Assembly (NCBI GenBank): GCA_045105615.1
Contig: JBGCDS010000027.1
Span: 3,036-67,035 of the forward strand
DNA from: Gammaproteobacteria bacterium
GTDB taxonomy: Bacteria > Pseudomonadota > Gammaproteobacteria > UBA4575
Length of the DNA: 64,000 bases
Direction: 5' to 3'
The notes under the pieces: generated by a model
Seen by the model: the letters and a program-made list of their open reading frames with translations, nothing else
Told to the model about the DNA's origin: nothing
Database searches by the model: none
Part shown: one piece after another, positions 1 through 64,000 of the stretch
Layout: the number at the start of each line of letters is the position of its first letter
Position numbering within the stretch: the stretch's first letter is position 1
Position numbers and translations under genes: made by a program

Positions 1-1
1 G

Positions 2-739
2 ATCTTTGGTGATCTATCAAAACGGAACGCATTATTTATTGGCGCAGGGGAAACGATTGAACTTGCCGCACAGCACCTTAGCGCCGTCGGCGCCAATCGA
101 ATCACTATTGCTAATCGAAACATTACACGCGCGCAAAAACTGGCAAATAAATTTAATGGCTATGGCATTAGCCTTTCCTACATAGGTGAAGTATTACCAG
201 AAAGCGATATTGTGATTACTGCAACTTCCAGCACATTGCCCATCCTAGGCAAGGGCTTACTGGAAAGAAGCTTAAAGCGACGCAAGCACAAACCTATTCT
301 TGTAATTGACCTAGCGATTCCTCGCGACGTTGAACCTGAAGCGGCTATGTTACAAGACATCTACCTCTACAGTGTTGATGACTTGAAACAAGTAATCCAA
401 GAAAACATGCAATCAAGAATTAATGCTGCTGAAGAAGCTCAAATCATCATTGATGATGAAGTGACTAAGTTTTATCAGTGGATGCGTGGGCAAGATGTAA
501 CGGATGTAATTCGCACTTATCGCGGCCACGCAGAGCAACATAAAAATGAAGCCATAGAAAAAGCAGCACGCATGTTGAAACAAGGAAAATCTTCTGAAGA
601 AGCCATGCAGTTTCTTGCTAACACATTGGTCAATAAACTGTTGCATAGTCCTACCGAAGCATTAAAATCTGCAGGCGCAGAAAATCATCAAGAATTACTT
701 GAGGCGGCTAAAACAATTCTTGGCCTGCCTCGCGATTAA
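2..739 (+). CDS. hemA: glutamyl-tRNA reductase HemA, 3' portion (5' end lies outside window)
   Basis: ORF open from window edge in the same frame as ORF 212..739; Rossmann-like LFIGAGETIELAAQHL segment and dimerisation-domain tail; conserved hemA-prfA-prmC order. Confidence 0.85.
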   Translation: MFGDLSKRNALFIGAGETIELAAQHLSAVGANRITIANRNITRAQKLANKFNGYGISLSYIGEVLPESDIVITATSSTLPILGKGLLERSLKRRKHKPILVIDLAIPRDVEPEAAMLQDIYLYSVDDLKQVIQENMQSRINAAEEAQIIIDDEVTKFYQWMRGQDVTDVIRTYRGHAEQHKNEAIEKAARMLKQGKSSEEAMQFLANTLVNKLLHSPTEALKSAGAENHQELLEAAKTILGLPRD

Positions 740-781
740 GCTCGCGAGTATCCTCACAACTACCCCTTAATAATATCTATC

Positions 782-1864
782 ATGAAAGATTCAATTGTCT
801 CTAAGCTTGAATCGTTGCAAGAACGTCACCAAGAAATTGCCGGACTACTATCTGATCCAGACGTAATCTCAGACCAAAATCAGTTTAGAAAATTATCCAT
901 GGAATATGCGCAACTAGAGCCTGTCGTCGCTGCATTCAGCAAATACTCGCAAACAGTCGAAGATTTAGCTGGCGCAAAAGAAATGCTTGCGGATGATGAC
1001 ACTAGCGTACAAGAAATGGCTCAACAAGAGATTAGCGAATTACAAAAACAACAAGAAGAAGTTGAACTTGATCTGCAAAAATTACTATTGCCTAAAGACC
1101 CTCTAGATAATAGCAATGTGTTCATCGAAGTTCGCGCAGGTACTGGCGGCGATGAAGCTGCTATCTTCGCGGGTGATTTGTTTCGCATGTACTCGCGTTA
1201 CGCAGAACAAAAACGCTGGACAGTCGAAGTTGTTAACATCAATGAAGGCGACCATGGAGGCTACAAAGAAGTCATTGCACGCATTGTTGGACAAGGCGCT
1301 TATTCATTACTTAAATTTGAATCAGGCGCGCACCGCGTTCAACGTGTCCCAGAAACAGAATCTCAAGGACGTGTACATACATCAGCAGCAACTGTCGCTA
1401 TTCTAGCGGAAGCAGATGAAATCGATGATGTCGAAATCAATCCTTCAGACTTACGTGTCGACACCTTCCGCGCATCAGGCGCAGGCGGACAACACGTCAA
1501 CAAAACTGATTCAGCCATTCGACTCACACATTTACCTACAGGCGTCGTCGTCGAGTGCCAAGATGAACGCTCACAACATAAAAATAAAGCTCGTGCGATG
1601 TCATTATTAAAAGCACGTTTGCTAGATGCAGAACAATCCAAACAATTTGCCGAACAGGCTGCGACCAGAAAGAGCTTAGTCGGCAGCGGGGATCGCTCGG
1701 AACGCATACGCACTTACAACTTTCCTCAAGGACGCGTGACAGATCATCGTATCAATCTAACCCTATACAAGCTCGACGAATTAATGCAGGGAAATCTAAA
1801 CGAAATCATTGACCCGCTAATCAACGAGCATCAAGCTGAACAACTTGCTTCTTTGAGCGACTAG
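782..1864 (+). CDS. prfA: peptide chain release factor 1
   Basis: 360 aa, GGQ motif ([23 protein letters not shown]), typical RF-1 length and position after hemA. Confidence 0.95.
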
Positions 1865-1881
1865 TCATTACGCAAATACTC

Positions 1882-3045
1882 GTGACCAGTATCAAACAAG
1901 CCATTCAATATGGTCGCGAGTTATTAACCAATAAAGTCTACAACCCTCAGCAGGAAGCATCCCTCCTACTTGGATACAGCATCAATAAAACTAAAGAGTT
2001 CTTAATTTCTCATTCTGATGAATCAATCAGCGAGATTTCATTTCAACACTACCAAGCATATCTATCACGTCGTGCCAAAGGGGAGCCCATCGCCTATATT
2101 CAGCAACAAAAAGAATTTTGGTCGCTAGATTTAAAAGTAACTCCCGCAGTATTAATCCCTCGGCCAGAAACAGAATTAATTATTGAAATCGCCCTTCAGC
2201 TTTTACAAGGGAAAAATCATGCGAACATTCTAGATCTAGGCACCGGCAGTGGTTGCATTGCACTAGCAATCGCAAAAGAAAAACCTGATGCGCTTATTAC
2301 TGCCTGTGACAACTCTTCGGATTGTATTGATATTGCTAAAATTAATGCACAAAAACACGCACTTGATAACATTACCTTTATCACCAGCAATTGGTTTCAG
2401 TCAGTAGACACTAATAACTTCGATATCATTATCAGCAATCCACCTTACATCTCTAATGATGACGAGGATATTGAATACGGAGTACAAAAATACGAGCCTA
2501 AGCCTGCACTATTCTCGAGCAGACAAGGATTAGAAGATTTATTTCACATTATAAATCACGCACCTAATTATTTATCTTCTAACGGGACATTATTAGTTGA
2601 GCACGGTTATAAACAAGGCAACGATGTTCGCACACAGTTTAGTAAATGCGGTTACAATAACGTTCAGACTTTACATGACATACAACAACTTGAACGCGTT
2701 ACCCAAGGAACGGCGGCTAAATTAATGGACCTAAAAACTGACGAAGACGGATTCTTACTTGACCCAGAAGATTGGGATGAAGATTTCGCATTATCTACCG
2801 CTAAAGAAACAGAGTTAGAATTAAATCAAGATCATTGGCGCGTCATTCATATGATACGTCAACTTTATTCCGACTCTGGCGTGGTTCCTGAGCTGCGTAC
2901 TATTCTAAAAAATTTACGTCAAGAGATAGGTAAAGATAACGCAACACGAAAATATGTGTATGCATTATTCCCATATGGCTACGGTCAACAGGGTTGCAAA
3001 ATTGCTGGCATGCGCAAACCACTGAAACTATGGTTAGATCTATAA
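1882..3045 (+). CDS. prmC: release-factor glutamine methyltransferase PrmC/HemK (res 1-~278, NPPY motif) fused in frame to a ~109-aa TusE/DsrC-family domain
   Basis: GTG start; LDLGTGSGCIA SAM motif, ISNPPYI motif; C-terminal MDLKTDEDGFLLDPEDW...HWRVIHMIRQLY...RKYVYALFPYG..GCKIAGMRKP matches TusE/DsrC architecture but ends LKLWLDL (no penultimate Cys). Confidence 0.8.
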   Translation: MTSIKQAIQYGRELLTNKVYNPQQEASLLLGYSINKTKEFLISHSDESISEISFQHYQAYLSRRAKGEPIAYIQQQKEFWSLDLKVTPAVLIPRPETELIIEIALQLLQGKNHANILDLGTGSGCIALAIAKEKPDALITACDNSSDCIDIAKINAQKHALDNITFITSNWFQSVDTNNFDIIISNPPYISNDDEDIEYGVQKYEPKPALFSSRQGLEDLFHIINHAPNYLSSNGTLLVEHGYKQGNDVRTQFSKCGYNNVQTLHDIQQLERVTQGTAAKLMDLKTDEDGFLLDPEDWDEDFALSTAKETELELNQDHWRVIHMIRQLYSDSGVVPELRTILKNLRQEIGKDNATRKYVYALFPYGYGQQGCKIAGMRKPLKLWLDL

Positions 3046-3073
3046 CACCTCTAAAACTAACAATATAAAATTA

Positions 3074-3081
3074 CCCCCCCC
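3074..3081. repeat. homopolymeric C8 tract in 290-bp intergenic region
   Basis: ttaccccccccctaaaac seen directly; unusual in ~40% GC context. Confidence 0.6.
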
Positions 3082-3336
3082 TAAAACATAGCGATACATT
3101 TCGCTAACTCGTATTACACGTACACAGATCAGCGGCCACTAACAACCGATGAGCTGTTGCACCTAATTTGGCTATTTCTAGTCACATACATAAGTCCGCA
3201 GATAATCAATTAATTATAGCGGTTCGTCTTAGTGGCCTATAACCTTAGCCGGCAACTCAACTATTGTGACCACAATCACAATAGCTGCTTAGCTAGTCAC
3301 TAAGCCAACAAATCTATCCAGAGAGGATTTTTCTCA

Positions 3337-3834
3337 ATGCTTAAACTTATCCAAGTATCTGTTCTTTCTTTCATATGCGCATTTGCCACTCAATTTGCTT
3401 ACTCCGCTAGTGTCGGTGATGACGCACCCTCATTTCGCGCTCGCTCATTAGATGGCTCTGAAACTATCAGTAAAGCAGACCTTGAAGGAAAAGTAGTATT
3501 TGTAGATTTCTGGGCATCCTGGTGCCCGCCTTGCCTTAAATCATTACCCGAATTTGAAAATCTACAGACCTCATTTTCAGGCAGAGATGATGTCGTTGTG
3601 ATTGCAATCAACCTTGATGAAAACCCTAAAGATGCCACTGACTTCATCAACAAGATCAATGTCTCTTACAAAATTCTTGCCGACCAATCAGGTCAAATAC
3701 CAGAAGCCTTTGGTGTTAATGCCATGCCAACCTCATATGTCATCGATCAGTCAGGTGTGATTCGCTATGTTCATAGCGGATACAAATCAGGTGACGTGGA
3801 TAAAATCAAAAATGAGATTGAAAAATTACTATGA
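3337..3834 (+). CDS. TlpA/ResA-family periplasmic thiol:disulfide oxidoreductase (thioredoxin fold)
   Basis: signal peptide then WASWCPPC active site; 165 aa. Confidence 0.85.
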   Translation: MLKLIQVSVLSFICAFATQFAYSASVGDDAPSFRARSLDGSETISKADLEGKVVFVDFWASWCPPCLKSLPEFENLQTSFSGRDDVVVIAINLDENPKDATDFINKINVSYKILADQSGQIPEAFGVNAMPTSYVIDQSGVIRYVHSGYKSGDVDKIKNEIEKLL

Positions 3835-4049
3835 AAATCAAACTTAGCATTGTCTTTATTATTCTCATGACATTAGTCACCTCAGGTTGCACTGCAGTAA
3901 AACCTTGGGAACGTGGCACTCTTACCAAGAAAGAAATGGCGTGGTCACCTGACCCACTCGCGGCAACACTAGGCGAACACATTTACTTTGCTAAAGAAGC
4001 TGCTGCTGGCGGATACGGATCTGCAGGAGGCGGTTGCGGTTGCAACTAA
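3831..4049 (+). CDS. small lipoprotein with C-terminal GGGCGCN tail (DUF4266-like)
   Basis: lipobox LVTSGC, 72 aa, Gly/Cys C-terminus; start overlaps upstream stop (ATGA). Confidence 0.6.
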   Translation: MKIKLSIVFIILMTLVTSGCTAVKPWERGTLTKKEMAWSPDPLAATLGEHIYFAKEAAAGGYGSAGGGCGCN

Positions 4050-4054
4050 AACAA

Positions 4055-5272
4055 AAGCCAATGTCTTATACTAAAAAACAAACGTTAAGCCCTACCGTAG
4101 CAGCTTTATATTCTGCAGCATTTGCATTACCCGCTTACAATAAAGCAGTAGAAGCAGCTTCGCCAGATAGCGAACCTAGCATTAGTGCGCGTGTATCAAA
4201 ATACGAAGAGGATCGGCTAAGCAGTAGTAACTTCTCTGGCCTAGGAGATCAAGAACGTTACGACATTGAAATAGGACAGGTTAGCGTTGTGTATCCCATC
4301 AATGACACAATGCAACTCACAGTAAATAGTGCATATGAAAAAATGAGTGGTGCCTCTGCTTGGTTTGTTCAACCTGATGCTGAAGGCAATCCAGAGCAGG
4401 TCATGAGTGGCGCAACCATTGATGATGAACGCTTGGATGCAAGTGCAAAACTGGATATTTACAAAGGCAAATACACTATTAGCCCAAGCATTGGATTCTC
4501 AACCGAAAAAGATTATCAAGCAATATTCGGCGGCGTGTCAGTCGCACGTGAGTTAGATAATAAATCAACGACACTCCGCGGTGGAATATCCGCTTCTTTT
4601 GACGAGGTAAAACCAACATCAGATCCGGACATTGACCCTGGCCGTATCGATAAAGAAGATAAAGAAAATATTAGTGCCTTTGTTGGTATTGGGCAAGTTA
4701 TCAATAAGAACACTGTCGTTCAGTCCACCTTCACACTCGGACACCTATCTGGATTTTTATCTGACCCTTATAAATTAGTATTTAATTCTGCACTGCCTGG
4801 ATTACGAGATAGTCGCCCAGATGACCGTACCCAATATATATGGTCTGCGCAGCTAAGACGTTGGTCAGAAACTTTATCTGCAGCATTGCATGCAGACTAC
4901 CGATTCTATTATGACGATTGGAATATTCGTTCACATACATTAGACCTTGGATTTTTAAAACATACCGATAGCGGTTGGAGTTTTGAATATTCAATGCGCT
5001 ATTACAGCCAAACACAGGCTGATTTCTATGAGCCATTTTACAACGCTGTACGCTCAGATGGTTATTACTCAAGTGATTATCGCCTATCACCTTATGGAGC
5101 GTTGTCATTCCGTGTAAAACTTGCCGAAACAATCAACAACTGGACATTAGGCGTATCCGCTGAAAGATATATCAGTGATAAATCTTATTCATTGCAAAGT
5201 GTCGACGTGGAAAATCCAGGCTTGGTTGACTTCACCCTATTCACATTTGGAGTGGACTATTCATTTAAATAA
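4055..5272 (+). CDS. exported beta-rich protein, DUF3570-like (alternative TTG start 4034)
   Basis: ~400 aa, N-terminal hydrophobic signal-like segment, alternating beta-strand-like composition, aromatic-rich C-terminus (VDYSFK). Confidence 0.55.
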   Translation, partial: KPMSYTKKQTLSPTVAALYSAAFALPAYNKAVEAASPDSEPSISARVSKYEEDRLSSSNFSGLGDQERYDIEIGQVSVVYPINDTMQLTVNSAYEKMSGASAWFVQPDAEGNPEQVMSGATIDDERLDASAKLDIYKGKYTISPSIGFSTEKDYQAIFGGVSVARELDNKSTTLRGGISASFDEVKPTSDPDIDPGRIDKEDKENISAFVGIGQVINKNTVVQSTFTLGHLSGFLSDPYKLVFNSALPGLRDSRPDDRTQYIWSAQLRRWSETLSAALHADYRFYYDDWNIRSHTLDLGFLKHTDSGWSFEYSMRYYSQTQADFYEPFYNAVRSDGYYSSDYRLSPYGALSFRVKLAETINNWTLGVSAERYISDKSYSLQSVDVENPGLVDFTLFTFGVDYSFK

Positions 5273-5274
5273 TC

Positions 5275-6177
5275 ATGGAAATTTATAATTTTCCATTTCG
5301 CGCGATGGGCAGTCCGTGCGAGTTTCAACTCTATACTTCAGATAAAGACACTGCTGAACTCGCGTGCAAAAAAGCGCATTCAGAAGTCACACGCCTAGAA
5401 AAAAAATATTCACGCTATCGTACCGATAGCGTGACCAACACCATCAACAAATCTTCTGGCAATTTAACAGGCATTAAAGTCGATAGTGAAACAGCGTTAC
5501 TTTTAGACTATGCGCAGGCTGTTTACAAACAGAGCGAAGGTTTATTCGATATTACTTCCGGCGTATTAAGACGCGCATGGAATTTCAAATCAAACCAATT
5601 ACCCACACAGAGCCAAATTGATGAAGCACTAGAATTAGTTGGCTGGCAACATGTCGAATGGCAACGCCCACATATTGTACTGAAGAAAAAAGGTATGGAA
5701 ATCGATTTTGGTGGTTACGTAAAAGAATATGCTGTAGATGCTGCAGCAAACACATTACGCAGTTATGGCATTAACGCCGGCCTAGTTGATTTGGGTGGTG
5801 ATATTAAAGTATTAGGCCCACACCCAGACAATAAGCCCTGGCAAATTGGTATCAGACATCCTAGAGACCCGGCTAACGCCATTGCCACCACCACGTTAGG
5901 ACAGGGAGCCATTGCGAGCAGCGGTGACTATGAACGTTTCATTACTATCGAAGGTAAGCGCTATGCGCATATCCTTAACCCAAAAACAGGCTGGCCAATT
6001 GAAGGATTTAGTGCTGTTAGCGTGATTGCTAGTGAATGCTTAATCGCTGGAAGCTGTTCAACTGTTGCCATGTTGAAAGGTGAGCAAGACGGAAAGTCCT
6101 GGCTTGATTCGTTAAAACTTCCTTATATTAGTGTTAATAAAGACATGCATGTAGAAGGCACTACCAACATCAGTTAA
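5275..6177 (+). CDS. apbE: FAD:protein FMN transferase (ApbE family), no signal peptide
   Basis: 300 aa ApbE-like sequence; in-frame stop 3 codons upstream excludes a leader peptide. Confidence 0.75.
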   Translation: MEIYNFPFRAMGSPCEFQLYTSDKDTAELACKKAHSEVTRLEKKYSRYRTDSVTNTINKSSGNLTGIKVDSETALLLDYAQAVYKQSEGLFDITSGVLRRAWNFKSNQLPTQSQIDEALELVGWQHVEWQRPHIVLKKKGMEIDFGGYVKEYAVDAAANTLRSYGINAGLVDLGGDIKVLGPHPDNKPWQIGIRHPRDPANAIATTTLGQGAIASSGDYERFITIEGKRYAHILNPKTGWPIEGFSAVSVIASECLIAGSCSTVAMLKGEQDGKSWLDSLKLPYISVNKDMHVEGTTNIS

Positions 6178-6596
6178 TTCAAATTCAGTAACACTCTCAC
6201 TTTTGGTGTAAGCAAATCTTCAAGCGTATAATCATCAAGCACAGACAAAAATTGATCCAACGCCCGCGTAAAAATAGTTGCCAATTTGCAACTCGGTGTT
6301 AGCACACATTGATTCTCAGTAGAGAAACATTCCACCAAATCGAAACTTTGTTCTGTCGCACGCACTACTTCACCTAAATTAATCGCTGCTGGTTCGCATA
6401 CCATCTCTAGGCCGCCACCCTTTCCACGAATCGACTGTATAAACCCTAACGTGGCTAACTGATTCACAACTTTGACCAGGTGATTTTTAGGTATCGCATA
6501 GCTCTGTGCAATTTCATCAATCGTACAACGACGATCGGCACTCGCCAGATAAATTAACGTTCTTAAAGCAAAATCGCTGTATTTAGTTAAGCGCAT
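6174..6596 (-). CDS. nsrR: Rrf2-family transcriptional repressor, NsrR/IscR-like with 3 Cys cluster
   Basis: MRLTKYSDFALRTLIYLA wHTH N-terminus; C-x6-C-x5-C (CFSTENQCVLTPSC); divergent from globin genes. Confidence 0.8.
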   Translation of the reverse strand: MRLTKYSDFALRTLIYLASADRRCTIDEIAQSYAIPKNHLVKVVNQLATLGFIQSIRGKGGGLEMVCEPAAINLGEVVRATEQSFDLVECFSTENQCVLTPSCKLATIFTRALDQFLSVLDDYTLEDLLTPKVRVLLNLN

Positions 6597-6609
6597 AGTA
6601 ATAATTCTG

Positions 6610-6666
6610 TTGACATTAACATACATATTATATACATTTTATAAACATACATAACAAATACATCTT
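6610..6666 (+). promoter_or_regulatory. sigma70-like promoter (TTGACA-17-TACATT) overlapped by repeated ATACAT motifs including AAATACATCTT NsrR-type half-site
   Basis: seen in sequence between nsrR and trHb gene; four ATACAT repeats. Confidence 0.5.
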
Positions 6667-6680
6667 TAAGGGGGATATTT

Positions 6681-7049
6681 ATGTCAAATAGCTTATTTGA
6701 ACGAATTGGTGGCGATGCTGCTGTCGGAGCAGCCGTTGATATTTTTTACCAAAAAGTGATTTCTGATGACCACATTAATGGCTTTTTTGAAGGCGTTGAT
6801 ATGTCCAAACAGATGCGCAAAATGAAATCTTTCTTATCTTACGCATTCGGTGCTGACACACCCTTCCAAGGTGAATCTATGCGCACTGCACATGAAAGAC
6901 TAGTCAAGCAAGGATTAAACGACAGTCACTTTGACGCAGTAAAAAATCACATCGATAGCACATTAAAAGAATTAGATGTCGCTCAACCTCTAATTGATGA
7001 AGTGTTAAATATTACTGAGTCGACTAGAAATGACGTACTTAACAAATAA
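6681..7049 (+). CDS. truncated haemoglobin, group I (trHbN-like)
   Basis: 122 aa; FERIGGDAAVGAAVDIFYQKV...GFF pattern typical of 2/2 globins. Confidence 0.8.
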   Translation: MSNSLFERIGGDAAVGAAVDIFYQKVISDDHINGFFEGVDMSKQMRKMKSFLSYAFGADTPFQGESMRTAHERLVKQGLNDSHFDAVKNHIDSTLKELDVAQPLIDEVLNITESTRNDVLNK

Positions 7050-7119
7050 ACACTCAACTAATACTACATAGATGTATTAATAAGAGAGATTCTTTGTAAT
7101 TTCACTAGCGAGGTGAATC

Positions 7120-7569
7120 ATGGAAAATATAAGCGAGCAAACAAGACACATCTTAAAAGATACTGAACATCTTCTATGGGAAAAACAAGTCGAAGTCACG
7201 ACTCGAATGTATGAGATATTGTTTGAAAAATATCCTGAGACCAAAAATTTATTCCAGAGGTTTCGCTCGCATCAACCTAATATGTTTGCGGCTGCACTTA
7301 TGGCTCATATGATGAGCTTAGACGAACCTGAAGAGCTTCTTAGCTTACGGGTTGGTATATGCCGCAACCACGTTATTGCTGGCGTTAAAGAAGAACATTA
7401 CCCCATGCTGGCAGATGCATTGATCTCAGCTATGAGAGAACTACTATCTGAGCAGATGGATGAAAACACTATCGCTGCCTGGGAAAAATGGTACTACTTT
7501 CTTGCCAATCTCCTTATTGAGAGAGAAAGAGATCATTACCAGGAAAAGCATCTACTATTTCCTAAATAA
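7120..7569 (+). CDS. single-domain globin (Vgb/Hmp globin-domain-like)
   Basis: 149 aa; alignable to flavohaemoglobin globin domain (..YPETKNLFQ.. / ..WEKWYYFLANLLIERERDHY). Confidence 0.7.
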   Translation: MENISEQTRHILKDTEHLLWEKQVEVTTRMYEILFEKYPETKNLFQRFRSHQPNMFAAALMAHMMSLDEPEELLSLRVGICRNHVIAGVKEEHYPMLADALISAMRELLSEQMDENTIAAWEKWYYFLANLLIERERDHYQEKHLLFPK

Positions 7570-7593
7570 CCCAATTTAAAATAAGCAGCCTCT

Positions 7594-8031
7594 CTACTCT
7601 CTTAAGACGATTGCATTAACAGAGATAGGCACGACTGCCAGAGAACTACCTAGAGAATTAGTAGCTATCACATAAGCTTCAGTTCGTGCTTGTGGGGTGG
7701 TCGGCACTCCGCCAATTTCACATGTACGTCCATCTGACGACACAGACACCAATACGCCTTTAGGCAATCGAAACGATTCACACTTGATCACTTGATGACC
7801 TCCCATATTCTGAATGCGAATTTTTGGAATAGGAGAATAATGCGTAAAAATCAATTCCTCGGAATCACTTAACTGAGTGATTCCGGCCAATTTTCTAACT
7901 GGGCTCGGATCATTCAATTGAACGCACTTTAGCCGCACAAACGTCATTAGATAATCCTGAATCAACCCTGAGCTAAGGAGAAAATTAGCGGCTATCAGTA
8001 AGCAACAGATTAAAAGTAACACTCTCACCAT
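7594..8031 (-). CDS. hypothetical exported protein with Ig-like (He_PIG-type) C-terminal segment
   Basis: N-terminal hydrophobic leader; GGVPTTPQ...YVIATNSLG motif. Confidence 0.45.
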   Translation of the reverse strand: MVRVLLLICCLLIAANFLLSSGLIQDYLMTFVRLKCVQLNDPSPVRKLAGITQLSDSEELIFTHYSPIPKIRIQNMGGHQVIKCESFRLPKGVLVSVSSDGRTCEIGGVPTTPQARTEAYVIATNSLGSSLAVVPISVNAIVLRE

Positions 8032-8110
8032 GGAAGATAGATTTAATATCGAATTATTAGATAGTTAAATTATCGTACATCTCCAATGATATCAATACTA
8101 TCCTTGGCAA

Positions 8111-8464
8111 ATGTCTACTATTGCGCAAAGAATTCTACAGGCCCGAAAAGCCTGTGGATTATCACAGGAACTACTCGCCGAGAGGATGAAGGTTTCACGG
8201 GGCGCCTGTGGGCACTGGGAAAGAGGTAAAGCACTACCCAGTACTGACCATCTCACGCAACTTGCTAATATATTAAACGTACGCCTGGAATGGCTTGCGA
8301 CTGGCGAAGGTGATATCAACGCCTCCCATCAAATTTCAGAATCACCTGGTAATGAATATTCGATTTCAACCCAAGATGAAGAAACCAAAGAAGTCGCCGA
8401 ACTTTACTTTCGACTACCTAAAAGGAAACGGCAAATTATTTTAGACTTACTACGAGAACTATAA
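8111..8464 (+). CDS. XRE-family HTH transcriptional regulator
   Basis: ILQARKACGLSQELLAERMKVSRGACGHWERGKALPSTDHLTQLANIL helix-turn-helix. Confidence 0.8.
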   Translation: MSTIAQRILQARKACGLSQELLAERMKVSRGACGHWERGKALPSTDHLTQLANILNVRLEWLATGEGDINASHQISESPGNEYSISTQDEETKEVAELYFRLPKRKRQIILDLLREL

Positions 8465-8466
8465 GG

Positions 8467-8772
8467 TTAGTAATCAATATCCCCTAGCGGACGCTTGAAA
8501 GTATAACGTGCAGGTTCATTAATGAGATGCTCACGCACTTCTGGTTCGTTACCTCCCAACAAACTAAACGGCAGAGATACCGTATAAATTGCCGTGCCAG
8601 CTACCGTTGTTACTAATCCAATCGGACGCAACAAAACAGCATCTACGACTATCTTTTCACTTTTAGACAACAAACTCCCATGTGAATAACCATGATAGTG
8701 TCCCGCATAACTAACACTAGTAAACAGCACTAGGAACGCACAGATTAAAAAGTAACGTGTAAAATATTTCAT
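8467..8772 (-). CDS. hypothetical exported protein (His-rich GHYHGYSHG)
   Basis: start taken at MKYF; signal peptide; no recognised domain. Confidence 0.45.
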   Translation of the reverse strand: MKYFTRYFLICAFLVLFTSVSYAGHYHGYSHGSLLSKSEKIVVDAVLLRPIGLVTTVAGTAIYTVSLPFSLLGGNEPEVREHLINEPARYTFKRPLGDIDY

Positions 8773-8971
8773 ACAAACCTCAATCAATAGGGGTTATTTA
8801 GTGAGCATTATCGCATAAACCAAGCTAGAAAATGAGCCCCTTCAAACGGTTATTCACTCAGATAAATCAGTGATTCACAGGTTACCAACCTTCGAACTGA
8901 TGTGACTTATCATCAATCCTCTATAAATGTGTGATAATTCTTTTCTATAGCCACAGACCAAAGGATTCAAC

Positions 8972-9472
8972 ATGAAAACAAGACGACTAATAACGCTTAG
9001 CATATTATTTACTTTTTTAACCTTACTTATTACCGCATATGCAGACACTCCCAATGATGCTGATGCATTGGAAGGCATAGATACGGGTAAAGTAATATGG
9101 GATGTAACGTTAAGCAAGCCCAGTCGTCTACTATTTGTCATGAAAGTCATTGATGAAACTTATGAAGACCTAGTCCAGCAAGGCGTTAAACCAGATATGG
9201 TATTCACCTTTCATGGGCGCGTATTAAAGCTATTGTCCTCACAACCCATAGAACTAGATCTAGATGAAGAAGTTGCCCTAGAAGAGTTACTCGTGTTAAT
9301 TCAAACACTGAGCAACAAACCCGGCGTAAAGATGGAATCATGCTCAATCGCCTCGCGTATTCTAGGCATAGATAACAGCACGATTATTGCTGAGGTGAAA
9401 CCAGTGGGTAACACCTTTGTTTCAATGATTGGGTATCAGCAAAAAGGCTATGCGTTAATTCCAATTAATTAA
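8972..9472 (+). CDS. exported DsrE/DsrF-like (YchN-fold) candidate protein
   Basis: signal peptide; 166 aa; KVIWDVT...FVMKV..., conserved Cys in CSIASRILG; family assignment tentative. Confidence 0.4.
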   Translation: MKTRRLITLSILFTFLTLLITAYADTPNDADALEGIDTGKVIWDVTLSKPSRLLFVMKVIDETYEDLVQQGVKPDMVFTFHGRVLKLLSSQPIELDLDEEVALEELLVLIQTLSNKPGVKMESCSIASRILGIDNSTIIAEVKPVGNTFVSMIGYQQKGYALIPIN

Positions 9473-9493
9473 CGCAGTTTGAAATTAGCTTAT

Positions 9494-10357
9494 TTACTCA
9501 GGCTTTCGAAACTTTAGAGTAATACGTGTAGATTCACCAATTGCTTGTAAGCGTGTACGCAGCTCTGGATTATCTTTACTGGTGGATAATGAAGGCGGCA
9601 GACGCCAAACCATGTCTTTTTCTGTTGGTTGGTCTTTTTCGTTGATGCTAATGCGACTTTCATCCACATATTCAAAACCTGCATTTTCCAGTTCTTTGAT
9701 AATTAGGCTTTTCTTCAGGTAACCATTAGACCCTCCCGCCCATTCATCAGACATAGACTCATCAGCAAGATGTTGAACAACACCGACAATGCCGCCAGGC
9801 TTTAGTACCTGGTAAGCATTATCTAGCGCGGTAGAAAGGTAACCGCCGTCGTTCTCGAATCGTTTAAGGTTGTGTAAAGCACGAATAAATAATACTGCAT
9901 CAGCAGTGCCTTTAATATTCTCTGGCATAGAACCAAACACAAATGCAGAAACTACTGCGCTATCCTCATCACCCCACGTTTGCGCCTCTTTGCTCCAATC
10001 TTCCACCCAAGTCTTTTTAGACTCAATAAATTCTTTGGCAAAAAAACCAAATTTGGGATACATATCTTGAGCGTAGTCTGCGCCAATCAACTGACCCTGC
10101 TTACCTAAATAAGGAATCAGAATCTTTGTATACCAACCTCTACCAGGAAGTGCCTCAACTACTGTCATGTCAGGAGTAACACCAAAGAATGCTAAAGTTT
10201 CTTGCGGGTTTCGATAGCTATACCTCGCTTGCAACTCAGCAGGTTGTTTTTTTAACACATCGGCCAATCTATCCGCATCAAACTCAGCGGCATAGGCACT
10301 TGAAATTGAAAGCGCAAGAAGAGTTAACGATATTACGTAGGGAAAAATTCTCATCAC
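9494..10357 (-). CDS. exported class I SAM-dependent methyltransferase-like protein
   Basis: signal peptide; LKPGGIVGVVQH post-motif; 287 aa. Confidence 0.55.
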   Translation of the reverse strand: MMRIFPYVISLTLLALSISSAYAAEFDADRLADVLKKQPAELQARYSYRNPQETLAFFGVTPDMTVVEALPGRGWYTKILIPYLGKQGQLIGADYAQDMYPKFGFFAKEFIESKKTWVEDWSKEAQTWGDEDSAVVSAFVFGSMPENIKGTADAVLFIRALHNLKRFENDGGYLSTALDNAYQVLKPGGIVGVVQHLADESMSDEWAGGSNGYLKKSLIIKELENAGFEYVDESRISINEKDQPTEKDMVWRLPPSLSTSKDNPELRTRLQAIGESTRITLKFRKPE

Positions 10358-10636
10358 AATCTATCCTTATTTAAAATGACATAACAAATAAAAACGAACC
10401 ACGTATGAACAGGCAAAAGATTAACATAGTTGCGTTGCAAGAAATCCCTCATAAACAAAGAGGCATTATTTTTCCACCCACTGATATAGAACATCAAACT
10501 TATAACAACACTGTCTCTTTCTAGCCTCAAAAATAAAAAGGATCAGAGCTCTTAAATATCTTCATTCTTCTAATTTTTTTTAAAATCTAAAAAAATAAAA
10601 GAGCTTGGACCCTTTATATTTGCAATAATACTCAGT

Positions 10637-11050
10637 ATGAGACGTTCAAATCACACATTTATTTTTTTCCTCTGCCTAATTGCTAGCGGCTGCGCTACTA
10701 CCCAAACCAAACAAGCTGATAGCAATGAAGTATCTCCCTTTAGCGCACAGGGCTGGGGTGGTGCTACCTGCGAAGATTTAATTCACGACATCACACCTAA
10801 GAATGTTGGCTTTCAACAGGCAGTAGAAAATATTCGCTTGTACCAATCTTGGGCTAGCGGGTTTGTCTCTGGCGTTAACTACTCTGACAGCGATGTTTAT
10901 GATGTTTCGGGTGCTACCACACCAGAGGATACCTTTATTTGGTTAAAGAACTATTGTGAGGATAATTCAGAAACGGTGATACCGATTGCGCTACATGAAT
11001 TACTGGGGATATGGAAGCAGGAAGGAAAAACTTTAAAACAAGCTAAATAG
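10637..11050 (+). CDS. hypothetical lipoprotein
   Basis: lipobox LIASGC; 137 aa. Confidence 0.5.
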   Translation: MRRSNHTFIFFLCLIASGCATTQTKQADSNEVSPFSAQGWGGATCEDLIHDITPKNVGFQQAVENIRLYQSWASGFVSGVNYSDSDVYDVSGATTPEDTFIWLKNYCEDNSETVIPIALHELLGIWKQEGKTLKQAK

Positions 11051-11064
11051 CGATCTTCGACTTA

Positions 11065-11637
11065 CTAGAAATCTTTTACTAACGCGTCTAGTTCTTCTAG
11101 CATTTTAGCGCGCGCTTCATCCTCTACTATTGGCACCGAATAAAATACGCGATCGACTATATTGGTAATACCACAGAATGCTAATGTACCTTCAGTAGTG
11201 CTTTTGGTTAATTGATCCGCATCTTTCCCGAAATCTTCTTTAGTACCGCCCGCTGTCACAACCACCATTGCACGCTTGCCAGTTAACAAGCCCTGCACAC
11301 CATTCTCATCAAAGTTAAATGCAAAACCGTGAGTGAACACGCGGTCAAACCAACCTTTTAATATGGCTGGGCGATCAAACCACCATAACGGATAAATCAC
11401 CACTAGTGTATCCGCCCAGGTCACTTGTTCTTGCTCACGCTTGATGTCGTCAGGCAGCTTGCCTTCGCTCTGCAATGATAGCTGAGCTTCACCTAGCACT
11501 GGATCAAATCTTTCTGCGTACAAATCTTTTAAACGTACGGTTGCGCCTTTGTTTTTAAATGCAGAATTTATTACCTTAAGAATTGATTGATTGAAACTCA
11601 AAGGATTAGGGTGTGCATAGACAATGAGAACATTCAT
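11065..11637 (-). CDS. flavodoxin-fold NAD(P)H dehydrogenase (quinone), KefF/MdaB-like
   Basis: MNVLIVYAHPNPLSFN N-terminus typical of Flavodoxin_2 family. Confidence 0.75.
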   Translation of the reverse strand: MNVLIVYAHPNPLSFNQSILKVINSAFKNKGATVRLKDLYAERFDPVLGEAQLSLQSEGKLPDDIKREQEQVTWADTLVVIYPLWWFDRPAILKGWFDRVFTHGFAFNFDENGVQGLLTGKRAMVVVTAGGTKEDFGKDADQLTKSTTEGTLAFCGITNIVDRVFYSVPIVEDEARAKMLEELDALVKDF

Positions 11638-11650
11638 AGTGTTGATCTTA

Positions 11651-13090
11651 TTAAACCAGCTTTTTCTTTAACAACTCATTAACCTGCGCAGGGTTTGCTT
11701 TTCCTTTGGTGAGCTTCATGACATTGCCCACAAAGAAACCAAATACTTTATCTTTACCCGACAAATATTGCTCTACCTGCTTAGGGTTATCAGCAATGAC
11801 CTTATCTACAATTGCTTCAAGCTCACCGACATCTGAAATTTGCTGCAAGCCTTTTTCTTCGATGACTTGATCAGCGGTTTTATCACTGCTCCACATATCA
11901 TGAAAAACTTCTTTAGCAATTTTCCCTGAAATAGTGTTATCGGCAATACGTGATATTAGCTGTGCCAAACGCTCTGCACTAACTGGACTTTGCGTCACAT
12001 CTAAATTATTTTGATTTAACGCACCAGACAATTCCCCACACACCCAATTGGCCGCCATTTTTGCTTCGCCTTTAACATGCGACACTACCTGCTCGAAGTA
12101 ATCTGCCACATCTCGTAATGCACTGAGTTGTTCAGCATCATCTGCACTCAGACCATACTCACTACAGAAACGCTTCTGTTTTACATCAGGCAACTCTGGC
12201 AACTGTTCTTGCAGCTGCGCTAATAGATCAGGGTCAAGCTTTACAGGCAATAAGTCAGGATCTGGGAAATAGCGATAATCGTTTGCCTCTTCTTTACTAC
12301 GCATGGTGCGGGTTGAATCATCATCAGCATCGTATAAGCGTGTTTCTTGCACAACACGGCCACCACTTTCAATCACATCAATTTGGCGTTCTATTTCGTA
12401 ATTGATTGCGCGTTCTACAAATCTGAATGAGTTTAAATTTTTAGTTTCTGTGCGTGTGCCCAGTTCAATTTCTCCTGTGCGTCTTACAGATACGTTAGCA
12501 TCGCATCGGAATGAGCCCTCTTGCATATTGCCGTCACAGATACCCAAGTATTGAACAATAGAGTGAATCTTCTTCATGTAGGCAACGGCTTCTTTGGCTG
12601 AGCTCATTTCAGGCTCTGAGACAATCTCTATTAGCGGGGTACCGGCTCGATTTAAATCGATACCTGTCATACCATCAAAATCTTCATGCAAAGACTTACC
12701 TGCATCTTCTTCTAGATGCGCGCGAGTGATTCCCACTATTTTTGTTGAGCCATCTTCTAAAGCGATTTCTAATTTTCCATGCTCAACAATAGGAATCGCT
12801 AATTGGCTAATCTGATAGCCTTTTGGCAAGTCTGGATAGAAGTAATTCTTACGGTCAAATACAGAGCCATCATTAATAGTGGCATCGACCGCTAAGCCAA
12901 ACAAAGCTGCTTTCGCGACAGCTTCTTTATTCAGTACTGGCAAGACTCCAGGCAAGCCTAAGTCAACCGCACATGCTTGCGTATTTGGCTCTGCGCCATA
13001 GGTTGTCGCTGCTGCGGAAAATATTTTTGTTTTAGTGTTTAGCTGTGTGTGTATTTCCAGCCCAATAACCACTTCCCATTCCATACTCAT
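11651..13090 (-). CDS. gatB: Asp-tRNA(Asn)/Glu-tRNA(Gln) amidotransferase subunit B
   Basis: [16 protein letters not shown]-terminus; 480 aa; AGGTGA RBS upstream; gatC-gatA-gatB order. Confidence 0.95.
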
Positions 13091-13093
13091 CAC

Positions 13094-14542
13094 CTATTCA
13101 AATTCTTTTGGCATTTGCAAATGATAATCAGTCTGTTGCTGATACTGATGCCCAAGATTTAATAATGTTTGCTCTTCGAAATAATTACTCACTAACTGCA
13201 TACCTACTGGCAGGTCCTGCTGAAAACCCACCGGCAATGAAATACCTGGCAAACCAGCCAAATTGACGCCGATGGTATATATATCAGAAAGATACATAGT
13301 GATTGGATCATCTGACTTTTCATTCACTTTAAATGCAGTCGTGGGCGTAGTGGGACTTAGCACGGCATCCACTTGATCAAACGCAGCTTTATAGTCCTCA
13401 CTAATTAATCGGCGTATTTTTTGCGCTTTAAGATAATATGCATCGTAATAGCCCGCTGACAATGCGTAGGCACCCACCATAATGCGCCGTTTCACTTCTT
13501 CACCAAAACCTTCACTGCGTGAACGAGAATACATGTCTTCTAAATTAGTTGGGTTGTCACAACGATAACCGTAACGCACACCATCAAAACGCGATAAATT
13601 TGATGAACATTCCGCAGGCGCAATCACGTAATAAGCAGCAATAGCTAACTTTGCATTAGGCAAGGAGATGGGTTTAATTTCACAGCCCAAATCTTTAAGC
13701 ACATCACAGGCTTTATGTATTTTTGCAGCAATATCTGGATCCAATCCTTCTTGAAAAAATTCTTCTGGCAACCCTATTCTCAAACCTTTTACTGACTGTT
13801 CTAATCCTGCAACATAATCCGGCACTGGTTGATCAACACTAGTTGAATCACGTGCATCATGCCCAGCAATGGATTGCAGCATGTAAGCACAGTCTTCGGA
13901 ACTAACGCCAAATGGGCCGCCTTGATCCAAACTAGAGGCATAGGCAATCATGCCAAAACGTGAAACGCGACCGTAAGTTGGTTTTAATCCTGTTATGCCG
14001 CATAGAGCAGCGGGCTGTCTAATTGAACCCCCCGTATCTGTTCCCATGCTGACAGGCGCTAATCGTGCTGCCACTGCAGCGGCAGAACCTCCTGATGATC
14101 CGCCGGGTACACGCTCTGTGTCCCAAGGATTTTTTACCACGCCGTAGTAACTTGATTCAGACGATGAGCCCATGGCAAATTCATCCATGTTTGTTTTACC
14201 TAACGACACGGCACCTGCTTGATTTAATTTTGTTACTACCGTGGCATCATAAGGCGCGATGAAATTATCTAACATGCGTGACGCGCAACTTGTTTTTATT
14301 CCATCAGTACAAAAGATATCTTTTAGTGCAATAGGGATACCATTTAAAATTCCACCCTCTGAACCACGCGCATCAGCTTGCTTAGCATTTTCTATTGCTT
14401 GTTCTGGCGTAAAGGTCACAAACGAATTTAATTGTTCGTCATGTGCTTCGATGCGTTGAATGTAGTGACCCACTAATTCTTCACTACTAAACTCTTTAGC
14501 AGCGAGTGCTTTCGCTTGTTGTGCGACTGTTAACTTATGCAT
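13094..14542 (-). CDS. gatA: Glu-tRNA(Gln) amidotransferase subunit A (amidase signature)
   Basis: 482 aa; [13 protein letters not shown] amidase signature. Confidence 0.95.
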
Positions 14543-14581
14543 AAATAAAAGATAGGTTGTGTATTGCTAATAATGCGAAAT

Positions 14582-14869
14582 TTATTCGATAACTTTAGGG
14601 ACGAGATACAAGCCGTCTTGCGTTGCCGGTGCAATCTGTTGAAATTTTTCACGCTGATTAGTTTCTGCAATTTCATCCACGCGTAATGACTGCATCATAT
14701 CTTGCGGATGTGCCATCGGCTCAATATTCTCCACATCGGCTTGATTCATCTGCTCGACAAATTCCAATATGCGAGAAAGATCCTGCTTGTAGCGATCAAG
14801 CTCATCTTGATTAATTTGCAATTTTGCCAGTTTGGCAATATCGCGAACATCTTCCGTTGAAAGTGCCAT
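14582..14869 (-). CDS. gatC: Glu-tRNA(Gln) amidotransferase subunit C
   Basis: 95 aa, position upstream of gatA, MALSTEDVRDIAKLAKL. Confidence 0.9.
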   Translation of the reverse strand: MALSTEDVRDIAKLAKLQINQDELDRYKQDLSRILEFVEQMNQADVENIEPMAHPQDMMQSLRVDEIAETNQREKFQQIAPATQDGLYLVPKVIE

Positions 14870-14969
14870 AATTTGCTCCTCGATAAGGTACAGAAAGGTA
14901 CCATATATAACGTCTTGCCCAAACCCATACCCGCTGTTAGAGTACCGTTTCTATTCCAATGATTATTAA

Positions 14970-16028
<1,059 letters not shown>

Positions 16029-16118
16029 AACAGTTAGCCATCCACATTTGATGGTCGGAGGATCACTATAAAACCTCTATTTACATTTGATGCATCCGCA
16101 TCATCCAGGCTACTAATT

Positions 16119-16982
16119 TTGGTCATTGTTTCTGTTGTCATTATGACAATAGATCACCGTTATCAGCACTTACAAGTAGTTCGCTCTTCACTAGCAGCAG
16201 CCACCTATCCATTACAGTACTTGGCACATTTGCCTTCCGCTATTAGTGAAATATTTAGCGAGAATCTTGCTGCGCGCATAGACCTGCTTGATGATAATGA
16301 AACATTACGCGAACAAGCACTTTTCAACCAAGCAAAGCTACAGCGCTTAGCATTACTAGAACAAGAAAATGCACGATTAAGAGAACTGCTCGGCTCACCG
16401 ATTCAGACTTCTCATGAAAAAGTGTTGATTGCCGAAATTTTGTCAGTCGACCTTCATCCCTTCAAACAATTAATCACCATCAACAAAGGCAAACGCCAAG
16501 GCGTGTTTGACGGTCAACCACTGATTGGAGCAAAGGGCATCATTGGGCAAATTATTGAAGTCTATCCGATGCATTCTACTGCGCTCCTCATCTCCGACCC
16601 TAACCATGCATTACTCGCAGAAAGCAATCGGACAAACTTACGAGCACTACTGGTTGGCAGCGGAAAAACTGATCGTGTTGAATTAAAAAATGTTTCTTTA
16701 TCTGCCGATATTCGTGTTGGAGATTTACTACACACCTCCGGCTTAGATGGGCGATACCCTCCCAACTACCCGATAGCAGAGGTTACCGAAATCAATAACC
16801 GACCTGGCGATGCTTTTCTAAATGTAGAAGCTCGACCCCTAGCAGACTTAGACACCATACGAGAAGTATTACTATTATGGACATCGCCCCCTGAAGAAGA
16901 CGAATTAAATTCAGAAGAAAATAGTAGCGATTCAGACACAGCTAACAGCGCTGAGTCTACTACCATGCAAGAAACACCATAG
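16119..16982 (+). CDS. mreC: rod shape-determining protein MreC (conserved KPLF N-terminal region lies upstream of first canonical start)
   Basis: coiled-coil then beta domain; ORF open from 16038 encoding ..IKPLFTFDASASSRLLILVIVSVV with no ATG/GTG/TTG before 16119. Confidence 0.85.
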   Translation: MVIVSVVIMTIDHRYQHLQVVRSSLAAATYPLQYLAHLPSAISEIFSENLAARIDLLDDNETLREQALFNQAKLQRLALLEQENARLRELLGSPIQTSHEKVLIAEILSVDLHPFKQLITINKGKRQGVFDGQPLIGAKGIIGQIIEVYPMHSTALLISDPNHALLAESNRTNLRALLVGSGKTDRVELKNVSLSADIRVGDLLHTSGLDGRYPPNYPIAEVTEINNRPGDAFLNVEARPLADLDTIREVLLLWTSPPEEDELNSEENSSDSDTANSAESTTMQETP

Positions 16983-16983
16983 G

Positions 16984-17466
16984 ATGCGTAAAACAACACG
17001 AACATATTATGTATTGATTGGCTCATTCATCATTGCCACTTTACTCACTATCATGCCTATTCCAGTATGGGCCGAACCATTTCGACCAGAATGGATTTTA
17101 TTGTTAGTCATTTATTGGAGCATGACTACACCAAGATGGATTGGCGTTGGTTCAGCCTGGGGACTTGGACTTATAGTAGACGTATTACGTGGCGCCTTGC
17201 TAGCACAGCATGCATTAGGCTTTGCGCTAACTGCATTTATCAGTATTCGCTTTTATCAACGCGTGCGCATTTATCCATTACATCAACAAGCTTTATTTAT
17301 TGCGATGATCTTATTGCCCCACATGAGTGTTTCATTATGGGTCTATGGAGTACTCGGCCAAGACCCTGAATCCTGGACTTACTGGTCTCCCGCATTAACT
17401 AGCGCCATTGCTTGGCCATGGATTTATATTGTTATGCGTGCCGTCAGAAGAACTTCTGACTTATAG
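16984..17466 (+). CDS. mreD: rod shape-determining protein MreD
   Basis: 160 aa multi-TM immediately after mreC. Confidence 0.85.
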   Translation: MRKTTRTYYVLIGSFIIATLLTIMPIPVWAEPFRPEWILLLVIYWSMTTPRWIGVGSAWGLGLIVDVLRGALLAQHALGFALTAFISIRFYQRVRIYPLHQQALFIAMILLPHMSVSLWVYGVLGQDPESWTYWSPALTSAIAWPWIYIVMRAVRRTSDL

Positions 17467-17499
17467 ACTAATTTATCCTCCACCTTAGACGCTGAACTT

Positions 17500-18405
17500 T
17501 TAAGTTCGATTTACCATTAAATTAGCCACGCCCACCATCATCAACGCTACACCAAGTACTAACCACACACTAAATGGTTCGCCTAGCAGATAAATCGCTA
17601 ACACAATAGTGAATATTGGACCTAGCATTCCAACAATTCCTGTTTGCGTGGGACCTATTCGACTCAATGCCTCAGTCATCATAAAGCTTGGAATTACCGT
17701 GCTTAATATAACGAGCATTACTAGCCAGAACCAAGCTGCATGGCTAATAGACAAGTCTGAGAAATCTAACACCACAACACCATGTAACAAACCAAATATG
17801 CAAGAAGAAATCATGGCTATACAAGTAAACAGCTGGGATCCTAAGCGCTTAATATACCGTTTACTAAATAACACATAAAACGCAAAGCTCAATGCAGCTC
17901 CCAACACCATGAGCGTTCCCTCAACTACTCCTTCGCCCACTAGCTTTAACTCATGACCCATGACCACATACAAGCCTGCATAGGTGACAATCAATGAAAT
18001 TATTATTCGTCGTGTAATATTTTCGTTAAAGAAAAAATAACCCAATAGCGCCACCATAAATGGATAAGTAAACAAACTTAAGCGTTCTAATTGTGCGCTA
18101 ATCAGCTCCAAACCCATCAAATCTAATAATGACGCCAGGTAATAACCAAAAAAACCTAATGCAAAGATTGTTATCGTTGTTTTGAAATTTAAACCTATAT
18201 CAGATGACTTCTTAGATAATGACCAAATCAACATTCCTATATAAATGGGCAGTGACATTGCCATGCGCAATACCAGCACCTCATCTGCATCCATATTCTC
18301 CGCATAGAGGAATTTGATAAAGATTGATTTCAATGAAAACAGAAGCGTGCCAAAACCAGCTAGTGCAAAGCCCAGCGATAAATTTTTATCTGGAGCAGTT
18401 TTCAA
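17500..18405 (-). CDS. EamA/DMT-superfamily transporter
   Basis: 301 aa, ~10 TM segments, duplicated EamA-like halves. Confidence 0.7.
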   Translation of the reverse strand: MKTAPDKNLSLGFALAGFGTLLFSLKSIFIKFLYAENMDADEVLVLRMAMSLPIYIGMLIWSLSKKSSDIGLNFKTTITIFALGFFGYYLASLLDLMGLELISAQLERLSLFTYPFMVALLGYFFFNENITRRIIISLIVTYAGLYVVMGHELKLVGEGVVEGTLMVLGAALSFAFYVLFSKRYIKRLGSQLFTCIAMISSCIFGLLHGVVVLDFSDLSISHAAWFWLVMLVILSTVIPSFMMTEALSRIGPTQTGIVGMLGPIFTIVLAIYLLGEPFSVWLVLGVALMMVGVANLMVNRT

Positions 18406-18523
18406 TTGTATAATTGGTAACTATGATTTTTCAGCTGCCATGAAATTACAAGCTTCGATGAGCTTACACCCTGATCAACATGACAAGCATAACTACCAAT
18501 CAAGATGGAGCTAATATTAGTTA

Positions 18524-19948
18524 CTATGACTTGCCTGATGGATTAGTATATTGATCATTAAGTTTCTGAACAAAGCCATCAGCAGAATCACGTAGTTCGC
18601 TAATTTTATCCATCGCTTTTTGATCCCATCCAGCTAAGCGCCCAAATAATACACTCTTAAACCAACGCGTATTCTTTAGGAATGCTGCTCGCAAATTTCC
18701 ATAGTAACCATCCTCCGCTAAGCCGCGCGCATACCATTTAGCAATAGCGCCTCTAACAATAAAATGCACCAATACAAATACAGCGGCAATAGCAATTAAC
18801 AACACATTAGACATCACACCACCATAGCCATCTGCCGGCATACCTGGAATAGCAAAGCTAAATCCCTTCCAATAGCCATGAGAAATTGTGTACGACAAGA
18901 AAAAAATAAATAACGGAATTAGCACAATGACATCCGCAATCAGCACACGTTTTTTCCACACACTAACTGCTGTTTGCAACTCAGGAACTATTTCTTTTTC
19001 AATGCGATTTGAAAAATTCTCTAGTGCACCAATAATCCTATAAGCACGCTCAACACTTACCTGTGCAATACGTTTAGTAATTTCATGCAAATCAGCATCA
19101 CGCTTGCGTTTATATCTCTCTTCTAAGCCTGGGTCTTCAATTTTAACTGCCGCATCTTTATTATACAAAGTATGGAAGCTGCCGCTAACTAAGCCACCTT
19201 GAGCAATGGCGCGTTGCCATGCTGCGACTACATCCTCTAGATTATCTTCTGCTGCAGTGGTATCAATTTGATTCAAGATAAACATTATCTTATTGGCATC
19301 TTTGCGCCGTACTGTGCCAGCAACCAAGTGTTCCAAAGTATCTCTCATTGCGCCAGGCTCTGGATGTCTGGCATCAAAAAATACCAACACTAAATCAGAA
19401 AGATTAATAATATGATCTGTTATACGTAATGTTGAGTCCCTCTGAGAATCAGCATCAAATCCTGGTGAGTCAATCAAGATTTTGCCTCGCATAACATCAG
19501 TAGGACAGGTTTTTAATTGCAGATAAGTATCAATTCTTGAACCTTCACCTTCAGCTACTTTATCAATTGCTTCACTCATTTGATAAAATGGGAAACGCGG
19601 ATCCGCGTCCAACGCTATTCCGGGCAATACACGCACAGTGTCATCACTGCTAAAACAAAGCACAGTAAACTTATCATCGACGGCTTGGTTCCCCGTCTTC
19701 TGAATAGTGTCACCCACATACTGGTTTATAAAGCTCGACTTCCCTGCCGAGAATGTCCCCAAAATTGAGATCAGAGGCCACCATGAGATTTCTGTCGTGT
19801 ATGAGTCACGTGCATTCAACACACCTAAGCCCAAACCTACCTCATCTAGCTCAATAAATTTATCCACAACAGAGACCAACAGTGGACTCTCTTGCTCTAA
19901 ATGTTTTTGCAGGCTTTTTATCCGATCAGTTGTAATCTTATCTTGCAT
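18524..19948 (-). CDS. dynamin-family GTPase with two C-terminal transmembrane segments
   Basis: G1 GTFSAGKSSFIN, G3 IDSPGFD, G4-like NQID; hydrophobic stretches VLIADVIVLIPLFIFFL and VLLIAIAAVFVLVHFIV. Confidence 0.65.
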   Translation of the reverse strand: MQDKITTDRIKSLQKHLEQESPLLVSVVDKFIELDEVGLGLGVLNARDSYTTEISWWPLISILGTFSAGKSSFINQYVGDTIQKTGNQAVDDKFTVLCFSSDDTVRVLPGIALDADPRFPFYQMSEAIDKVAEGEGSRIDTYLQLKTCPTDVMRGKILIDSPGFDADSQRDSTLRITDHIINLSDLVLVFFDARHPEPGAMRDTLEHLVAGTVRRKDANKIMFILNQIDTTAAEDNLEDVVAAWQRAIAQGGLVSGSFHTLYNKDAAVKIEDPGLEERYKRKRDADLHEITKRIAQVSVERAYRIIGALENFSNRIEKEIVPELQTAVSVWKKRVLIADVIVLIPLFIFFLSYTISHGYWKGFSFAIPGMPADGYGGVMSNVLLIAIAAVFVLVHFIVRGAIAKWYARGLAEDGYYGNLRAAFLKNTRWFKSVLFGRLAGWDQKAMDKISELRDSADGFVQKLNDQYTNPSGKS

Positions 19949-19958
19949 GGCAGTACGA

Positions 19959-20939
19959 CTATTTAGTTAGCTTTTTCATTTTCTTTAATTGCTCAGCAAA
20001 CTCAATACATGGGTCTTGATTGCGCTCACTGGGCGTGAAGTAAATATAATCAAATTGCTGAGGTAAATCAGTATGATCTATATATTCCTCTATATGCATT
20101 TTATCAGGATCAACATTCACAAAAGCAATACTGACAGATTGTTTTCCTAAGCGTTGCAAGTGTACAGGCACACCGATATCTTTGCGAACATGAACCGCGC
20201 CTGCAATCAGAGCCACATTATGCGTATCTGCCATTCTGGCCAGCGATAATGCAAATGATGCATCTTTAGCCAGCTGGGCACGCAATAATGGCTCTGTATG
20301 CGCTATCGGTAAATAGCCGCAATGAGCATCAAAAATCAGTTGTTTAATGGCATCTTTCATGTCACCTGTAATGGAATCACAGAACTCTAGAGATACACCA
20401 AATCTAGATACTCGACATTGCTCACTAGCAGAATATTTTTTTATTTGCTCACGAGTCAGATTCGCCCCTATCATCGGCATCTGATGTTTAATCTGCACCT
20501 CTAAAATAGGTTTATATATTTCCCAATCCCATTGCGCGGATATTTCTTCAAGCTTTTCATGCAAACTTTCTAATGGCTGTTTAAATGAATATTCAGTTTG
20601 TAGCTCAGCCCAGTCATCGTAAGCCAACATCTCAAATACTAAGGCTGAAGGCTTATCTATGGACAGCCATTTCTCTATGGTCTTAGCTTGAGCAATATGG
20701 TGATCTGGATTTGTATGTGTTTCGCCTAGTAAGATAATTTGCTCATGTTGGATATTTTTATCCAGCTGTTGCACAGAAATCCACGTTTTATCTTTAACAG
20801 AGAAAACTTTTCCTACAAATGGGTGGTCTCGATAGTATAGTGACTGCCAATCATCATGTACTGGCGACGCCACGCAACAAGTGAACGACATAAATAACAA
20901 TAAAAGCCAGATATAACGACGCAACCATGTTTGTTTCAT
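19959..20939 (-). CDS. ChaN-family (haem-binding uptake / Tiki-TraB superfamily) exported protein
   Basis: signal peptide; GETHTNPDHH motif characteristic of ChaN/Tiki family. Confidence 0.6.
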   Translation of the reverse strand: MKQTWLRRYIWLLLLFMSFTCCVASPVHDDWQSLYYRDHPFVGKVFSVKDKTWISVQQLDKNIQHEQIILLGETHTNPDHHIAQAKTIEKWLSIDKPSALVFEMLAYDDWAELQTEYSFKQPLESLHEKLEEISAQWDWEIYKPILEVQIKHQMPMIGANLTREQIKKYSASEQCRVSRFGVSLEFCDSITGDMKDAIKQLIFDAHCGYLPIAHTEPLLRAQLAKDASFALSLARMADTHNVALIAGAVHVRKDIGVPVHLQRLGKQSVSIAFVNVDPDKMHIEEYIDHTDLPQQFDYIYFTPSERNQDPCIEFAEQLKKMKKLTK

Positions 20940-20973
20940 TACTACTATTACTCAAATAAAGTTATTACTCAAA

Positions 20974-22083
20974 ATGCTCCCTAACGTCATCACCACCATT
21001 GCCGATTTAGAATCATTTGTAGAACAGATCTCCTCTGCTCCCTGGCTGGCAATGGACACAGAGTTCATGCGTGAATCTACTTATTACCCAATCCTGTGTT
21101 TAATCCAGATTGCAACCGATGATGTCAGCGCATGTATCGATGTACTTACCTTGGATCATATTGACCCATTACTGGAGCTATTGCGACAAAACTCTCAATT
21201 GAAAATTTTTCACTCCTGCCGTCAAGACATGGAAGTATTGTATGCCGAATATCAGCTAATCCCAAAACCGCTATTTGACACTCAAGTCGCAGCTAGCATT
21301 CTAGGCCTCAATGAACAGATCAGCTATGCTGAATTAGTCGCACAAAAATCATCTATTCATTTAGCCAAAACCGAAAGCCGTACTGATTGGAAAAAGCGGC
21401 CACTAAGCGCTGCCCAGATTGACTACGCTTTAGATGATGTAATTCATCTAGGCCCCCTGTGTAAGAAGTTGGAATCTGATTTAGAGACAGAAAATAGAAC
21501 GCCTTGGTTGGCAGAAGAGTGTGAAAAGTTATTACTCTCATCTAACTATTTTGTTTCTCCAGAAGATGCTTGGAAGCAAGTCAAAGGAATAGGCAAACTG
21601 AATGCAAAACAATTTTACTATGTGCGTAAAATTGCTCACTGGCGTGAGCAGTCTGCCCAAACCAAAAACTTACCTAGACGATGGATATTACCTGACCCTG
21701 CCATTCTAGAAACCTGCCAATTAAAAGATTTTAGCGGTGAATCTATCTCGCAATGCCTTAAACAGCATGCACCTAAATCGATGCGCCACTCAAACAATAT
21801 TATTCAAATTTTACAGCAAACCATTCCTGCTGAAATCGTCAATGATCTTCAAGAACCGGCTGACAATAGACTTAGCAAAGAACAGAAAACACTAATTAAA
21901 AAACTTATGGAATTTTCTCGCAACCGCGCTGAACAAATCAATACATCTGCTTCTTTGCTAGCAAATAGAAAGTCATTGGTAGATTTAGTGCTAGGGAAAC
22001 AAAGCAGAGTTGGGTCCGGCTGGAGAAAATCTCAAATTGGCGATGAGCTGGCAACCATTGTTGAATCAGAACCCCAAGAATAA
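20974..22083 (+). CDS. rnd: ribonuclease D
   Basis: 369 aa; 3'-5' exonuclease domain (WLAMDTEF) plus HRDC-like C-terminus. Confidence 0.85.
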   Translation: MLPNVITTIADLESFVEQISSAPWLAMDTEFMRESTYYPILCLIQIATDDVSACIDVLTLDHIDPLLELLRQNSQLKIFHSCRQDMEVLYAEYQLIPKPLFDTQVAASILGLNEQISYAELVAQKSSIHLAKTESRTDWKKRPLSAAQIDYALDDVIHLGPLCKKLESDLETENRTPWLAEECEKLLLSSNYFVSPEDAWKQVKGIGKLNAKQFYYVRKIAHWREQSAQTKNLPRRWILPDPAILETCQLKDFSGESISQCLKQHAPKSMRHSNNIIQILQQTIPAEIVNDLQEPADNRLSKEQKTLIKKLMEFSRNRAEQINTSASLLANRKSLVDLVLGKQSRVGSGWRKSQIGDELATIVESEPQE

Positions 22084-22180
22084 AGTTTTACTCCCTGTCG
22101 GAGATAGCAAATAAACTTTACTAGTAGGTTACACTTGCTCTAATTATTAACAAAAAAACAACCACTAATTATTAATAGCC

Positions 22181-22423
22181 ATGGAAACATCAGAAATAAA
22201 AAAGTTGATTGAAGAGGGCATTACCAACGCAGAAGCTATTGTGACAGGTGATGGTGGCAAATATGAAGCAACAGTTATCAGCCCTGTATTCGAAGGCTTA
22301 AGCATGCTCAAAGAACATCAATTGGTCTACAAGACAGTTAATGCTCAGATTGCTAGCGGTGAGCTACATGCATTAACAATTAAAGCGTATACCCCAGAAG
22401 AATGGGAACAGAATAAATCTTAA
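22181..22423 (+). CDS. ibaG: BolA/IbaG-family protein
   Basis: 80 aa; BolA-like fold motifs (..ATVISPVFEGLSMLKEHQLVYK..). Confidence 0.75.
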   Translation: METSEIKKLIEEGITNAEAIVTGDGGKYEATVISPVFEGLSMLKEHQLVYKTVNAQIASGELHALTIKAYTPEEWEQNKS

Positions 22424-22428
22424 AAAAT

Positions 22429-22462
22429 AAACGCACTTAGCAGAATACTGCTAAGTGCGTTT
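22429..22462. terminator. bidirectional rho-independent terminator (15-bp perfect stem, 4-nt loop) between convergent ibaG and cytochrome c genes
   Basis: aaacgcacttagcag-aata-ctgctaagtgcgttt flanked by A and T runs. Confidence 0.75.
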
Positions 22463-22466
22463 AGCT

Positions 22467-22799
22467 TTACTTACTAGGAAGTTCTAGGGTTTCTAGACCA
22501 TCTAAGCTAGCATAATATGCGGCTAAATCTTTCATATCCTGCTCATTAAGTGCAGCAACAATACCGCTCATAATCGGATTATTTCGCGATCCAGACTTAT
22601 AGCTTTCTAATGCGACGTATAGGTAATCTTCGTATTGACCAGCAATATTCGGGAATGTTGCCACTGCACTCATTCCAGATTCTCCATGACAAGCTACGCA
22701 TGTCTGTGACTTCTCTTTTCCTGCCGCAACGTTACCACCGGCAATGGCACTGGCTGCAAAGACAACTTGTACCAGTAAAATAAGCATCAAGCGTTTCAT
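22467..22799 (-). CDS. monohaem class I cytochrome c (c5/c553-like), exported
   Basis: signal peptide; CVACHG haem-binding motif. Confidence 0.8.
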   Translation of the reverse strand: MKRLMLILLVQVVFAASAIAGGNVAAGKEKSQTCVACHGESGMSAVATFPNIAGQYEDYLYVALESYKSGSRNNPIMSGIVAALNEQDMKDLAAYYASLDGLETLELPSK

Positions 22800-22839
22800 C
22801 TAATTTCCTTTTAATTCTATATATAACTATTAGTGGTTA

Positions 22840-23157
22840 TTATTTGAGCGACGCTAAATAAGCCGCGATATCTTCGATATCTTGGTCACTTAAGTTAGCT
22901 GCTTGAGCTCGCATAGTAAGATGTGAGCGCTCCCCTGAACGGTAACCTTTAAGTGCTGCTGCTAAATAATCAGCATGCTGACCACCTAACTTTGGCACCT
23001 TATAACTAGGGTAAACGTTGTCATAACTAGCTACACCATGGCAACCAAGGCAAGTTTCGCCTCGAATTTCTCCACGTGCTGCATCGCCTGCAGCAAATGT
23101 GTGAGAACTGATTACCAATAAGCTGAATAAAGTAATTCGTCGTACATGTGAAATCAT
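22840..23157 (-). CDS. monohaem class I cytochrome c, exported
   Basis: signal peptide; CLGCHG motif. Confidence 0.8.
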   Translation of the reverse strand: MISHVRRITLFSLLVISSHTFAAGDAARGEIRGETCLGCHGVASYDNVYPSYKVPKLGGQHADYLAAALKGYRSGERSHLTMRAQAANLSDQDIEDIAAYLASLK

Positions 23158-23320
23158 TAGTGATCTTTCCTATTTGAATATCCATACAATGGTGCCCACC
23201 GGGCGGGCGCTAGTATACATTAAATGAGCAAAATCGTATGCCACTTCAATACTTTTCGCTACACTATTTGATATCGGTCAAGTTGACGATTACTAACTAT
23301 ATGACCGACCAAGCGTAGAA

Positions 23321-23800
23321 ATGCATAGTTTAAAAAACATCCAAACAACCGCTTTACGTCCACTTTTTGACCGTTACCAGTTAAACCTGGAAGAAGTGGG
23401 TATAAGTGATGATATTCCCTATAGCTTTTGGGGTGCGCCTGAGGCTGGGCGATCCAAATCCACACTCTATGCGAGAGAAGATACTCCCATCCATTCACTA
23501 CTCCATGAAGCCTGCCATTTTATCTGTATGCCGGCCAAGCAACGTATTAACGATTCACATGATGCCGGTGGATCAGCGTTGATCGAAAATGCCTGTTGTT
23601 TTCTGCAACTCGTATTATCGGACCATATCCCCAATTTCAACCAAGCCATCCACATGCATGATATGAATACCTGGGGCTACAACTTTCGTCTCGGATCCGT
23701 GGCACGCTGGTTCTACGCGGACAGTGATGATGCCAGCCAATGGCTAATCTCCCATAAAATCATTAATAATCAATTCCAACCTACCTGGCAACTGCGCTAA
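23321..23800 (+). CDS. hypothetical protein with HExxH (HEACH) putative zinc-peptidase motif
   Basis: 159 aa; LLHEACHFICMP; no other recognised domain. Confidence 0.4.
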   Translation: MHSLKNIQTTALRPLFDRYQLNLEEVGISDDIPYSFWGAPEAGRSKSTLYAREDTPIHSLLHEACHFICMPAKQRINDSHDAGGSALIENACCFLQLVLSDHIPNFNQAIHMHDMNTWGYNFRLGSVARWFYADSDDASQWLISHKIINNQFQPTWQLR

Positions 23801-23900
23801 TAAGCGTGAATTGCTCACCCGACAACAACAAAGGCTGCTAAAATTTAGCGAGTTACAGAGCAAGATACTTAATACTTATTTTTACATCACCAATATACTT

Positions 23901-25175
23901 ATGAAAATTGAAACAATTGCTATTCATGGCGGCTACTCACCGGAACCTACGACTAAAGCAGTCGCAGTACCAATATATCAAACCACCTCATATTCGTTTG
24001 ATGACACTCAACACGGCGCCGATCTCTTTGACCTAAAAGTCGAAGGTAATATATACACACGCATTATGAATCCAACCTCTTCAGTATTGGAGAAACGCGT
24101 GACAGAAATGGAAGGTGGCGTTGGCGCATTAGCCTTAGCCTCTGGCATGTCTGCGATCACCTATGCCATTTTTGCCATTGCTCAACAGGGCGACAACATT
24201 GTCTCGGCCTCATCACTTTACGGTGGCACTTATAATTTATTCGCACATACACTGCCGCGCTTAGGTATAGAAGTACGCTTTGCCGATCAACATGATGTTG
24301 CAGGCATGGAAGCACTTATCGATGACAATACCAAAGCCGTGTTTGCCGAAACAATTGGAAATCCTGCAGGAAATGTTTTAGATATTAATGCAGTTGCAAA
24401 AATGGCACATAGCAATGGCGTCCCATTGATTGTAGACAACACCGTACCTTCGCCATATTTATGCCGTCCATTTGAACATGGTGCAGACATTGTTGTGCAC
24501 GCATTAACAAAATACATGGGTGGACATGGCACCACTATTGGCGGTGTGGTTGTTGATTCAGGAAAATTCCCCTGGGCAAAACACGCGAAACGTTTCCCCA
24601 TGCTGAATGAACCCGATCCTTCTTATCATGGTGTGGTGTATACCGAAGCGATGGGTGACGCTGCGTATATTGGGCGCGTTCGCGTTGTTCCACTACGCAA
24701 CATGGGAGCCGCGATCTCCCCATTTAATAGTTTTCAAATCCTACAAGGCATCGAAACGCTTGCTGTTCGTATGGATAGACACTGCGAAAACGCCATCACG
24801 GTCGCCAAATATTTACAAGATCACGAACAAGTAAGTTGGGTACGCTACGCCGGCCTAGAAAATCATTTAGACAAGCCATTAGCTGACAAATATATGGGTG
24901 GACGCGCTTCGGCAATATTAAGCTTTGGTATTAAAGGTGGCGCAGAAGCTGGGGCAAAATTCATCGATGCACTCAATTTGATTGTACGACTGGTTAATAT
25001 CGGCGATGCAAAATCATTAGCCTGCCACCCCGCGAGCACAACGCACAGACAGCTGTCTCCAGAAGAAATGAAAGCTGCCGGGGTTAGTGAAGACTTAATT
25101 CGTTTGTCCATTGGCATAGAACATATCGACGACATCATGGCTGATTTAACGCAAGCACTAGAAAAAGCTAAGTAG
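23901..25175 (+). CDS. metY: O-acetylhomoserine aminocarboxypropyltransferase/sulfhydrylase (PLP-dependent)
   Basis: MKIETIAIHGGY start; Cys/Met-metabolism PLP-enzyme family; ORF-track start 23811 judged an upstream extension. Confidence 0.85.
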   Translation: MKIETIAIHGGYSPEPTTKAVAVPIYQTTSYSFDDTQHGADLFDLKVEGNIYTRIMNPTSSVLEKRVTEMEGGVGALALASGMSAITYAIFAIAQQGDNIVSASSLYGGTYNLFAHTLPRLGIEVRFADQHDVAGMEALIDDNTKAVFAETIGNPAGNVLDINAVAKMAHSNGVPLIVDNTVPSPYLCRPFEHGADIVVHALTKYMGGHGTTIGGVVVDSGKFPWAKHAKRFPMLNEPDPSYHGVVYTEAMGDAAYIGRVRVVPLRNMGAAISPFNSFQILQGIETLAVRMDRHCENAITVAKYLQDHEQVSWVRYAGLENHLDKPLADKYMGGRASAILSFGIKGGAEAGAKFIDALNLIVRLVNIGDAKSLACHPASTTHRQLSPEEMKAAGVSEDLIRLSIGIEHIDDIMADLTQALEKAK

Positions 25176-25203
25176 CCTGACACATTGCCAGTGAAGAAAA
25201 ATA

Positions 25204-26169
25204 ATGCAGCCCTATATTGGAAAAGGAATATTCCGTAATGGTCATACGAATAGCATCTTAGCGGGCTCACCTGCTCGCAAGCTGATAGCGATGCGCAAAA
25301 GCAAAGATTTTCGTAATCATGCTACGCAACAAATCATTCCCTCGGGGCATGGTATTCGTTTATCAGCCCAGTACAATCAACAGAATCAAACTGATGCACC
25401 GGTTGTCGTTCTATTACATGGATGGCTAGGCTGCTCAGATTCTCTTTATCTTATCACCCTAGGCGATTTTTTATTCAAACAGGGCTTTACCGTGGTGCGT
25501 TTGAATTTGCGTGACCACGGTAATTCACAGCATCTTAATGAAGAAATATTTCACTCCTGCCGCATACAGGAAGTAATTAATGCATGCATTCATATACAAC
25601 ATAAATTCAAACAAGATATTTCATTAATAGGCTTTTCACTCGGCGCTAATTTTGCGTTGCGTGTTAATGCTTTCACTACCAAACAACAACTGAGCTTAAA
25701 TAGCACGATTGCATTTTGCCCTGTGATTGATCCAAGTCATACCTTACATGCGTTAGAAAAGTCTTTGATGGTATATAGAAATTATTTCATGCGGCGCTGG
25801 AAAAGTTCTTTCTATCAAAAAGCCGACGCTTTTCCACAGCTATTTTCAAAACAAACATTTGATAAATGCAAAAACTTAACTCAGGCGACCGAAAACCTTG
25901 CTACTCAATACGCCGGGTTTAAAGATTTAGACTCATATTTAAATGGCTACTCAATCGCAGGTGATAGACTAAGCACATTACAATCAGCAGCACAGATTGT
26001 TCTCGCTAAAGATGACCCCATCATCCCCTGGAAAGATCAATCCAAGCTAGGAAAAAACAAATTTACAAATATTCTTACCACAGAACATGGTGGACACTGC
26101 GGTTTCTTGGAACCTGACCTCTCCTGCCCATGGATAGACCAATTCTCACTAGCACAATTAAGTTCATAG
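25204..26169 (+). CDS. alpha/beta-fold hydrolase, YheT-like
   Basis: VVLLHGWLG, GFSLGAN nucleophile elbow; 321 aa. Confidence 0.6.
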   Translation: MQPYIGKGIFRNGHTNSILAGSPARKLIAMRKSKDFRNHATQQIIPSGHGIRLSAQYNQQNQTDAPVVVLLHGWLGCSDSLYLITLGDFLFKQGFTVVRLNLRDHGNSQHLNEEIFHSCRIQEVINACIHIQHKFKQDISLIGFSLGANFALRVNAFTTKQQLSLNSTIAFCPVIDPSHTLHALEKSLMVYRNYFMRRWKSSFYQKADAFPQLFSKQTFDKCKNLTQATENLATQYAGFKDLDSYLNGYSIAGDRLSTLQSAAQIVLAKDDPIIPWKDQSKLGKNKFTNILTTEHGGHCGFLEPDLSCPWIDQFSLAQLSS

Positions 26170-26262
26170 CACGATTGAGTACATCTGGTGAACTTGATCG
26201 GATGGTTGGCACAATCCAAATACGACTTAAGATACAAAGTCACTCTAGCAAAACCAACGTCT

Positions 26263-26868
26263 TCATAAAAATCGATACTTCCCAGTACTAAGAAATGCTA
26301 TTTCTGCATCTGTGTTTTTACGGCCCAGTATTTGATTTAATTCTGGAAAGCGACCAAACAGTGAAATCACATAGTGATGACTCTGAGCAAAACTAAGTGA
26401 TTTTGAGAATACCTGTTTCAACTCAGCAGGAACATCATCACGAAGTTCAGCAAACATTGACACTGCAAATTCCTGGGTAGCAATATCTTCAGCATGCATT
26501 AACGGCATATAAAAGAATTTTCGCTGGATGAAATATAACGATTTATCGAGTTGATCATCTATTCCCTGCTTAACAAGCTCTACAGTTTTCTTGTCTTGGG
26601 CATATGCTTGCGCACTATTTCTATGAATATGACGAGAAAATTGATCTAGCAATATAATTAGCGCTAATAATGTTCTAGGCGACTGACGCCAGGCATCTAA
26701 TTGACCATCACAGGCTTGATTATAAATAGGCAGGAAATTTTCACGAATCTCATCATCATAATCAGCACCATTAACAAACCACATTGCTGATTTATCCTGC
26801 GCTAGATCTGTTGTGCTGTTTAATGCACCAAACCAAAAATCTAATATTTTTTCAGCGTCTAGAGACAA
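26263..26868 (-). CDS. DUF924-family protein
   Basis: ILDFWFG...WFVNGADYDDEIRENF pattern. Confidence 0.6.
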   Translation of the reverse strand: MSLDAEKILDFWFGALNSTTDLAQDKSAMWFVNGADYDDEIRENFLPIYNQACDGQLDAWRQSPRTLLALIILLDQFSRHIHRNSAQAYAQDKKTVELVKQGIDDQLDKSLYFIQRKFFYMPLMHAEDIATQEFAVSMFAELRDDVPAELKQVFSKSLSFAQSHHYVISLFGRFPELNQILGRKNTDAEIAFLSTGKYRFL

Positions 26869-26872
26869 GTGT

Positions 26873-28822
26873 TTATTTTGCAGGAACAGGGGGCATTCGT
26901 GATTGCAAACGCGTCGTTTTGTGTGCCATCTTCCATTCGTAGACCGTCGAATAAGCCATCACACGGCGTACATACTTACGTGTTTCATCATAAGGGATAG
27001 TATCCACCCAAACATCAGCAGACATTTTCTCGTTTGGCGGTAGCCAGCGTTTCACTCGGTGAGGGCCAGCATTATATGAAGCTGTTGCTAACACCTGTTG
27101 ATTGTCATACCTATCTAACATTGAGCGAAGATACTTACTACCTAACTGCACATTAACTTTAGGCTGAAGTAAAGCCGTACGATTTGGAGATTTAATCTTC
27201 AATGATTTAGCAACATCTTTAGCCGTTGCTGGCATTAGTTGCATCAATCCTCTCGCACCAGCATGGGATTTAGCAATACTATTCATAGCACTTTCTTGAC
27301 GCATCACACCGTAAACATATTCAGGCGTCAACGAGAATCTTCTAGCATTTTTACTCACAATATCATCATAGGGTTGAGGAAAACGCAGTTGCAAATCATC
27401 ATAGTGCTTCCCCCTCGCAACAGTAAAGATAGCGGTATGATACCAATCCCATTGATGCGCAATATATGCAGCTATCTGTAACTTCTTAGCATCAAAGCCA
27501 GCGGTGAGATATTTCCATTCATTGTAAGCATGCGATGTTTGCCCAGCCTCTAATAATTCACGCGCACGAATAAGCGGTGGATATTCCAATACTCTACCAA
27601 TTTCAAAATCAGTAAACTGTAAAGGCTGATCATTCATTTCGTAAGGTTGTTGAACACGATCTGCAGCTAAGAAACCATAGTAGTCTCGTTCCCGTGCAAT
27701 TTTCTGATAAATGTATTTTGCATCTGTATGCACACCCATTTCTTCAAGAGCACGTGCGCGCCAATATTTCCATTCCAGCTCTTCTTTGGTTTCCACATCC
27801 ATCAATACAATACTTCTTAACACAGCTGGCCAATCATTAGCACGCATCGCGGCACGAGCTCGCCACTGTTGTACGTCCGCATCTTCAATATCAGCCGGCA
27901 GTTGACTCATCAGGTCCGCCGCCAGCGAGTGATGCCTAAGCGAAGCTGTTAAGGCAATATCTGCTTGAGTTTGGACAAGCTGCTGTTCGCTGAACTGGTA
28001 TTTACTGCTGAGTTGCTGCCATGCTTTAGCGGCCGCAGTAACATCTTTACGCGCCCAACGCCGTGCACCATAAGCAATTACTTTTCTCGCTAACGGATGA
28101 TCTTGTTTTAGATCTGGGTCAGTTAATATTTTTTTAGGATCTCTATGTACGCTGTTTAATAATGCAAACCAATGAACTTGCTTGGTAGATAACTTACCAG
28201 CCAGGTATTTTGCTAACTTAATGTCACGCTTCGCCATTGCCAGATCAATACGTTGCCAAATAAGCTCATCATCCATATAGCCTTGCTTTTCTAGCCAAGC
28301 AAATAGAGGATCACATTGATTAGGTTGAGAACTACCCACCAACCAAAATGCTTTAATTTCTTTAATCGCTTCCGGCGTGTTCCCAGCTTTCATTCGCGCC
28401 TGCAAGTCAAAACAATTATGCGCAACTTTATTACCCACCTCATAATATTGCTGGAACTTGCTATGTTGCCCACGCTTCATTAACTCATTTAACCAGGCCT
28501 GCCTAATTCTGCGCGCAGCAGGAATATAGGAATAATTGTCTAGGAAAGCACGTATATCTTTTTCTGGCGCACTAGACATTCTACGGCGCAACTCTTCATA
28601 CCTTAGATAAGGGTATAGGGGGTAATCTTTTAACTGTGATGCTAGATATTCAAAATCTTTCAAGTCACCCACCGCTAATTCATGACGCGCCTGGGTATAT
28701 AGCTCACGCTGTTTAGACAACCCCGCCGCATCGGCGTTATTCGCGATAAGCGCTAATGCTGTGAAGGTAAGTATGACGCTAGCAACGCTGAACGCTGACC
28801 AATTCATGAATGATGATTTCAT
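26873..28822 (-). CDS. slt: soluble lytic murein transglycosylase (Slt70-like)
   Basis: 649 aa; signal peptide; superhelical repeats; SLT catalytic ESAMNSIAKSHAGARGLMQLMPATA. Confidence 0.85.
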   Translation of the reverse strand: MKSSFMNWSAFSVASVILTFTALALIANNADAAGLSKQRELYTQARHELAVGDLKDFEYLASQLKDYPLYPYLRYEELRRRMSSAPEKDIRAFLDNYSYIPAARRIRQAWLNELMKRGQHSKFQQYYEVGNKVAHNCFDLQARMKAGNTPEAIKEIKAFWLVGSSQPNQCDPLFAWLEKQGYMDDELIWQRIDLAMAKRDIKLAKYLAGKLSTKQVHWFALLNSVHRDPKKILTDPDLKQDHPLARKVIAYGARRWARKDVTAAAKAWQQLSSKYQFSEQQLVQTQADIALTASLRHHSLAADLMSQLPADIEDADVQQWRARAAMRANDWPAVLRSIVLMDVETKEELEWKYWRARALEEMGVHTDAKYIYQKIARERDYYGFLAADRVQQPYEMNDQPLQFTDFEIGRVLEYPPLIRARELLEAGQTSHAYNEWKYLTAGFDAKKLQIAAYIAHQWDWYHTAIFTVARGKHYDDLQLRFPQPYDDIVSKNARRFSLTPEYVYGVMRQESAMNSIAKSHAGARGLMQLMPATAKDVAKSLKIKSPNRTALLQPKVNVQLGSKYLRSMLDRYDNQQVLATASYNAGPHRVKRWLPPNEKMSADVWVDTIPYDETRKYVRRVMAYSTVYEWKMAHKTTRLQSRMPPVPAK

Positions 28823-28981
28823 CTAGTTATTACAGTTAAGCTACGTTATACGCCCTTGTTTAGTTAAAAATTGCGCAGTCCTTCAAACAATTGCCGGAAG
28901 CTGCCCCTTACACTATGAACCAGATAAATGAATTAGTGAATCACTCCACAAATATAATTAAGCTTAAAGAGAACATTTTAA

Positions 28982-29281
28982 ATGGATACAGAGATGCTAA
29001 CAATAAATACTGACATCATTAGGATGGATACTGGCATGCAATTAATAGATAATGAACCGATTGATCAGATTGAAAATGATAGCAAAACAGCAGGAAGAGG
29101 AATCAGCGAAATGAATAACCCTTATATAGGTAAAGAACGACGCCTAGCTGAACGACGCATTGAAGCCAGTGAACGCCGCGAATTAGTTCGTTATGAAATA
29201 AATAAAGCACCGCGAAGAACTGGACAGGACCGTCGCAAGATTAACGGTTGGGCAGAATTCTCAGAATACAAGCTTATGTAA
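28982..29281 (+). CDS. hypothetical Arg-rich small protein
   Basis: 99 aa; ERRLAERRIEASERRELVRYE..RRTGQDRRK; no recognised family. Confidence 0.35.
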   Translation: MDTEMLTINTDIIRMDTGMQLIDNEPIDQIENDSKTAGRGISEMNNPYIGKERRLAERRIEASERRELVRYEINKAPRRTGQDRRKINGWAEFSEYKLM

Positions 29282-29305
29282 TAGCACAGAGTCCAGCCTA
29301 TCCAG

Positions 29306-30514
29306 CTATATCTTATGTACGACTCTATAAACATTCTTTTTAGAGTGTTTTTCCTGACGTAAATTTTCTTCTACAGCCAACGAATATTGGCTGATCTCTA
29401 CCGCCGATTCAATACTTCGCGCGGCGATAGCAGAGTGATAAAACACTTCTCCAATGTCAGCTACCATGGCATCTAAGTCAGCTATATCTGCATGATTTTC
29501 TGTCATATCCTCATGCACAATTAATACACTCCTATCATCAAGATGAGACCAGGCATTCTGCAGTAACTGCTTGTATTGCTCAGCACTTATTTTTGAGTAC
29601 AGACCACTCACTACCACCACATTATGAGCCCCTTCAAAGGCAACTTCACTAATATTGGCATAGCTCATTTGATGCAGATCTTGAGTATGTGCAGAAAAAT
29701 AACGAGAAATACTATTGGCTAAATCATTATCAACTTCACCAATATGCCAACTATGTGCATTCTGCACATTAACCAGGGAAGACAAAATCACATCGTTAGA
29801 TAGCATTCCATAATCAGCACCCACATGTAGCATAGAGCATGACTGTTTCTTACCTAGGTATTGGCTAATAATTCTTTCCGTGACCGCACTGGCTGCATAT
29901 TCATTCCAAATTGTTTTACATAGAGGAATAAAAGCTTGCTTGATATGCGTATTAATATCGCCACCAAACTTACCTGATTGCAGACTTGCTAACAAAAGAT
30001 TGCTGCGCTCTTTAAAGAACCATTCAATACTACTTGGCATAGGTGTAGGCCATTTTCTGCCTACTCGAATAGACATGACACCATCATTTTCAGCGGTGAT
30101 ATTACTAAATCCAGTCCACCGTTCACGACTCAAGAATATATTCTCAAGAAAACTACGTGACCAGAAATCTTTCTCAGCTGCCTGCCCCTCAGGATAAACC
30201 GGCACAATAATTGAGCCACCTGGTTTCAAGTGTTTCAACAGCTCTAAAATAAAAGAAGTACCCCAATGATTGGCAAACAAAGACACACTGATACCAATAT
30301 AAATTCTGTCTAATGCATCTGGTAGTAGAGGATAGAAAAAATTACCCACCCTGCTATCTGAAAAATCCATCTCAATATGCTCGCTAAATGGAGTCATACT
30401 GTAGATCGACTGATCGGGGCGTACTTGATTATTTTTATCGCGCTCACCTGAAAAATAATATTCGAGATCTTCTTCTATATATTCTTCACCGAGATGTAAA
30501 ACCACCTGACTCAT
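29306..30514 (-). CDS. hypothetical protein with two tandem methyltransferase-like halves
   Basis: 402 aa; second half has LHVGADYG / VVVVSGLY / LIVHED motifs; first half degenerate (LKPGGSIIVPV). Confidence 0.45.
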   Translation of the reverse strand: MSQVVLHLGEEYIEEDLEYYFSGERDKNNQVRPDQSIYSMTPFSEHIEMDFSDSRVGNFFYPLLPDALDRIYIGISVSLFANHWGTSFILELLKHLKPGGSIIVPVYPEGQAAEKDFWSRSFLENIFLSRERWTGFSNITAENDGVMSIRVGRKWPTPMPSSIEWFFKERSNLLLASLQSGKFGGDINTHIKQAFIPLCKTIWNEYAASAVTERIISQYLGKKQSCSMLHVGADYGMLSNDVILSSLVNVQNAHSWHIGEVDNDLANSISRYFSAHTQDLHQMSYANISEVAFEGAHNVVVVSGLYSKISAEQYKQLLQNAWSHLDDRSVLIVHEDMTENHADIADLDAMVADIGEVFYHSAIAARSIESAVEISQYSLAVEENLRQEKHSKKNVYRVVHKI

Positions 30515-30628
30515 GCAGCGTATCCTGAATTATTTAATTGTATATATGCAAGGCGATGTACATTAGCAAAAACGCTGGGCGAACTAAACCCGCTAGCAGA
30601 AGATGTTTGACAATATTACTAGCTAATC

Positions 30629-31174
30629 TTAGCGTGATGCTGAAAAAGCGGCACTAGAGCGATTCACTTTAGCTTTTTGAGAAATCCCAGAACGAGGCTT
30701 TTCTAAATGCGTCTTTTGATGAGTTTGCTTTGGATAATTGCGCTTATATTTATTATTGTAATGGTGCGATTTATAACGCGGATAATATGCAGGCACATAG
30801 TAACGTCGCTCCGGCTCATTAGCCTGCAGATAAACAGTTTCAGGGGCCTGCCTGCTCGCTGATCTTGCTGCAGCAGCTTGTTGTTTTTCAGCCTGCTGTT
30901 GAGTCCGGCGTTCTTGTAATCGCTTTAATTGGTTTTGAATTGAATAGTAATCATCTTGCGTATTAGGCACTTGATAATCATCCGTAAATTCAAATGCAAC
31001 ATGATCAATATCCTGGCTAGGCAGCGCTCCCCCATAGTGCGTCACACCATGAGCGTCAACCCACTTGTAAAGCTGCTGCGCCTGCGCCTCAAATGTATAT
31101 ACACTCATCACTAATGACAGAACAACTATAATATTTAGTCTCATAATCAACACTCTCTGCAAGGCTTTATGCAT
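30629..31174 (-). CDS. DUF4124-domain exported protein
   Basis: LYKWVDAHGVTHYG signature after signal peptide; Q/A-rich linker; basic tail. Confidence 0.6.
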   Translation of the reverse strand: MHKALQRVLIMRLNIIVVLSLVMSVYTFEAQAQQLYKWVDAHGVTHYGGALPSQDIDHVAFEFTDDYQVPNTQDDYYSIQNQLKRLQERRTQQQAEKQQAAAARSASRQAPETVYLQANEPERRYYVPAYYPRYKSHHYNNKYKRNYPKQTHQKTHLEKPRSGISQKAKVNRSSAAFSASR

Positions 31175-31664
31175 ACCTAACCGCTATTATACAGTAGACC
31201 TGAGTACCTTTGGGTAAACTTACAGAAACCTCATCACCTATACGCCTTTTCATTAATGCACGCGCAAGCGGCGAATCCATACTGATATATTCTGGCGCAT
31301 CATCAAACTCATCAGGGCCAACAATTCGATACTCAGATTGCTCACCCTGCTCATCTTCAACCTCTACCCAAGCGCCAAAATAGACACATTCATCATCATC
31401 AGGTGCAGTATCAACAACGGTGATATCACCTAAGCGTTTTTGCAGATACCTGACGCGATAGTCAATTTCACGCAGCTGTTTTTTGCCATAGATATATTCA
31501 GCATTTTCGGAACGATCTCCTTGAGCAGCAGCCTCTTGCACATTACGTGTGATCTTGGGACGTTTGACTGTCCATAGGTAGTCATGCTCTTTTTGAAGCC
31601 GGTCTTTACCCGCCGCTGTAATGTATTTTGACTTTGGTGGCGCAGGAGGACGATATCGACCCAT
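31167..31664 (-). CDS. greB: transcription elongation factor GreB (with Pro-rich N-terminal extension)
   Basis: ...LGDRSENAEYIYGKKQLREIDYRVRYLQKRL matches GreA/GreB; basic patch favours GreB. Confidence 0.8.
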   Translation of the reverse strand: MGRYRPPAPPKSKYITAAGKDRLQKEHDYLWTVKRPKITRNVQEAAAQGDRSENAEYIYGKKQLREIDYRVRYLQKRLGDITVVDTAPDDDECVYFGAWVEVEDEQGEQSEYRIVGPDEFDDAPEYISMDSPLARALMKRRIGDEVSVSLPKGTQVYCIIAVRYA

Positions 31665-31667
31665 AAC

Positions 31668-31904
31668 CTACTCGTGTTTAGTCCAGCCATTAAGATCTTC
31701 TGGTGCACTATGCTCATCCAGCTGATCCCATACCACATACCCCGTACGTTTATTGTAGACAGAGCGGGCAGCGTCGTCGGGCGATTCAAAGGTTAATGTA
31801 GGCATTCCATCTACCCATAAATCCCACAACCCGTGAGGTTCTTGATGTATCTCAAATTTAGCGACATCTGTATCTAATGTATATTCCATTATTAGCACTT
31901 TCAT
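31668..31904 (-). CDS. hypothetical acidic small protein co-transcribed upstream of greB
   Basis: 78 aa; 3-nt gap to greB start. Confidence 0.4.
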   Translation of the reverse strand: MKVLIMEYTLDTDVAKFEIHQEPHGLWDLWVDGMPTLTFESPDDAARSVYNKRTGYVVWDQLDEHSAPEDLNGWTKHE

Positions 31905-31951
31905 GAGAGTTTTATATACTAATAATATGTGGGCTTAAGGAGCAATATACA

Positions 31952-32299
31952 ATGTGCAAAGCAAAATTTGTTTTTCATGGGATATTCTCTGATGTTGTTG
32001 ATTCCAGCAACACATCCAAACAGATTACTCGAGTGCTATTTGATGTTGAGTTCAAAAAACAATTTCATTCTCATTTGATGGCTGATGTTGAACTAATCAA
32101 AGAAGATGGTGAATTTGAAGTTCGCAGCCAACTCCCATTCACTTGCAAGCAATTTGCAGCCGCAGCAATACAGTATTATCAATATGCACTAGGTCCACAG
32201 GCAGCCAAAATCAGCCATAGCGGCCCCAAAGGCGCCAGCATCGCAACAAATAATGTGATTCGTGCGCAATGGCACACGGAGCTAGAAGCAGAAGATTAA
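31952..32299 (+). CDS. hypothetical protein
   Basis: 115 aa ORF, no recognised domain. Confidence 0.35.
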   Translation: MCKAKFVFHGIFSDVVDSSNTSKQITRVLFDVEFKKQFHSHLMADVELIKEDGEFEVRSQLPFTCKQFAAAAIQYYQYALGPQAAKISHSGPKGASIATNNVIRAQWHTELEAED

Positions 32300-32309
32300 A
32301 ACCCCGACA

Positions 32310-32993
32310 TCAAACAAACTGAAGTGGATCTGACAAATAGCTCACCACTTCATATAACTGATGACCACTTTGCTTATATTTTCTTTCGAATGGAGTGAAG
32401 GTTGTTTCAACATCAAGCATTAATTCCTCTACAGCCACCTTCTTCGAACCAACCATTTCTAATGCCTGTGCAAACTCTTGCGCATACACTTCCCAATTAG
32501 TGCGCATCGTCAATATGCCTCCCAGCGACATCATAGTTGGAAAGATTGGATGCCCATGCCACCGACGCTGCAAATGCCCTGGTTTTGGCCATGGGTTTGG
32601 ATAAAATAAATAATGCCTTTCAACATCCCACCCTGCTTGCTTAATCAGGCGCCATAAGTGCACACAGTCACTTTGCAGCAATAATAAATTACTCGGTTGA
32701 TCGCCATTTGCATGACTTCGTTGCAGACGTTCAATTGATTTATCTACACCGACAACCCTATGTTGCGGAAACATTTCAGCTAAACGATAACTACTCTCAC
32801 CGGTACCACAACCACTGTCCAATATCACTTTATTCGACGACACAAACCGATTGGCAATTTCAAATGCATTTACTGCGTGCATAGGTATAGACTCTTGGAA
32901 CACAGAATTTTGATACTTCAGCACTAGCTTAGCCAAATTTTTATGCGGCGATGTTTGACTACTAACAATTAATGGTGATTTAGCGATACCCAT
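32310..32993 (-). CDS. trmB: tRNA (guanine46-N7)-methyltransferase TrmB-like
   Basis: LDSGCGTGESS SAM motif; YPNPWPKPGHLQRRW and FTPFERKYKQSGHQLYEV align to TrmB FPDPWHKARHNKRR / TKFEQRGHRLGHG. Confidence 0.7.
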   Translation of the reverse strand: MGIAKSPLIVSSQTSPHKNLAKLVLKYQNSVFQESIPMHAVNAFEIANRFVSSNKVILDSGCGTGESSYRLAEMFPQHRVVGVDKSIERLQRSHANGDQPSNLLLLQSDCVHLWRLIKQAGWDVERHYLFYPNPWPKPGHLQRRWHGHPIFPTMMSLGGILTMRTNWEVYAQEFAQALEMVGSKKVAVEELMLDVETTFTPFERKYKQSGHQLYEVVSYLSDPLQFV

Positions 32994-33013
32994 AACCTGA
33001 CACTATAAATTAA

Positions 33014-35080
33014 ATGAAAGCACCTATTGCAAAAAAAATATCCCACGAAATCACCATGCATGGTGACACAAGAAACGACCAATACGCATGGTTACGCGAC
33101 CCCGACTGGCAACAGGTCATGCGTGATCCTAATATATTGCGGGAAGACATACGCGACTATCTAGAGCAAGAGAATGCATTCACTAAAGACTGGATGCAAG
33201 ACACCGAGCAATTACAAACATCTCTTTTTGAAGAAATGAAAGCACGCATCAAAGAAGATGATTCATCTGTACCCAGCAAAGATGGCATTTATCATTATTA
33301 TGACCGTTACGATATCGGCGCAGAACATTCTTTATATTGCCGCTACCAACAACCTGGGGAAGAACAAATACTGTTAGATGCGAACACACTCTCCAAACAG
33401 TATGATTACTTCGATATAGGGGAATGCGAACATAGCCCCAACCACCGCTATTTAGCTTACTGCATAGACACTAAAGGTTCAGAGTTTTACACTCTGTATA
33501 TTCTAGACTTAAACAATGGAGAATATTTAGCAGAATCGATAAACAATATCCAAGGTAACTTCGTATGGGCCATGGATAGCGAAACACTTTTTTACACTAC
33601 GCTAGATTCCAATCATCGCCCTGACAAAGTATTTCGTCATACTTTAAACACCTCTCCACAACAAGACGAGTTGGTTTATCAAGAAACTGATTCTGGATTC
33701 TTTGTTGGCTTAGACAGAACAGAATCGAATCGCTTTATTTTAATTTCTGTTCACGACCACACCACCAGCGAACTTCACTATCTAGACGCTTATCAACCAC
33801 GGCAAAACTTCACCCTCTTCCAAGCACGTTGCACAGATATTGAATACTCCATAACTGACCATAATGATACTTGGTACATCACTACCAATGCAGATGATTG
33901 CGCAGATTACAAAATAATGTGCGCCCCATTAGAGAACACAAACCGTGAGCACTGGAAAGATTTTTATTTGCCTGCCAAAGGAACACTATTAAGAGGCATC
34001 TATATGTTCCAAGCATACCTGGTCCGTTACGAGCGTAGCCAAGGACTGCCAAAAATTATTATTGCTCCTTTAGACGCCGACACATCTGAATACGCAATCG
34101 AATTTGATGAAGAAGCTTATGAATTGGGTATAGACCCCGGACTGGAATTTGATACCACTCTAGTGCGCTTCTCGTATACATCGATGACCACACCCAGCCA
34201 AGTGTTTGATTTCGACATGCAACAACGCACGCGTGAACTACGCAAAGAACAACAGGTTCCATCAGGACATAATGCCAACGATTATGTTACCAAACGCATT
34301 TTTGCTCGCGCACAGGATGGCACAAACATCCCTATTTCATTACTTTATAAACACGACACTATGATTGATGGCAGTGCACCCTTACTTCTTTATGGATACG
34401 GATCTTATGGCAGCAGCATGCCAGCAAGTTTTTCTACCAGCAGATTCAGCTTAGTCAATCGTGGTTATGTGTATGCGATTGCACATATACGTGGCGGCAT
34501 GGAATTAGGTTATGCCTGGTACACCGATGGCAAGCTTAAAAACAAGAAAAATACTTTCACTGACTTTATCGCTGCAGGGCAATATTTAGTAAAGAACAAA
34601 TACACCTGTCACGGTAATATTACTGTGCATGGCGGTTCAGCAGGCGGCATGTTAATTGGTGCAGTGATAAATCTTCAACCCGACTTATTTCACTCCGCTA
34701 TCGCAGACGTTCCTTTTGTCGATGTGTTAAACACTATGAGCGATGATAGCCTGCCTCTAACGCCACCAGAATGGCCAGAATGGGGAAACCCCATTACTCA
34801 TACTGAGGACTACCATTACATCAAAAGTTATTCACCCTATGACAACATTCAATCTCAGCCATATCCGCATCTATTAATTACCGCCGGCCTAACAGACCCT
34901 CGTGTGACTTACTGGGAACCTGCCAAATGGGCAGCGAGACTACGCGAGCTAAAAACTGATAACAATGTAGTGCTATTGAAGACTAATATGGATTCAGGGC
35001 ACGCTGGTGCATCTGGCAGATTTGACAGCCTAAAAGAGGTCGCCTTGATGTACGCATTTGTATTAAAATTGCGCAAATAG
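33014..35080 (+). CDS. ptrB: oligopeptidase B (S9 prolyl-oligopeptidase family)
   Basis: 688 aa; beta-propeller N-domain; GGSAGGMLIG catalytic Ser motif. Confidence 0.85.
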   Translation: MKAPIAKKISHEITMHGDTRNDQYAWLRDPDWQQVMRDPNILREDIRDYLEQENAFTKDWMQDTEQLQTSLFEEMKARIKEDDSSVPSKDGIYHYYDRYDIGAEHSLYCRYQQPGEEQILLDANTLSKQYDYFDIGECEHSPNHRYLAYCIDTKGSEFYTLYILDLNNGEYLAESINNIQGNFVWAMDSETLFYTTLDSNHRPDKVFRHTLNTSPQQDELVYQETDSGFFVGLDRTESNRFILISVHDHTTSELHYLDAYQPRQNFTLFQARCTDIEYSITDHNDTWYITTNADDCADYKIMCAPLENTNREHWKDFYLPAKGTLLRGIYMFQAYLVRYERSQGLPKIIIAPLDADTSEYAIEFDEEAYELGIDPGLEFDTTLVRFSYTSMTTPSQVFDFDMQQRTRELRKEQQVPSGHNANDYVTKRIFARAQDGTNIPISLLYKHDTMIDGSAPLLLYGYGSYGSSMPASFSTSRFSLVNRGYVYAIAHIRGGMELGYAWYTDGKLKNKKNTFTDFIAAGQYLVKNKYTCHGNITVHGGSAGGMLIGAVINLQPDLFHSAIADVPFVDVLNTMSDDSLPLTPPEWPEWGNPITHTEDYHYIKSYSPYDNIQSQPYPHLLITAGLTDPRVTYWEPAKWAARLRELKTDNNVVLLKTNMDSGHAGASGRFDSLKEVALMYAFVLKLRK

Positions 35081-35309
35081 ACGTTTTTTTCACCTCTTCA
35101 AAAATGAAAATATTGCTCGAATTTAGAGAAATAGTATAACTTACTGTTTTATATAATATTTACTGGTTATCGCTATTTTGTACAAAGCACGCTATTTGAG
35201 AAATTTATACTAGACAAGAGCCGTTAGATGTCTAAAATGACCAATCTTTTTTAGCGAACACTAATATAACTATAATTCGCAGAAGTCCAAGGAACGAAAG
35301 GGAATCTCA

Positions 35310-35525
35310 ATGACGAATGAAAACCTCATCAAACGTGATGAAGACACAGGCTACATAATCGCCTGGAAGCATAAGTATGACTTTCAAACTGGCAAGTTCG
35401 ACGAGCAAATGACATACGGCGAAGCATGTAAAAAATGTGAAGAGTTAATCGCAGGTGATGCAGAAAAGACTTATTGGCCACATAAAGTTAAGCCAGCACC
35501 TGAGTGGCATATTCTTTATAGTTAA
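35310..35525 (+). CDS. hypothetical small protein (71 aa) after 230-bp leader
   Basis: ORF with RBS-like GGAACGAAAGGGAA upstream. Confidence 0.35.
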   Translation: MTNENLIKRDEDTGYIIAWKHKYDFQTGKFDEQMTYGEACKKCEELIAGDAEKTYWPHKVKPAPEWHILYS

Positions 35526-35530
35526 TCTAC

Positions 35531-36196
35531 TTACGGAGACAGTCTTTCAATAGTCCAGTCTCCGTTAGCCCCTCTGTTATATTTCAACCGGTCATGTAGT
35601 CGACTTGGTCTACCTTGCCAGAACTCAATGGCCGTGGGTATTACACGATAACCTCCCCAAAAGCCTGGTCTAGGAATCACAACTAAATCTTTATACTGCT
35701 CCTCTACCGCGTCAACCTGCTCGCGAAGCTCTTTATATGTAGTCATAACAGCGCTTTGCTTTGAAGCAATAGCACCTAGCTGACTGCCTCGTGGGCGAGA
35801 ATGAAAGTAAGCATCACTTTCCTCATCGCTGACCTTCTCAATTCTCCCCTCAATACGCACTTGTCTTTCTAATACGCCCCACCAAAAACACAAAGCAACG
35901 TCAGAACAGCTAGACATATCCTTTGCTTTGCGACTATCGTAATTGGTATAAAAAACAAACCCACGTTCATCAACGCTTTTAAGCAACACCATTCGCGATG
36001 ACAACCCATCCTGCTGAGAATAGGTAGCCAAATTCATTGCTGTTGGCTCGGGCATATCAGTATTCACTGCTTGATCCAACCATCTTTTAAATTGTTCTAT
36101 TGGATTTTCATCAAGCTCTGACATAATTAACTTCCCTACTTTATAATCTTTTCTTTGTTGCAAAATGTTATCTTTATTATCCACAAGTTCTCTCAA
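35531..36196 (-). CDS. pdxH: pyridoxamine 5'-phosphate oxidase
   Basis: C-terminal IEFWQGRPSRLHDRLKY signature. Confidence 0.9.
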   Translation of the reverse strand: MRELVDNKDNILQQRKDYKVGKLIMSELDENPIEQFKRWLDQAVNTDMPEPTAMNLATYSQQDGLSSRMVLLKSVDERGFVFYTNYDSRKAKDMSSCSDVALCFWWGVLERQVRIEGRIEKVSDEESDAYFHSRPRGSQLGAIASKQSAVMTTYKELREQVDAVEEQYKDLVVIPRPGFWGGYRVIPTAIEFWQGRPSRLHDRLKYNRGANGDWTIERLSP

Positions 36197-36204
36197 GCTA
36201 TCGC

Positions 36205-36426
36205 ATGGGCTCTATCACAGTTACCTTATCAATTAGCACACAAGAATTTGAGCGATTATATCGAGGTCAAGTCCGTGATGTGATTTGCACTGCAACCGAC
36301 GGTCGCACTGTTCAGTTCCCAGCTAATGTACTCAGACAGTTTCTAACCCACAACGGCGTGCATGGTGAGTTCGAGATATTTTTTACTAGCGACAATCGAT
36401 TCTCTAAAATTAAAAAATCGAAATAA
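36205..36426 (+). CDS. DUF2835-family small protein
   Basis: 73 aa; EFERLYRGQV...DGRTVQFPANVLRQFLTHNGVHGEFEIFF. Confidence 0.55.
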   Translation: MGSITVTLSISTQEFERLYRGQVRDVICTATDGRTVQFPANVLRQFLTHNGVHGEFEIFFTSDNRFSKIKKSK

Positions 36427-36457
36427 AAAACAATCTCGACTTATGCAGCAAAGACTA

Positions 36458-36829
36458 TCATTTATTGATCTTACACACCTGATTTTTCTTATATCGCCAG
36501 TCAGCAAAACGCTTATAGAAAAAATCCAATAAAGCAATCAGCTTGAATTTAGTCACGACAAATCCAAGCACTCTATAATACTTCAGAGAATTCCATATCA
36601 ATGCAAAAGCAGCTGCACCTGTAACGATAGTGCCATCACTATGTACCGCATGAATCCGCCTAAGTAATGTTTCTTTACTGAACCCATAATGTTGAATATC
36701 ATCCCATGACGAATTAATACCCAGCCAATGAATATCATGTAATGGCTTTAATTTTTTATAATGCTCAATTTCGGCATCACAAAGTGGGCATGCATCATCA
36801 TAAAATACAATATGCGGGTTTGTACTCAA
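36458..36829 (-). CDS. thiol-disulfide oxidoreductase DCC family (DUF393)
   Basis: VFYDDACPLCDAEIEHY motif. Confidence 0.7.
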   Translation of the reverse strand: MSTNPHIVFYDDACPLCDAEIEHYKKLKPLHDIHWLGINSSWDDIQHYGFSKETLLRRIHAVHSDGTIVTGAAAFALIWNSLKYYRVLGFVVTKFKLIALLDFFYKRFADWRYKKNQVCKINK

Positions 36830-36846
36830 TTCAAATCATCCTTAAT

Positions 36847-37857
36847 TTATAAATCTAGTGTTACTCGAAGACCAGACTTATTTTCTACAAGTTGAATATT
36901 TGCGTCATGCAATTCCAATACAGCGCTGACCAAACTCAAACCTAAACCAGCACCCTGCTGTGACTGTTGACTTGGGTCGCGATAAAATCGCTCAAATACT
37001 TTGTGCCTAGATTCTAGAGGTATTCCAGGGCCGTTGTCATCAATATGTACTTTACACCCCCGCTTATAGGGCTCCATTTTAACATTGATCACACCACCCT
37101 CAGAGGTGAATTTAATCGCGTTATCCAGCAAATTAGCGATCACTTGAAACATTAGATCTCGATCACCAATATAAGATGCCGGCTGCGTTTTTATCGTTAT
37201 GCACTGGCTTTTTTCTTGTGCAAGCGGGTCATATAACCCTACTGCATCTTCAATCAGTTTTTGCAAATCAAACTCAACAAACTTAAGGGGTTGACGGCCC
37301 GACTCAATACTAGAAAGACTAAGCAGCGAATTGAACGTCTTAAGCAAACCATCGACTTCAGTCACAAGCTGCTCATCCTGCTGAGCGTCCAATTTATTTC
37401 TCAATCGCGCCAAGGGTGTACGCAAATCATGCGCGATAGTATCAGTTATATGTTGCACACCAGACATTAGCTTTTCTATCTTGTCTAACATACTGTTCAA
37501 CACCTGGGACAAAAAACTCAAATCATCCCAGCGAGAATCTACCTTCAAGCGCTTTGTTAAATCGCCCGTCGACATAATTTCATCCGCAGTATCTGCGATA
37601 CGGTTAATTCGCGTCACAACAAAAATACTAATAAGGTAGCCAGCAATCACTAACATTAACAACGGCACGACACCAGCAATAATTAATACCACTACAACAT
37701 TTTGAGAATCATCACTAGTAGACTGCAAATAGAAATACAACGCAGCACTCAAACAAGCCGTTGAAAACAATAACAACAACAAGAATAAATTAGCCACCTT
37801 AAAACTCGAGCTCTTCTTATACTCTCTAGCAATCTTCAATGATGTATCCTGAACCAC
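36847..37857 (-). CDS. sensor histidine kinase (two TM, HisKA HDLRTPLARL, HATPase_c)
   Basis: 336 aa; H-box and G-boxes (DNGPGIP); overlaps RR gene. Confidence 0.85.
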   Translation of the reverse strand: MVQDTSLKIAREYKKSSSFKVANLFLLLLLFSTACLSAALYFYLQSTSDDSQNVVVVLIIAGVVPLLMLVIAGYLISIFVVTRINRIADTADEIMSTGDLTKRLKVDSRWDDLSFLSQVLNSMLDKIEKLMSGVQHITDTIAHDLRTPLARLRNKLDAQQDEQLVTEVDGLLKTFNSLLSLSSIESGRQPLKFVEFDLQKLIEDAVGLYDPLAQEKSQCITIKTQPASYIGDRDLMFQVIANLLDNAIKFTSEGGVINVKMEPYKRGCKVHIDDNGPGIPLESRHKVFERFYRDPSQQSQQGAGLGLSLVSAVLELHDANIQLVENKSGLRVTLDL

Positions 37858-38503
37858 GCTTGGTTTTAATTAAGTACTGAGGATCATCCTGGTCGATTTT
37901 ATGCCTAAGCCTGCTAACATGAACGTCAATCACATTGGTTTGCGGATCAAAATGGTAATCCCAAACATACTCAAGCAACATAGTGCGAGTAACAACCTGT
38001 CCTTTATTACGCAGCAAATACTCTAGCAATCTAAACTCGGTAGCCTGCAAAACAATTTCTTTATTACCGCGATTTGCTTCCCTCTTAAGCAAATCTAATT
38101 CTACATCACGCGCATGCAGCACTGTTTCAGATTCAGCTGCATGCTGGTTTCTTCGATACAACGCTTCTATTCGTGCAGTTAACTCAGAAAATGCAAATGG
38201 CTTCACGAGATAATCATCACCGCCTGACCGCAGACCTTTTACCCGGTCATCCACCTCTCCTAACGCACTAAAAATAAGTATTGGTGTTAAGTTGCCAGCA
38301 CCACGCAGTGTTTTTGTAATAGTTAGACCGTCCACCTCAGGCAACATACGATCAATCAGCATTACATCGTATTGCTCAGTTGTTGCCAGAAACAGACCAT
38401 CTCTACCATTCACAGTCACGTCAACGACGTGGCCATCCTCTGTCAAACCTTTCTGCAGGTAATCCAGTAATTCCTGATCATCTTCGATACATAATATTCG
38501 CAT
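37826..38503 (-). CDS. OmpR/PhoB-family response regulator
   Basis: REC domain (ILCIEDD...DRMLP) + winged-helix (VSRLRHKID...IKTKRGSGY). Confidence 0.9.
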   Translation of the reverse strand: MRILCIEDDQELLDYLQKGLTEDGHVVDVTVNGRDGLFLATTEQYDVMLIDRMLPEVDGLTITKTLRGAGNLTPILIFSALGEVDDRVKGLRSGGDDYLVKPFAFSELTARIEALYRRNQHAAESETVLHARDVELDLLKREANRGNKEIVLQATEFRLLEYLLRNKGQVVTRTMLLEYVWDYHFDPQTNVIDVHVSRLRHKIDQDDPQYLIKTKRGSGYIIEDC

Positions 38504-38582
38504 AACAGTGAGGCAGTTTATAGCAAGCCAGAATTTTATTCGATATCACCAATAATAGTGAATATGCCCATAGCTCAACATA

Positions 38583-38614
38583 AACCCAACATTAAATATA
38601 TTTAATGTTGGGTT
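38583..38614. promoter_or_regulatory. 32-bp perfect palindrome between response-regulator gene and cfa-like cluster
   Basis: aacccaacattaaatatatttaatgttgggtt is its own reverse complement. Confidence 0.6.
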
Positions 38615-38674
38615 CACTCAATATTTATCCTGAGCGTGAGACGATGTGCCAACATCACAGCAACAGAGTTGGAG

Positions 38675-39229
38675 ATGAATAAATTTGATTTATTGTTTTT
38701 GGTATTCATGCTTTGCTTTGCTAACAACAGCATTGCCGAGAAAGAAATAGTGGGTGAGTTACCCGAAATAGTTTCCAATCAATGGAACGTAACTGAAAAA
38801 AAAGGCGATACACGATTCAAAAAATTAGGCCTGCATATTTACGATGCTTCTTTATGGTCACTTGCTGATAGCAAAACACTAGAGCATTCTACTAACGCAA
38901 CTGCTTTATCGATAATTTATGCACGAAACATTAAAGCGCATCGATTATTGTCCAGTACACATAAAGAATGGAAACATCTTGGATTTGCACATCAGCACCC
39001 ATTAGATGCATGGTTAGATGCACTAGAAAATATATGGCCCGATATCAAGGATGGTGATTATCTAGTTTTTGTCAACTACCACGATGGTAACAACGCATTT
39101 TATTCTGGCACCAAGCTTCTTGGCAGCATCAATGATTCGACATTTGGCTCGGCCTTCTTGGATATTTGGCTAAACAAAAACGCCCGATATCAAAAACATA
39201 GAAAGGAGTTAATCGGTGAGAAAATATGA
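38675..39229 (+). CDS. chalcone-isomerase-like family exported protein
   Basis: start at MNKFDLL (signal peptide); family commonly found in cfa/DUF1365 clusters; ORF-track start 38636 judged extension. Confidence 0.5.
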   Translation: MNKFDLLFLVFMLCFANNSIAEKEIVGELPEIVSNQWNVTEKKGDTRFKKLGLHIYDASLWSLADSKTLEHSTNATALSIIYARNIKAHRLLSSTHKEWKHLGFAHQHPLDAWLDALENIWPDIKDGDYLVFVNYHDGNNAFYSGTKLLGSINDSTFGSAFLDIWLNKNARYQKHRKELIGEKI

Positions 39230-39767
39230 TTTTCGACTAATATTATTAGCCATTGCTCTCAGCGTCTCGTTATCCGCCTGTAGCACCACACTTGACGAAT
39301 ACGAGAACACAGCACCAGAATTCGATTTGCAGCAGTTCTTCACTGGAGAACTAAAAGGCTGGGGTCTAGTTAAAGACTGGCAAGGCAAGGTCACTCAACG
39401 TTTTAGTGTAGCGCTTGATGGAAAGTGGGAGCAAAACAAAGGCACTCTTTATGAATTATTCACCTATTCAGACGGCAGATCCCAAGAGCGCATCTGGCAA
39501 TTAGAAAAACTCAAAGATGGTAAAAGCCTCGGCCGAGCTAATGATGTGGTTGGAGACGCCAATGGAAAACAAGAGGGTTTTGCTTTCAACTGGTCCTACC
39601 AATTATTAGTAGATACTAAAAATGGCCCCATAGCAGTGAATTTAAACGACTGGATTTATCAAATAGACAGTCATGCGCTTGTTAGTGAAGCTCAGATTAA
39701 AAAATTCGGCTTCAATGTTGGTGAAGTACTCGTTTTCATCGTCAAACAGGATCAAAAAAATGGATGA
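39216..39767 (+). CDS. DUF3833-family lipoprotein
   Basis: lipobox LSAC; FFTGELKGWGLVKDWQGKV... Confidence 0.6.
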   Translation: MRKYDFRLILLAIALSVSLSACSTTLDEYENTAPEFDLQQFFTGELKGWGLVKDWQGKVTQRFSVALDGKWEQNKGTLYELFTYSDGRSQERIWQLEKLKDGKSLGRANDVVGDANGKQEGFAFNWSYQLLVDTKNGPIAVNLNDWIYQIDSHALVSEAQIKKFGFNVGEVLVFIVKQDQKNG

Positions 39768-40185
39768 CAAACTCATCACAAGCTTCGTAGATGACATGAA
39801 CTCACTATCAAAAAACAATATCAGTGAAGTATTAGAAAAAGTCTATACCGACGAAATTGAATTCATTGATCCCGTCAAAGGCATCCATGGCTTGGACGAC
39901 CTTACTAGCTACTTTGCAGGCTTATACAAAAGCGTAGATCATTGCCACTTTACTATTAACAACTACATTCCCCACGGAGATCTACACTCTATAGAATGGA
40001 AAATGAAACTCAAGCATCAAAAGTTAGCAAAAAATAAAGAAATCACTTTAGATGGTGCATCATTTATTCGCTTTAAAGACAACAAAGTATGCTATCACCG
40101 CGATTACTATGACCTTGGCGCATTGATATACGAAAGAATTCCTATTTTAGGCTCAGCAGTAAGGATGGTGCGTAATGCTTTCTAA
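39760..40185 (+). CDS. SnoaL/NTF2-like fold protein
   Basis: start at MDDKL overlapping upstream stop; ~140 aa NTF2-like. Confidence 0.5.
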   Translation: MDDKLITSFVDDMNSLSKNNISEVLEKVYTDEIEFIDPVKGIHGLDDLTSYFAGLYKSVDHCHFTINNYIPHGDLHSIEWKMKLKHQKLAKNKEITLDGASFIRFKDNKVCYHRDYYDLGALIYERIPILGSAVRMVRNAF

Positions 40186-40960
40186 CAAAGTCATTAATTA
40201 TTTCGATGACAAGGTTATTTGGATTACTGGCGCCTCATCAGGCATAGGTCGCGCATTAACGATCAGCTTATCCAGCATAGACTGCGAGATTTATATCTCA
40301 TCACGTTCACAGGCTAAGTTACAGGAAACAAAATCATTGTGTGAAAACCAAAATAACATTCACATCTTAGAAGGAGATCTAACTGAAAAGGCATGCAATC
40401 AATCAATCAGCGAAAGCATTAAAAACAAAAATGGTCATTTAGATATTGCAATTTTAAACGCAGGCACATGTGAATATGTTGATATAGACCAATTTGATAG
40501 CGCACTTTTCCAGCGCGTCATTAATAGCAACTACATGAGCATTATCTATGGCATAGAAGCTACTCTACCACTCCTCAAACAGTCTAATAATGCACATCTA
40601 GTCGGCATGAGTAGTACAGCCGCTTATTTAGGCCTACCTCGCTCAGAAGCATATGGTGCAAGTAAAGCAGCAATTCTTAATTTATTCAGGGCGTTAAAAG
40701 TTAGCATGATTCCATACAATATTGAGGTATCTACAATATGCCCTGGGTTCGTTAAAACAGAACTTACAGATAAAAATAACTTCCCGATGCCATGCTTAAT
40801 CGGCTCGAATCAAGCTTCTGAAGAAATATTAAAAGGCATTGCTAGCAAAAAGCATGAGATCCACTTCCCCAAGAGATTTAGCTACGCATTAAAGGCTATC
40901 TCATTTTTACCTGATTTCATTCAATTCAGACTATTAAGTAAAACAATACAGAAATCATGA
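40175..40960 (+). CDS. short-chain dehydrogenase/reductase (SDR)
   Basis: TGASSGIGRA Rossmann motif; YGASKAA catalytic motif. Confidence 0.8.
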   Translation: MLSNKVINYFDDKVIWITGASSGIGRALTISLSSIDCEIYISSRSQAKLQETKSLCENQNNIHILEGDLTEKACNQSISESIKNKNGHLDIAILNAGTCEYVDIDQFDSALFQRVINSNYMSIIYGIEATLPLLKQSNNAHLVGMSSTAAYLGLPRSEAYGASKAAILNLFRALKVSMIPYNIEVSTICPGFVKTELTDKNNFPMPCLIGSNQASEEILKGIASKKHEIHFPKRFSYALKAISFLPDFIQFRLLSKTIQKS

Positions 40961-42243
40961 AAATTGCCATTATAGGTTCAGGCATCTCAGGCCTAACCAT
41001 TGCACATCATTTGCATCATGACCATGATATTCATGTGTTTGAAAAAAATAGTTATGTCGGCGGCCACTCGAATACTATCGATGTTAACGAAGGTGATACT
41101 AACGTTGCAATTGATACTGGGTTCATTGTTCTAAACGACTGGACTTACCCCAACTTCGAAGCATTACTAAAATCATTAAAAGTCGAAGTGGAAAACTCTG
41201 AAATGAGTTTTTCGGCTAAATGCGAACTCAGTAAATTCGAGTGGTGCGGGAAAGGTATTCAAGGCCTCGCCTTAAACAGAAACAACTGGTATCGCATTAA
41301 GTCATACCAAATATTATTTGATTTTTTACGCTTCAATAAATTAGCTAAAAATCTCATCACTAAAAATAACTCCCAACTAACATTAGGAGAGTTTCTAAAA
41401 CAAAACAATTTCACTAAAGCATTCACAAAATATTACATATTACCTATGGGAGCGGCTATATGGTCTTCATCAACTGAAGATATATACGACTATCCAGCTC
41501 ATAGCTTTTTAGCATTCTTCAACAACCATGGACTACTTAATATAAAAATCAGACCCCAATGGAAAACCATAGTTGGCGGCTCTAGACAGTATGTAAACAA
41601 ACTGATCCAACCATTCTCAGGAAATATATCGCTAGATTCTACTATCACCCATATTGAACGTAATAATGACAAAGTCGTTATCCACCATCAGAGCAAATCT
41701 CCCGACATGTTTGATCATGTCATTTTTGCCTGTCATAGCGATCAAGCATTAGCGTTACTTATACAACCATCTCATGATGAGCAAAAAACTTTAGAGAAAA
41801 TCAGGTATCAATACAACGAAGCTGTATTACATACAGATGAAGACTTAATGCCAAGCAACAAAAAATCCTGGTGCGCCTGGAATTATTTACTACCAAAACA
41901 AGAAGACACATGCGCCAAAGTCACTTATTACATGAATCGTTTACAGCCGCTACAGACAAAAAATAATTATTTCGTCTCACTGAACTTAACTGACCGAATT
42001 AATCCAGAAAAAATTATTAGAACAATTAGCTATCAACACCCTGTATTTGACAAGCCCGCAATAGATGCGCAGAAAAATCTAAAGCTCCTTAATGGAAAGC
42101 ATAATACTTGGTTTTGTGGTGCTTACTGGAGAAATGGCTTTCACGAAGATGGTGTCTGGAGCGCACTAACAACCCTAAAACAATTCAAACACGAGGTTAG
42201 CAACGCTGATGATAAACAGCTGCATTTACAAAGGGCAAGTTAG
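40957..42243 (+). CDS. FAD-dependent amine-oxidase-like oxidoreductase (UfaD-like candidate)
   Basis: IAIIGSGISGL dinucleotide motif; 428 aa. Confidence 0.7.
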   Translation: MKIAIIGSGISGLTIAHHLHHDHDIHVFEKNSYVGGHSNTIDVNEGDTNVAIDTGFIVLNDWTYPNFEALLKSLKVEVENSEMSFSAKCELSKFEWCGKGIQGLALNRNNWYRIKSYQILFDFLRFNKLAKNLITKNNSQLTLGEFLKQNNFTKAFTKYYILPMGAAIWSSSTEDIYDYPAHSFLAFFNNHGLLNIKIRPQWKTIVGGSRQYVNKLIQPFSGNISLDSTITHIERNNDKVVIHHQSKSPDMFDHVIFACHSDQALALLIQPSHDEQKTLEKIRYQYNEAVLHTDEDLMPSNKKSWCAWNYLLPKQEDTCAKVTYYMNRLQPLQTKNNYFVSLNLTDRINPEKIIRTISYQHPVFDKPAIDAQKNLKLLNGKHNTWFCGAYWRNGFHEDGVWSALTTLKQFKHEVSNADDKQLHLQRAS

Positions 42244-42958
42244 TCATCGCCGATTTGAGCCTCGCGCGCACAGTTTTACATATTCACTATTTATGATGTA
42301 TGTAGACTTGGAAGAACTAGATACACTGACCAGCAAACATTCCGCCCTGTCTCACAACAAACCTGGGCTAGCAGCATTTTATAGAAAAGACCACCACGGC
42401 AATGATTCAGAATCATTATCGAATTCAATCCGTTCTCTCGTAAAAGAAAGGACCGGGGACTCTATAGAGGGCTCTATTCGCCTACTCACACACTTTCGCT
42501 ACTTCGGTCATGTCTTCAATCCGATCAGCTTATATTTTTGTTACGACAAACAAAATAAAAATGTGACCCATGTTGTTGCCGAAGTCACGAACACACCTTG
42601 GAAGAAGCAACACTGCTATGTTTTATCAGGGGAAACAAGTGGAAATACCTTCATCACACCCAAACAGCGCAAAGTATTTCATGTGTCGCCATTCATGAAC
42701 ATGGATATGGATTATCGATGGCACATCCAAATACCCAACGAGACCCTTAATGTAAGAATAGAAAACATTAAAGATCAATCAAAGTTATTTGATGCATCAA
42801 TCAACCTTAAGAAACTTGAATTAACTTCCAGCAATATAACTAAGACTCTATTGAATTTCCCCTTGATGACTATAAAGGTTGTTAGCGCAATCCACTTTCA
42901 AGCACTCAAGCTATGGCTAAAAGGGATTAAATACGTACCCCATCCAAAAAATAATTAG
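42209..42958 (+). CDS. DUF1365-family protein (UfaO-like candidate)
   Basis: N-terminus ..IYKGQVSHRRF..; position between FAD oxidase and cfa-like gene. Confidence 0.65.
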   Translation: MINSCIYKGQVSHRRFEPRAHSFTYSLFMMYVDLEELDTLTSKHSALSHNKPGLAAFYRKDHHGNDSESLSNSIRSLVKERTGDSIEGSIRLLTHFRYFGHVFNPISLYFCYDKQNKNVTHVVAEVTNTPWKKQHCYVLSGETSGNTFITPKQRKVFHVSPFMNMDMDYRWHIQIPNETLNVRIENIKDQSKLFDASINLKKLELTSSNITKTLLNFPLMTIKVVSAIHFQALKLWLKGIKYVPHPKNN

Positions 42959-42966
42959 GTAGAACA

Positions 42967-44235
42967 ATGTCTATTATTCCAAATCAAAATAAAAACATAC
43001 AACAAAACTATCAAGGCAACTGGCTTGATAGTATCGCCATGTCTATATTGCTAAAAAAACTAGACAACATTAAAACTGGTCTATTGCAAATCTATGTCGA
43101 CAACATGCTTTACGAATTCGGAAACACCAATAGCAAAAGTGATATTCACGCCGTGATTCGCGTGCAGGACATGAGGGCATTTAGAGCAATCATCACTGGT
43201 GGAGAACCCGCTGCTGGAAAGACCTATATTGACGGCTGGTGGACATCAGATGATTTAATCGAAGTGTTACGTATATTCACTGTAAACAGACATGCATTGT
43301 TTGGTTTCAAGCATGGCGTTGCATCTTTAGCAAAAACTATAAGCCGATTCTCAAATAATATTCTTAGGAACACGTTAAAAGGTTCAAAACGAAACATCAA
43401 AGCCCATTACGATATAGGAAATGACCTATACGAGCTATTCCTAGATGAAAACATGATGTATTCATCTGCTTATTTTCGCAACGAAAACGAAAGCCTGACA
43501 AGCGCATCCGAATACAAACTTAAACTCATCTGCGAGAAATTAGATTTACAAGCTTCAGACAGAGTGATAGAAATTGGCGCCGGCTGGGGAGGCTTCGCTA
43601 TCTATGCAGCCCAAAATTATGGTTGCCATGTAACAACAACGACCATCTCTGACCAACAGTTTGATCATGCAACCGCCAGGGTAAATACATTAAAGTTAAC
43701 GAAACGCATTAACGTTATCAAACAAGACTATCGTGCCCTTTCTGGAAGCTATGACAAATTAGTCTCTATTGAAATGATTGAATCCGTAGGCCATCAATAT
43801 ATGGATAGTTATTTCAGCATTTGCAACAGGTTGCTTAAACCATCAGGCGCAATGCTAATCCAATCTATTACCATGTCCGATTACCTATTTAAAGATTACA
43901 TCAACTCAACAGATTTCATTAGAAAATATGTATTTCCAGGAGGCTGCTTAACTAGCACAAACTCTATGATGTCATCAGTAGCCAAGCATACAGATCTAAC
44001 CCTCTATCATAGCGAAAGCTTTGCATCTAGCTACGCCAGAACCCTCAAAATGTGGCATCAAAACTTTCATAAAAACAAGGACAAGGTCATTGAACTTGGC
44101 TACTCAACAAATTTTATAAGATTGTGGGAATATTATATAAAGTACTGTCAAGCTGGATTCGAGAATAGAATCATTGACGTTCATCACCTGGTGTTAAAAA
44201 AGCCTGACAATCGCTTCAATCACCTTTCAGCCTAA
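42967..44235 (+). CDS. cfa: cyclopropane-fatty-acyl-phospholipid synthase family SAM-dependent methyltransferase (UfaM-like candidate)
   Basis: VIEIGAGWGG SAM motif; 422 aa CFA-synthase architecture. Confidence 0.8.
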   Translation: MSIIPNQNKNIQQNYQGNWLDSIAMSILLKKLDNIKTGLLQIYVDNMLYEFGNTNSKSDIHAVIRVQDMRAFRAIITGGEPAAGKTYIDGWWTSDDLIEVLRIFTVNRHALFGFKHGVASLAKTISRFSNNILRNTLKGSKRNIKAHYDIGNDLYELFLDENMMYSSAYFRNENESLTSASEYKLKLICEKLDLQASDRVIEIGAGWGGFAIYAAQNYGCHVTTTTISDQQFDHATARVNTLKLTKRINVIKQDYRALSGSYDKLVSIEMIESVGHQYMDSYFSICNRLLKPSGAMLIQSITMSDYLFKDYINSTDFIRKYVFPGGCLTSTNSMMSSVAKHTDLTLYHSESFASSYARTLKMWHQNFHKNKDKVIELGYSTNFIRLWEYYIKYCQAGFENRIIDVHHLVLKKPDNRFNHLSA

Positions 44236-44239
44236 CAAA

Positions 44240-44803
44240 ATGAAGCTATCCCCTCATACAGCTTTTTTAATATTTAACTTTCTTGGCTTACAAATCACCT
44301 GGGCCGCATGCGCTTATGGTGCAACAAACTCAATGCCAATTTTAGGCGTGGTAGTTGGACTAATCTATATCGCCTTGCACCTGTTATTAACAAAAGTACG
44401 CAATCAAGATTTATTAATATTATTGACTATTAGCATTATCGGGATAAGCGTAGATCATATAAACACATACTTGGGCTTAATGGCATTCACACCTAACAAC
44501 ACAACACACTCAGTCATTCCATTATGGCTTATAATCTTATGGATGGTATTTTCATTAATGCTGCCACACAGTTTGAACTGGTTAGGAAAAAATACGGCAC
44601 TTTCATTTCTTATCGGCGGCCTTGGCGGCGCAAGTAGTTATTGGCTAGGACACAAACTTAGCGCTATAAGCATATCAGAGCCATTATTATTAAACATTTC
44701 AATTCTATTTATTGAATGGGCAGTTATATGCACTGTTGCCTATCGAATACTAGCATTCATAAGAGCTAAAATATCCAACAAGCAGTTAATAACTAACCCC
44801 TAA
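44240..44803 (+). CDS. DUF2878-family membrane protein
   Basis: 187 aa, 5-6 TM; conserved partner of cfa/DUF1365 clusters. Confidence 0.55.
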
Positions 44804-45415
44804 GCCACCTAGTCCACAATAACCTCGTGGATTCTTTGCTAAGTATTGCTGATGAAAATCCTCTGCATAATAAAACTCTGGCGCTGATATGACTTCTGTC
44901 GTTATGCGCCCATGCCCAGCTTTTGTTAATTTGGCAGCATATAGTTGCTTTGATTTTTCTACCACCTCTAACTGCGATTGATTGTACACATAGACCCCAG
45001 AACGATATTGAGTTCCCTTATCATTACCTTGGCGCATCCCTTGAGTAGGGTTGTGTGATTCCCAAAAGATACTCAGCAGCTCTTCAAGCGTAATTTTACC
45101 AGGATCGAACATTACTAATACCACTTCATTGTGTCCGGTTAAACCTGTACACACTTCTTCATAACTAGGGTTGAGCGTTATACCTGCGGCATAGCCTACC
45201 GCCGTCGAGTAGACACCTTCTATCTGCCAGAATTTTCTTTCCGCCCCCCAAAAGCATCCCAGCCCAAACATGATTTTCTCTATATGGTCGGGGAATGGTG
45301 GCTTGATAGGATTCTCTTTCACAAAATGTAATGGAGAAACCAGCATAGCTGTATCACGTCCAGGCAGAGCTTCCTGCTGTGTTGGCATTCTTTCTTTAAT
45401 ACTTAACATACTCAC
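44786..45415 (-). CDS. msrA: peptide methionine sulfoxide reductase MsrA
   Basis: GLGCFWGAE active site. Confidence 0.9.
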
Positions 45416-45421
45416 TACAAT

Positions 45422-45916
45422 TCACCTTACTAATTGTTTCATGATATTGGACTCACGCTGGAAAAACCCCTTTGTGTGCAACGAATCTTCCAACTGATAA
45501 TACTCATAGTCTAAATGATGACAGAACTCATGCACCAAAGTTCTCAAATAAGTTTTGAACGCAACCACCTGTAGTCTTTTTGCTGTGCGCATCCATACAT
45601 AAATTCTTGCGCGCGGTCGCGACTCATCAACTGGCTCATACAAACCATGCAATTCACTTGCATCGTCATGCGGCCTTCTTTCCAGCACATGTACACGCAC
45701 ATTAGAAGAATTAAGCTGTAAACATATTGCATCAATTAAGTGCTGACTAGACCTTTCAACAAATTGTAAATTTTCCAATGATAGCTGATGATTTATTTCC
45801 TGCGCCATTTGTTGCAGTTCTATTAGCTGATTTAATTTAACTGCAGGCAAGGCATCACTATTCCTGGCTATTTCTTTTTGTGCCCGGGTAAAGCGATTAT
45901 AGCTAGGATAAGCCAT
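45422..45916 (-). CDS. SprT-like zinc metallopeptidase-fold protein
   Basis: LVHEFCHHLDYEYY HExxH; 164 aa. Confidence 0.55.
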   Translation of the reverse strand: MAYPSYNRFTRAQKEIARNSDALPAVKLNQLIELQQMAQEINHQLSLENLQFVERSSQHLIDAICLQLNSSNVRVHVLERRPHDDASELHGLYEPVDESRPRARIYVWMRTAKRLQVVAFKTYLRTLVHEFCHHLDYEYYQLEDSLHTKGFFQRESNIMKQLVR

Positions 45917-45922
45917 GCTTAG

Positions 45923-46690
45923 TTAAATATGTAAGCCCAGCACTTCACATGCGTTAAGCAAAGTTTGTTGTGCTACCTCTTGCACAGGCATTAACCTTAT
46001 TTCTGCTAGCGACTGTAAACAATGAGGCAAATACTCCGGACTATTTCTCTCACCACGATGTTGCTCGACCGCCATATCCGGCGAATCAGTTTCTAACACT
46101 ATGGATTCCATTGGCAATTCACCTGCTAGCTTTCTTAATTTCGAAGACCTTTCATAAGTCAACATGCCGCCAAAGCCAAATTTAAAATGATTGGCTTGAT
46201 AACGCTCAGCCTGCTGAAGACTGCCATTAAAAGCATGCACGATGCCGCCAATGACAGGGAATTTCTTTAAACATCTCAATACGTCCTCATGTGCTTTTCG
46301 CACATGCAAAATCACTGGCAAATTAACTTCACAGGCCAATTCTAATTGTCGCTCGAATAACAATATCTGTTTATCAACATGAAAAGACTTATTATAAAAA
46401 TCCAATCCAATTTCACCAATCGCGACAGGATGATTGTCAGCGACACACTCACGCAAGTCACCAATATGATCCAAGTCATGTTCTTGCACAAACATTGGAT
46501 GCAGCCCTAACGCATAATGCATATCCTTCGATTGCCCGCAAAGCGATATTAGTGATCCCCAGCTTGCCTGCTTAACTGCCGGAATCACAAATCCGCTTAA
46601 GCCATTTTCCCGTGCGCGCTTAAGCACATCATCGCGATCATGCTCGAACACATCAAAATCAAGATGGCAATGGGTATCAATTATTTGCAT
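45923..46690 (-). CDS. tatD: TatD-family metal-dependent hydrolase
   Basis: MQIIDTHCHLDF start; 255 aa. Confidence 0.85.
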   Translation of the reverse strand: MQIIDTHCHLDFDVFEHDRDDVLKRARENGLSGFVIPAVKQASWGSLISLCGQSKDMHYALGLHPMFVQEHDLDHIGDLRECVADNHPVAIGEIGLDFYNKSFHVDKQILLFERQLELACEVNLPVILHVRKAHEDVLRCLKKFPVIGGIVHAFNGSLQQAERYQANHFKFGFGGMLTYERSSKLRKLAGELPMESIVLETDSPDMAVEQHRGERNSPEYLPHCLQSLAEIRLMPVQEVAQQTLLNACEVLGLHI

Positions 46691-46740
46691 AAAAATAAGT
46701 CGTTGCCCTTAACATAATTTTATTCAATTATAAGCATATT

Positions 46741-47520
46741 ATGAGCAAACAAACTTCCAGACGATTTATTGGAATTGAACGGCTTTATGGCCAACAAGCA
46801 TACCAAAAAATCACAAACAGCCATATCTGTGTCATAGGGATTGGGGGCGTTGGCTCGTGGGTAGTGGAGTCTTTAGCGCGTAGTGGTGTAGAGCAATTAA
46901 CTTTAATAGACTTAGACCATATTGCAGAATCGAATATCAACCGACAGATACATGCATTATCAGAAACACTTGGGCAATCAAAAATCATTGCCATGCAGGA
47001 ACGCATTGCATCCATTAACCCAAACTGCATAGTTAATTTAATTGACGATCATTTATCTTGCGACAATATCCCGCAACTACTCAATCCCTCGTTCAATTAC
47101 ATTATTGATTGTATCGATCAATTTCGCATTAAGGCTTGCCTCATCCATCACTGCAGAAACAACAAAATTGACTTGCTCACTATTGGAGGCGCCGGAGGCA
47201 AAATAGACCCAACACGTATTCAAGTTGATGATCTTAGTCGCTCCTCAGGTGACTCTTTACTCGCCAAAACGCGCAAGCAACTTCGCACACAGCATGATTT
47301 CCCAAGAGACTTACGCCGTAGATTTGATATTTCATGTGTATTTTCCTCTGAACAATTACGCTATCCCACAGACAGTCACGAGGTCAGCACAAATAAATCC
47401 GAATGCAGCAATTTGAGTGGCCTTAACTGCGCAAACGGCTTTGGCTCTCTGTCTGCGGTAACGGCTACATTTGGCATGATAGCTTGTGCACATGCCCTTA
47501 ATAAGATCAGCAATAACTGA
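46741..47520 (+). CDS. tcdA: tRNA threonylcarbamoyladenosine dehydratase (ThiF/MoeB-like E1 fold)
   Basis: VIGIGGVGSW nucleotide motif; 259 aa. Confidence 0.8.
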   Translation: MSKQTSRRFIGIERLYGQQAYQKITNSHICVIGIGGVGSWVVESLARSGVEQLTLIDLDHIAESNINRQIHALSETLGQSKIIAMQERIASINPNCIVNLIDDHLSCDNIPQLLNPSFNYIIDCIDQFRIKACLIHHCRNNKIDLLTIGGAGGKIDPTRIQVDDLSRSSGDSLLAKTRKQLRTQHDFPRDLRRRFDISCVFSSEQLRYPTDSHEVSTNKSECSNLSGLNCANGFGSLSAVTATFGMIACAHALNKISNN

Positions 47521-47547
47521 ATATCACTAGCTAGTCGGCTATAATCA

Positions 47548-47567
47548 CTCGGTTAGCCGAGCTTTTT
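47548..47567 (+). terminator. weak rho-independent terminator after tcdA
   Basis: ctcgg-ttag-ccgag followed by cttttt. Confidence 0.35.
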
Positions 47568-47748
47568 CAAATATTATTTTACCTTATACACAGAACAACC
47601 TATAATGAACCCAGATGTTTATATCTATAAATAAACATCCCACAAATGGCGCGGCTCTTATATGTATACCCGCCTTTGTTTTTATATTCACATATCAACT
47701 TACAATTATTATCGGCGAAATTATTTTCTGCCCTTAAAGGACTATTTT

Positions 47749-48552
47749 ATGACGGAACAAAAACCCGAGCAAAAAACCGAACAAAAACCCGAAGATATCA
47801 GCATTAGTCAAACTGTGGCTATCCTCATTGACGGCAACAATATTGAAAGAAGTATTCACGATCAGACTAAAGACGCGAATACCATGCTCAACTTCGACAA
47901 ATTAATTCCCAAATTATTAGGTAACCGCGGACTAAATCGACTTATCTATTTCCGCGAAGGCAAGCAAATATCACAGAAGCTGAAAGATCGCCTTCACGAA
48001 TTTTTCCATGGCTCAGTTCGCCCTTGTCACAAATCTGCAGACATCCCTCTATCAATTAATGCCATGCAGTTAGCAAGCAAAGTTGACACTATCGTCATCA
48101 TGTCTGGTGATTCTGACTACATCGAGCTTGTAAGACATTTAAAATCTGAAGGTGTACGCGTAGAAATTGCGTCAGTTGATGCAACCACTGCACATATCAT
48201 CAAGGAAGAATGCGATCACCATTATCGTATTAATGAAGCAGATTGGTTCACCTATGCACCAAAGCAGGCAAACCAAAACAACAAACAAAATAAACGTCGC
48301 TCTAACAAAAAAACACAAAACAATCAGAACGACAAGCAAGCAGCGACAGAAACAGATACCAATGATGACAACAAAAACAGCAAACCAAAAAATACTGTTA
48401 AAAAAGCTGCTAGCAACAAAAGCAAGGGCAGCAAAGAAGAACGCCAACCCACTTCCAACGAGTCAGACATCATAGCCACAGTTAAAGAGAAGTCTTCACG
48501 CAAATATGAGCCCGAATATCCTCAGAGCCAATATATTGAACCCACTTCGTAA
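47749..48552 (+). CDS. NYN/LabA-like domain protein with N-terminal EQKPE repeats and K/N/Q-rich low-complexity tail
   Basis: AILIDGNNIERS...MSGDSDYIELVRHLKSEGVRVEIASV NYN core; ORF-track start 47662 judged extension. Confidence 0.65.
   Translation: MTEQKPEQKTEQKPEDISISQTVAILIDGNNIERSIHDQTKDANTMLNFDKLIPKLLGNRGLNRLIYFREGKQISQKLKDRLHEFFHGSVRPCHKSADIPLSINAMQLASKVDTIVIMSGDSDYIELVRHLKSEGVRVEIASVDATTAHIIKEECDHHYRINEADWFTYAPKQANQNNKQNKRRSNKKTQNNQNDKQAATETDTNDDNKNSKPKNTVKKAASNKSKGSKEERQPTSNESDIIATVKEKSSRKYEPEYPQSQYIEPTS
47755..47790 (+). repeat. 3 x 12-bp tandem repeat (gaacaaaaaccc) within N-terminus of NYN gene
   Basis: seen directly; encodes EQKPEQKTEQKP. Confidence 0.7.
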
Positions 48553-48596
48553 CAATTCTTTAATAATCATCACCACGCTTCCCGTCAAGGTGGAGC

Positions 48597-49253
48597 GTGA
48601 CTGATTTTATCTCCAGCTGGCGATTTAGCTTACTGCTATTAGCCTTAGTCACAAACATATTGCTTGCACCCCTACTTGGAAAAGTCAGCTCTCAACTTGC
48701 CTTCAGCTTACTAATCATTATCATGGTATTTGTACTGGGAAATAATCGCAAAGTTATTTTCAGCTACATTGCTTTAGCCTGCGCAGCATTACTATGCTCT
48801 TGGGCCCATCTAGCAGATAGCAGTTACCAAAACATTTTAGTACTGACGCATTTGTTTACATTCTCAGCATTAACGCTAGTCATTGCACTCATTATTAAAA
48901 ATATCTTTTCTAATGACGCTGTCACTATTGACACCATATCCGAATCGTTATGCGCTTATTTACTTCTAGGTTTTGCCTTCGCCTCAGTATATGGACTTAT
49001 CGACACCATTCAGCCAGGATCATTTCTTTCATCATTAAATGGGCAGATCATTCCCTTCTCAACTGAAGACGCAGGACTCAATAGAATTTATTTCAGCTTC
49101 ATTACTTTATTAACAGTTGGCTATGGCGACATCGTTCCCAATCTCCCTATAGCTAAGTTAATGACAATAATAGAAGGGTTCTTTGGGCAAATTTATTTAG
49201 TTGTACTTATCGCTAGATTAGTTGGCATGCATGTTTCACAGAGAAACAACTAA
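48597..49253 (+). CDS. two-TM potassium channel (TVGYGD selectivity filter)
   Basis: GTG start with AAGGTGGAG RBS; TLLTVGYGDIVP. Confidence 0.8.
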   Translation: MTDFISSWRFSLLLLALVTNILLAPLLGKVSSQLAFSLLIIIMVFVLGNNRKVIFSYIALACAALLCSWAHLADSSYQNILVLTHLFTFSALTLVIALIIKNIFSNDAVTIDTISESLCAYLLLGFAFASVYGLIDTIQPGSFLSSLNGQIIPFSTEDAGLNRIYFSFITLLTVGYGDIVPNLPIAKLMTIIEGFFGQIYLVVLIARLVGMHVSQRNN

Positions 49254-49340
49254 TAAACCTCGCCCAATCACTCGGGGACAAGATTAATTCATTTATTAGT
49301 GGCTAATTTGTTGTCTCAAAAACAATATTAAAATCTAAAC

Positions 49341-50213
49341 TTACAAACTTACTTGCAGCATATATTGATGCAAAAATTTACCAAACTCTTTAATACGAGC
49401 AACTTGCCTTAAATCAGGGTGCATTAAAATCCATAACCCGTCTTTAAATTTAGGCTCAACATCAAACAACCTAACTAAATTTTGATTAAAATAATTGGTA
49501 GGTAGCACAGCCACTCCCAAATCTTGATCACATAAAGAAGATATTGTTTTCACATCACTAGCAAAACAACTAAAGTTATCCATTGAATACTGGCGCATTA
49601 ACCATTTGTAAGCTTCTATCCTTAACAGCGATTCATCAGCGCCTATTAAATCGTAATCACTTAGATCTTTCGTTTTAATAGGCGCACCATTTTTCTTCAC
49701 GTATGCCTTACTAGCATATGCTGACCAAGTAAGATCCGTGACTTTACGGCCTAATAGATAATCTGGAGGATTATTGGTTGTACGAATAGCAATGTCAGCG
49801 TCTCGCCGTGATAGATCATACAACGCACTACTGACAATAACGTTTACTGAAATACGCGGATGATCTATGCGGAATTTAGCCACGCAAGGAACCAGTAAAT
49901 GCTCAGCAATAGATAGTGGCGAAGTGACACGAATCTCCCCAGACAGCTCATAGTCTTTTCCCGCTACAGCACGCTCCAATGAATGTATTGAGTTCTCCGC
50001 TAACTGCGCATACTCAAGTACTGTATGACCTATCTGTGTTAACTCATAACCTTCAATCCGACGCTCAAACAACCGAGCTCCAAGCTTATCTTCAATTGCA
50101 TTGATTCGACGAAATACAGTTGAGTGATTCACTTTCAGACCTTTTGAAGCACCCATAAGCGTGCCTGATTTAGCCACTGCCAAAAAATATGGTAGATCAT
50201 TCCAGTCAATCAT
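49341..50213 (-). CDS. LysR-family transcriptional regulator
   Basis: start at MIDWNDLPYFLAVAKSGTL (HTH); ~290 aa. Confidence 0.85.
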   Translation of the reverse strand: MIDWNDLPYFLAVAKSGTLMGASKGLKVNHSTVFRRINAIEDKLGARLFERRIEGYELTQIGHTVLEYAQLAENSIHSLERAVAGKDYELSGEIRVTSPLSIAEHLLVPCVAKFRIDHPRISVNVIVSSALYDLSRRDADIAIRTTNNPPDYLLGRKVTDLTWSAYASKAYVKKNGAPIKTKDLSDYDLIGADESLLRIEAYKWLMRQYSMDNFSCFASDVKTISSLCDQDLGVAVLPTNYFNQNLVRLFDVEPKFKDGLWILMHPDLRQVARIKEFGKFLHQYMLQVSL

Positions 50214-50226
50214 GTCTTTGCACTTT

Positions 50227-50243
50227 TGCAAATATATATTGCA
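50227..50243. promoter_or_regulatory. palindromic LysR-type box TGCAA-N7-TTGCA in divergent promoter
   Basis: tgcaaatatatattgca seen directly between lysR and SDR gene. Confidence 0.45.
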
Positions 50244-50337
50244 CATATTGTCGATTAACTTGCCTATATGCAAGTGATAATATTTCACTCAATCACAAAC
50301 AAAACTAATTTTTAACCTTCTTTTCGAGGAAACAGAT

Positions 50338-51087
50338 ATGACAAATAACATAGACATCAGCAACAAAGTTGCCCTTATAACTGGAGCGAATCGTGGCATT
50401 GGAAAAGTAATTGCAGAGTCATTCCTCGATAACGGCGCTAAAAAAGTTTACGCTGCTGTGAGAGATACTGATTCAGCAAACGAGTTAATTGAAAAATATG
50501 GTGACCGCGTATCAACTATCAAAATTGACCTTGCTAATCCTCAATCGATTACTGATGCAGCCAAAATTGCTACTGATGCTGAAATAATCGTTAATAATGC
50601 AGGCGTGCTCACTTCGACAACACCACTAGATAGTAGTGCTGTAGAAAATCTCAGCTTTGAAATGGACATAAACGTTGGCGGACTAATAAGAATGGCTCAA
50701 GCTTTTTCACCAGTATTAAAACAAAATGGTGGTGGCGCATTAATTCAACTTAATTCAATTGCATCGATAAAAAACTTCGTGCCATTTACTACCTATTCTG
50801 CATCTAAAGCAGCAGCCTATTCAGTCACTCAATCATTAAAAGACCTATTGGGCGAACAGGGCACTTTTGTCATGAGCGTTCACCCTGGGCCTATTGCGAC
50901 CGATATGGGCGACGCTGCTGGATTAACTGATATTGCAGAACCAGCATCATTAGTGTCTGATGCCATTATAGAAGGCTTAAAACAAGGCGCTTTCCATGTA
51001 TTCCCGGACACAATGGCTAAACAAGTAGAAAGTGCATACCACTACTACGCAGAAAATGTGGTGGAAGCGAATTTAATGGAAGGATAA
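50338..51087 (+). CDS. short-chain dehydrogenase/reductase (SDR)
   Basis: TGANRGIGK motif; YSASKAA. Confidence 0.8.
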   Translation: MTNNIDISNKVALITGANRGIGKVIAESFLDNGAKKVYAAVRDTDSANELIEKYGDRVSTIKIDLANPQSITDAAKIATDAEIIVNNAGVLTSTTPLDSSAVENLSFEMDINVGGLIRMAQAFSPVLKQNGGGALIQLNSIASIKNFVPFTTYSASKAAAYSVTQSLKDLLGEQGTFVMSVHPGPIATDMGDAAGLTDIAEPASLVSDAIIEGLKQGAFHVFPDTMAKQVESAYHYYAENVVEANLMEG

Positions 51088-51104
51088 ACAGCCCTATACA
51101 CTAA

Positions 51105-51141
51105 AGAGTAGTTATTTTTGTACAAACTTAATAACTGCTCT
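51105..51141. terminator. hairpin (12-bp stem, 1 mismatch) between convergent SDR and merT-like genes
   Basis: agagtagttatt-N13-aataactgctct. Confidence 0.45.
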
Positions 51142-51159
51142 AAGTGTTTCCACAAAAAA

Positions 51160-51540
51160 CTAAAACAACTCAGCTGCAAGGAAGGCAAAGAAAAATCCAA
51201 CTAGGTAAACAAGAATTGAAAAAATCAATACCATCCAATTGAACCTCCTCAGTCTTGCACATGCTTTAGCCTGCTTCACCTCTGCTGGGCATGCTTGATT
51301 TCTCGCTCGCCACTGAACAACGGCTGACATCAACAAAAGCAATCCTGCCGCTAAGAATACAATTTCTTTATATTCCGAGATTGTAATCAACCAAGGCGCA
51401 GCTGACACCAGACCAGCAAGCGCTGCTCCCATTCCCACAGTGACAAACAAGGCAGGAAGCGCACAGCAAACTAATGTGCTCACGCTGCCAAACAAACTTA
51501 ACGTAGGTAGTAGCACTTGTTTATACGCGTTATCCACCAC
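51160..51540 (-). CDS. MerT-like heavy-metal transport inner-membrane protein
   Basis: 3 TM; vicinal CC in TM1 (LVCCALPA); second Cys pair ACPAEVKQAKAC; aligns with Tn501 MerT topology. Confidence 0.7.
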   Translation of the reverse strand: MVDNAYKQVLLPTLSLFGSVSTLVCCALPALFVTVGMGAALAGLVSAAPWLITISEYKEIVFLAAGLLLLMSAVVQWRARNQACPAEVKQAKACARLRRFNWMVLIFSILVYLVGFFFAFLAAELF

Positions 51541-51832
51541 GGCGAATCTCCTCTATATTATACCCAGCATCAACAATATTTTTATGAATAACAGCATCAT
51601 TTAATTGCTGTCCTTTCTTCAAGTGAATAGTGACAATTTTCTCATCGAGATTCACATCGATACCATCCACCGCAACTTCTTTACCAAACACTTTCTCCAA
51701 TGCTTGAGCACAAAAATCACACACAAGCCCATAGATACTAACTTCTATCGTACCTTCTGAATGTTGAGAAAAAGCATTATTTGAAAACAAGCCGACAAAC
51801 AAAGCTAACATCATTATTAATTTTTTCATCAT
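51530..51832 (-). CDS. MerP-like periplasmic heavy-metal-associated (HMA) domain protein
   Basis: signal peptide; GLVCDFCA metal-binding loop. Confidence 0.7.
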   Translation of the reverse strand: MMKKLIMMLALFVGLFSNNAFSQHSEGTIEVSIYGLVCDFCAQALEKVFGKEVAVDGIDVNLDEKIVTIHLKKGQQLNDAVIHKNIVDAGYNIEEIRRGG

Positions 51833-51845
51833 TATTCCTTATTAA

Positions 51846-52484
51846 TTAAAAGCGAACCGCCCAATTGAGCAGAACATCTCTATTACTACTAATTCCCGCC
51901 TCAAATCTGTGAACATCCTTTAAAAGACGTACCAATGGCGTTAGCGTAATATTATTTTCACTCTCAGGTATATGCTCCACCTCAACCATTAACCAAGCAT
52001 GCAAAGCACCATAGTCTGCAATGTAAGGCGCCATACCGACTCGCACCCTTTGCATAAAAAAATCATCCAGGCTTCCTGCCTCCAAGTAACGATTTTCATA
52101 GGATATAAAATACTCTCGCGATTCCCAATCACCAGAAATACCGGAAAATATAGCTATTTTAGAATCATTCTCTAAACGACTAGAGTTACGATCGGCATAT
52201 CCAATGCCAGACTTAAGATAAAGATTCATTTGCGAATCTTTTTTATTCCACCGCTTAACGAGATTATTAAGCTGAAAACCCGTCAACAAATACTCTCCGG
52301 CACGACGATATTCTGATCTGATCCCAAGCGAGTATTTTGCCGAGGGCGAATAATGCAACAACACTGAATGCTCATCACCATTGTTACTTATATCAGCGGT
52401 AACACCACCAGGATATGAAACAGGGCGAGCCAATGAACACTGTGCAGAAAGACTAAGCACAATAAGTACTAATAACATTCTCAT
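51846..52484 (-). CDS. hypothetical outer-membrane beta-barrel-like protein
   Basis: signal peptide; alternating amphipathic strands; C-terminal ...LNWAVRF. Confidence 0.5.
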   Translation of the reverse strand: MRMLLVLIVLSLSAQCSLARPVSYPGGVTADISNNGDEHSVLLHYSPSAKYSLGIRSEYRRAGEYLLTGFQLNNLVKRWNKKDSQMNLYLKSGIGYADRNSSRLENDSKIAIFSGISGDWESREYFISYENRYLEAGSLDDFFMQRVRVGMAPYIADYGALHAWLMVEVEHIPESENNITLTPLVRLLKDVHRFEAGISSNRDVLLNWAVRF

Positions 52485-52561
52485 TATTTTTCTCCTGAAA
52501 AATATTTTTATTCATCGCCTTATTTAACGGCGATGCAAACTGAGCTAATTACGCTCAAATA

Positions 52562-52909
52562 TCAGGAGATATAGATAGGAGGACGATATAGAGAAGAGAA
52601 ATATTTTGAATTAGCATATTCATCAATGACGATAAAACGCTGTTGATGCATATTAAGCACATTTAAATTACCTAATTCAAAGAATGGTGTTTGACCGGTT
52701 GAATATATGAAACAAAAACATGCATCTTTACAATGCTCATCATTCTCATTCTGCTGCTCGTCATGACATGGCATATCTGACTCAGCAAGCACTTCAGATT
52801 GAAGATCATTGATTTCTATCTGTTGCATGCACAGCATCAGCTCTGCCGACGCGATGAGCGTATTAGCAATAAATACCAAGCTAACAATATATAAAACAAT
52901 GTTTTTCAT
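52562..52909 (-). CDS. hypothetical exported Cys/His-rich protein
   Basis: signal peptide; PCHDEQQNENDEHCKDACFCF cluster. Confidence 0.4.
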   Translation of the reverse strand: MKNIVLYIVSLVFIANTLIASAELMLCMQQIEINDLQSEVLAESDMPCHDEQQNENDEHCKDACFCFIYSTGQTPFFELGNLNVLNMHQQRFIVIDEYANSKYFSSLYRPPIYIS

Positions 52910-53002
52910 TTCGATGATTTTAAGCTACTTCCAAATAAAGTACTGCTGCAGCACAACCTTAACGGCTATAAACATATGATCAACACAACCATCATAAGTT
53001 CA

Positions 53003-53278
53003 TTAAACAGACTGACGCGCTTTTATTGCCAGTGCTACCAATGCCTCCCGAACCTGCTTAGGGGTTTCACACTTCCTGGCAAAATCAATTCTAAGTCTTT
53101 CGCCGTTAGCTAACATCTCAAATCCCACACTATCAATCCTAAGCATTTTTGGATCCTCATTAAGTGTAGTCACTCCATTCAACTGACAATAGTCACGCAT
53201 GGCATCAACATGGTCTTCATTAATATGAGCAATCATATGTTGCTCAGTTTCTTCATCGAATTTAGTCATAAAACCCAT
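53003..53278 (-). CDS. DUF2470-like small protein
   Basis: HINEDHVDAMRDYC motif; ~90 aa from MGFMTKF start. Confidence 0.45.
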   Translation of the reverse strand: MGFMTKFDEETEQHMIAHINEDHVDAMRDYCQLNGVTTLNEDPKMLRIDSVGFEMLANGERLRIDFARKCETPKQVREALVALAIKARQSV

Positions 53279-53403
53279 ACTTAATTGTGTCGAAAAATAT
53301 CGCTTCACCATACCTAGTATTTTATAAATTATCAGCAATATCAGTTGCGAATATTGTTTATTTAAGTTACTAAACTAACTGGAATCATTTGTGGAGCAGT
53401 TAA

Positions 53404-53718
53404 ATGATATTAACCAATATCGAAGAGGTCCCTGGCAAGAGAATTCTTGAGCATTATGGCTTAGTACAAGGCAATACCATACGCGCCAAACATGTAGGCA
53501 AGGATATCTTAGCTAGCATTAAAAATATCTTTGGGGGTGAATTAGCCGCGTACACTGAACTCCTTTCAGAGTCACGCAAAGAAGCAACCGATCGCATGAT
53601 CCAACAGGCTGAAGCAATGGGAGCCAATGCGATAATCAATATACGTTATAGCACTTCTTCAGTAGCACAGGGCGCTGCCGAACTTTACGCTTACGGCACA
53701 GCGGTACGAGTCGAATAA
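53404..53718 (+). CDS. ybjQ: YbjQ/UPF0145-family protein (putative heavy-metal-binding domain)
   Basis: 104 aa; ..GGELAAYTELLSESRKEATDRMIQQAEAMGANAIINIRY.. typical YbjQ. Confidence 0.75.
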   Translation: MILTNIEEVPGKRILEHYGLVQGNTIRAKHVGKDILASIKNIFGGELAAYTELLSESRKEATDRMIQQAEAMGANAIINIRYSTSSVAQGAAELYAYGTAVRVE

Positions 53719-54200
53719 TGCTAGACATTATTATTCTCATTTCCCTATTGGGACTTGGCTATTACTTTGGCCAGCGCGCTGAAAAAAAACATTATAAATC
53801 GATCATTGAGCGTGAAAACCAGCTGATTAATTTACCACTAATTACTTTAAAAACACCTCCACCGATAAAACAGTATGAAGTTAATGCTGCACTAGTCACT
53901 GGCAGTGTTGTAATTTCTATCGACTTTTTTAAAAAGTTTATAGCCTCATTGAAAATGCTATTTGGAGGCCGGCTAACAACATATGAATCCTTATTAGACC
54001 GTGCACGTAGAGAAGCTTTATTACGCTTAAGAGAACAGGCCAAAATACGCAAAGCATTTGTTGTTCTAAACACACGCATTGAAACCGCTTCTATTAGCAA
54101 AAGCAGCGGACGTCGAGAAGGTAGCGTAGGTTCAATCGAAGTAGTCGCTTATGGCACTGCTATAAGCATGACGAATCGGCGCCGAAACATCGCCTCATGA
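53718..54200 (+). CDS. membrane-anchored YbjQ-family paralogue
   Basis: N-terminal TM (IIILISLLGLGYYF) then YbjQ-like core (FGGRLTTYESLLDRARREA...); start overlaps upstream stop. Confidence 0.6.
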   Translation: MLDIIILISLLGLGYYFGQRAEKKHYKSIIERENQLINLPLITLKTPPPIKQYEVNAALVTGSVVISIDFFKKFIASLKMLFGGRLTTYESLLDRARREALLRLREQAKIRKAFVVLNTRIETASISKSSGRREGSVGSIEVVAYGTAISMTNRRRNIAS

Positions 54201-55042
54201 AATACGTCCCGTCTCAGCCACCAGAAGGAATAAACGTTTCCAAGGAACACCCGTTAAAGTCATTCTTTATTCTCTCAACCGGCACGGTCGCTTCTATATT
54301 TATTATCTTATTCGTTATTAGTTTATTTGCAGATTTTATTGTTAGCTTCATCCCTGTTGAATACGAGCGTGCGTTATTTGAAAACAGAAATATTGGCGAC
54401 TTAATCACAGACAGTAAAACCGAAACGTCAGATGAAATTCAGCAGTATCTACAAACACTAGTCGATTCACTTCATGAACAGGGTGGAGATAAATATAACG
54501 ATCATCAGTTCAAAGTCAGCCTAAGCCCAATGCCTCAACCCAATGCTTTTGCAGCACCGGGCGGCCACATTGTTGTCACCTATGGATTACTCAGAAGTGT
54601 TAATTCAGAAAATGGTTTAGCCATGGTACTTGCCCATGAAATTGGCCACCATTATGAAAGACACCCACTTAGAGGACTAGGAAGAGGTTTAGTCATGGCT
54701 TTCTTCTTATCGGCAATATCAGGATTTGAGATTGGAGGTTATGCAGATAAGTTTGTAGAAAGAACCGCCTTCATTGGACAGCTCGCCTATAGCCGAAAAC
54801 AAGAAACTGACTCAGACAATATTGCGATAGATTTGTTACAAAAAAAGTATGGCCATGCTTATGGTGCCAGTGAATTTTTCAGATACATAAAAAATTCCAG
54901 CGAAAACAATAGCGAACCACCGATATTCTTAAGCACGCACCCTTCCACACAAGAACGCTTAAGCTATTTAAAGAAAATGGAACGAAAAAATTATGGCGAC
55001 AAAAAAAATATCCCTAAAAACATTCTAGAAAAATTGCCATAG
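54197..55042 (+). CDS. M48-family zinc metallopeptidase with N-terminal TM segment
   Basis: HEIGHHYERH HExxH; overlapping start with upstream gene. Confidence 0.75.
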   Translation: MKYVPSQPPEGINVSKEHPLKSFFILSTGTVASIFIILFVISLFADFIVSFIPVEYERALFENRNIGDLITDSKTETSDEIQQYLQTLVDSLHEQGGDKYNDHQFKVSLSPMPQPNAFAAPGGHIVVTYGLLRSVNSENGLAMVLAHEIGHHYERHPLRGLGRGLVMAFFLSAISGFEIGGYADKFVERTAFIGQLAYSRKQETDSDNIAIDLLQKKYGHAYGASEFFRYIKNSSENNSEPPIFLSTHPSTQERLSYLKKMERKNYGDKKNIPKNILEKLP

Positions 55043-55070
55043 GCACAAACACCAAACAGGAAGAGAATGA

Positions 55071-55250
55071 CTAGTGAATAGTTTCCATAGTTGCTTCATC
55101 TACACTCATCAATTTCCATTCGCTAGTTAAACCCATATCTTCATTAGCAGCACCATAATAAAGCGCACCGCTTTCAGTCACCGCTAAATAATACGCATTG
55201 TTTGCGTCATCTTTTTCAAGCAACAAGTAACCATCATTCATTACTAACAT
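55071..55250 (-). CDS. possible unannotated small acidic protein (59 aa, below ORF-track cutoff)
   Basis: ATG..TAG ORF MLVMNDGYLLLEKDDANNAYYLAVTESGALYYGAANEDMGLTSEWKLMSVDEATMETIH read from reverse strand; fills otherwise empty 300-bp gap. Confidence 0.25.
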   Translation of the reverse strand: MLVMNDGYLLLEKDDANNAYYLAVTESGALYYGAANEDMGLTSEWKLMSVDEATMETIH

Positions 55251-55347
55251 CCATAGATATCATTCTCGATAATAATATAGATGGGGGCAATTCGGTCGAT
55301 TTCAACCGCTAATAAAAAACATTTTAAGCTCAGCCAAAAAGCAAAAT

Positions 55348-55863
55348 CTATTCAATTTTTTCGGCTTTTTTCTTCAATGCCTGATTCATAGCATTCAACA
55401 TAGTGGGAACATTTCTATCAAAGGTACCCCGCAGCATCGGCACCGCCATACCCTTAAATGTCTCCCTATGCACAAGGCGTGTTCCCATAGGGGCGGCTTG
55501 GAGCTCAATTATTTTATCGTTAGTCATTATAAAACTTGTCATCATCTCAGCACGCCAATGAAAATAGCTAGGCTTTTCCAACCCAGTTATTATCGGATTA
55601 TATACAGGCCCTTTTTGATACTCTTTTGCTCCAGCCATGGTAATTGCTAAAGTCTCTCCCAAAGAAACATTGCCCGACGAATCATTAATTATAGGATTCC
55701 ATTGATGCCAATTATTTATATCAGCTAGCACAACCCATACTTCCCCAGGAGCAGCCACGATATCAATCTCGGTGCGAACCTCATGCAACTCCTTACCATT
55801 TACCCATAAATACGTACAGGCACCAAACAAAAGCACCAATAAAAACAGTATAAAGATTCTCAT
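55348..55863 (-). CDS. SRPBCC (START/Bet v1-like, polyketide-cyclase fold) protein with N-terminal signal/anchor
   Basis: 171 aa; IDIVAAPGEVWVVLADINNWHQWNP. Confidence 0.6.
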   Translation of the reverse strand: MRIFILFLLVLLFGACTYLWVNGKELHEVRTEIDIVAAPGEVWVVLADINNWHQWNPIINDSSGNVSLGETLAITMAGAKEYQKGPVYNPIITGLEKPSYFHWRAEMMTSFIMTNDKIIELQAAPMGTRLVHRETFKGMAVPMLRGTFDRNVPTMLNAMNQALKKKAEKIE

Positions 55864-55882
55864 AATATGCTTTCTTGTTTTT

Positions 55883-56182
55883 TTAATTAACCAACGGTTT
55901 AAAGCTTTTCTTTAATATATTACCCTCAGGCTTTACATCATCTTCTATCACTTGATGCTGGACCTCATCATCTTTAATTGACAATGATTCAACCACATCT
56001 TTATCTTGGCAATTTATATCATTGAATTGCTTTTCTGTTTTTTCACCCTGGCATGGCTTATACCCTGGCAACAAGTCAACTTCGGTCTGCGTATCTAGGT
56101 CCAAGCGACCATTTTCAGCAACTCCTATATTTGTTGAACAATATGCCATCACTACAAGAAAGATCAAATGCTTACTATTCAT
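55883..56182 (-). CDS. hypothetical acidic exported protein
   Basis: signal peptide; 99 aa. Confidence 0.35.
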   Translation of the reverse strand: MNSKHLIFLVVMAYCSTNIGVAENGRLDLDTQTEVDLLPGYKPCQGEKTEKQFNDINCQDKDVVESLSIKDDEVQHQVIEDDVKPEGNILKKSFKPLVN

Positions 56183-56197
56183 GTTTTTTATTCCTAT

Positions 56198-57541
56198 TTA
56201 TTTAATCGTAGGCTTGAGCAATGACATTAATTCTCCAGAGATAGACCTCAAGTGCAGATCTCTTTGAGGATAAGGAATTTCAATTTTATGCTCATGAAAT
56301 TTATTCCATAACACCAACAACACTTGGCTTTTTACATTCGAGCAACCATTCATTGGATCTCGAACCCATATTCTAATTTCAAGGTCGACAGAATTATCGC
56401 CAAAGCCTTTTAACAAACATGCAGGCTTTGGCATGTTCAAAACGCGATCAACTTCGCCAGCAGCGTCAAGACAAAGTTCAATTGCTTTATTCACATCAGT
56501 CTTATAGTGAACACCCACAGGAATTCTTAAGCGTACATTTTCATGACTGTATGACCAATTTTCCACGCGATTAATAATCATCTCTTCGTTTGGCACAAGA
56601 TGTTCAATACCATCACGCGTAATCACTGATACATAGCGCGCACTCAGTGTATCTACACGACCGTAACTACCTTCCACATTAATTGTATCCCCAGGTTTGA
56701 TTGATTTATCCAGCAACAATATAAAACCAGAAATTAAATTAGAGAAAATCTTCTGCAGACCAAAACCTATTCCTACACCAATTGCACCACCAAGCACAGC
56801 AAACGCAGTTAGATCTATTCCTACGGTACTTAACCCGAAAATAAATGCGGCAGCGACTAATGCAAATTTAAATGTTTTAGAAAGAAGCGCTCGTGCGGAG
56901 GGAGTTATATTGCTACTACCCCTAAGAATATTATCTACTAACTTAATTAACGCAAAGGCTATCCACAAAAATATAGCGATTGATAATAACGATGAAACTA
57001 TTGCATATAGAGAAATACTCGCCTGCCCTGCATTAATTTTTGTTTTATCTAGAAATTCAACAACAGGAGACAGATAACCAAGAATATTTAATGCGGCAAT
57101 CACCCAAATCACCGCGGCGACTGCACGGCTAATCAATGGATTATCGATAAAAGACGAACCAAGCCTAATAACAAACCATGCTACGGTTAAACTCATTGCA
57201 GTGGATAGCAATGGCCACGGATGTTTTAGCACAATGTAAATCACCGTAAACAACCCAACCCAAGCAAACATCAACAATGGGAAAATCAATCTTCGCAGTG
57301 TTGCGAATAAGTATCTTCGCGTGCGAGATGTATAACTAACTTCCCATCCTGAAATATACGCACGCAGATTTTTAGACACATAAAGCGCAGCAAAAAACCC
57401 AATCACTATAATCCCTAACTCTATAAGCGATTGGTAATTCAATATTTCTTTATCGAGCAAACCCACGACTCGATCAGTCGCTTTCTCTATCGCTTCACCT
57501 GTTAAAAGGTCATCGATTTTAGGTGGGGCTGTCTCTGGCAT
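56198..57541 (-). CDS. mechanosensitive ion channel, MscS family
   Basis: 447 aa; multi-TM N-domain, conserved MscS pore/beta domain (GDTINVEGSYGRVDTLSARYV). Confidence 0.85.
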   Translation of the reverse strand: MPETAPPKIDDLLTGEAIEKATDRVVGLLDKEILNYQSLIELGIIVIGFFAALYVSKNLRAYISGWEVSYTSRTRRYLFATLRRLIFPLLMFAWVGLFTVIYIVLKHPWPLLSTAMSLTVAWFVIRLGSSFIDNPLISRAVAAVIWVIAALNILGYLSPVVEFLDKTKINAGQASISLYAIVSSLLSIAIFLWIAFALIKLVDNILRGSSNITPSARALLSKTFKFALVAAAFIFGLSTVGIDLTAFAVLGGAIGVGIGFGLQKIFSNLISGFILLLDKSIKPGDTINVEGSYGRVDTLSARYVSVITRDGIEHLVPNEEMIINRVENWSYSHENVRLRIPVGVHYKTDVNKAIELCLDAAGEVDRVLNMPKPACLLKGFGDNSVDLEIRIWVRDPMNGCSNVKSQVLLVLWNKFHEHKIEIPYPQRDLHLRSISGELMSLLKPTIK

Positions 57542-57639
57542 ATTTACACTTAAAATTATTTGAATGATGTGCCACTTATATCATGAATGCTCGGGCAATC
57601 AACAAGCAGCCAAGCAATCAATTATTTAATGAATCACTA

Positions 57640-58191
57640 TCAAAACCAATACTGCGGATAACGTCGATATGGTGAGAGGTTATTAATTAACACAGCCACT
57701 ACCAACATAATGACTGCACCCGTTGCAATCGGTGTTAGCACAAACATATATGCCATCTCGTGTATTTGCTCACTACCTATAACTGCTATCAAAGCGGTGG
57801 CTCCTCCAGGAGGATGGATAGTACGCGTTAAATTCATCAATACTAATGACAGTGTGACCGCGGTTGCCGCCGCCAATGAGGGTTTGGCGCTAAACAACAA
57901 AGCACAGCTAACACCCACTATCGCTGACAGTATATGCCCACCAATAATATTTCTTGGCTGCGAAAAAGGGCTATTGGGAATACCATATACCAATACCGCT
58001 GTCGCACCAAAGGATCCAACCAGAAATAATGAATCAACTAGCTGTAGCGCTTGGTAATGACCAATATAATAAATTGAAAATATACCTATAAATGCACCTA
58101 ACGCTGACCAGAATATTTCATGCATAGGCGCACGTGGTGGAGCCTGCTTACCTCCTCGCATTTTTTCTAGGTATACAGAAATTATGTTCAT
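57640..58191 (-). CDS. HPP-family membrane protein
   Basis: HPPGGATALIA motif, 4 TM. Confidence 0.75.
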   Translation of the reverse strand: MNIISVYLEKMRGGKQAPPRAPMHEIFWSALGAFIGIFSIYYIGHYQALQLVDSLFLVGSFGATAVLVYGIPNSPFSQPRNIIGGHILSAIVGVSCALLFSAKPSLAAATAVTLSLVLMNLTRTIHPPGGATALIAVIGSEQIHEMAYMFVLTPIATGAVIMLVVAVLINNLSPYRRYPQYWF

Positions 58192-58573
58192 TGCCTAAAT
58201 GTATCCATTTGATTGACTACTTAGATTCAAAAAAGCGTACATCACCTGTTAGAAATCAAGGCCTTATAATTCAAGTTTTTAAACGCCGGACGTTCATTTC
58301 CAGAACACCAATCTAACATGAATCACAAAAAGTGCATTAGAGACTTATAATATTAGATTTTATATATATACTAATACAGATACCCTCGAACAGGCCCCTT
58401 GTATATGCCATGTTGATGGACAATTATACTTATATATAGCGCACGCCAAAACATCATCGTCCTCATAAGTTTACCTAAATCCGGCATAACTTAATTTTTG
58501 TTGTATTGTCCCTAATTCAGCATCACACTGAGATTACAAAAAAAATAACATTATTGTCAGGAGGCACAAAATA

Positions 58574-59425
58574 ATGTTCGAAACCAACCCTTTTGCTGTA
58601 CTTTCAGCATATATTTCCCCTGAGATCATGCAAGGCTACGTCATTCTGATGTTTATCTTTGTTGTTGCCGGCACGATTCTCGACATGATGCACAAAAAAA
58701 GTGCGCAGTACTTCTTTGAAAATGCTGAGAAAGCAAAAAAGAATGCAAAACGCACTGTAGGCGGTGGAGAGAAGATATCCATGGCCGTCGCGACAGTGGC
58801 AAATGAGGTATTAACCTCTGGCGAATTCAAGAGCACACGCCGTAGACTGTCTCATCTATTAACAATGTATGGTTTCATTATTTTTGTTGCCACTACTGCA
58901 TGGTTGATTTTCAATTACACCTCAGAAGCAGCTGCTGCACCTACCGCATTGACAACAATGTGGCATGTTGGCGCCATTATGCTTTGCCTAGGTGGTTACT
59001 GGTTTTGGTTCTTCATCCGTGTTGACGTCGCCTCTGAAGGCGTGAAGTGGTACAACTTCAACGGTCGTGGTGACATTTTCATTGTTTCTTTGATCACAAC
59101 AGGCACTTTCGCATTATTATGGTCAGGTACGCTAGCCAGCGGCGGATTACTCAACGTAATCGCCTTTGTCTTATTCATTGTATCTAGCACAATGTTGTTC
59201 AGCACTGTATTTTGGTCGAAGTTTGCACATATGTTCTTCAAGCCTGCTGCAGCGTTCCAAAAGCGCACTACTAAGGCTGATGGTTCATTTGAAAATCTGC
59301 CTGAAGTCGGCGATCTTTCAGATCCTGCTATTCAATCAAAATTCCCGGATATCCCAGAGTATATGGGCACAAATCCACCAAACATGGGCCAAGGTATCAA
59401 ACGTGAAGCCCCAAGCCATTATTAA
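58574..59425 (+). CDS. aprM: putative AprM-type membrane anchor of adenylylsulfate reductase
   Basis: 283 aa, ~5 TM, GGAGG RBS, immediately upstream of aprBA; assignment by synteny/topology. Confidence 0.5.
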   Translation: MFETNPFAVLSAYISPEIMQGYVILMFIFVVAGTILDMMHKKSAQYFFENAEKAKKNAKRTVGGGEKISMAVATVANEVLTSGEFKSTRRRLSHLLTMYGFIIFVATTAWLIFNYTSEAAAAPTALTTMWHVGAIMLCLGGYWFWFFIRVDVASEGVKWYNFNGRGDIFIVSLITTGTFALLWSGTLASGGLLNVIAFVLFIVSSTMLFSTVFWSKFAHMFFKPAAAFQKRTTKADGSFENLPEVGDLSDPAIQSKFPDIPEYMGTNPPNMGQGIKREAPSHY

Positions 59426-59453
59426 TACTTAAAATTTAATAGAGAGAAATATC

Positions 59454-59936
59454 ATGCCTACTTTTGTATATATGACTCGTTGCGATGGTTGTGGACATTG
59501 CGTTGATATCTGCCCTTCAGACATCATGCATATCGACACTACTACCCGACGTGCTTACAACATTGAGCCAAACATGTGCTGGGAGTGTTACTCCTGCGTT
59601 AAGGCTTGCCCACATAATGCTATCGACGTTCGTGGTTATGCTGACTTTGCTCCACTAGGTCACTCAGTACGAGTAATTCGCGATGAAGAGAAAGGTGTTA
59701 TTGCCTGGCGTATTAAATTCCGCAACGGCAAGAAAGACATGAATCTGTTAGCTCCGATTACAACTAAACCTTGGGGTACAGCTATTCCGAATCTATCGGA
59801 TGAATCTGCTCCTAGTAAGGATATGACTGATAGCCAGCTACTTTTCAATGAGCCGAAATACATCCGTTTGGATGAAGGTGGTTTACATACGCTTGAGTCT
59901 AACGGCTTGAAGATGAAAGAAGGAGTTTACTACTAA
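59454..59936 (+). CDS. aprB: adenylylsulfate (APS) reductase beta subunit
   Basis: two [4Fe-4S] motifs CDGCGHCVDICP / CWECYSCVKACP; 160 aa; followed by aprA. Confidence 0.85.
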   Translation: MPTFVYMTRCDGCGHCVDICPSDIMHIDTTTRRAYNIEPNMCWECYSCVKACPHNAIDVRGYADFAPLGHSVRVIRDEEKGVIAWRIKFRNGKKDMNLLAPITTKPWGTAIPNLSDESAPSKDMTDSQLLFNEPKYIRLDEGGLHTLESNGLKMKEGVYY

Positions 59937-61816
59937 TGGGTTATAAAACTGTTGTAGAAGATGACATTGATGTACTGATCACTGGTGCTGGCATGGCCGG
60001 TACCGGTGCTGCATTCGAGTCTAGATATTGGGGCAAGGACAAGAAAATTGTCATTGCTGAGAAAGCAAACATGGATCGCTCAGGTGCAGTTGCACAGGGT
60101 CTATATGCTATCAACACATATATGGGAACTCGTTTCGGTGAAAACAATCCTGAAGATCACGTACGTTACGCGCGTATGGATTTGATGGGTATGGTACGTG
60201 AAGATTTGCTATTTGATATGGCTCGCCATGTTGATTCAGCAGTGCACCAATTCGAAGAATGGGGTTTGCCATTAATGCGTGATCCTAAGACCGGTGCTTA
60301 TCAGCGCGAAGGTCGTTGGCAGATCATGATTCACGGTGAGTCATACAAGCCTATCGTGGCTGAAGCTGCTAAAAAATCAGCAGACAAAGTATTCAACCGT
60401 ATCTGTGTTACTCATTTGTTAATGGATGATGCAAAAGAAAATCGTGTTGCTGGTGCTGTTGGCTTCAACGTACGTACGGGTGATTATCACGTATTCAAAT
60501 CTAAAGCTGTTGTTTGTGCTGCCGGTGGCGCGTCAAATATCTTCAAGCCTCGTTCAGTGGGTGAAGGTGCAGGTCGTGTTTGGTATGCACCATGGTCATC
60601 AGGTTCAGCTTACGGCTTGCTAATTGAAGCAGGCGCGAAAATGACACAGATGGAAAACCGTATTGTGTTAGCGCGCTTCAAAGACGGCTACGGTCCAGTA
60701 GGTGCTTACTTCTTACACCTTAAGACTTACACACAGAATGGTGTCGGCGAAGAGTATGAGTCAAAGTGGTTCCCTGAATTATCGAAAATGGTTGGTAAAG
60801 AATACCTCGATACAGAAGGTCAGCATTTATCTCATAAACCAATTCCAACTTGCTTACGTAACCATGCATTCATCAACGAAGTAAATGCAGGTCGCGGACC
60901 GATTCACATGGTTACCATGGAAGCGTTCCAAGATCCTCATCTTGAAGAAATTGGTTGGCATAACTTCTTAGGTATGACAGTTGGTCAAGCCGTCCTTTGG
61001 GCAGCAACTGACGTCGATCCTAAATATGAGAACCCTGAACTAACAACTTCAGAGCCATATGTAATGGGTTCACATGCCACCGGTTGTGGTGCATGGGTCT
61101 CAGGTCCAGAAGATATCGCACCAGATGAGTACTTCTGGGGTTACAACCGTATGACAACAGTTGAAGGTCTATTCGGCGCAGGTGATGCTGCTGGTGGTAC
61201 ACCACACGCATTCTCTTCTGGCTCATTCACAGAAGGTCGTTTAGCTGCTAAGGCTGCATGCAAATACATCGATGATGGAAAAGCAGAAGGCATTAGAGTT
61301 TCTCAAGAGCAAATTGATAGACGCGGTGAGCAAATCTTCAAGCCGATGGAACATTATAAAATCTATCGCAATGAGATTACTGCGGGTTCAGTCAATCCTA
61401 ATTACATCAACCCACGTCAGGGTCTTGATCGCTTGCAAAAGCTAATGGACGAGTACGCTGGTGGTGTAACTGTTAGCTATATGACCAACGACAAGCTACT
61501 TAACATCGGTCTCAAGAAGATGAAGATGCTTGAGGAAGACTTAGAGAAGATTGCTGCTGAAGATATCCATGAGTTACTTCGCGCATGGGAATTAAAGCAT
61601 CGTCAACTCTCTTCTGAAGCTGTGTTACAACACACTTTATTCCGCAAGGAAACTCGTTGGCCTGGTTACTACTACCGTGGTGACGCGATGAAACTAGATG
61701 ACCAAAATTGGCATGTATTAACTGTTTCACGTCGTGATCCTAAAACTGGTGAGTACACCATGGAAAAAGCTCCTTGCTATCACTTAGTTAGTGATGCAGA
61801 GGAAAAAGTTGCGTAA
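59936..61816 (+). CDS. aprA: adenylylsulfate (APS) reductase alpha subunit (FAD)
   Basis: 626 aa; LITGAGMAGTGAA FAD motif; fumarate-reductase-like fold; start overlaps aprB stop. Confidence 0.9.
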   Translation: MGYKTVVEDDIDVLITGAGMAGTGAAFESRYWGKDKKIVIAEKANMDRSGAVAQGLYAINTYMGTRFGENNPEDHVRYARMDLMGMVREDLLFDMARHVDSAVHQFEEWGLPLMRDPKTGAYQREGRWQIMIHGESYKPIVAEAAKKSADKVFNRICVTHLLMDDAKENRVAGAVGFNVRTGDYHVFKSKAVVCAAGGASNIFKPRSVGEGAGRVWYAPWSSGSAYGLLIEAGAKMTQMENRIVLARFKDGYGPVGAYFLHLKTYTQNGVGEEYESKWFPELSKMVGKEYLDTEGQHLSHKPIPTCLRNHAFINEVNAGRGPIHMVTMEAFQDPHLEEIGWHNFLGMTVGQAVLWAATDVDPKYENPELTTSEPYVMGSHATGCGAWVSGPEDIAPDEYFWGYNRMTTVEGLFGAGDAAGGTPHAFSSGSFTEGRLAAKAACKYIDDGKAEGIRVSQEQIDRRGEQIFKPMEHYKIYRNEITAGSVNPNYINPRQGLDRLQKLMDEYAGGVTVSYMTNDKLLNIGLKKMKMLEEDLEKIAAEDIHELLRAWELKHRQLSSEAVLQHTLFRKETRWPGYYYRGDAMKLDDQNWHVLTVSRRDPKTGEYTMEKAPCYHLVSDAEEKVA

Positions 61817-61828
61817 GTAGTCTTAACG

Positions 61829-61860
61829 ACAGGGGGTATTCAAAATTAGATATCCCCTGT
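61829..61860 (+). terminator. hairpin immediately after aprA stop (7-11 bp stem incl. G-U)
   Basis: acagggggtat-N9-atatcccctgt. Confidence 0.4.
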
Positions 61861-61870
61861 ACTTCACAGC

Positions 61871-61919
61871 TTTAACTAAAAAAGGCCAACAGCAAAACTG
61901 TTGGCCTTTTTTAGTTAAA
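61871..61919. terminator. bidirectional rho-independent terminator, 22-bp perfect arms, GC core GGCCAACAG, flanking A6/T6
   Basis: tttaactaaaaaaggccaacag-caaaa-ctgttggccttttttagttaaa. Confidence 0.8.
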
Positions 61920-61940
61920 AATCGTTTAAAATCCATAAAT

Positions 61941-62004
61941 ATAAAAGGGGTCAGTACCCTTTAAAAAATCATTAAAGAATTTAAAGGGTACTGACCCCTT
62001 TTAT
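61941..62004. repeat. 25-bp perfect inverted repeat with 14-nt loop
   Basis: ataaaaggggtcagtaccctttaaa-aaatcattaaagaa-tttaaagggtactgaccccttttat. Confidence 0.7.
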
Positions 62005-62028
62005 CACTCACACACTATAGATTTACCC

Positions 62029-62379
62029 ATGAACATAATTGATAAAACTGACGAAGAAATTCTAGCTATTGCAAACCCGATGTGGGACGACCTCATCAAG
62101 TACTCAAACGAAGGTGAATATGGCAAATTCATCCGCAACTTCTCCTACGACTTACTAATAGGCTTAAACGAAGTCGAAGTAGGCAAACAATTCGCAAAAA
62201 GCGAACTCACCAGAAACCTGCAGACTGATTACGATTTCCTTGGCATTATCCGTCGCGGAGAACACATCACTATTTTATATCGCGTAAGAAGCACAAAAAA
62301 AGAAGGTGAATGGCTAGGACGTTTTGTCCTTGGTTATGAACGCGAAGAGATTAAAATTTTTGCTGCCGCTATTTTTTAA
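62029..62379 (+). CDS. hypothetical protein
   Basis: 116 aa, no recognised domain. Confidence 0.4.
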   Translation: MNIIDKTDEEILAIANPMWDDLIKYSNEGEYGKFIRNFSYDLLIGLNEVEVGKQFAKSELTRNLQTDYDFLGIIRRGEHITILYRVRSTKKEGEWLGRFVLGYEREEIKIFAAAIF

Positions 62380-62424
62380 TTTAACCCGCAATTGATTGAA
62401 TAAATTACGGGCAGGAATACGACC

Positions 62425-62964
62425 ATGAATGAAACAACTAAAGATGTTATCGAAAATGGAAAGCTTGTTGAATTGATATACAAAATCATCGATTCAAAAT
62501 CTAACGAGGTGCTAACCTCAGTCGAATACCCTATTGGTTATATTCACGGTATTACCGAAGCTTTTGCACCTCAGGTGACTTCAGCATTGGAAGGCAAAGT
62601 TGTAGGTGATTTCATCGATGCACCCATTGACTGCAATACTCTATATGGCCCTCGTGATGAGTCATTAGTATTTACCGACCATATCGATAACGTGCCTGAA
62701 GAATACCGCGAAGTGGGCATGTCTATCTTGATGGAAAATGATCAAGGTCAAACAAAGAGTTTTCTAGTCACAAGAGTTGACGAAAAATCGGTGACCATTG
62801 ACGGCAACAATCCACTTTGCGAACGAGAAGTGATTTTCAAACTTGAAATTCTCACTGTACGCGATGCAACACCAGAAGAAATCGAAGTCGGTGGGCCGGT
62901 GAACGCTGAACCAGATATTAGTGAGATTGTAGGTAAAGATCAGCGTGTAGAGCCTATTAATTAG
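62425..62964 (+). CDS. slyD: FKBP-type peptidyl-prolyl cis-trans isomerase, SlyD-like
   Basis: FKBP core plus IF insertion; DGNNPLCEREVIFKLEILTVRDATPEEI aligns to SlyD DGNHMLAGQNLKFNVEVVAIREATEEEL. Confidence 0.7.
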   Translation: MNETTKDVIENGKLVELIYKIIDSKSNEVLTSVEYPIGYIHGITEAFAPQVTSALEGKVVGDFIDAPIDCNTLYGPRDESLVFTDHIDNVPEEYREVGMSILMENDQGQTKSFLVTRVDEKSVTIDGNNPLCEREVIFKLEILTVRDATPEEIEVGGPVNAEPDISEIVGKDQRVEPIN

Positions 62965-63009
62965 AACCTATTAGTTAATTTATCTATCCCCATAACACGG
63001 AGTGTTAAC

Positions 63010-64000
63010 TTGCCTCACAATTTATATGCCGAAACGCTTTTAACCCCAGGACTAAACGTTCCAATAGTATGGCGTTTTCAAAACAAAGCCTCGCATATTA
63101 TCAAACTACTTGATAGTGACTCGCCAGTATGTAAAGCACTCACTCAAGCAATTGATCGTTATGGTGAAACTTTCTTTGAGATAGCCCCGAATAAAGAAAC
63201 ACTCATTGAATGGGCTAACTCACAAAAAACCTTAGTCGACACCGCCGATGTCAGAGAACTAAGACTCGGTGGCGCTCATGTATTTCAGCAAGCCATCGAA
63301 CTATTCCAAGGCTTGCAAATGATGGTAGACAAGGAAGAAGACCCAGCAAGGTGGTCTGCAATTCATCACAACATTGGCGACATAATGGGCTTCATCGGAC
63401 AACGCAGTGGTAGCTCACATTTTCTTGAACAGGCAGCCATGTCTTACGAGTTAGCGCTAGAAGTGCGCACTCTTGAAGAGATGCCATATGAGTGGGCCAG
63501 TACTCAATACAGTCTAGGTGTTGTCATGCAAACACTAGGACAGCTGGAAGATGACACAGGTTTCTTAAAACAAGCGGCTGATATCTTTAAACAGGCTTCG
63601 ACAGGCTTAAAAAGAGAAGAGCATCCAGACGACTGGGCAACGGCATTATGCAGTGTCGGTAATGTGTTATGCCTATTGGGAACACATCGCAAAGGTTCAA
63701 GAACACTAGAACAAGCCGTTGTTGTCATGCGTAACGCCATGGCAGAACGTACCCCTGACAAATCAGCTTATGGCTGGGCAATCACACAAAATAATGTTGC
63801 GGCCACTCTACAAGCTTTAGGCAAGCATGAGGAAGACATTCAATCACTTGAAGAGTCGATTCCTATTTATGATGCCACCTTAAAAGCATTAGCAAAAGAT
63901 GATGTGCCGATGATGTGGGCAATGGTTACTGCCAATCGCGCATCAGCCATGCACGCCTTAGCAACCGAATCAGATCATGTCGAGATGGCGTTAAGAGCGG
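63010..64000 (+). CDS. TPR-like repeat protein, 5' portion (runs off window end)
   Basis: ORF open from 62965 to window end, absent from ORF track because no stop; repeated W..A...NLG.VL..LG helical-repeat pattern; TTG at 63010 is first candidate start. Confidence 0.5.
   Translation, partial: MPHNLYAETLLTPGLNVPIVWRFQNKASHIIKLLDSDSPVCKALTQAIDRYGETFFEIAPNKETLIEWANSQKTLVDTADVRELRLGGAHVFQQAIELFQGLQMMVDKEEDPARWSAIHHNIGDIMGFIGQRSGSSHFLEQAAMSYELALEVRTLEEMPYEWASTQYSLGVVMQTLGQLEDDTGFLKQAADIFKQASTGLKREEHPDDWATALCSVGNVLCLLGTHRKGSRTLEQAVVVMRNAMAERTPDKSAYGWAITQNNVAATLQALGKHEEDIQSLEESIPIYDATLKALAKDDVPMMWAMVTANRASAMHALATESDHVEMALRA

Follow-up and report, generated by a model that had tools for sequence, protein, structure and literature searches.

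A putative furan fatty acid operon with conserved companion genes beside a lineage-specific two-component system in a gammaproteobacterium

Furan fatty acids (FuFAs) are membrane lipids that act as scavengers of reactive oxygen species. Marine gammaproteobacteria, for example Shewanella putrefaciens, were reportedly recognized as producers by Shirasaka in 1995 and 1997 (both cited in PMC7380195). The locus described here lies in a 64-kb stretch of gammaproteobacterial DNA that was analyzed as a whole (the window), and it raises the question of whether a set of three candidate enzymes makes such a lipid and, if so, what is contributed by the genes packed around them and by the regulators alongside. 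The reading that we favor, with a probability of about 0.72, is that the locus is an operon that directs the synthesis of monomethyl FuFAs on membrane phospholipids, with conserved companions and under the control of a lineage-specific two-component regulator. Direct observation covers the genes present, their homology and synteny, their sequence signatures and the linkage between regulator and candidate operator; the enzymatic steps, the product and the signal we infer, with the chemistry carried over from work on Rhodobacter and Rhodopseudomonas.

Gene content and proposed pathway

The ORF listing contains eight tightly packed genes, all on the + strand, in the order given in Table 1. The original prediction spoke in its title of nine; its own list and the sequence both give eight, and there is no space for a ninth. 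Each of the family assignments that it made was reproduced by Pfam for all eight genes, and its description of co-directional genes with overlapping stops and starts is borne out by five overlapping junctions, of 14, 8 (with the SnoaL start at 39760 taken from the L001 gene call), 11, 4 and, between the FAD and DUF1365 genes, 35 nt, followed by gaps of 8 nt before the methylase and 4 nt after it. Such overlap of stop and start codons indicates co-translation. The gene order is repeated in at least six independent relatives with protein identities of 57-88%, and the arrangement is therefore not due to chance.

Table 1. Features of the locus, with positions in the window.
Feature	Position	Strand	Evidence
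DCC1-like (DUF393) thiol-disulfide oxidoreductase gene, downstream of kinase gene	36458..36829	-	Pfam DCC1-like 6.4e-24
Sensor histidine kinase	36847..37857	-	Pfam HAMP, HisKA, HATPase domains
OmpR/PhoB-type response regulator, divergent from cluster	37826..38503	-	Response_reg 2e-24, Trans_reg_C 3.7e-27
Sigma-70-like promoter candidate TCAACA-16-TATATT	38575..38602	+	Consensus scan
Perfect 32-bp palindrome (inverted repeat) AACCCAACATTAAATA/TATTTAATGTTGGGTT	38583..38614	.	Repeat search
Chalcone-isomerase-like (Chalcone_3) protein	38675..39229	+	Pfam PF16036 1.4e-9
DUF3833 lipoprotein	39216..39767	+	Pfam DUF3833 2.6e-57; lipobox LSAC, Cys22; RSP1088 counterpart
SnoaL/NTF2-like protein, 141 aa	39760..40185	+	Pfam SnoaL_2 3.3e-13; start per L001-L003 gene calls
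SDR (short-chain dehydrogenase/reductase)	40175..40960	+	adh_short 2.5e-40; RSP1087 counterpart
FAD-dependent amine-oxidase-fold enzyme, UfaD-like (proposed 11Me-12t-18:1 desaturase)	40957..42243	+	Amino_oxidase 4.9e-15 + NAD_binding_8
DUF1365 protein, UfaO-like (proposed O2-dependent furan-forming enzyme)	42209..42958	+	DUF1365 4.4e-82
CMAS-family SAM methyltransferase, UfaM-like (proposed cis-vaccenate 11-methyltransferase)	42967..44235	+	CMAS 2.8e-82
DUF2878 integral membrane protein, final operon gene	44240..44803	+	Pfam 1.2e-35; at least 4 hydrophobic helices

By analogy with the characterized pathway, the CMAS-family enzyme would use SAM to methylate cis-vaccenoyl chains, and the FAD enzyme would desaturate the resulting 11-methyl-12-trans-18:1 to the 11-methyl-10t,12t diene. 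Into this diene the DUF1365 barrel protein would then introduce an oxygen atom from O2, closing the furan ring and yielding a product of the 9M5-FuFA type. The closest solved structure to the FAD enzyme is LkcE (1.7e-25), and the enzyme is 48% identical to its counterpart in Pseudoalteromonas. Comparisons with the Rhodobacteraceae drew on published identities and on loci recovered with an R. sphaeroides ufaD primer, whose genes are unvalidated counterparts; in these the FAD enzyme shows 36-40% identity over at least 94% of its length, the DUF3833 protein 30-36%, the SDR 26-29% to the SDR that terminates these operons, and the DUF1365 protein only 27-32% to the counterparts of UfaO.

Companion genes, the methylase and alternative products

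The first gene of the cluster may start at GTG 38636, ATG 38675 or ATG 38708, the last being the L001 gene call. Its N-terminus resembles a signal peptide and the protein is predicted to be periplasmic; it is 32% identical to a protein of the Pseudoalteromonas cluster annotated as belonging to the chalcone isomerase family. The SnoaL/NTF2-like protein is 40% identical to the NTF2 gene product of that same cluster. The DUF3833 protein, described earlier as lipocalin-like, is better characterized as a 10-stranded nitrobindin/FABP-like barrel than as a classical lipocalin. In the SDR the motifs TGxxxGxG and YxxxK are both present, and it reached no NCBIfam equivalog cut-off. DUF2878 directly follows the cfa-like gene in Aeromonas, Pseudoalteromonas and Plesiomonas as well. 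These genes had been regarded as extras, but they form a recurrent, already annotated companion set in other bacteria, subsets of the eight families being found in Aeromonas, Azoarcus and Acinetobacter.

This recurrence bears on the most serious alternative, in which the companion enzymes intervene in the pathway and the same three enzyme families therefore lead to a different end product. The product might then be a methyl-branched conjugated diene, a dimethyl or a hydroxylated or keto derivative, or a FuFA tailored by the SDR and the NTF2-like protein. In favor of this, the triad is translationally coupled to five conserved companions that accompany it from class to class, and the SDR and NTF2 folds are those of typical tailoring enzymes. 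The Acinetobacter versions, which have an acyl-CoA desaturase, DUF1295 and a second SAM methyltransferase in addition, show that the chemistry around the triad varies. However, in R. sphaeroides deletion of RSP1087 (SDR), RSP1088 (DUF3833) and the gene for the MFS protein left the levels of 9M5-FuFA and its precursor unchanged, and by sequence the SDR and DUF3833 proteins described here are homologues of the first two. Moreover, the three R. palustris genes suffice to reconstitute 9M5-FuFA, and no companion has a demonstrated substrate. We therefore consider a different end product unlikely. The five companions are probably ligand-binding or tailoring proteins that are unnecessary for synthesis itself, and they may bind, move or process FuFA lipids or their oxidation products.

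A second alternative concerns the methylase, which might be what its database name implies, a cyclopropane (or cyclopropene-related) fatty acid synthase, served by the FAD and DUF1365 proteins, with the plant FAD-oxidase-CMAS cyclopropane synthases as a precedent. Its top named matches are indeed cyclopropane fatty acyl phospholipid synthases, namely PRK11705 (1.5e-81) and E. coli Cfa (6bqc, 1.3e-57; 35% identity), the bicarbonate-site residues E239, I268 and Y317 are retained, and a Halomonas strain expressing ufaM also contained cyclic fatty acids (PMC12089945). Nevertheless, the methylase scores under every curated Cfa cut-off (274 against 400 and 211 against 650 for the NCBIfam Cfa and CfaB equivalogs). 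In E. coli Cfa, L. acidophilus CFAS, 7qos and CmaA1 bicarbonate is bound by a His; in the methylase Gln takes its place and Glu that of the preceding Gly, so that E269/Q299 stand where E. coli Cfa has G236/H266. The four solved cyclopropane synthases have G/H, whereas the non-cyclopropanating MmaA4 has E/Q, as does the methylase. The E/Q pair is invariant among in-cluster CMAS genes of alpha- and gammaproteobacteria and common to all 149 alignable nearest cluster representatives of the methylase. DUF1365-CMAS fusions account for 54 of the 150 nearest representatives. E/Q is also found in an FAD-CMAS fusion, an architecture known from plant cyclopropane synthases, and the pair therefore does not prove a methyl-olefin product. 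Compared on these residues with cyclopropane synthases, the methylase stands apart, and it is no typical member of that group. Experimentally tested in-cluster homologues, furthermore, yield 11-methyl-12-enoate, and we judge a cyclopropane synthase very improbable. Where the original prediction would have been refuted by a cfa homologue clustering with bona fide cyclopropane synthases and by the absence of DUF1365 from the FuFA-producing clade, we find a methylase that misses the cut-offs and carries E/Q, next to a DUF1365 protein homologous to the UfaO counterparts.

Regulator, kinase and palindrome

An upstream two-component system and a palindrome had also been pointed out; both are real, and their linkage to the cluster is conserved in relatives. 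The response regulator is 75-91% identical in the related loci L002, L003 and L030-L034 and invariably divergent from the Chalcone_3-like gene, and all kinase orthologues of at least 60% identity that lie on long enough contigs adjoin the same cluster. By sequence and hydropathy the kinase is of the intramembrane-sensing type, with only some 10 residues of loop between its two transmembrane helices. The 20-bp core of the palindrome, ACATTAAAT..ATTTAATGT, is present a single time in the window, where chance predicts 0.03 occurrences, and is found with 0-3 mismatches in L002, L030/31, L032 and L034, where the remaining intergenic DNA has diverged. The palindrome is a candidate operator, and its center coincides with the -10 element of the promoter candidate. 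Promoter-like sites occur in this region at chance level in the consensus scan, and it is the position alone that is suggestive. The divergent OmpR-type regulator and the kinase, itself almost without a periplasmic domain, probably set expression through this palindrome where it overlaps the promoter-like site; envelope stress as the signal is conjecture. The DCC1-like gene is possibly associated with the cluster, which it adjoins both in relatives that have the two-component system (L002, L028-L032) and in others that lack it (L004-L006).

That the adjacency reflects only the shared ancestry of a chromosome region, with no functional unit and a two-component system regulating some other target, is barely credible, since, although the flanking S9 peptidase, PNP oxidase, msrA, tatD and thiF genes are syntenic in several relatives and synteny alone could hold neighbors together, L003 has the two-component system and all eight genes in a wholly different chromosomal context, the families recur reordered in Pseudoalteromonas and as subsets in Azoarcus and on an Acinetobacter plasmid, the genes appear to be co-translated and DUF1365-CMAS fusions occur.

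Comparison with known systems

Rhodobacter (Cereibacter) sphaeroides is the organism in which the chemistry of the FuFA pathway was worked out, together with its role in protection against singlet oxygen. There, as in the window, UfaD, UfaO, a DUF3833-type lipoprotein and an SDR are encoded together (RSP1091-1087), but the third gene of the operon specifies an MFS-like membrane protein rather than a methylase, ufaM (RSP2144) is unlinked and adjoins a photolyase gene, and Chalcone_3, NTF2 and DUF2878 genes are lacking. The triad proposed originally holds up: it agrees with the alphaproteobacterium R. palustris CGA009, in which RPA2571-RPA2570-RPA2569 (ufaD-ufaO-ufaM) are contiguous in the identical FAD, DUF1365, CMAS order and are needed, and in a heterologous host sufficient, for 11Me-12t-18:1, the diene and 9M5-FuFA (PMC7380195). 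That organism also has FufM for dimethyl FuFA, of which the window has no counterpart. The triad agrees as well with the gammaproteobacterium Halomonas sp. YLGW01, where ufaM, ufaD and ufaO are consecutive and ufaM, the only one of the three tested, led E. coli to form 11-methyloctadec-12-enoate (PMC12089945). The top match of RSP_2144/UfaM in P. syringae is PSPTO_1116, the cfa gene within the cluster (PMC5507510).

All eight families occur in one co-directional array, known from annotation only, on the chromid of Pseudoalteromonas sp. Bsw20308 (D172_RS19610-19665), with proteins 28-48% identical to those of the window. The order there is NTF2, SDR, FAD, DUF1365, CFA-family, DUF2878, chalcone isomerase family and DUF3833, so that the last two end the array, whereas in the window they start the cluster. 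In Aeromonas salmonicida a predicted, riboflavin-repressed operon of function given as unknown, AXA69_RS13645-13670, runs NTF2-SDR-FAD-DUF1365-cfa-DUF2878 (PMC10012899); unlike the window it is described without Chalcone_3, DUF3833 or a two-component system.

It is in regulation, by the two-component system and the conserved palindrome, that the locus is lineage-specific. R. sphaeroides relies on the ECF sigma factor sigmaE and its anti-sigma factor ChrR (core regulon), and ahead of the Pseudoalteromonas array lie genes for an ECF sigma factor and a ChrR anti-sigma factor, DUF523/DUF1722 and the photolyase gene phrB, without a two-component system. The usual partners, photolyase and sigmaE-ChrR or MerR, are absent from the window. 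The only other cluster seen with a two-component system is carried, again as annotation only, by the Acinetobacter schindleri plasmid p1AsACE, where FAD-DUF1365-CFA genes are accompanied by a HAMP histidine kinase, a response regulator, a chalcone isomerase and an NTF2 protein; the kinase is only 23% identical to that of the window, the arrangement differs, a lipocalin, an acyl-CoA desaturase, DUF1295 and a second methyltransferase are added, and a photolyase gene lies nearby. As a whole, the locus would be an ordinary further example of a widely conserved bacterial FuFA operon, its sole unusual feature being control by a two-component sensor in place of the usual light and singlet-oxygen regulators.

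Gene content and the putative synthesis triad

The cluster consists of open reading frames that run co-directionally on the plus strand, as had been proposed, and all the families named in the original prediction were reproduced with Pfam; the count of nine genes did not stand, since the listing of reading frames contains eight. Successive genes overlap by 4-35 nt or are separated by gaps of 4-8 nt, a spacing that is usual in operons with translational coupling. The genes divergent from the cluster on its 5' side encode a response regulator of the OmpR type, a histidine kinase and a DCC1-like protein, and msrA converges on the 3' end. A protein identical (100%) to the DUF3833 protein has been recorded from an uncultured gammaproteobacterial MAG, the type of genome that the window matches. 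One relative, at 78% identity, is GCA_033344735.1. The DCC1-like gene adjoins the cluster in relatives with and without the two-component system, and may be a functional part of the cluster. Elsewhere in the window, directly after prfA, is an unusual PrmC-DsrC/TusE-like fusion, in which the domains of a release-factor glutamine methyltransferase are joined to a C-terminal DsrC-like domain. The window gave no matches in Rfam or tRNA scans.

Window positions, strands and domain matches of the cluster and of other features
Feature	Position	Strand	Pfam match	Remarks
PrmC-DsrC-like protein, 387 aa	1882-3045	+	PrmC_N; MTS; PF04358, 1.1e-31
Dynamin-family GTPase gene	18524-19948	-
402-aa ORF	29306-30514	-	no match
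DCC1-like (DUF393) thiol-disulfide oxidoreductase	36458-36829	-
Palindrome	38583-38614
Cluster, whole	38636/38675-44803	+
Chalcone_3-like		+	Chalcone_3, 1.4e-9	signal-peptide-like N-terminus
DUF3833		+	2.6e-57	lipobox LSAC
SnoaL/NTF2-like	start most likely 39760	+	SnoaL_2, 3.3e-13	start per gene callers in relatives
SDR		+	adh_short, 2.5e-40
UfaD-like FAD protein	40957-42243	+	NAD_binding_8, 2.4e-14; Amino_oxidase, 4.9e-15	GSGISG motif
UfaO-like (DUF1365)	42209-42958	+	PF07103, 4.4e-82	residues 6-247 of 249
UfaM-like methylase (CMAS)	42967-44235	+	PF02353, 2.8e-82	residues 140-407
DUF2878		+	1.2e-35	multi-pass membrane protein
164-aa ORF	45422-45916	-	no match	between msrA and tatD; kept in two relatives' loci (L001, L002)

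The pathway of Rhodobacter sphaeroides begins with methylation of cis-vaccenate by UfaM (RSP2144, Q3J4I7), followed by desaturation by UfaD (RSP1091); the DUF1365 protein UfaO (RSP1090) then uses O2 to make the monomethyl furan fatty acid (FuFA) 9M5-FuFA (PMC7380195). The proposal that the same triad is present here is supported, with the synthesis steps assigned by homology and synteny. The UfaD-like protein matches the amine oxidase LkcE at 1.7e-25, and the UfaO-like protein is a full-length DUF1365 protein with no sequence relative in the PDB. Primers listed in the supplement of PMC7380195 served as DNA probes, and the window proteins were thus compared with the Rhodobacteraceae counterparts of the Ufa proteins. 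The R. sphaeroides probe, Up-1089-For (22 nt, lying inside ufaD), matched exactly in 20 species-level genomes (loci L007-L026), which are mostly alphaproteobacterial, many of them Rhodobacteraceae, and which also include Chromatiales and a Geminicoccaceae MAG; C. sphaeroides itself is absent from the 20. Exact matches in so many genomes are explained by strong DNA-level conservation of the region of the UfaD (I/V)TYWMNSL motif. The R. palustris primer 2570-Rev had zero matches in the genome and metagenome contigs.

To genes in the 20 recovered loci the UfaD-like protein is 36-40% identical over at least 94% of its length. Aligned across about 96% of its length, the UfaO-like protein shows 27-32% identity to the products of the Rhodobacteraceae genes located right after the ufaD homologue, and shares with them the motifs GHVFNP(I/V)S, AEV(T/N)NT and FHVSPF. 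The DUF3833 and SDR proteins are 30-36% and 26-29% identical to their Rhodobacteraceae counterparts, and these identities are comparable in range to the published values between Pseudomonas and Rhodobacter (PMC5507510). Five of the Rhodobacteraceae loci (L007, L013, L015, L021 and L025) have the order FAD, DUF1365, MFS-like (about 410 aa), DUF3833-like, SDR, a layout that agrees with the published lengths of RSP1091-1087.

Cyclopropane synthase or UfaM-like methylase

The assignment of the methylase has to be weighed against two alternatives. That it might be the counterpart of RSP1089, a gene dispensable in R. sphaeroides, is ruled out: a primer located within RSP1089 aligns to the MFS-like gene with a single mismatch, so that the RSP1089 position is occupied by a membrane protein of about 410 aa and not by a methylase.

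The second alternative, which the original prediction had set against itself, is that the protein groups with bona fide cyclopropane synthases. It shares 35% identity with E. coli Cfa, its SAM motif (VIEIGAGWGG) is intact, and E239, I268 and Y317 of the E. coli Cfa bicarbonate site are kept. The grouping was not borne out, since the protein misses all the NCBIfam equivalog cut-offs (PRK11705, 274 of 400 bits; CPFASynBruc, 253 of 600; CfaB, 211 of 650) and carries a distinctive pair of residues, Q299 at the position of bicarbonate-site H266 of E. coli Cfa and E269 at that of G236, reading EMIESVG where bona fide Cfa has GMFEHVG. Four solved cyclopropane synthases have G/H (E. coli, L. acidophilus (5z9o), 7qos and CmaA1); E/Q is found also in MmaA4, a non-cyclopropanating hydroxymycolate synthase. 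In-cluster CMAS genes from distant alpha- and gammaproteobacteria carry the E/Q pair without exception, as do 149 of 149 alignable sequences among the 150 cluster representatives (50% identity) that lie closest to the methylase. E/Q versus G/H may be a sequence marker between methyl-branch-forming and ring-forming CMAS enzymes.

Gene order and gene fusion bear on the same question. The methylase gene begins 8 nt past the DUF1365 stop codon, with the ufaD and ufaO homologues adjoining, and the protein is 39-47% identical to the in-cluster homologues of Pseudoalteromonas, Azoarcus and Acinetobacter. DUF1365-CMAS fusions of about 650-690 aa, with their domains in the order of the genes here, make up 54 of the 150 nearest representatives (P0194-P0343). 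Taken together, the scores below cut-off, the E/Q pair and the fusions place the methylase in a large subfamily that is tied to DUF1365 physically and evolutionarily and is distinct from classical Cfa. A single representative among the 150 is an FAD-CMAS fusion, which is the architecture of plant cyclopropane synthases, and the E/Q signature alone therefore cannot fix the product of the UfaM-like methylase.

Companion genes and the divergent two-component system

The five genes that accompany the triad had been regarded as extra; comparison with other lineages revises this, since they belong to a known recurrent set found in Pseudoalteromonas, Azoarcus, Acinetobacter and Aeromonas. The Pseudoalteromonas array has all eight families of the window, at 28-48% identity to the window proteins. 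In Aeromonas salmonicida a predicted operon, NTF2-SDR-FAD-DUF1365-cfa-DUF2878, is riboflavin-repressed and has been described as functionally uncharacterised (PMC10012899).

Gene content of related clusters in three lineages
Lineage	Genes
Pseudoalteromonas (chromid)	ECF sigma, ChrR, DUF523/1722, phrB, NTF2, SDR, FAD, DUF1365, CFA-family, DUF2878, chalcone isomerase family, DUF3833
Azoarcus	MerR / FAD, DUF1365, CFA, chalcone isomerase, MFS, DUF3833, SDR, NTF2
Acinetobacter (plasmid)	FAD, DUF1365, CFA + desaturase, lipocalin, DUF1295, second methyltransferase, kinase/regulator pair, chalcone isomerase, NTF2

The fatty acid profile of R. sphaeroides was unaltered by in-frame deletions of RSP1089, RSP1088 and RSP1087 (PMC7380195), and two of the five companions correspond to genes that are dispensable for synthesis elsewhere. 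Three close relatives' loci (L004-L006) share the chromosomal context of the window and have a reduced cluster, DUF3429-SnoaL-SDR-FAD-DUF1365-CMAS, without the two-component system, Chalcone_3, DUF3833 or DUF2878, which shows that accessory genes are gained or lost as modules. The DUF3429 gene with which this reduced cluster starts (positions 7113-7550) encodes a membrane protein. No MFS partner was found in the window.

The upstream two-component system and the palindrome, both part of the original prediction, are present, the former divergent from the cluster and the latter a perfect 32-bp inverted repeat. A metagenome scan with an alignment of the kinase recovered nine orthologues at 60% identity or more, and where the contigs are long enough (L030, L031, L032 and L034) the kinase gene is divergent from, and adjoins, the cluster in all four; the cluster is complete in L031 and L034 and runs past the contig end in L030 and L032. 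The kinase and regulator genes are likewise divergent beside the cluster in two further relatives' loci, L002 and L003, and in L003 the module lies in a different genomic context. The palindrome core, ACATTAAAT(AT)ATTTAATGT, has 0-3 mismatches in L002, L030/31, L032 and L034, in surroundings of diverged intergenic DNA. The -10 element of a promoter-like site falls on the centre of the palindrome, although the count of such sites in the region is at chance level and the promoter/terminator scan was consequently used for position only. A search for a regulon by means of the core gave no second site in the window. At E<=1e-4, homologues of the Pseudoalteromonas ECF sigma, ChrR, phrB and DUF523/1722 proteins and of the Azoarcus MerR protein were absent from the 64-kb window. 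Our best inference is that the two-component system controls the cluster through the palindrome as a candidate operator.

The kinase has two transmembrane helices with about 10 residues between them, which points to sensing within or at the membrane. A more elaborate and rather improbable proposal is that a dedicated membrane-sensing circuit has, in this lineage, replaced the light/singlet-oxygen regulators (sigmaE-ChrR, MerR, photolyase linkage), the kinase detecting FuFA-containing or oxidised lipids and driving the operon via the palindrome. Under such a scheme two of the companions, the chalcone-isomerase-like protein in the periplasm and the DUF3833 barrel lipoprotein, would possibly present the lipids to the kinase. 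More speculatively still, the SDR and NTF2-like proteins might recycle the dioxo-ene product of FuFA oxidation to the furan, by reduction and then cyclodehydration; if this were true, the cluster would act as an antioxidant system that is catalytic and not sacrificial.

Significance and comparison with known systems

Furan fatty acids are highly effective at scavenging radicals and singlet oxygen and have nutritional and industrial relevance; the bacterial pathway was solved only in 2014-2020. With this locus, an uncultured marine lineage of gammaproteobacteria joins the likely producers. The locus also suggests that a two-component system can take the place of light-responsive regulators in controlling the FuFA pathway, in which case FuFA production is probably used to counter oxidative or membrane stress that has no connection with photosynthesis or light. 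As a compact version of eight genes that has a regulator of its own, the locus would also be a convenient system for working out the roles of the companions. These roles and the signal of the kinase are questions general to the family and not specific to this locus, and as current understanding is unchanged the value of the finding is incremental.

As a whole, the sequence comparisons support the conclusion that the locus is probably a further instance of the known furan fatty acid or sigmaE-regulon type of cluster; in it the recurrent companions are all present, together with a lineage-specific regulator swap. In Pseudomonas syringae the corresponding locus runs from phrB to the SDR PSPTO_1119, amine oxidase 1118, hypothetical protein 1117 and cfa 1116; these are the best hits of RSP_1087, 1091, 1090 and 2144 (the in-cluster cfa at 39%), RSP_1088 matches a lipoprotein, and the locus is regulated by an ECF sigma/ChrR pair (PMC5507510). 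For the photo-oxidative stress core regulon of sigmaE-ChrR (Dufour 2008, cited through PMC5507510) we looked in the window for ECF sigma, ChrR and photolyase partners and found none; the RSP1087, RSP1088, RSP1090, RSP1091 and cfaS homologues are all represented in the window, by the SDR, DUF3833, DUF1365, FAD and CMAS genes.

The steps of synthesis are putative, and are assigned from homology to, and synteny with, three systems that have been studied experimentally. In R. palustris the contiguous genes RPA2571, RPA2570 and RPA2569 (ufaD, ufaO and ufaM) are needed for synthesis and suffice for it in a heterologous host (PMC7380195). Halomonas sp. YLGW01 has consecutive ufaM/D/O genes, and its ufaM expressed in E. 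coli yields 11-methyloctadec-12-enoate (PMC12089945). In both of these organisms the ufaM homologue adjoins ufaD and ufaO, as it does in the window.

Follow-up and report, generated by a model that had tools for sequence, protein, structure and literature searches.

The window, by which we mean the whole 64-kb stretch of DNA analyzed, carries on its minus strand four closely spaced open reading frames, here called genes A, B, C, and D (Table 1). A prior sequence-only reading had placed four genes here, and the ORF list agreed with it exactly, both in their positions and in the motifs named for them, including the MPCH...HCKDACFCF of A. Gene D begins at a GTG codon that overlaps the 3′ end of C and is preceded by AGGAG. 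The upstream DUF2470 gene and the downstream SDR/LysR pair were considered as members of the system and rejected, as they are retained in the closest relative only; the DUF2470 neighbor was found in close relatives and not elsewhere. A Pfam scan of the large ORFs in the window returned housekeeping functions only, and an Rfam search of positions 50900 to 53500 found no known RNA family. We read the region as a probably self-contained four-gene cassette, as part of an overall explanation to which we assign a probability of about 0.6.

Table 1. Features of the four-gene cassette, in positions of the 64-kb window
Feature	Position	Strand	Basis or remark
Terminator-like hairpin and T-run, 3′ of the upstream DUF2470 gene	52940..52954	-	Marks the 5′ limit of the cassette
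Gene A, 115-aa leader/sensor ORF (probable role)	52562..52909	-	ORF list; weak full-length match to NCBIfam CopL_fam; family conservation
MPCH codons, second motif in A	52763-52774	-	
C60-K-D-A-C64-F-C66 (CxxxCxC) codons, putative metal-binding motif of nascent A	52712..52732	-	
R109-P110-P111 codons, putative ribosome-arrest motif of A	52577..52585	-	
Anti-Shine-Dalgarno (anti-SD) arm UCUCCUGA, last codons and stop of A	52562..52569	-	Fold, helix recurrence, covariation
Pair of hairpins in the A-B spacer (52542-52556 and 52513-52535), lying inside the anti-SD:SD helix	52513..52556	-	
Shine-Dalgarno (SD) arm UCAGGAGA of B, 7 nt 5′ of the ATG, pairing with the anti-SD arm	52491..52498	-	
Gene B, 212-aa predicted 12-stranded outer-membrane beta-barrel	51846..52484	-	
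Gene C, 100-aa exported HMA-domain protein	51530..51832	-	Pfam HMA; motif invariance
G-L-V-C-D-F-C-A codons of C	51707-51730	-	
Gene D, 126-aa three-helix inner-membrane protein, remote MerT relative	51160..51540	-	
Vicinal C25-C26 of D	within 51451-51468	-	

The cassette was found in at least 432 species-level genomes from many phyla, most of them from uncultured lineages of oligotrophic marine or freshwater habitats. Among 84 related loci (with B present in 78, C in 81, and D in 83), the order B-C-D is constant in every locus that is not truncated, and in about 58 the gene immediately 5′ of B is A-like. Gammaproteobacteria and Micavibrio share the cassette with unrelated flanks, and clustering of the neighbors yielded no recurrent gene besides A to D. 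In Micavibrio a glutaredoxin-domain/MauE membrane protein lies 3′ of D and is confined to that lineage. A few loci are situated near apparent heme A synthase or respiratory genes (read from sequence only), a lineage-specific synteny. Searches by phmmer with genuine Mer queries detected neither MerA nor MerC nor a true MerT in the six-frame translated 64-kb window or in the 84 related loci, and no MerR was found in the window. The proposal of a merA-less module made up of a barrel, an HMA protein, and a MerT-like protein is thus borne out: the unit is conserved across very different contexts, its gene order is kept, merA and merR are both missing from the window, and the absence of merA extends to the related loci.

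Gene B is confidently predicted to encode a 12-stranded outer-membrane barrel of an unannotated family. The model shows a signal peptide, a closed barrel of 12 antiparallel strands, and an aromatic residue at the C terminus, and the N terminus contains an invariant PVSYP. At E values of up to 1, B matched no family in Pfam or NCBIfam, neither CopB/PcoB (PF05275) nor any other named outer-membrane protein family, and its profile had no meaningful relative among PDB sequences.

The product of gene C has a signal-peptide-like N terminus and the GxxCxxC motif of HMA domains, and its G-x-V-C-x-F-C-A positions are at least 90% conserved in 80 homologues. Its match to Pfam HMA (PF00403), the check suggested for the periplasmic protein preceding the MerT-like one, was positive but borderline (24.9 bits; cut-off, 24.8). 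The scores remained far below the equivalog cut-offs for MerP (TIGR02052; 24.6 versus 92.55), CopZ_Bs (CopZ NF033795; 29.6 versus 91), and CopP (29.5 versus 112), and these models assign no metal specificity to C.

Gene D encodes a protein with the topology of MerT. Helices were placed at residues 5 to 47, 58 to 80, and 88 to 125 in an AF2 model of moderate confidence (pLDDT 68), with the vicinal cysteines in helix 1 and a second pair, C84 and C94, between helices 2 and 3. The latter lie in the sole strongly basic loop (7 K/R compared with 0 or 1 elsewhere), which argues that this loop is cytoplasmic, and both pairs are therefore located as the sequence-only reading had described them. All four cysteines are invariant in 33 homologues. 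The suggested HMM check for MerT, in which a missing match had been named as grounds for refutation, had a divided outcome. By that standard the copy in the window fails: its D did not match Pfam MerT (PF02411) at an E value of 1 or even 10 and reached only 14.8 bits with NCBIfam MerTP_fusion (cut-off, 180), but 20 of 32 members of its family matched PF02411 weakly (best E value, 3.5e-5), and profile-profile alignment with genuine MerT (hhalign; 77%, E = 2e-5) brought the CC into register while covering TM1 and TM2 only. PDB sequences yielded nothing meaningful for the D profile. On these comparisons D is a remote relative of MerT, with the same topology and cysteine pairs, that falls below the family thresholds.

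Gene A is of a different character from the other three. Its product has a signal-peptide-like N terminus followed by C27, M-P-C48-H49, C60-x3-C64-x-C66, and R109-P110-P111, the last of these motifs lying four codons short of the stop. A hydrophobic N terminus with an A-x-A-like site was visible by inspection in nearly all members of the family; a lipoprotein was considered and rejected, there being no lipobox ahead of C27. Among 78 representatives, C64 and P111 are invariant and C27, C48, H49, C60, C66, and P110 are at least 90% conserved, whereas the sequence outside the Cys/His/PP positions is nearly unconstrained (19 to 21% identity, compared with 60 to 71% for B, C, and D). The distance from C64 to P110 is 45 residues in the A of the window and ranges from 38 to 46 in the family, in which the stop usually follows 4 codons after PP. 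All four proline codons are used for PP across the family, and the constraint therefore acts on the peptide. The idea that these codons are conserved merely as an RNA anti-SD was rejected on the same grounds, and also because 29 of 54 pairs lack CUCC.

The only recurrent family among the database matches of the A family was NCBIfam CopL_fam (NF033807). A of the window scored 18.3 bits (E = 0.0028), short of the curated cut-off of 40 bits, in an alignment spanning residues 9 to 112 of its 115 and positions 7 to 128 of the 129 in the model. CopL_fam matched 18 of 38 members of the family (best E value, 6.3e-10) and 34 of 78 in a second set (best E value, 1.4e-9). Pfam DUF2946 (PF11162) matched 1 of the 38 (E = 0.017) and none of the 78 at an E value of 0.01 or lower. 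By these matches A is a distant relative of CopL rather than a curated member. The Cys/His-rich protein had previously been taken for a secreted metal handler without recognized homologues; described relatives do exist, in the CopL family, and A instead reads as a cis-acting leader ORF. It is very probably regulatory, a divergent sensor of the CopL/CutF/CruR type, and not a metal-handling component. As would be expected of a leader gene, it stands directly 5′ of B in about 58 loci and is followed by a structured spacer that shields an SD.

The SD of B pairs with the final codons and stop of A in a conserved, covarying helix that also keeps its geometry. The spacer between A and B is short, about 40 to 100 nt, and the MFE fold in the window has a z score of -4.36. 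The second inner hairpin precedes an A/U-rich tract, and most related loci also have inner hairpins, with unrelated sequences. The anti-SD:SD helix is present in 48 of 50 loci. The anti-SD motif was found in 34 of 48 A tails, compared with 12 of 400 tails of other ORFs (p ~ 1e-29), and the median duplex energy was -11.6 kcal/mol for cognate A tails and SDs, compared with -4.6 for unrelated ORF tails. Cognate A tails also paired better than noncognate ones (p = 6e-8). These position-specific duplex-energy and motif controls superseded a first shuffle control (longest helix in 155 nt, with G-U allowed), which was not informative (mean in the controls, about 7 bp). The start of the anti-SD arm is 6 nt (median) past the last proline codon. 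The putative arrest site, the anti-SD, and the SD all lie within about 90 nt.

RNAalifold found no consensus in 23 segments that each joined the 3′ end of A to the 5′ end of B, as the spacer between them is not alignable. Explicit counts of pairs on this alignment, which was not fitted, took its place. In-register pairing was found in 77.8% of cells, compared with 45 to 55% when the arms were slid, and a G-C to A-U switch was seen. A UGA stop is opposite UCA or UCG in 17 of 19 cases, and a UAA stop is opposite UUA or UUG in 13 of 13. Much of the pairing is invariant, since the core of the helix is partly dictated by the SD sequence. Plain translational coupling without metal sensing would use such a helix too.

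Replacement regulators were found in 4 of the approximately 19 loci without A. In three of these, a heavy-metal MerR-type sensor (ZntR/CueR/MerR; 105 to 116 bits) is fused to B, and the fusions are preceded by a promoter of the MerR type, with TTGACC and a palindromic spacer of 20 bp; the fourth has a divergent CsoR/RicR-type repressor. The metals indicated differ between the ZntR-like sensors, with three cysteines, and the CsoR-like one. That metal excess sensors sometimes take the place of A suggests that the cassette is induced by metal excess. The CopL-like sensor and these ZntR/CueR-like MerR-type or CsoR-type regulators of some lineages agree with the sequence-only reading in pointing to a thiophilic metal other than, or besides, Hg. 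Its further proposal of import is not supported, and the excess-responsive replacement of A points rather to a stress-induced system.

We propose the following model for the cassette as a whole, from A to D, at the probability of about 0.6 given above. A would be made with a Sec-type signal peptide, a cysteine motif (CxxxCxC with MPCH), and R-P-P about 45 residues later. In the default state, the end of A, UCUCCUGA, would pair with the SD of B, UCAGGAGA, and leave B untranslated. A ribosome pausing at the Pro-Pro codons would cover the anti-SD arm and free the SD, and metal bound to the cysteine motif of the nascent, partly exported A would set the length of the pause. Translation of B would then be followed by that of C and D through their close spacing or overlap. 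B would serve as an outer-membrane channel and C as a periplasmic HMA metallochaperone with its CxxC, while D would relay a thiophilic metal between the vicinal cysteines of helix 1 and the cytoplasmic cysteine pair by ligand exchange, such that B, C, and D together transport or transfer a soft metal across the envelope. The metal is most likely Cu(I), with Zn, Cd, and Hg as alternatives. Since metal relieves stalling in CruR and prolongs it in CutF, the sign of regulation is unreadable from A alone; we infer that metal excess is the most likely inducer of the cassette.

A bolder version of this model is one that we put forward only tentatively. In it, B, C, and D would constitute an unrecognized trans-envelope relay for soft metals, composed of a 12-stranded channel, an HMA chaperone, and a MerT-like cysteine carrier, that operates by ligand exchange and without an ATP-driven or RND pump. 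The relay would be translationally switched by a new branch of arrest-peptide sensors whose stop region doubles as the anti-SD, and in some Rickettsiales-like lineages a MerR-type sensor would form one polypeptide with the barrel precursor. If true, the single MerR-B polypeptide would imply a transcription factor that is membrane tethered or released by signal peptidase.

The opposite direction of regulation would make the cassette a system for acquiring copper or another metal with the logic of CruR, in which scarcity stalls the ribosome on A, B to D import Cu for cuproenzymes, and metal ends the stall and with it the expression of the system. Import by MerT and MerP in the mer paradigm is compatible with this, as is the fact that CruR, a member of the wider class of A, heads a Cu-repressed import operon. 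An outer-membrane channel fits uptake, the hosts live mainly in oligotrophic marine and freshwater settings where trace metals are scarce, and a few loci lie near what appear to be heme A synthase or respiratory genes (from sequence reading only). We nevertheless consider acquisition unlikely: the regulators found where A is absent respond to excess (MerR-type with a MerR-type promoter, and CsoR-type), a short spacer with an SD-shielding helix fits CutF and CopL, which are induced, and not the long-spacer, Rho-dependent design of CruR, and the respiratory neighbors reflect lineage-specific synteny. It is more doubtful still that A is a true secreted Cys/His-rich periplasmic chaperone or buffer and the helix an ordinary device of translational coupling. 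The signal-peptide-like N terminus and the 5 or 6 conserved Cys/His positions would suit such a protein, and occlusion of an SD by the end of an upstream ORF is a common coupling device. This reading is opposed by the 19 to 21% identity of A outside Cys/His/PP compared with 60 to 71% for B, C, and D, and by the PP, invariant and set at constant distances from the cysteine motif and the anti-SD arm alike, which has no obvious role in a mature protein. The characterized CutF and CruR, moreover, act in cis and are undetectable or degraded after export, and some lineages dispense with A and have transcription factors instead.

Two invariant cysteine pairs, one at each face of the membrane, together with a CxxC partner would also be expected of a thiol-disulfide redox relay, in which D passes cytoplasmic reducing equivalents to the CxxC of C with a logic like that of CcdA/DsbD, and the glutaredoxin-domain/MauE membrane protein after D in Micavibrio would fit such a function. 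That neighbor is limited to one lineage, however, and C has an HMA ferredoxin-like domain rather than a thioredoxin fold, the only detectable relatives of D are MerT proteins, and the associated regulators are all metal sensors, so that we regard a redox relay as very unlikely. The least credible explanation is a split mer system, that is, a classical MerT/MerP arm for Hg uptake with merA and merR elsewhere in the genome. It would account for the vicinal CC in TM1, the cytoplasmic cysteine pair, the periplasmic HMA partner, and the weak matches to the MerT, MerP, and MerTP models, but the scores of those matches are far under the cut-offs, and MerA turned up neither in the window nor in any of the 84 loci from many phyla. 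The order is P then T, the barrel is absent from the reference mer operons compared, and the sensor in most loci is CopL-like and not MerR.

The closest parallels to the proposed leader are CutF of the Rhodobacter capsulatus cutFOG operon and CopL of the Xanthomonas and Stenotrophomonas copLAB operons, which are Cu-sensing, cotranslationally exported leaders (PMC9973294; bioRxiv 10.1101/2025.02.05.636593). Like these, A is the first gene of its operon and has a putative Sec-type signal peptide, a CxxxC, and a proline motif about 45 residues on. As with CutF, the spacer that follows is short, RNA structure shields the SD of the next gene, and A is proposed to act in cis. In contrast to CutF and CopL, A falls under the CopL_fam cut-off and is not found by Pfam DUF2946, and its putative arrest motif is R-P-P-K rather than PPP. 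A itself, through its final codons and stop, supplies the 5′ arm of the helix that shields the SD, whereas CutF and CopL have a purely intergenic stem-loop, and the genes downstream of A are for a barrel, an HMA-domain protein, and a MerT-like one instead of a multicopper oxidase. Two published neighborhood surveys do not mention the A-B-C-D operon type; they used Pfam DUF2946, which is blind to the A family, and so missed it.

In CruR of Bordetella pertussis (bp2923; DUF2946), an R-A-P-P arrest motif lies 3 residues before the stop and 45 from the cysteine motif (PMC9426467), and cysteine motifs of the CxxxC and CXXC types are functional in CutF and CruR (PMC9973294, PMC9426467). A shows the same hallmark, a cysteine motif and a C-terminal proline motif near the stop, about 45 residues apart, and it is likewise an upstream ORF that heads what would be a metal-transport operon. 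CruR is followed by a 162-nt spacer with Rho-dependent termination, and Cu relieves stalling so that the importer is repressed (PMC9426467); A differs in its short spacer (about 40 to 100 nt), its direct SD-occlusion helix, and the absence of a DUF2946 HMM match.

C and D resemble MerP and MerT in the three helices with CC in register, the cytoplasmic cysteine pair between helices 2 and 3, and the exported HMA partner with its CxxC. The loop cysteines are spaced C-x9-C in D and C-x5-C in MerT. The reference mer operons have the order merR-merT-merP-(merC)-merA, and D lies in a different context: the order of the two genes is reversed, merR and merA are absent, and a barrel and a leader ORF are added. 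We know of no counterpart to the outer-membrane channel in mer transport, and a literature search found no MerT-like protein linked to copper. MerT/MerP-like thiol relays may thus exist outside Hg resistance, coupled to a dedicated outer-membrane channel.

The Pco/Cop systems of copper resistance are also among the closest known systems, with an outer-membrane barrel (PcoB/CopB), a periplasmic chaperone (PcoC/CopC), and an inner-membrane importer (PcoD/CopD), and in Xanthomonas they are preceded by CopL. B has no sequence-level relationship to CopB/PcoB in Pfam or the PDB, and PcoB is not its best structural match. C is an HMA protein and does not have the CopC fold, D is MerT-like and not CopD, and the cassette contains no multicopper oxidase. 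Four families without a curated name or Pfam assignment, save for the borderline HMA match of C, form one cassette, which may be relevant to how abundant aquatic bacteria handle copper and other soft metals. The placement of the putative arrest site, anti-SD, and SD within about 90 nt would make for an unusually clean and directly testable design. If our model is true, the sensing by nascent exported peptides known from CutF and CruR extends to a new leader family and a new downstream system.

The four minus-strand genes described in the sequence-only reading, a Cys/His-rich ORF (A), a predicted outer-membrane barrel gene (B), an HMA-domain gene (C), and a gene for a MerT-like membrane protein (D), lie where that reading placed them. 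B and C are separated by 13 nt, C and D overlap by 11 nt, and a convergent SDR gene lies downstream. The source is a gammaproteobacterial MAG, in which the D protein is identical to "hypothetical protein AB8B89_08245." The remaining large ORFs of the window are housekeeping genes. Of the three co-directional genes past the DUF2470 gene, the first encodes a 104-aa protein that we take to be YbjQ/UPF0145-like, a type often labeled "heavy-metal-binding"; the second, a related 160-aa protein with a hydrophobic N-terminal segment; and the third, a 281-aa protein with the zinc-protease motif HEIGHH. The adjacency of this trio to the cassette is not kept in other loci. The gene with a low-complexity tail has a syntenic counterpart with an NYN domain in L001, a related locus from another genome. 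The flavoprotein region suggests an AprBA-type sulfur-metabolism locus, because the ferredoxin-like gene neighboring the flavoprotein in the syntenic L001 locus matches APS-reductase_C.

Coordinates of the cassette, its RNA elements, and neighboring features in the window and in related loci (L numbers)
Feature	Locus	Position	Strand	Remarks
A	Window	52909..52562	Minus	115 aa
B	Window	52484..51846	Minus	212 aa
C	Window	51832..51530	Minus	100 aa
D	Window	51540..51160	Minus	126 aa; GTG start preceded by AGGAG
Terminator-like hairpin	Window	52954-52940		Between A-D and upstream DUF2470 gene
Anti-SD arm UCUCCUGA	Window	52569-52562		Last codons and stop of A; pairs with SD of B
Shine-Dalgarno (SD) of B UCAGGAGA	Window	52498-52491		Pairs with anti-SD arm
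Three co-directional genes	Window	53404-55042	Plus	Just past DUF2470 gene
Gene with low-complexity tail	Window	47662-48552	Plus	Long Lys/Asn/Gln-rich C-terminal tail
Bacterial dynamin-family GTPase	Window	18524-19948	Minus
Flavoprotein	Window	59454-61816	Plus	FAD_binding_2 and Succ_DH_flav_C; beside small ORF
MerR-B fusion	L058	4069-5124		No intervening stop codon
MerR-B fusion	L067	3090-4181		No intervening stop codon
MerR-B fusion	L068	6630-7700		No intervening stop codon
MerR-type promoter	L058	About 4015-4046
MerR-type promoter	L067	About 3090-3121
MerR-type promoter	L068	About 6590-6622
Cys-rich protein	L068	6136-6501	Minus	Upstream of MerR-B-C-D
CDF-family cation exporter	L068	8409-9041		Downstream of MerR-B-C-D
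CsoR/RicR-type repressor	L037	6582-6857	Minus	Divergent, just upstream of B
ECF sigma-like	L074	6318-6908	Minus	Upstream of B
Anti-sigma membrane protein-like	L074	5789-6331	Minus	Upstream of B
Glutaredoxin-MauE protein	L002	7404-8150		248 aa; directly 3' of D
Small ORF	L002	8169-8333		54 aa; after glutaredoxin-MauE gene

The cassette is conserved and self-contained. Homologues number about 1,900 for D and 280 for B, none with a Pfam domain or a name, and with one genome scanned per species, D relatives turned up in at least 432 species. Among the matches listed, the hosts belong to the Alpha-, Beta-, and Gammaproteobacteria, Bdellovibrionota, Thermodesulfobacteriota, Dadabacteria, Margulisbacteria, and Spirochaetia, and nearly all genomes are MAGs from aquatic samples. 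In 84 related loci, B, C, and D were present in 78, 81, and 83, respectively, the order B-C-D was kept wherever the contig permits, and an A-like ORF stands immediately 5' of B in about 58. Micavibrio carries all four genes in a wholly different neighborhood, and clustering of all other flanking ORFs of the related loci gave no recurrent partner beyond A-D. Genuine Mer proteins from a Klebsiella plasmid, queried against all six reading frames of the 64-kb window, found no MerA, MerC, MerT, or MerR, which bears out the proposed absence of merA and merR, and MerA was in none of the 84 loci; faint "MerA" matches there were the HMA domain of C aligning to the MerA N-terminal domain.

Some neighbors are confined to particular lineages. 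In the Micavibrio locus L002, and likewise in L003, D is followed by a gene for a glutaredoxin-family and MauE (PF07291) membrane protein and then by a small ORF, which may point to a thiol-redox accessory restricted to this lineage. In nine Dadabacteria and Thermodesulfobacteriota loci (e.g., L029, L031, L073, and L082), D is followed by a common block of membrane and cytochrome c genes resembling those of respiratory complexes, and a heme A synthase-like gene is near the cassette in five alphaproteobacterial loci, both by reading of the sequences; these neighbors appear to be lineage-specific synteny.

Mean column identity in the well-conserved B family is 60%. PVSYP at the mature N terminus is invariant, as are polar, His, Trp, and Met residues that include H162-x-W164-x-M166 and H171. 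As had been supposed, B has no described homologue: searches of Pfam, NCBIfam, and the PDB gave no relative at the level of sequence. The exported protein C consists of an HMA domain with an essentially invariant G-x-V-C-x-F-C-A loop; the Pfam HMA model does match, though at the borderline, and C scores far below the cutoffs of the CopZ, CopP, and MerP equivalog models. The D family is conserved very strongly (mean column identity, 70%), with invariant cysteines at C25-C26 (CCALPA) and C84/C94 (CP...AC) and three long helices in the predicted model (pLDDT, 68). The C84/C94 loop is cytoplasmic, because it holds 7 of the protein's 9 Lys/Arg residues. The MerT likeness proposed from the sequence stands for architecture but not for family membership. 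With the Pfam MerT model, the window copy gave no hit and 20 of 32 D relatives gave weak ones. Profile-profile comparison with genuine MerT sequences from annotated mer operons placed the CC pairs in register over an alignment of TM1-TM2 (77% probability; E = 2e-5). Hence, D is a remote relative of MerT that shares its architecture but stands outside the family.

A had been regarded as a Cys/His-rich metal-handling component without described homologues; both parts of that view are revised here, the main change to the earlier account. It evolves fast (19 to 21% identity) and keeps a hydrophobic N terminus, C27, M-P-C48-H49, C60-x3-C64-x-C66, and R-P110-P111-K; of these, C64 and P111 do not vary among 78 representatives found by exhaustive HMMER. 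Its sole recurrent database match is NCBIfam CopL_fam, always weak (18 of 38 members, best E = 6.3e-10; 34 of 78, best E = 1.4e-9), with the window copy at 18.3 bits, below the cutoff of 40; Pfam DUF2946 fails to detect the family. C64 and P110 are 45 residues apart (38 to 46 across the family). Most members have R before the PP and K after it, with the stop usually four codons later, and all four Pro codons encode it across the family, so that the constraint is on the peptide. On its Cys motif, R-P-P, and CopL_fam matches, A is most likely a sensor leader ORF of the CutF/CruR/CopL class, in which the characterized CutF and CruR act in cis on downstream genes in response to Cu.

The RNA that spans the end of A and the start of B has a folding z score of -4.36, and its anti-SD:SD helix encloses two inner hairpins. 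This helix is real and conserved. It is in the minimum free energy fold of 48 of 50 related loci, whose spacers are unrelated in sequence, and the final 12 nt contain an anti-SD motif in 34 of 48 A genes versus 12 of 400 other ORFs (p ~ 1e-29). Median duplex energy was -11.6 kcal/mol for cognate A tails and B leaders versus -4.6 for unrelated ORF tails; the cognate mean was -10.9 versus -8.4 kcal/mol for A tails of other loci (p = 6e-8). The stop codon covaries with its partner, UGA pairing with UCA or UCG in 17 of 19 cases and UAA with UUA or UUG in 13 of 13 (Fisher, 3e-7). In a MAFFT alignment made without reference to structure, in-register pairing was seen in 77.8% of cells versus 45 to 55% after a slide of 1 to 3 columns. 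A switch from G-C (10 sequences) to A-U (6 sequences) is present, and the observed covariation score was reached by only 4 of 500 shuffles. No Rfam family matches within 50900-53500. Counted from the last Pro codon, the anti-SD arm starts at a median of 6 nt downstream and extends to about 15 nt, within mRNA that would be occupied by a ribosome paused on PP.

Several loci without A carry other regulators. In L058, L067, and L068 (alphaproteobacterial or Rickettsiales MAGs), a heavy-metal MerR-family sensor domain is joined, in one reading frame, to the B signal peptide and barrel; a cytoplasmic transcription factor in one polypeptide with an outer-membrane precursor is very unusual. The domain scores about equally against ZntR, CueR, and MerR (105 to 116 bits) and 81 to 102 bits against CadR, below every equivalog cutoff, and has the Cys equivalent to "position 79" and a C-terminal Cys pair. 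The promoters that precede the fusions are of the classical MerR type: TTGACC is followed by a 20-bp spacer, occupied by the palindrome CCTTGGAGTA/TACTCCAAGG or ACCCTT..AAGGGT, and then by a -10-like hexamer. L068 also has a Cys-rich protein weakly matching (34 bits) the Csp1 family of four-helix-bundle copper storage proteins and a CDF exporter (79.6 bits, just below the cutoff). The Sphingomonadaceae locus L037 has a copper-sensing repressor (86.7 bits against NCBIfam RicR, below the cutoff), and the sigma/anti-sigma-like pair of L074, so read from sequence, is a possible further replacement.

A by itself does not give the direction of regulation, since stalling is prolonged by Cu in CutF but relieved by it in CruR; the loci without A are more informative. 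MerR-type activators and CsoR-type repressors both switch genes on under metal excess. Since regulators of these types replace A, induction of the cassette by metal excess is favored, at odds of roughly 2:1. The CopL-like and CsoR-like links favor Cu(I) as the metal, and the three-Cys ZntR-like sensors and the CDF neighbor leave Zn, Cd, and Hg open.

In the mechanism that we propose, the SD of B would be occluded by default. A would be translated and exported, and metal on its Cys motif would alter the dwell time at R-P-P; a ribosome paused there would cover the anti-SD arm and allow translation of B, followed by C and D through tight spacing or overlap. C may capture soft metal in the periplasm and exchange it with the vicinal thiols of D, which would relay it to or from its own cytoplasmic Cys pair, with B providing passage across the outer membrane. 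Net flux could be inward (mer-like, towards cytoplasmic buffering) or outward.

In the literature and libraries searched, the A sensor family, the use of a leader's own stop region as anti-SD, the trio of barrel, HMA protein, and MerT-like protein, and the MerR-barrel fusions are undescribed. The sensing principle is already known from CutF, CruR, and CopL. CruR (DUF2946), which heads a Cu-regulated operon, has a CXXC motif 45 residues from an R-A-P-P arrest motif, which lies three residues before the stop (PMC9426467). CutF has a Sec signal peptide, CxxxC, and a proline-rich C terminus 45 residues on; the SD of the next gene is shielded by a stem-loop that Cu-prolonged stalling melts, and CopL has been proposed to be isofunctional (PMC9973294; bioRxiv 10.1101/2025.02.05.636593). 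CutF-like proteins are not all Cu specific (PMC9973294). Although its protein families are unrelated to those of the Pco/Cop systems and it contains no multicopper oxidase, the cassette resembles them in combining an outer-membrane barrel, a periplasmic chaperone, and an inner-membrane carrier; in Xanthomonas, the Cop system is headed by CopL.

What the first reader, a model, noticed from the sequence alone, without database searches (positions are those of the whole stretch)
53003..55042. DUF2470-like gene followed by a translationally coupled YbjQ, membrane-anchored YbjQ and M48 peptidase operon
Two YbjQ (UPF0145, 'putative heavy-metal-binding') paralogues are present. The second has an N-terminal TM helix. 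They are followed, with overlapping start and stop codons, by a membrane-anchored HExxH M48 metallopeptidase. The strict coupling suggests a complex. A soluble YbjQ plus a tethered YbjQ feeding or regulating an M48 protease is not a described system. It lies next to the MerT/P-like module, so the 51.1-55.0 kb region may form a metal- or envelope-stress island.
Basis: partly seen in the sequence, partly recalled or inferred. Interest (0 to 1): 0.5.

Follow-up and report, generated by a model that had tools for sequence, protein, structure and literature searches.

The report
Conserved YbjQ pair with membrane M48 protease
Three tightly coupled genes (a soluble YbjQ protein, a membrane-tethered YbjQ protein and a membrane-anchored M48 zinc protease) form a self-contained operon conserved across distant bacterial phyla and sometimes fused, which gives the long-uncharacterised YbjQ family its first solid functional partner.

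Summary
YbjQ1 (53404-53718), TM-YbjQ (53718-54200) and M48 (54197-55042) overlap by 1 and 4 nt.

- **Conservation:** across 99 loci holding a TM-YbjQ, a soluble YbjQ lies upstream in 92/92 assessable cases and an M48 downstream in 95/97. No fourth gene recurs.
- **Breadth:** the triad persists at 33-39% M48 identity (Omnitrophota, Gracilibacteria).
- **Fusions:** two lineages fuse TM-YbjQ and M48 into one protein.
- **Core pair:** Acinetobacter baumannii and Haliovirga carry the YbjQ pair without the protease, so the pair is the older core.
- **Topology:** both YbjQ domains and the conserved 21-aa M48 N-tail are cytoplasmic. The catalytic domain faces the periplasm (OMA1-like). This rests on charge bias, on variants with a signal peptide, and on the two-TM fusions.
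- **Protease:** it keeps the zinc ligands plus BepA's HPx4R autoinhibitory plug and a hydrophobic lid.

Best reading: a trans-membrane protease complex docked on a cytoplasmic YbjQ platform. The docking and any regulation are inferred, not shown. The metal-island reading is not supported. No paper in the searchable library links YbjQ to M48.

The parts
53404..53718 (+). YbjQ1: soluble 104-aa UPF0145/YbjQ protein, no hydrophobic segment and no signal peptide, so cytoplasmic. First gene of the operon; GGAG SD at 53393-53396.
   Evidence: Pfam PF01906 E 1.6e-37. PDB pentamers 1vr4/2gtc E 2.4e-14. No TM-like segment in 14 of 14 homologues. Present upstream of TM-YbjQ in 92/92 assessable loci.
53718..54200 (+). 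TM-YbjQ: 160-aa membrane-tethered YbjQ paralogue, 35% identical to YbjQ1 over the domain. Start overlaps the YbjQ1 stop (TAATG).
   Evidence: 2105 homologues. AF2 model pLDDT 78.9: helix 2-35, then YbjQ fold 54-152. Foldseek best matches are 1vr4 and 1y2i.
53721..53822 (+). TM helix (aa 2-20) continuing into a juxtamembrane helix (aa 21-35). One conserved face runs along it: L10, G14, G18 (GxxxG), E22, H25, I29, R32/E33. Orientation is N-out/C-in.
   Evidence: K+R in 15-aa flanks is 0.02 (N side) vs 4.75 (C side), with the C side richer in 100% of 100 sequences having a scored TM segment, and 0.04 vs 4.09 in 114 diverse representatives. Invariant columns. Conservation periodicity peaks at 3.6 residues. 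The stripe is also present in the M48-less Acinetobacter and Haliovirga proteins.
53853..54167 (+). YbjQ domain of TM-YbjQ (aa 46-150), cytoplasmic.
   Evidence: Pfam stretch 46-150. Invariant GG, Y89/E90, LLDRARREA and AYGTA motifs.
54197..55042 (+). M48 zinc metallopeptidase, 281 aa, single-pass membrane anchor. Start overlaps the TM-YbjQ stop (ATGA).
   Evidence: Pfam PF01435 E 2.5e-30. AF2 pLDDT 78.3. Foldseek 3c37 E 1.5e-8 and BepA 6ait E 9.6e-8. Profile vs PDB: 3c37 E 2.9e-40, BepA E 1.2e-23.
54197..54259 (+). Conserved M48 N-terminal tail (aa 1-21, consensus MKYxPxxxPEGINVSxEHPLK; N13 invariant, M1 and L20 at least 90%). Inferred cytoplasmic docking peptide.
   Evidence: In the fusions P0242 and P0303 this motif follows the YbjQ domain directly with no TM between them.
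54260..54343 (+). M48 transmembrane helix (within AF2 helix 19-49); inferred orientation N-in/C-out.
   Evidence: Orientation is deduced from the two-TM fusions; the charge bias alone is inconclusive (1.34 vs 1.24).
54635..54649 (+). HEIGH catalytic motif (H147, E148, H151, all invariant).
54668..54736 (+). Hydrophobic segment aa 158-180, aligned with the BepA alpha6-lid region. It passes a TM-like hydrophobicity threshold in 91 of 119 homologues, but it aligns within the crystallised soluble chain of 3c37.
   Evidence: (low-pLDDT blocks 161-200). Lid concept from PMC13655028.
54803..54817 (+). E203 (third zinc ligand) to D207 of the SRxQExxxD motif; D207 aligns with BepA D205, which holds the plug in place.
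   Evidence: Invariant Q202, E203, D207. Alignment to BepA. Role of D205 from PMC13655028.
54938..54958 (+). HPx4R motif (H248, P249, R254, all invariant), corresponding to the BepA autoinhibitory plug H246/P247/R252. It is preceded by the only very-low-confidence loop of the model (aa 239-246).
   Evidence: PMC13655028.
53003..53269 (-). DUF2470 gene (88 aa from the ATG at 53269). Divergent neighbour, NOT part of the conserved module.
   Evidence: Pfam E 8.7e-16. Found only in L001 and L002 among 99 loci. Separated from the triad by another gene in L002 and absent in L020.

Best explanation
The three genes encode one conserved, autonomous inner-membrane protease module.

Shown:
- The gene order YbjQ1, TM-YbjQ, M48 is conserved across distant phyla, with overlapping stop and start codons.
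- At least two lineages fuse TM-YbjQ and M48 into a single polypeptide.
- The YbjQ1 plus TM-YbjQ pair also exists without the protease, so the pair is the older core and the M48 a frequent add-on.

Inferred with good support (topology):
- TM-YbjQ is N-out/C-in, so both YbjQ domains sit in the cytoplasm.
- The M48 is N-in/C-out. Its conserved 21-residue N-tail is cytoplasmic, next to the C-terminus of the tethered YbjQ domain.
- Its BepA-type catalytic domain faces the periplasm close to the membrane. This is the same layout as mitochondrial OMA1.

Inferred (mechanism):
- YbjQ-family proteins crystallise as pentamers, and a relative here consists of five tandem YbjQ domains. I therefore propose that YbjQ1 and TM-YbjQ build a pentamer-based platform on the inner face of the membrane. 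It would be held by a bundle of the long TM/juxtamembrane helices through their conserved GxxxG-E-H face.
- This platform would dock the M48 N-tail and TM helix.
- The protease keeps every element of the BepA autoinhibition system: the HPx4R plug with H248, D207, and a hydrophobic lid. So it is probably latent.
- The cytoplasmic platform most likely organises or oligomerises it, or gates its activation from the inside, for quality control or regulated cleavage of envelope or inner-membrane proteins.
- Substrate and activating signal are unknown.

The confidence of 0.5 is for the whole statement. Taken separately I would put the conserved functional module at about 0.9, the topology at about 0.8, and the platform-regulates-protease mechanism at about 0.4.
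For: Anatomy and coupling.

Conservation:
- YbjQ1 upstream in 92/92 and M48 downstream in 95/97 assessable loci, among 99 loci and 83 non-redundant contexts.
- The triad is found starting from the M48 side at 33-39% identity, in Omnitrophota and others, and in Gracilibacteria, a Sericytochromatia-labelled MAG and Methylophaga.
- Flanks are unrelated, and no family occurs in more than 3 of 111 nearest neighbours.

Fusions:
- P0242 (442 aa, two ~41-kb contigs) and P0303 (410 aa, 7 contigs from several samples, alternative genetic code). Both have YbjQ1 upstream, and both domains are confirmed by Pfam.

Topology:
- Extreme positive-inside bias for TM-YbjQ.
- YbjQ1 has no signal peptide.
- Relatives P0300, P0308 and P0352 carry an N-terminal hydrophobic segment, read by eye as a cleavable signal peptide, plus a ~180-200-aa domain before the TM. 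P0300 is still followed by a start/stop-coupled M48.
- The fusions have exactly two TM segments, with the YbjQ domain between them and HExxH after the second.

Protease competence and latency elements:
- Invariant H147, E148, H151, E203, D207, H248, P249, R254.
- Alignment to BepA and the BepA mechanism in PMC13655028.

Pentamer:
- PDB entries 1vr4, 2gtc and 1y2i each hold five chains and are described as pentamers in PMC4092069.
- P0259 has five tandem YbjQ domains.

Helix-packing stripe.

OMA1 layout and matrix-side N-terminal sensor: PMC8027119.
Against: - No experiment and no complex prediction was possible. Physical contact between the M48 tail and the YbjQ proteins is inferred only from the fusions, the coupling and the conservation.
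- The M48 TM orientation is not resolved by charge bias (K+R 1.34 vs 1.24). It rests on the fusion argument.
- The YbjQ1:TM-YbjQ stoichiometry, and whether they form a hetero-pentamer or stacked rings, is unknown.
- The conserved helix face is also present in M48-less pairs, so it is not specific evidence for M48 docking.
- Two of 97 loci lack the M48, as do Acinetobacter and Haliovirga. The pair therefore has a function of its own that this model does not explain.
- The sampled loci are biased towards relatives at 48-60% identity from marine and sediment metagenomes.
Confidence: 0.5

Rival explanations
1. All-cytoplasmic arrangement. The M48 is N-out/C-in, so its catalytic domain sits beside the YbjQ domains on the cytoplasmic face. 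It would act like HtpX in inner-membrane protein quality control, with the YbjQ oligomer as adaptor or regulator touching the protease domain directly.
For: Charge bias around the M48 TM is neutral. The M48 family includes cytoplasm-facing members such as HtpX, with weak HtpX hits. A direct domain-to-domain contact would be the simplest reading of the tight coupling.
Against: In the fusions only about 35-45 residues, containing the M48 N-tail motif and no TM segment, separate the end of the YbjQ domain from the second TM. The protease domain follows that TM, so the two domains must lie on opposite sides. The YbjQ domain is cytoplasmic by positive-inside bias in 100% of sequences. A conserved K/R directly precedes the M48 TM and acidic residues follow it. 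The closest sequence and structure relatives are 3c37 and BepA, not HtpX.
Confidence: 0.1
2. The YbjQ proteins are heavy-metal-binding proteins that sense or deliver metal to the M48, and the operon belongs to a metal- or envelope-stress island together with the neighbouring MerT/P-like genes.
For: The Pfam name for PF01906 is 'putative heavy-metal-binding'. An HMA-domain protein with a CxxC motif and a CC-motif membrane protein lie 1.2-2.2 kb away. An invariant E22-x-x-H25 pair on the juxtamembrane helix could in principle bind a metal.
Against: The metal module is absent from close relatives L002 and L020, which keep the triad. No metal-related family recurs among 111 nearest neighbours. Neither window YbjQ protein contains a cysteine, and H25 is the only invariant histidine of TM-YbjQ. 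The MerP model scores far below its cut-off and MerT gives no hit. Triads sit in housekeeping contexts such as aroA-cmk-rpsA. No functional paper on YbjQ was found.
Confidence: 0.07
3. Co-regulated but not physically associated. The YbjQ pair and the M48 act independently in the same stress response, and adjacency reflects shared regulation only.
For: The pair occurs without the M48 in Acinetobacter, Haliovirga, L082 and L097. In L107 the M48 is convergent and not co-directional.
Against: There are independent gene fusions in two lineages. Stop/start overlaps are conserved. The cytoplasmic N-tail of the M48 is strongly conserved yet has no catalytic role. Co-occurrence is about 98% despite completely unrelated flanks.
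Confidence: 0.1
4. Mobile or conflict system: a toxin-antitoxin, anti-phage defence or abortive-infection module in which the protease is an effector.
For: It is a compact three-gene cassette with variable flanks. One instance is on a 297-kb Haliovirga plasmid.
Against: No PADLOC match for any of the proteins. Only 5 records were found in 72,556 plasmid records, and 3 of those are mislabelled Acinetobacter chromosomes. Neighbours are often housekeeping genes. No integrases or transposases recur. The viral collections were not searched.
Confidence: 0.03

Closest known systems
OMA1 (mitochondrial inner-membrane M48 protease)
   Same: Same overall layout as inferred here: N-terminus on the matrix/cytoplasmic side, membrane anchor, M48 domain facing the intermembrane space/periplasm. 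OMA1's N-terminal segment on the inner side is required for stress activation, and OMA1 works as an oligomer (PMC8027119). PMC13655028 reports a homologous hydrophobic lid in OMA1.
   Different: OMA1 has no YbjQ partner; its N-terminal sensor is a positively charged, loosely structured domain. Here the N-tail is a short, sequence-conserved PEGIN-type motif paired with two dedicated YbjQ proteins. Orthology to OMA1 was not tested.
BepA (E. coli periplasmic M48 protease) and the Geobacter M48 structure 3c37
   Same: Closest solved folds and sequences. Identical zinc ligands, HPx4R autoinhibitory plug, the D205-equivalent aspartate, and a hydrophobic alpha6-lid region.
   Different: BepA is soluble, carries a C-terminal TPR domain and docks on BAM at the outer membrane. 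This protein has no TPR domain, is only 281 aa, has an N-terminal inner-membrane anchor, and scores 71.8 bits against BepA's 570-bit cut-off.
E. coli/Shigella YbjQ and B. cereus BC_1816 (UPF0145, PDB 1y2i, 1vr4, 2gtc)
   Same: Same Pfam family and fold for both YbjQ1 and the TM-YbjQ domain. Pentameric crystal assemblies.
   Different: The solved proteins are stand-alone soluble proteins of unknown function. Here a soluble copy is obligatorily paired with a membrane-tethered paralogue that has a conserved juxtamembrane helix, and usually with a protease.
Operons pairing an oligomeric membrane scaffold with a membrane protease (HflK/C-FtsH; stomatin-NfeD/STOPP)
   Same: The concept is the same: a membrane-anchored oligomeric accessory protein encoded with, and organising or regulating, a membrane protease. 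This comparison rests on my own knowledge and was not tested here.
   Different: Unrelated folds (SPFH versus YbjQ) and different protease classes. In those systems the scaffold and the protease domain are generally on the same side of the membrane, whereas here they are on opposite sides.
Acinetobacter adeIJK-adjacent YbjQ pair
   Same: The same soluble-plus-tethered YbjQ gene pair, with the GxxxG-E-H helix face conserved. PMC10132057 notes it as conserved downstream of adeK in three Acinetobacter species.
   Different: No M48 follows; convergent unrelated genes do. The paper only notes the two genes as a synteny landmark and assigns no function.

Membership tests
YbjQ_1 / UPF0145 (PF01906) | Profile match above Pfam's gathering score | tested here: met
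   YbjQ1 128.7 bits and TM-YbjQ 70.3 bits against a cut-off of 23.
YbjQ_1 / UPF0145 (PF01906) | YbjQ alpha/beta fold as in 1vr4 and 1y2i | tested here: met
   Foldseek on the TM-YbjQ model: 1vr4 E 4.9e-6, 1y2i E 6.8e-6, probability 1.00. YbjQ1 sequence match to 1vr4 E 2.4e-14.
YbjQ_1 / UPF0145 (PF01906) | Pentameric assembly | not testable with these tools
   Only single-chain prediction is available. Indirect support: five chains per PDB entry, pentamers reported in PMC4092069, and a five-tandem-domain relative, P0259.
YbjQ_1 / UPF0145 (PF01906) | Heavy-metal binding (the Pfam label) | tested here: inconclusive
   Neither window protein contains a cysteine. The only invariant histidine of TM-YbjQ is H25, outside the YbjQ domain. 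No metal genes are enriched nearby.
Peptidase M48 (PF01435) | Profile match above the gathering score, and the M48 fold | tested here: met
   106.2 bits against a cut-off of 20.3. Foldseek to 3c37 and BepA with probability 1.00.
Peptidase M48 (PF01435) | HExxH plus a downstream Glu as zinc ligands | tested here: met
   H147, E148, H151 and E203 are invariant in 25 diverse homologues and aligned to the BepA motifs.
Peptidase M48 (PF01435) | HPx4R autoinhibitory plug motif and its anchoring Asp | tested here: met
   H248, P249, R254 and D207 are invariant. Motif definition from PMC13655028.
BepA (NF052400 equivalog) | Full-length match including the C-terminal TPR domain; soluble periplasmic protein | tested here: not met
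   71.8 bits against a cut-off of 570; only model positions 99-254 of 483 are matched. The protein is 281 aa with an N-terminal TM helix.
HtpX (several NCBIfam equivalogs) | Full-length match; multi-TM inner-membrane protease with a cytoplasmic active site | tested here: not met
   Best HtpX score is 29.9 bits against cut-offs of 245-422. A single TM helix in the model. The catalytic domain is inferred to be periplasmic.
LoiP/YcaL-type M48 lipoproteins (NF052399) | Lipoprotein signal peptide and a family-level score | tested here: not met
   35.9 bits against a cut-off of 365. The N-terminus is a 21-aa polar tail followed by a TM helix, with no lipobox.
OMA1-like architecture (works-like comparison, not orthology) | N-in single membrane anchor with the M48 domain on the outer (IMS/periplasmic) side | tested here: met
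   Deduced from the two-TM fusions and the TM-YbjQ topology. This is computational inference only.
MerT/MerP mercury transport (neighbouring genes) | Equivalog-level match to MerP (TIGR02052) and to MerT | tested here: not met
   MerP 24.6 bits against a cut-off of 92.55. The 126-aa CC-motif protein has no MerT hit in Pfam or NCBIfam. Only a generic HMA domain is present (24.9 bits against 24.8).
HugZ haem oxygenase (for the DUF2470 gene) | Full-length HugZ equivalog match | tested here: not met
   40.8 bits against a cut-off of 240, matching only model positions 2-77 of 243. It is a stand-alone DUF2470 domain.
Known anti-phage defence systems (PADLOC) | Match of any component to a PADLOC model | tested here: not met
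   No hits for any of the four proteins.

The most novel reading that the evidence does not exclude
The tethered and soluble YbjQ proteins form a pentameric transmembrane device: a five-helix TM bundle with a conserved GxxxG-E-H stripe, capped by a cytoplasmic YbjQ ring. It would transmit a cytoplasmic state (a ligand, an ion or membrane energisation) across the inner membrane to unlock an autoinhibited periplasmic M48 protease. That would make it a bacterial, two-component counterpart of OMA1's inside-out stress activation, and the first assigned function for the UPF0145 family. In lineages without the M48 the same platform would drive other outward-facing modules, such as the ~200-aa external domain fused in P0300-type proteins.
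Probability: 0.2. Interest if true: 0.8.

Novelty: new variant of a known kind. Interest (0 to 1): 0.58.

Why it matters
YbjQ/UPF0145 is a widespread family with crystal structures released in 2005 and still no reported function in the papers searched. This locus shows that a large branch of it (about 300 clusters at 50% identity) exists as an obligatory soluble-plus-tethered pair. That pair is genetically welded, up to gene fusion, to a distinct single-pass M48 protease carrying the full BepA-type autoinhibition apparatus.

This turns an open question into concrete experiments: topology mapping, co-purification, plug mutants (H248A) and tail deletions. How membrane-anchored M48 proteases such as OMA1 are switched on from the far side of the membrane is also unresolved, and a simple bacterial three-gene system with the same layout could serve as a tractable model. 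Finally, the pair sits directly next to adeIJK in Acinetobacter baumannii, a clinically relevant locus.

Tried and rejected
1. **P0016 (258 aa) as a YbjQ1::TM-YbjQ fusion.** Rejected. Its middle section is an out-of-frame translation, so it is a frameshift or gene-calling artefact.
2. **A fourth conserved partner.** All-against-all clustering of flanking ORFs gave only antisense shadow ORFs of the triad. A Pfam census of 111 nearest neighbours found no family in more than 3.
3. **Efflux-transporter association.** AdeIJK, MMPL, MatE and ABC-2 neighbours seen suggested this. It is not supported by the census.
4. **Positive-inside rule for the M48 TM.** Inconclusive. Orientation had to be taken from the fusions.
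5. **A second TM helix in the M48.** The hydrophobic segment at aa 158-180 was considered as one. Rejected, because HExxH and E203 would then lie on opposite sides of the membrane, and the segment aligns within the crystallised chain of 3c37 and with the BepA lid.
6. **Rfam search of 51.0-56.5 kb for a riboswitch or leader.** Nothing credible.
7. **Promoter/terminator scan.** No more sites than in shuffled sequence.
8. **PADLOC.** No hits.
9. **The 59-aa convergent ORF (55071-55250) as a hidden component.** It is present only in the three closest relatives.
10. **Literature.** No paper combines YbjQ with M48. A co-evolution preprint pairs PF01906 only with a recombinase domain and calls the pairing uninterpretable.
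12. **Not searched.** The viral contig collection and the E. coli genome collection.


Full report
**1. What is in the sequence**

- On the plus strand: YbjQ1 (53404-53718, 104 aa), TM-YbjQ (53718-54200, 160 aa) and an M48 peptidase (54197-55042, 281 aa).
- On the minus strand: a DUF2470 protein (ORF 53003-53338). The likely true start is the ATG at 53269, giving 88 aa, as in the closest relative.
- Pfam confirms all four: DUF2470 E 8.7e-16, YbjQ_1 E 1.6e-37 and E 2.5e-19, Peptidase_M48 E 2.5e-30.
- Read directly from the DNA, YbjQ1 and TM-YbjQ share TAATG, and TM-YbjQ and M48 share ATGA. Only YbjQ1 has a clear Shine-Dalgarno (GGAG, 7 nt upstream). The two downstream genes therefore look translationally coupled.
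- The two YbjQ paralogues are 35% identical over the domain.

**2. Is the triad conserved?**

Yes, strongly.
- TM-YbjQ has 2105 homologues in the word-indexed search. An exhaustive profile search found 3171 cluster representatives at E<=1e-3 and 300 at E<=1e-30.
- Gene neighbourhoods of homologues at 58-66% identity show YbjQ(91-104 aa), TM-YbjQ(141-151 aa), M48(280-286 aa) in three unrelated contexts: after MatE, after an ABC-2 exporter, and after egtB/egtD-like genes.
- Genome loci from a Gracilibacteria chromosome, a Sericytochromatia-labelled MAG and an unclassified bacterium also carry the triad. The Methylophaga contig ends inside TM-YbjQ and shows only the pair.
- Starting instead from the M48 at only 33-39% identity, the same triad appears in an Omnitrophota MAG and two other contexts.
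- After a metagenome scan I scored all 99 loci holding a TM-YbjQ. A YbjQ1-type gene lies directly upstream in 92 of 92 loci with room to tell, and an M48 directly downstream in 95 of 97.
- The two exceptions are genuine: a RimK-like gene or an unrelated gene follows.
- Nothing else travels with the triad. Clustering of flanking ORFs yields only antisense shadows. In a Pfam census of the 111 nearest neighbours from 83 non-redundant loci, no family occurs more than three times.
- DUF2470 occurs in only the two closest relatives.

**3. The pair is the core; the protease is a frequent third member**
- In A. baumannii the genes directly after adeK encode a 116-aa YbjQ and a 144-aa TM-YbjQ, followed by convergent unrelated genes.
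- A published comparison notes these two YbjQ genes as conserved downstream of adeIJK/adeXYZ in three Acinetobacter species, without assigning a function (PMC10132057).
- On a Haliovirga abyssi replicon the pair is followed by TetR and an MMPL transporter.

**4. Gene fusions**

Among the representatives, P0242 (442 aa) and P0303 (410 aa) contain both PF01906 and PF01435.
- Both have the layout TM helix, YbjQ domain, about 35-45 residues that include the M48 N-tail motif (…PAGINISNDSPLKEF…), a second TM helix, then the M48 domain with HExxH and HPx4R.
- P0242 lies on two ~41-kb contigs with a YbjQ1 gene overlapping its start.
- P0303 lies on seven contigs from several samples, again with YbjQ1 upstream. 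It comes from an organism with an alternative genetic code, seen as Trp at conserved Gly positions and as failure to translate under table 11.
- These are therefore real and independent fusions, which is classical evidence for a physical or functional link.
- An apparent YbjQ1::TM-YbjQ fusion, P0016, is a frameshift artefact.

**5. Topology**
- TM-YbjQ has essentially no residues before its TM helix and a highly basic stretch after it. Mean K+R is 0.02 vs 4.75 in close homologues and 0.04 vs 4.09 in 114 diverse representatives, and the C-side is richer in 100% of sequences. It is therefore N-out/C-in, with a cytoplasmic YbjQ domain.
- YbjQ1 has no hydrophobic segment at all, so it is cytoplasmic too.
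- Independent support comes from relatives P0300, P0308 and P0352. They carry an N-terminal hydrophobic segment, which I read by eye as a cleavable signal peptide, and a ~180-200-aa domain ahead of the same TM-YbjQ unit. In the P0300 locus the triad is intact, with the M48 start overlapping the stop.
- For the M48, the charge bias is neutral (1.34 vs 1.24). The fusions decide the question: with exactly two TM segments and the YbjQ domain between them, the protease domain must lie on the side opposite the YbjQ domain, which is the periplasm or cell exterior.
- The conserved 21-residue M48 N-tail is therefore cytoplasmic. Its consensus is MKYxPxxxPEGINVSxEHPLK, with N13 invariant. In the fusions it is covalently next to the C-terminus of the tethered YbjQ domain.

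**6. The protease**
- The AF2 model (pLDDT 78.3) shows a disordered tail, one long helix (residues 19-49) and a compact domain.
- Its best structural matches are the Geobacter M48 3c37 and E. coli BepA. ZMPSTE24 and BlaR1 match far more weakly. The family profile hits 3c37 at E 2.9e-40 and BepA at E 1.2e-23.
- It is not BepA: there is no TPR domain, and it scores 71.8 against a 570-bit cut-off. It is also not HtpX or LoiP.
- Invariant residues include the zinc ligands H147, E148, H151 and E203. They also include D207 and H248-P249-x4-R254.
- The latter residues align with BepA D205 and the HPx4R motif H246/P247/R252. According to PMC13655028 these form the autoinhibitory plug, in which H246 is a fourth zinc ligand, held in place by R252 and D205.
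- The only very-low-confidence stretch of the model (residues 239-246) sits just before H248, where the BepA plug loop lies.
- The hydrophobic segment at residues 158-180 aligns with the BepA alpha6-lid region. It passes a TM-like hydrophobicity threshold in 91 of 119 homologues. The same paper reports that homologous lids are predicted in the membrane-bound M48s LoiP, YcaL and HtpX and observed in Ste24/ZMPSTE24 and OMA1.
- The enzyme therefore looks catalytically competent but latent.

**7. The tethered YbjQ helix**
- AF2 predicts one continuous helix over residues 2-35, followed by a linker and the YbjQ fold. The fold matches 1vr4, 1y2i and the pentameric DUF74 protein 3qkb.
- Conservation along residues 6-35 has a sharp spectral peak at 3.6 residues. 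This defines one conserved face: L10, G14, G18 (a GxxxG motif), E22, H25, I29 and R32/E33.
- This is what a helix-packing interface looks like. Because it is kept in the M48-less Acinetobacter and Haliovirga proteins, it more likely mediates self-assembly of the platform than M48 docking.
- YbjQ-family crystal structures are pentamers (PMC4092069; five chains per entry). The relative P0259 is five tandem YbjQ domains in one chain. Both point to a pentamer as the functional unit.

**8. Best-supported mechanism**
- Shown: a conserved, autonomous, translationally coupled and occasionally fused three-gene module.
- Inferred with good support: the opposite-side topology, with two cytoplasmic YbjQ domains plus the M48 tail inside and the protease outside.
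- Inferred: YbjQ1 and TM-YbjQ build a pentamer-based platform under the membrane that docks the M48 tail and TM helix. It would either organise several protease copies or control release of the autoinhibitory plug from the inside.
- The closest functional analogy is OMA1. Its M48 domain faces the intermembrane space, its matrix-side N-terminal segment is required for stress activation, and it acts as an oligomer (PMC8027119).
- Substrates and the activating cue remain unknown. The independent function of the pair in M48-less genomes is not explained.

**9. What is not supported**
- The 'metal- or envelope-stress island'. The four minus-strand genes at 51160-52909 encode a CC-motif membrane protein, a secreted HMA protein with CxxC, a 212-aa secreted protein and a weak CopL-like protein. 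They are present in L001 but absent in L002 and L020, which keep the triad.
- The MerP and MerT labels fail their model cut-offs.
- There is no sequence hint of soft-metal binding in the YbjQ proteins.
- No defence-system match and no RNA element.

**10. Novelty and score**
- NCBI annotates the identical proteins only as 'YbjQ family protein' and 'M48 family metallopeptidase'.
- No paper in the searchable library links the two families.
- The components belong to known families, and the general principle of a membrane protease with an oligomeric accessory is known. The YbjQ partnership, the opposite-side architecture and the fusions are new. I rate it a new variant of a known kind, with interest 0.58.
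- The main value is that it gives the UPF0145 family a concrete, testable role, and offers a simple bacterial model for inside-out control of an OMA1-like protease.

Noticed in passing
window 51160-52909 (minus strand): A four-gene putative metal module. It comprises a 126-aa membrane protein with a CC motif in its first TM and a CPx8C tail, a secreted 100-aa HMA protein with GLVCDFC, a 212-aa secreted protein with no family hit, and a 115-aa weak CopL-like protein. It is present in L001 but missing from L002, where SDR and DUF2470 are adjacent, so it is a recent insertion or deletion unrelated to the triad.
   Followed up: partly
L101 4589-5381 (A. baumannii NZ_CP104448.1) and L100 3631-4408 (Haliovirga abyssi pHIC): The soluble-plus-tethered YbjQ pair occurs without any M48, directly after adeK in A. 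baumannii and before TetR-MMPL in Haliovirga. The pair therefore has a protease-independent function. Its position next to the main RND efflux operon of Acinetobacter may deserve a phenotype test.
   Followed up: partly
P0300 / L106 3001-4194; also P0308, P0352, P0313: Variants of the tethered YbjQ with an N-terminal hydrophobic segment that looks like a signal peptide, plus a ~180-200-aa extracytoplasmic domain with no Pfam match. In L106 this is still flanked by YbjQ1 and a start/stop-coupled M48. The external domain would share a compartment with the protease domain.
   Followed up: partly
P0259 (627 aa), from the representative search: A single polypeptide of five tandem YbjQ domains (Pfam 467 bits, 5 stretches), effectively a covalent pentamer. 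P0370 has four stretches.
   Followed up: no
P0375 / L107 3001-4873; P0372: TM-YbjQ proteins with a ~200-aa C-terminal multi-TM extension of unknown family. In L107 the M48 gene is convergent and overlaps the 3' end of that gene call, which is an unusual rearrangement of the module.
   Followed up: no
window 55071-55250 (minus strand): A 59-aa acidic ORF convergent with the M48 3' end. It is conserved (64-83% identity) in the three closest relatives L001, L002 and L020 but nowhere else among the fetched loci. It looks like a real lineage-specific small gene of unknown function.
   Followed up: yes
window 56198-57541 (minus strand): A 447-aa protein that I take to be an MscS-family mechanosensitive channel from its sequence; this was not tested. 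It is syntenic with the triad in close relatives (92% and 85% identity in L001 and L020). An unrelated MS_channel gene also lies two genes downstream of the triad in the Omnitrophota locus L016. This is probably coincidence.
   Followed up: partly
PLSDB records NZ_CP104448.1, NZ_CP077849.1, NZ_CP064203.1: Three 3.6-4.1 Mb A. baumannii records in the plasmid collection are evidently chromosomes mislabelled as plasmids.
   Followed up: no
L103-L105 (P0303 loci) and L006: The fusion-bearing contigs do not translate to the recorded protein under table 11, and they show Trp where Gly is conserved (for example FWGR in place of FGGR). This indicates a UGA-recoding lineage (code 25 or 4, Gracilibacteria/Absconditabacteria-like). 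The triad therefore reaches the candidate phyla radiation, which lacks an outer membrane.
   Followed up: partly
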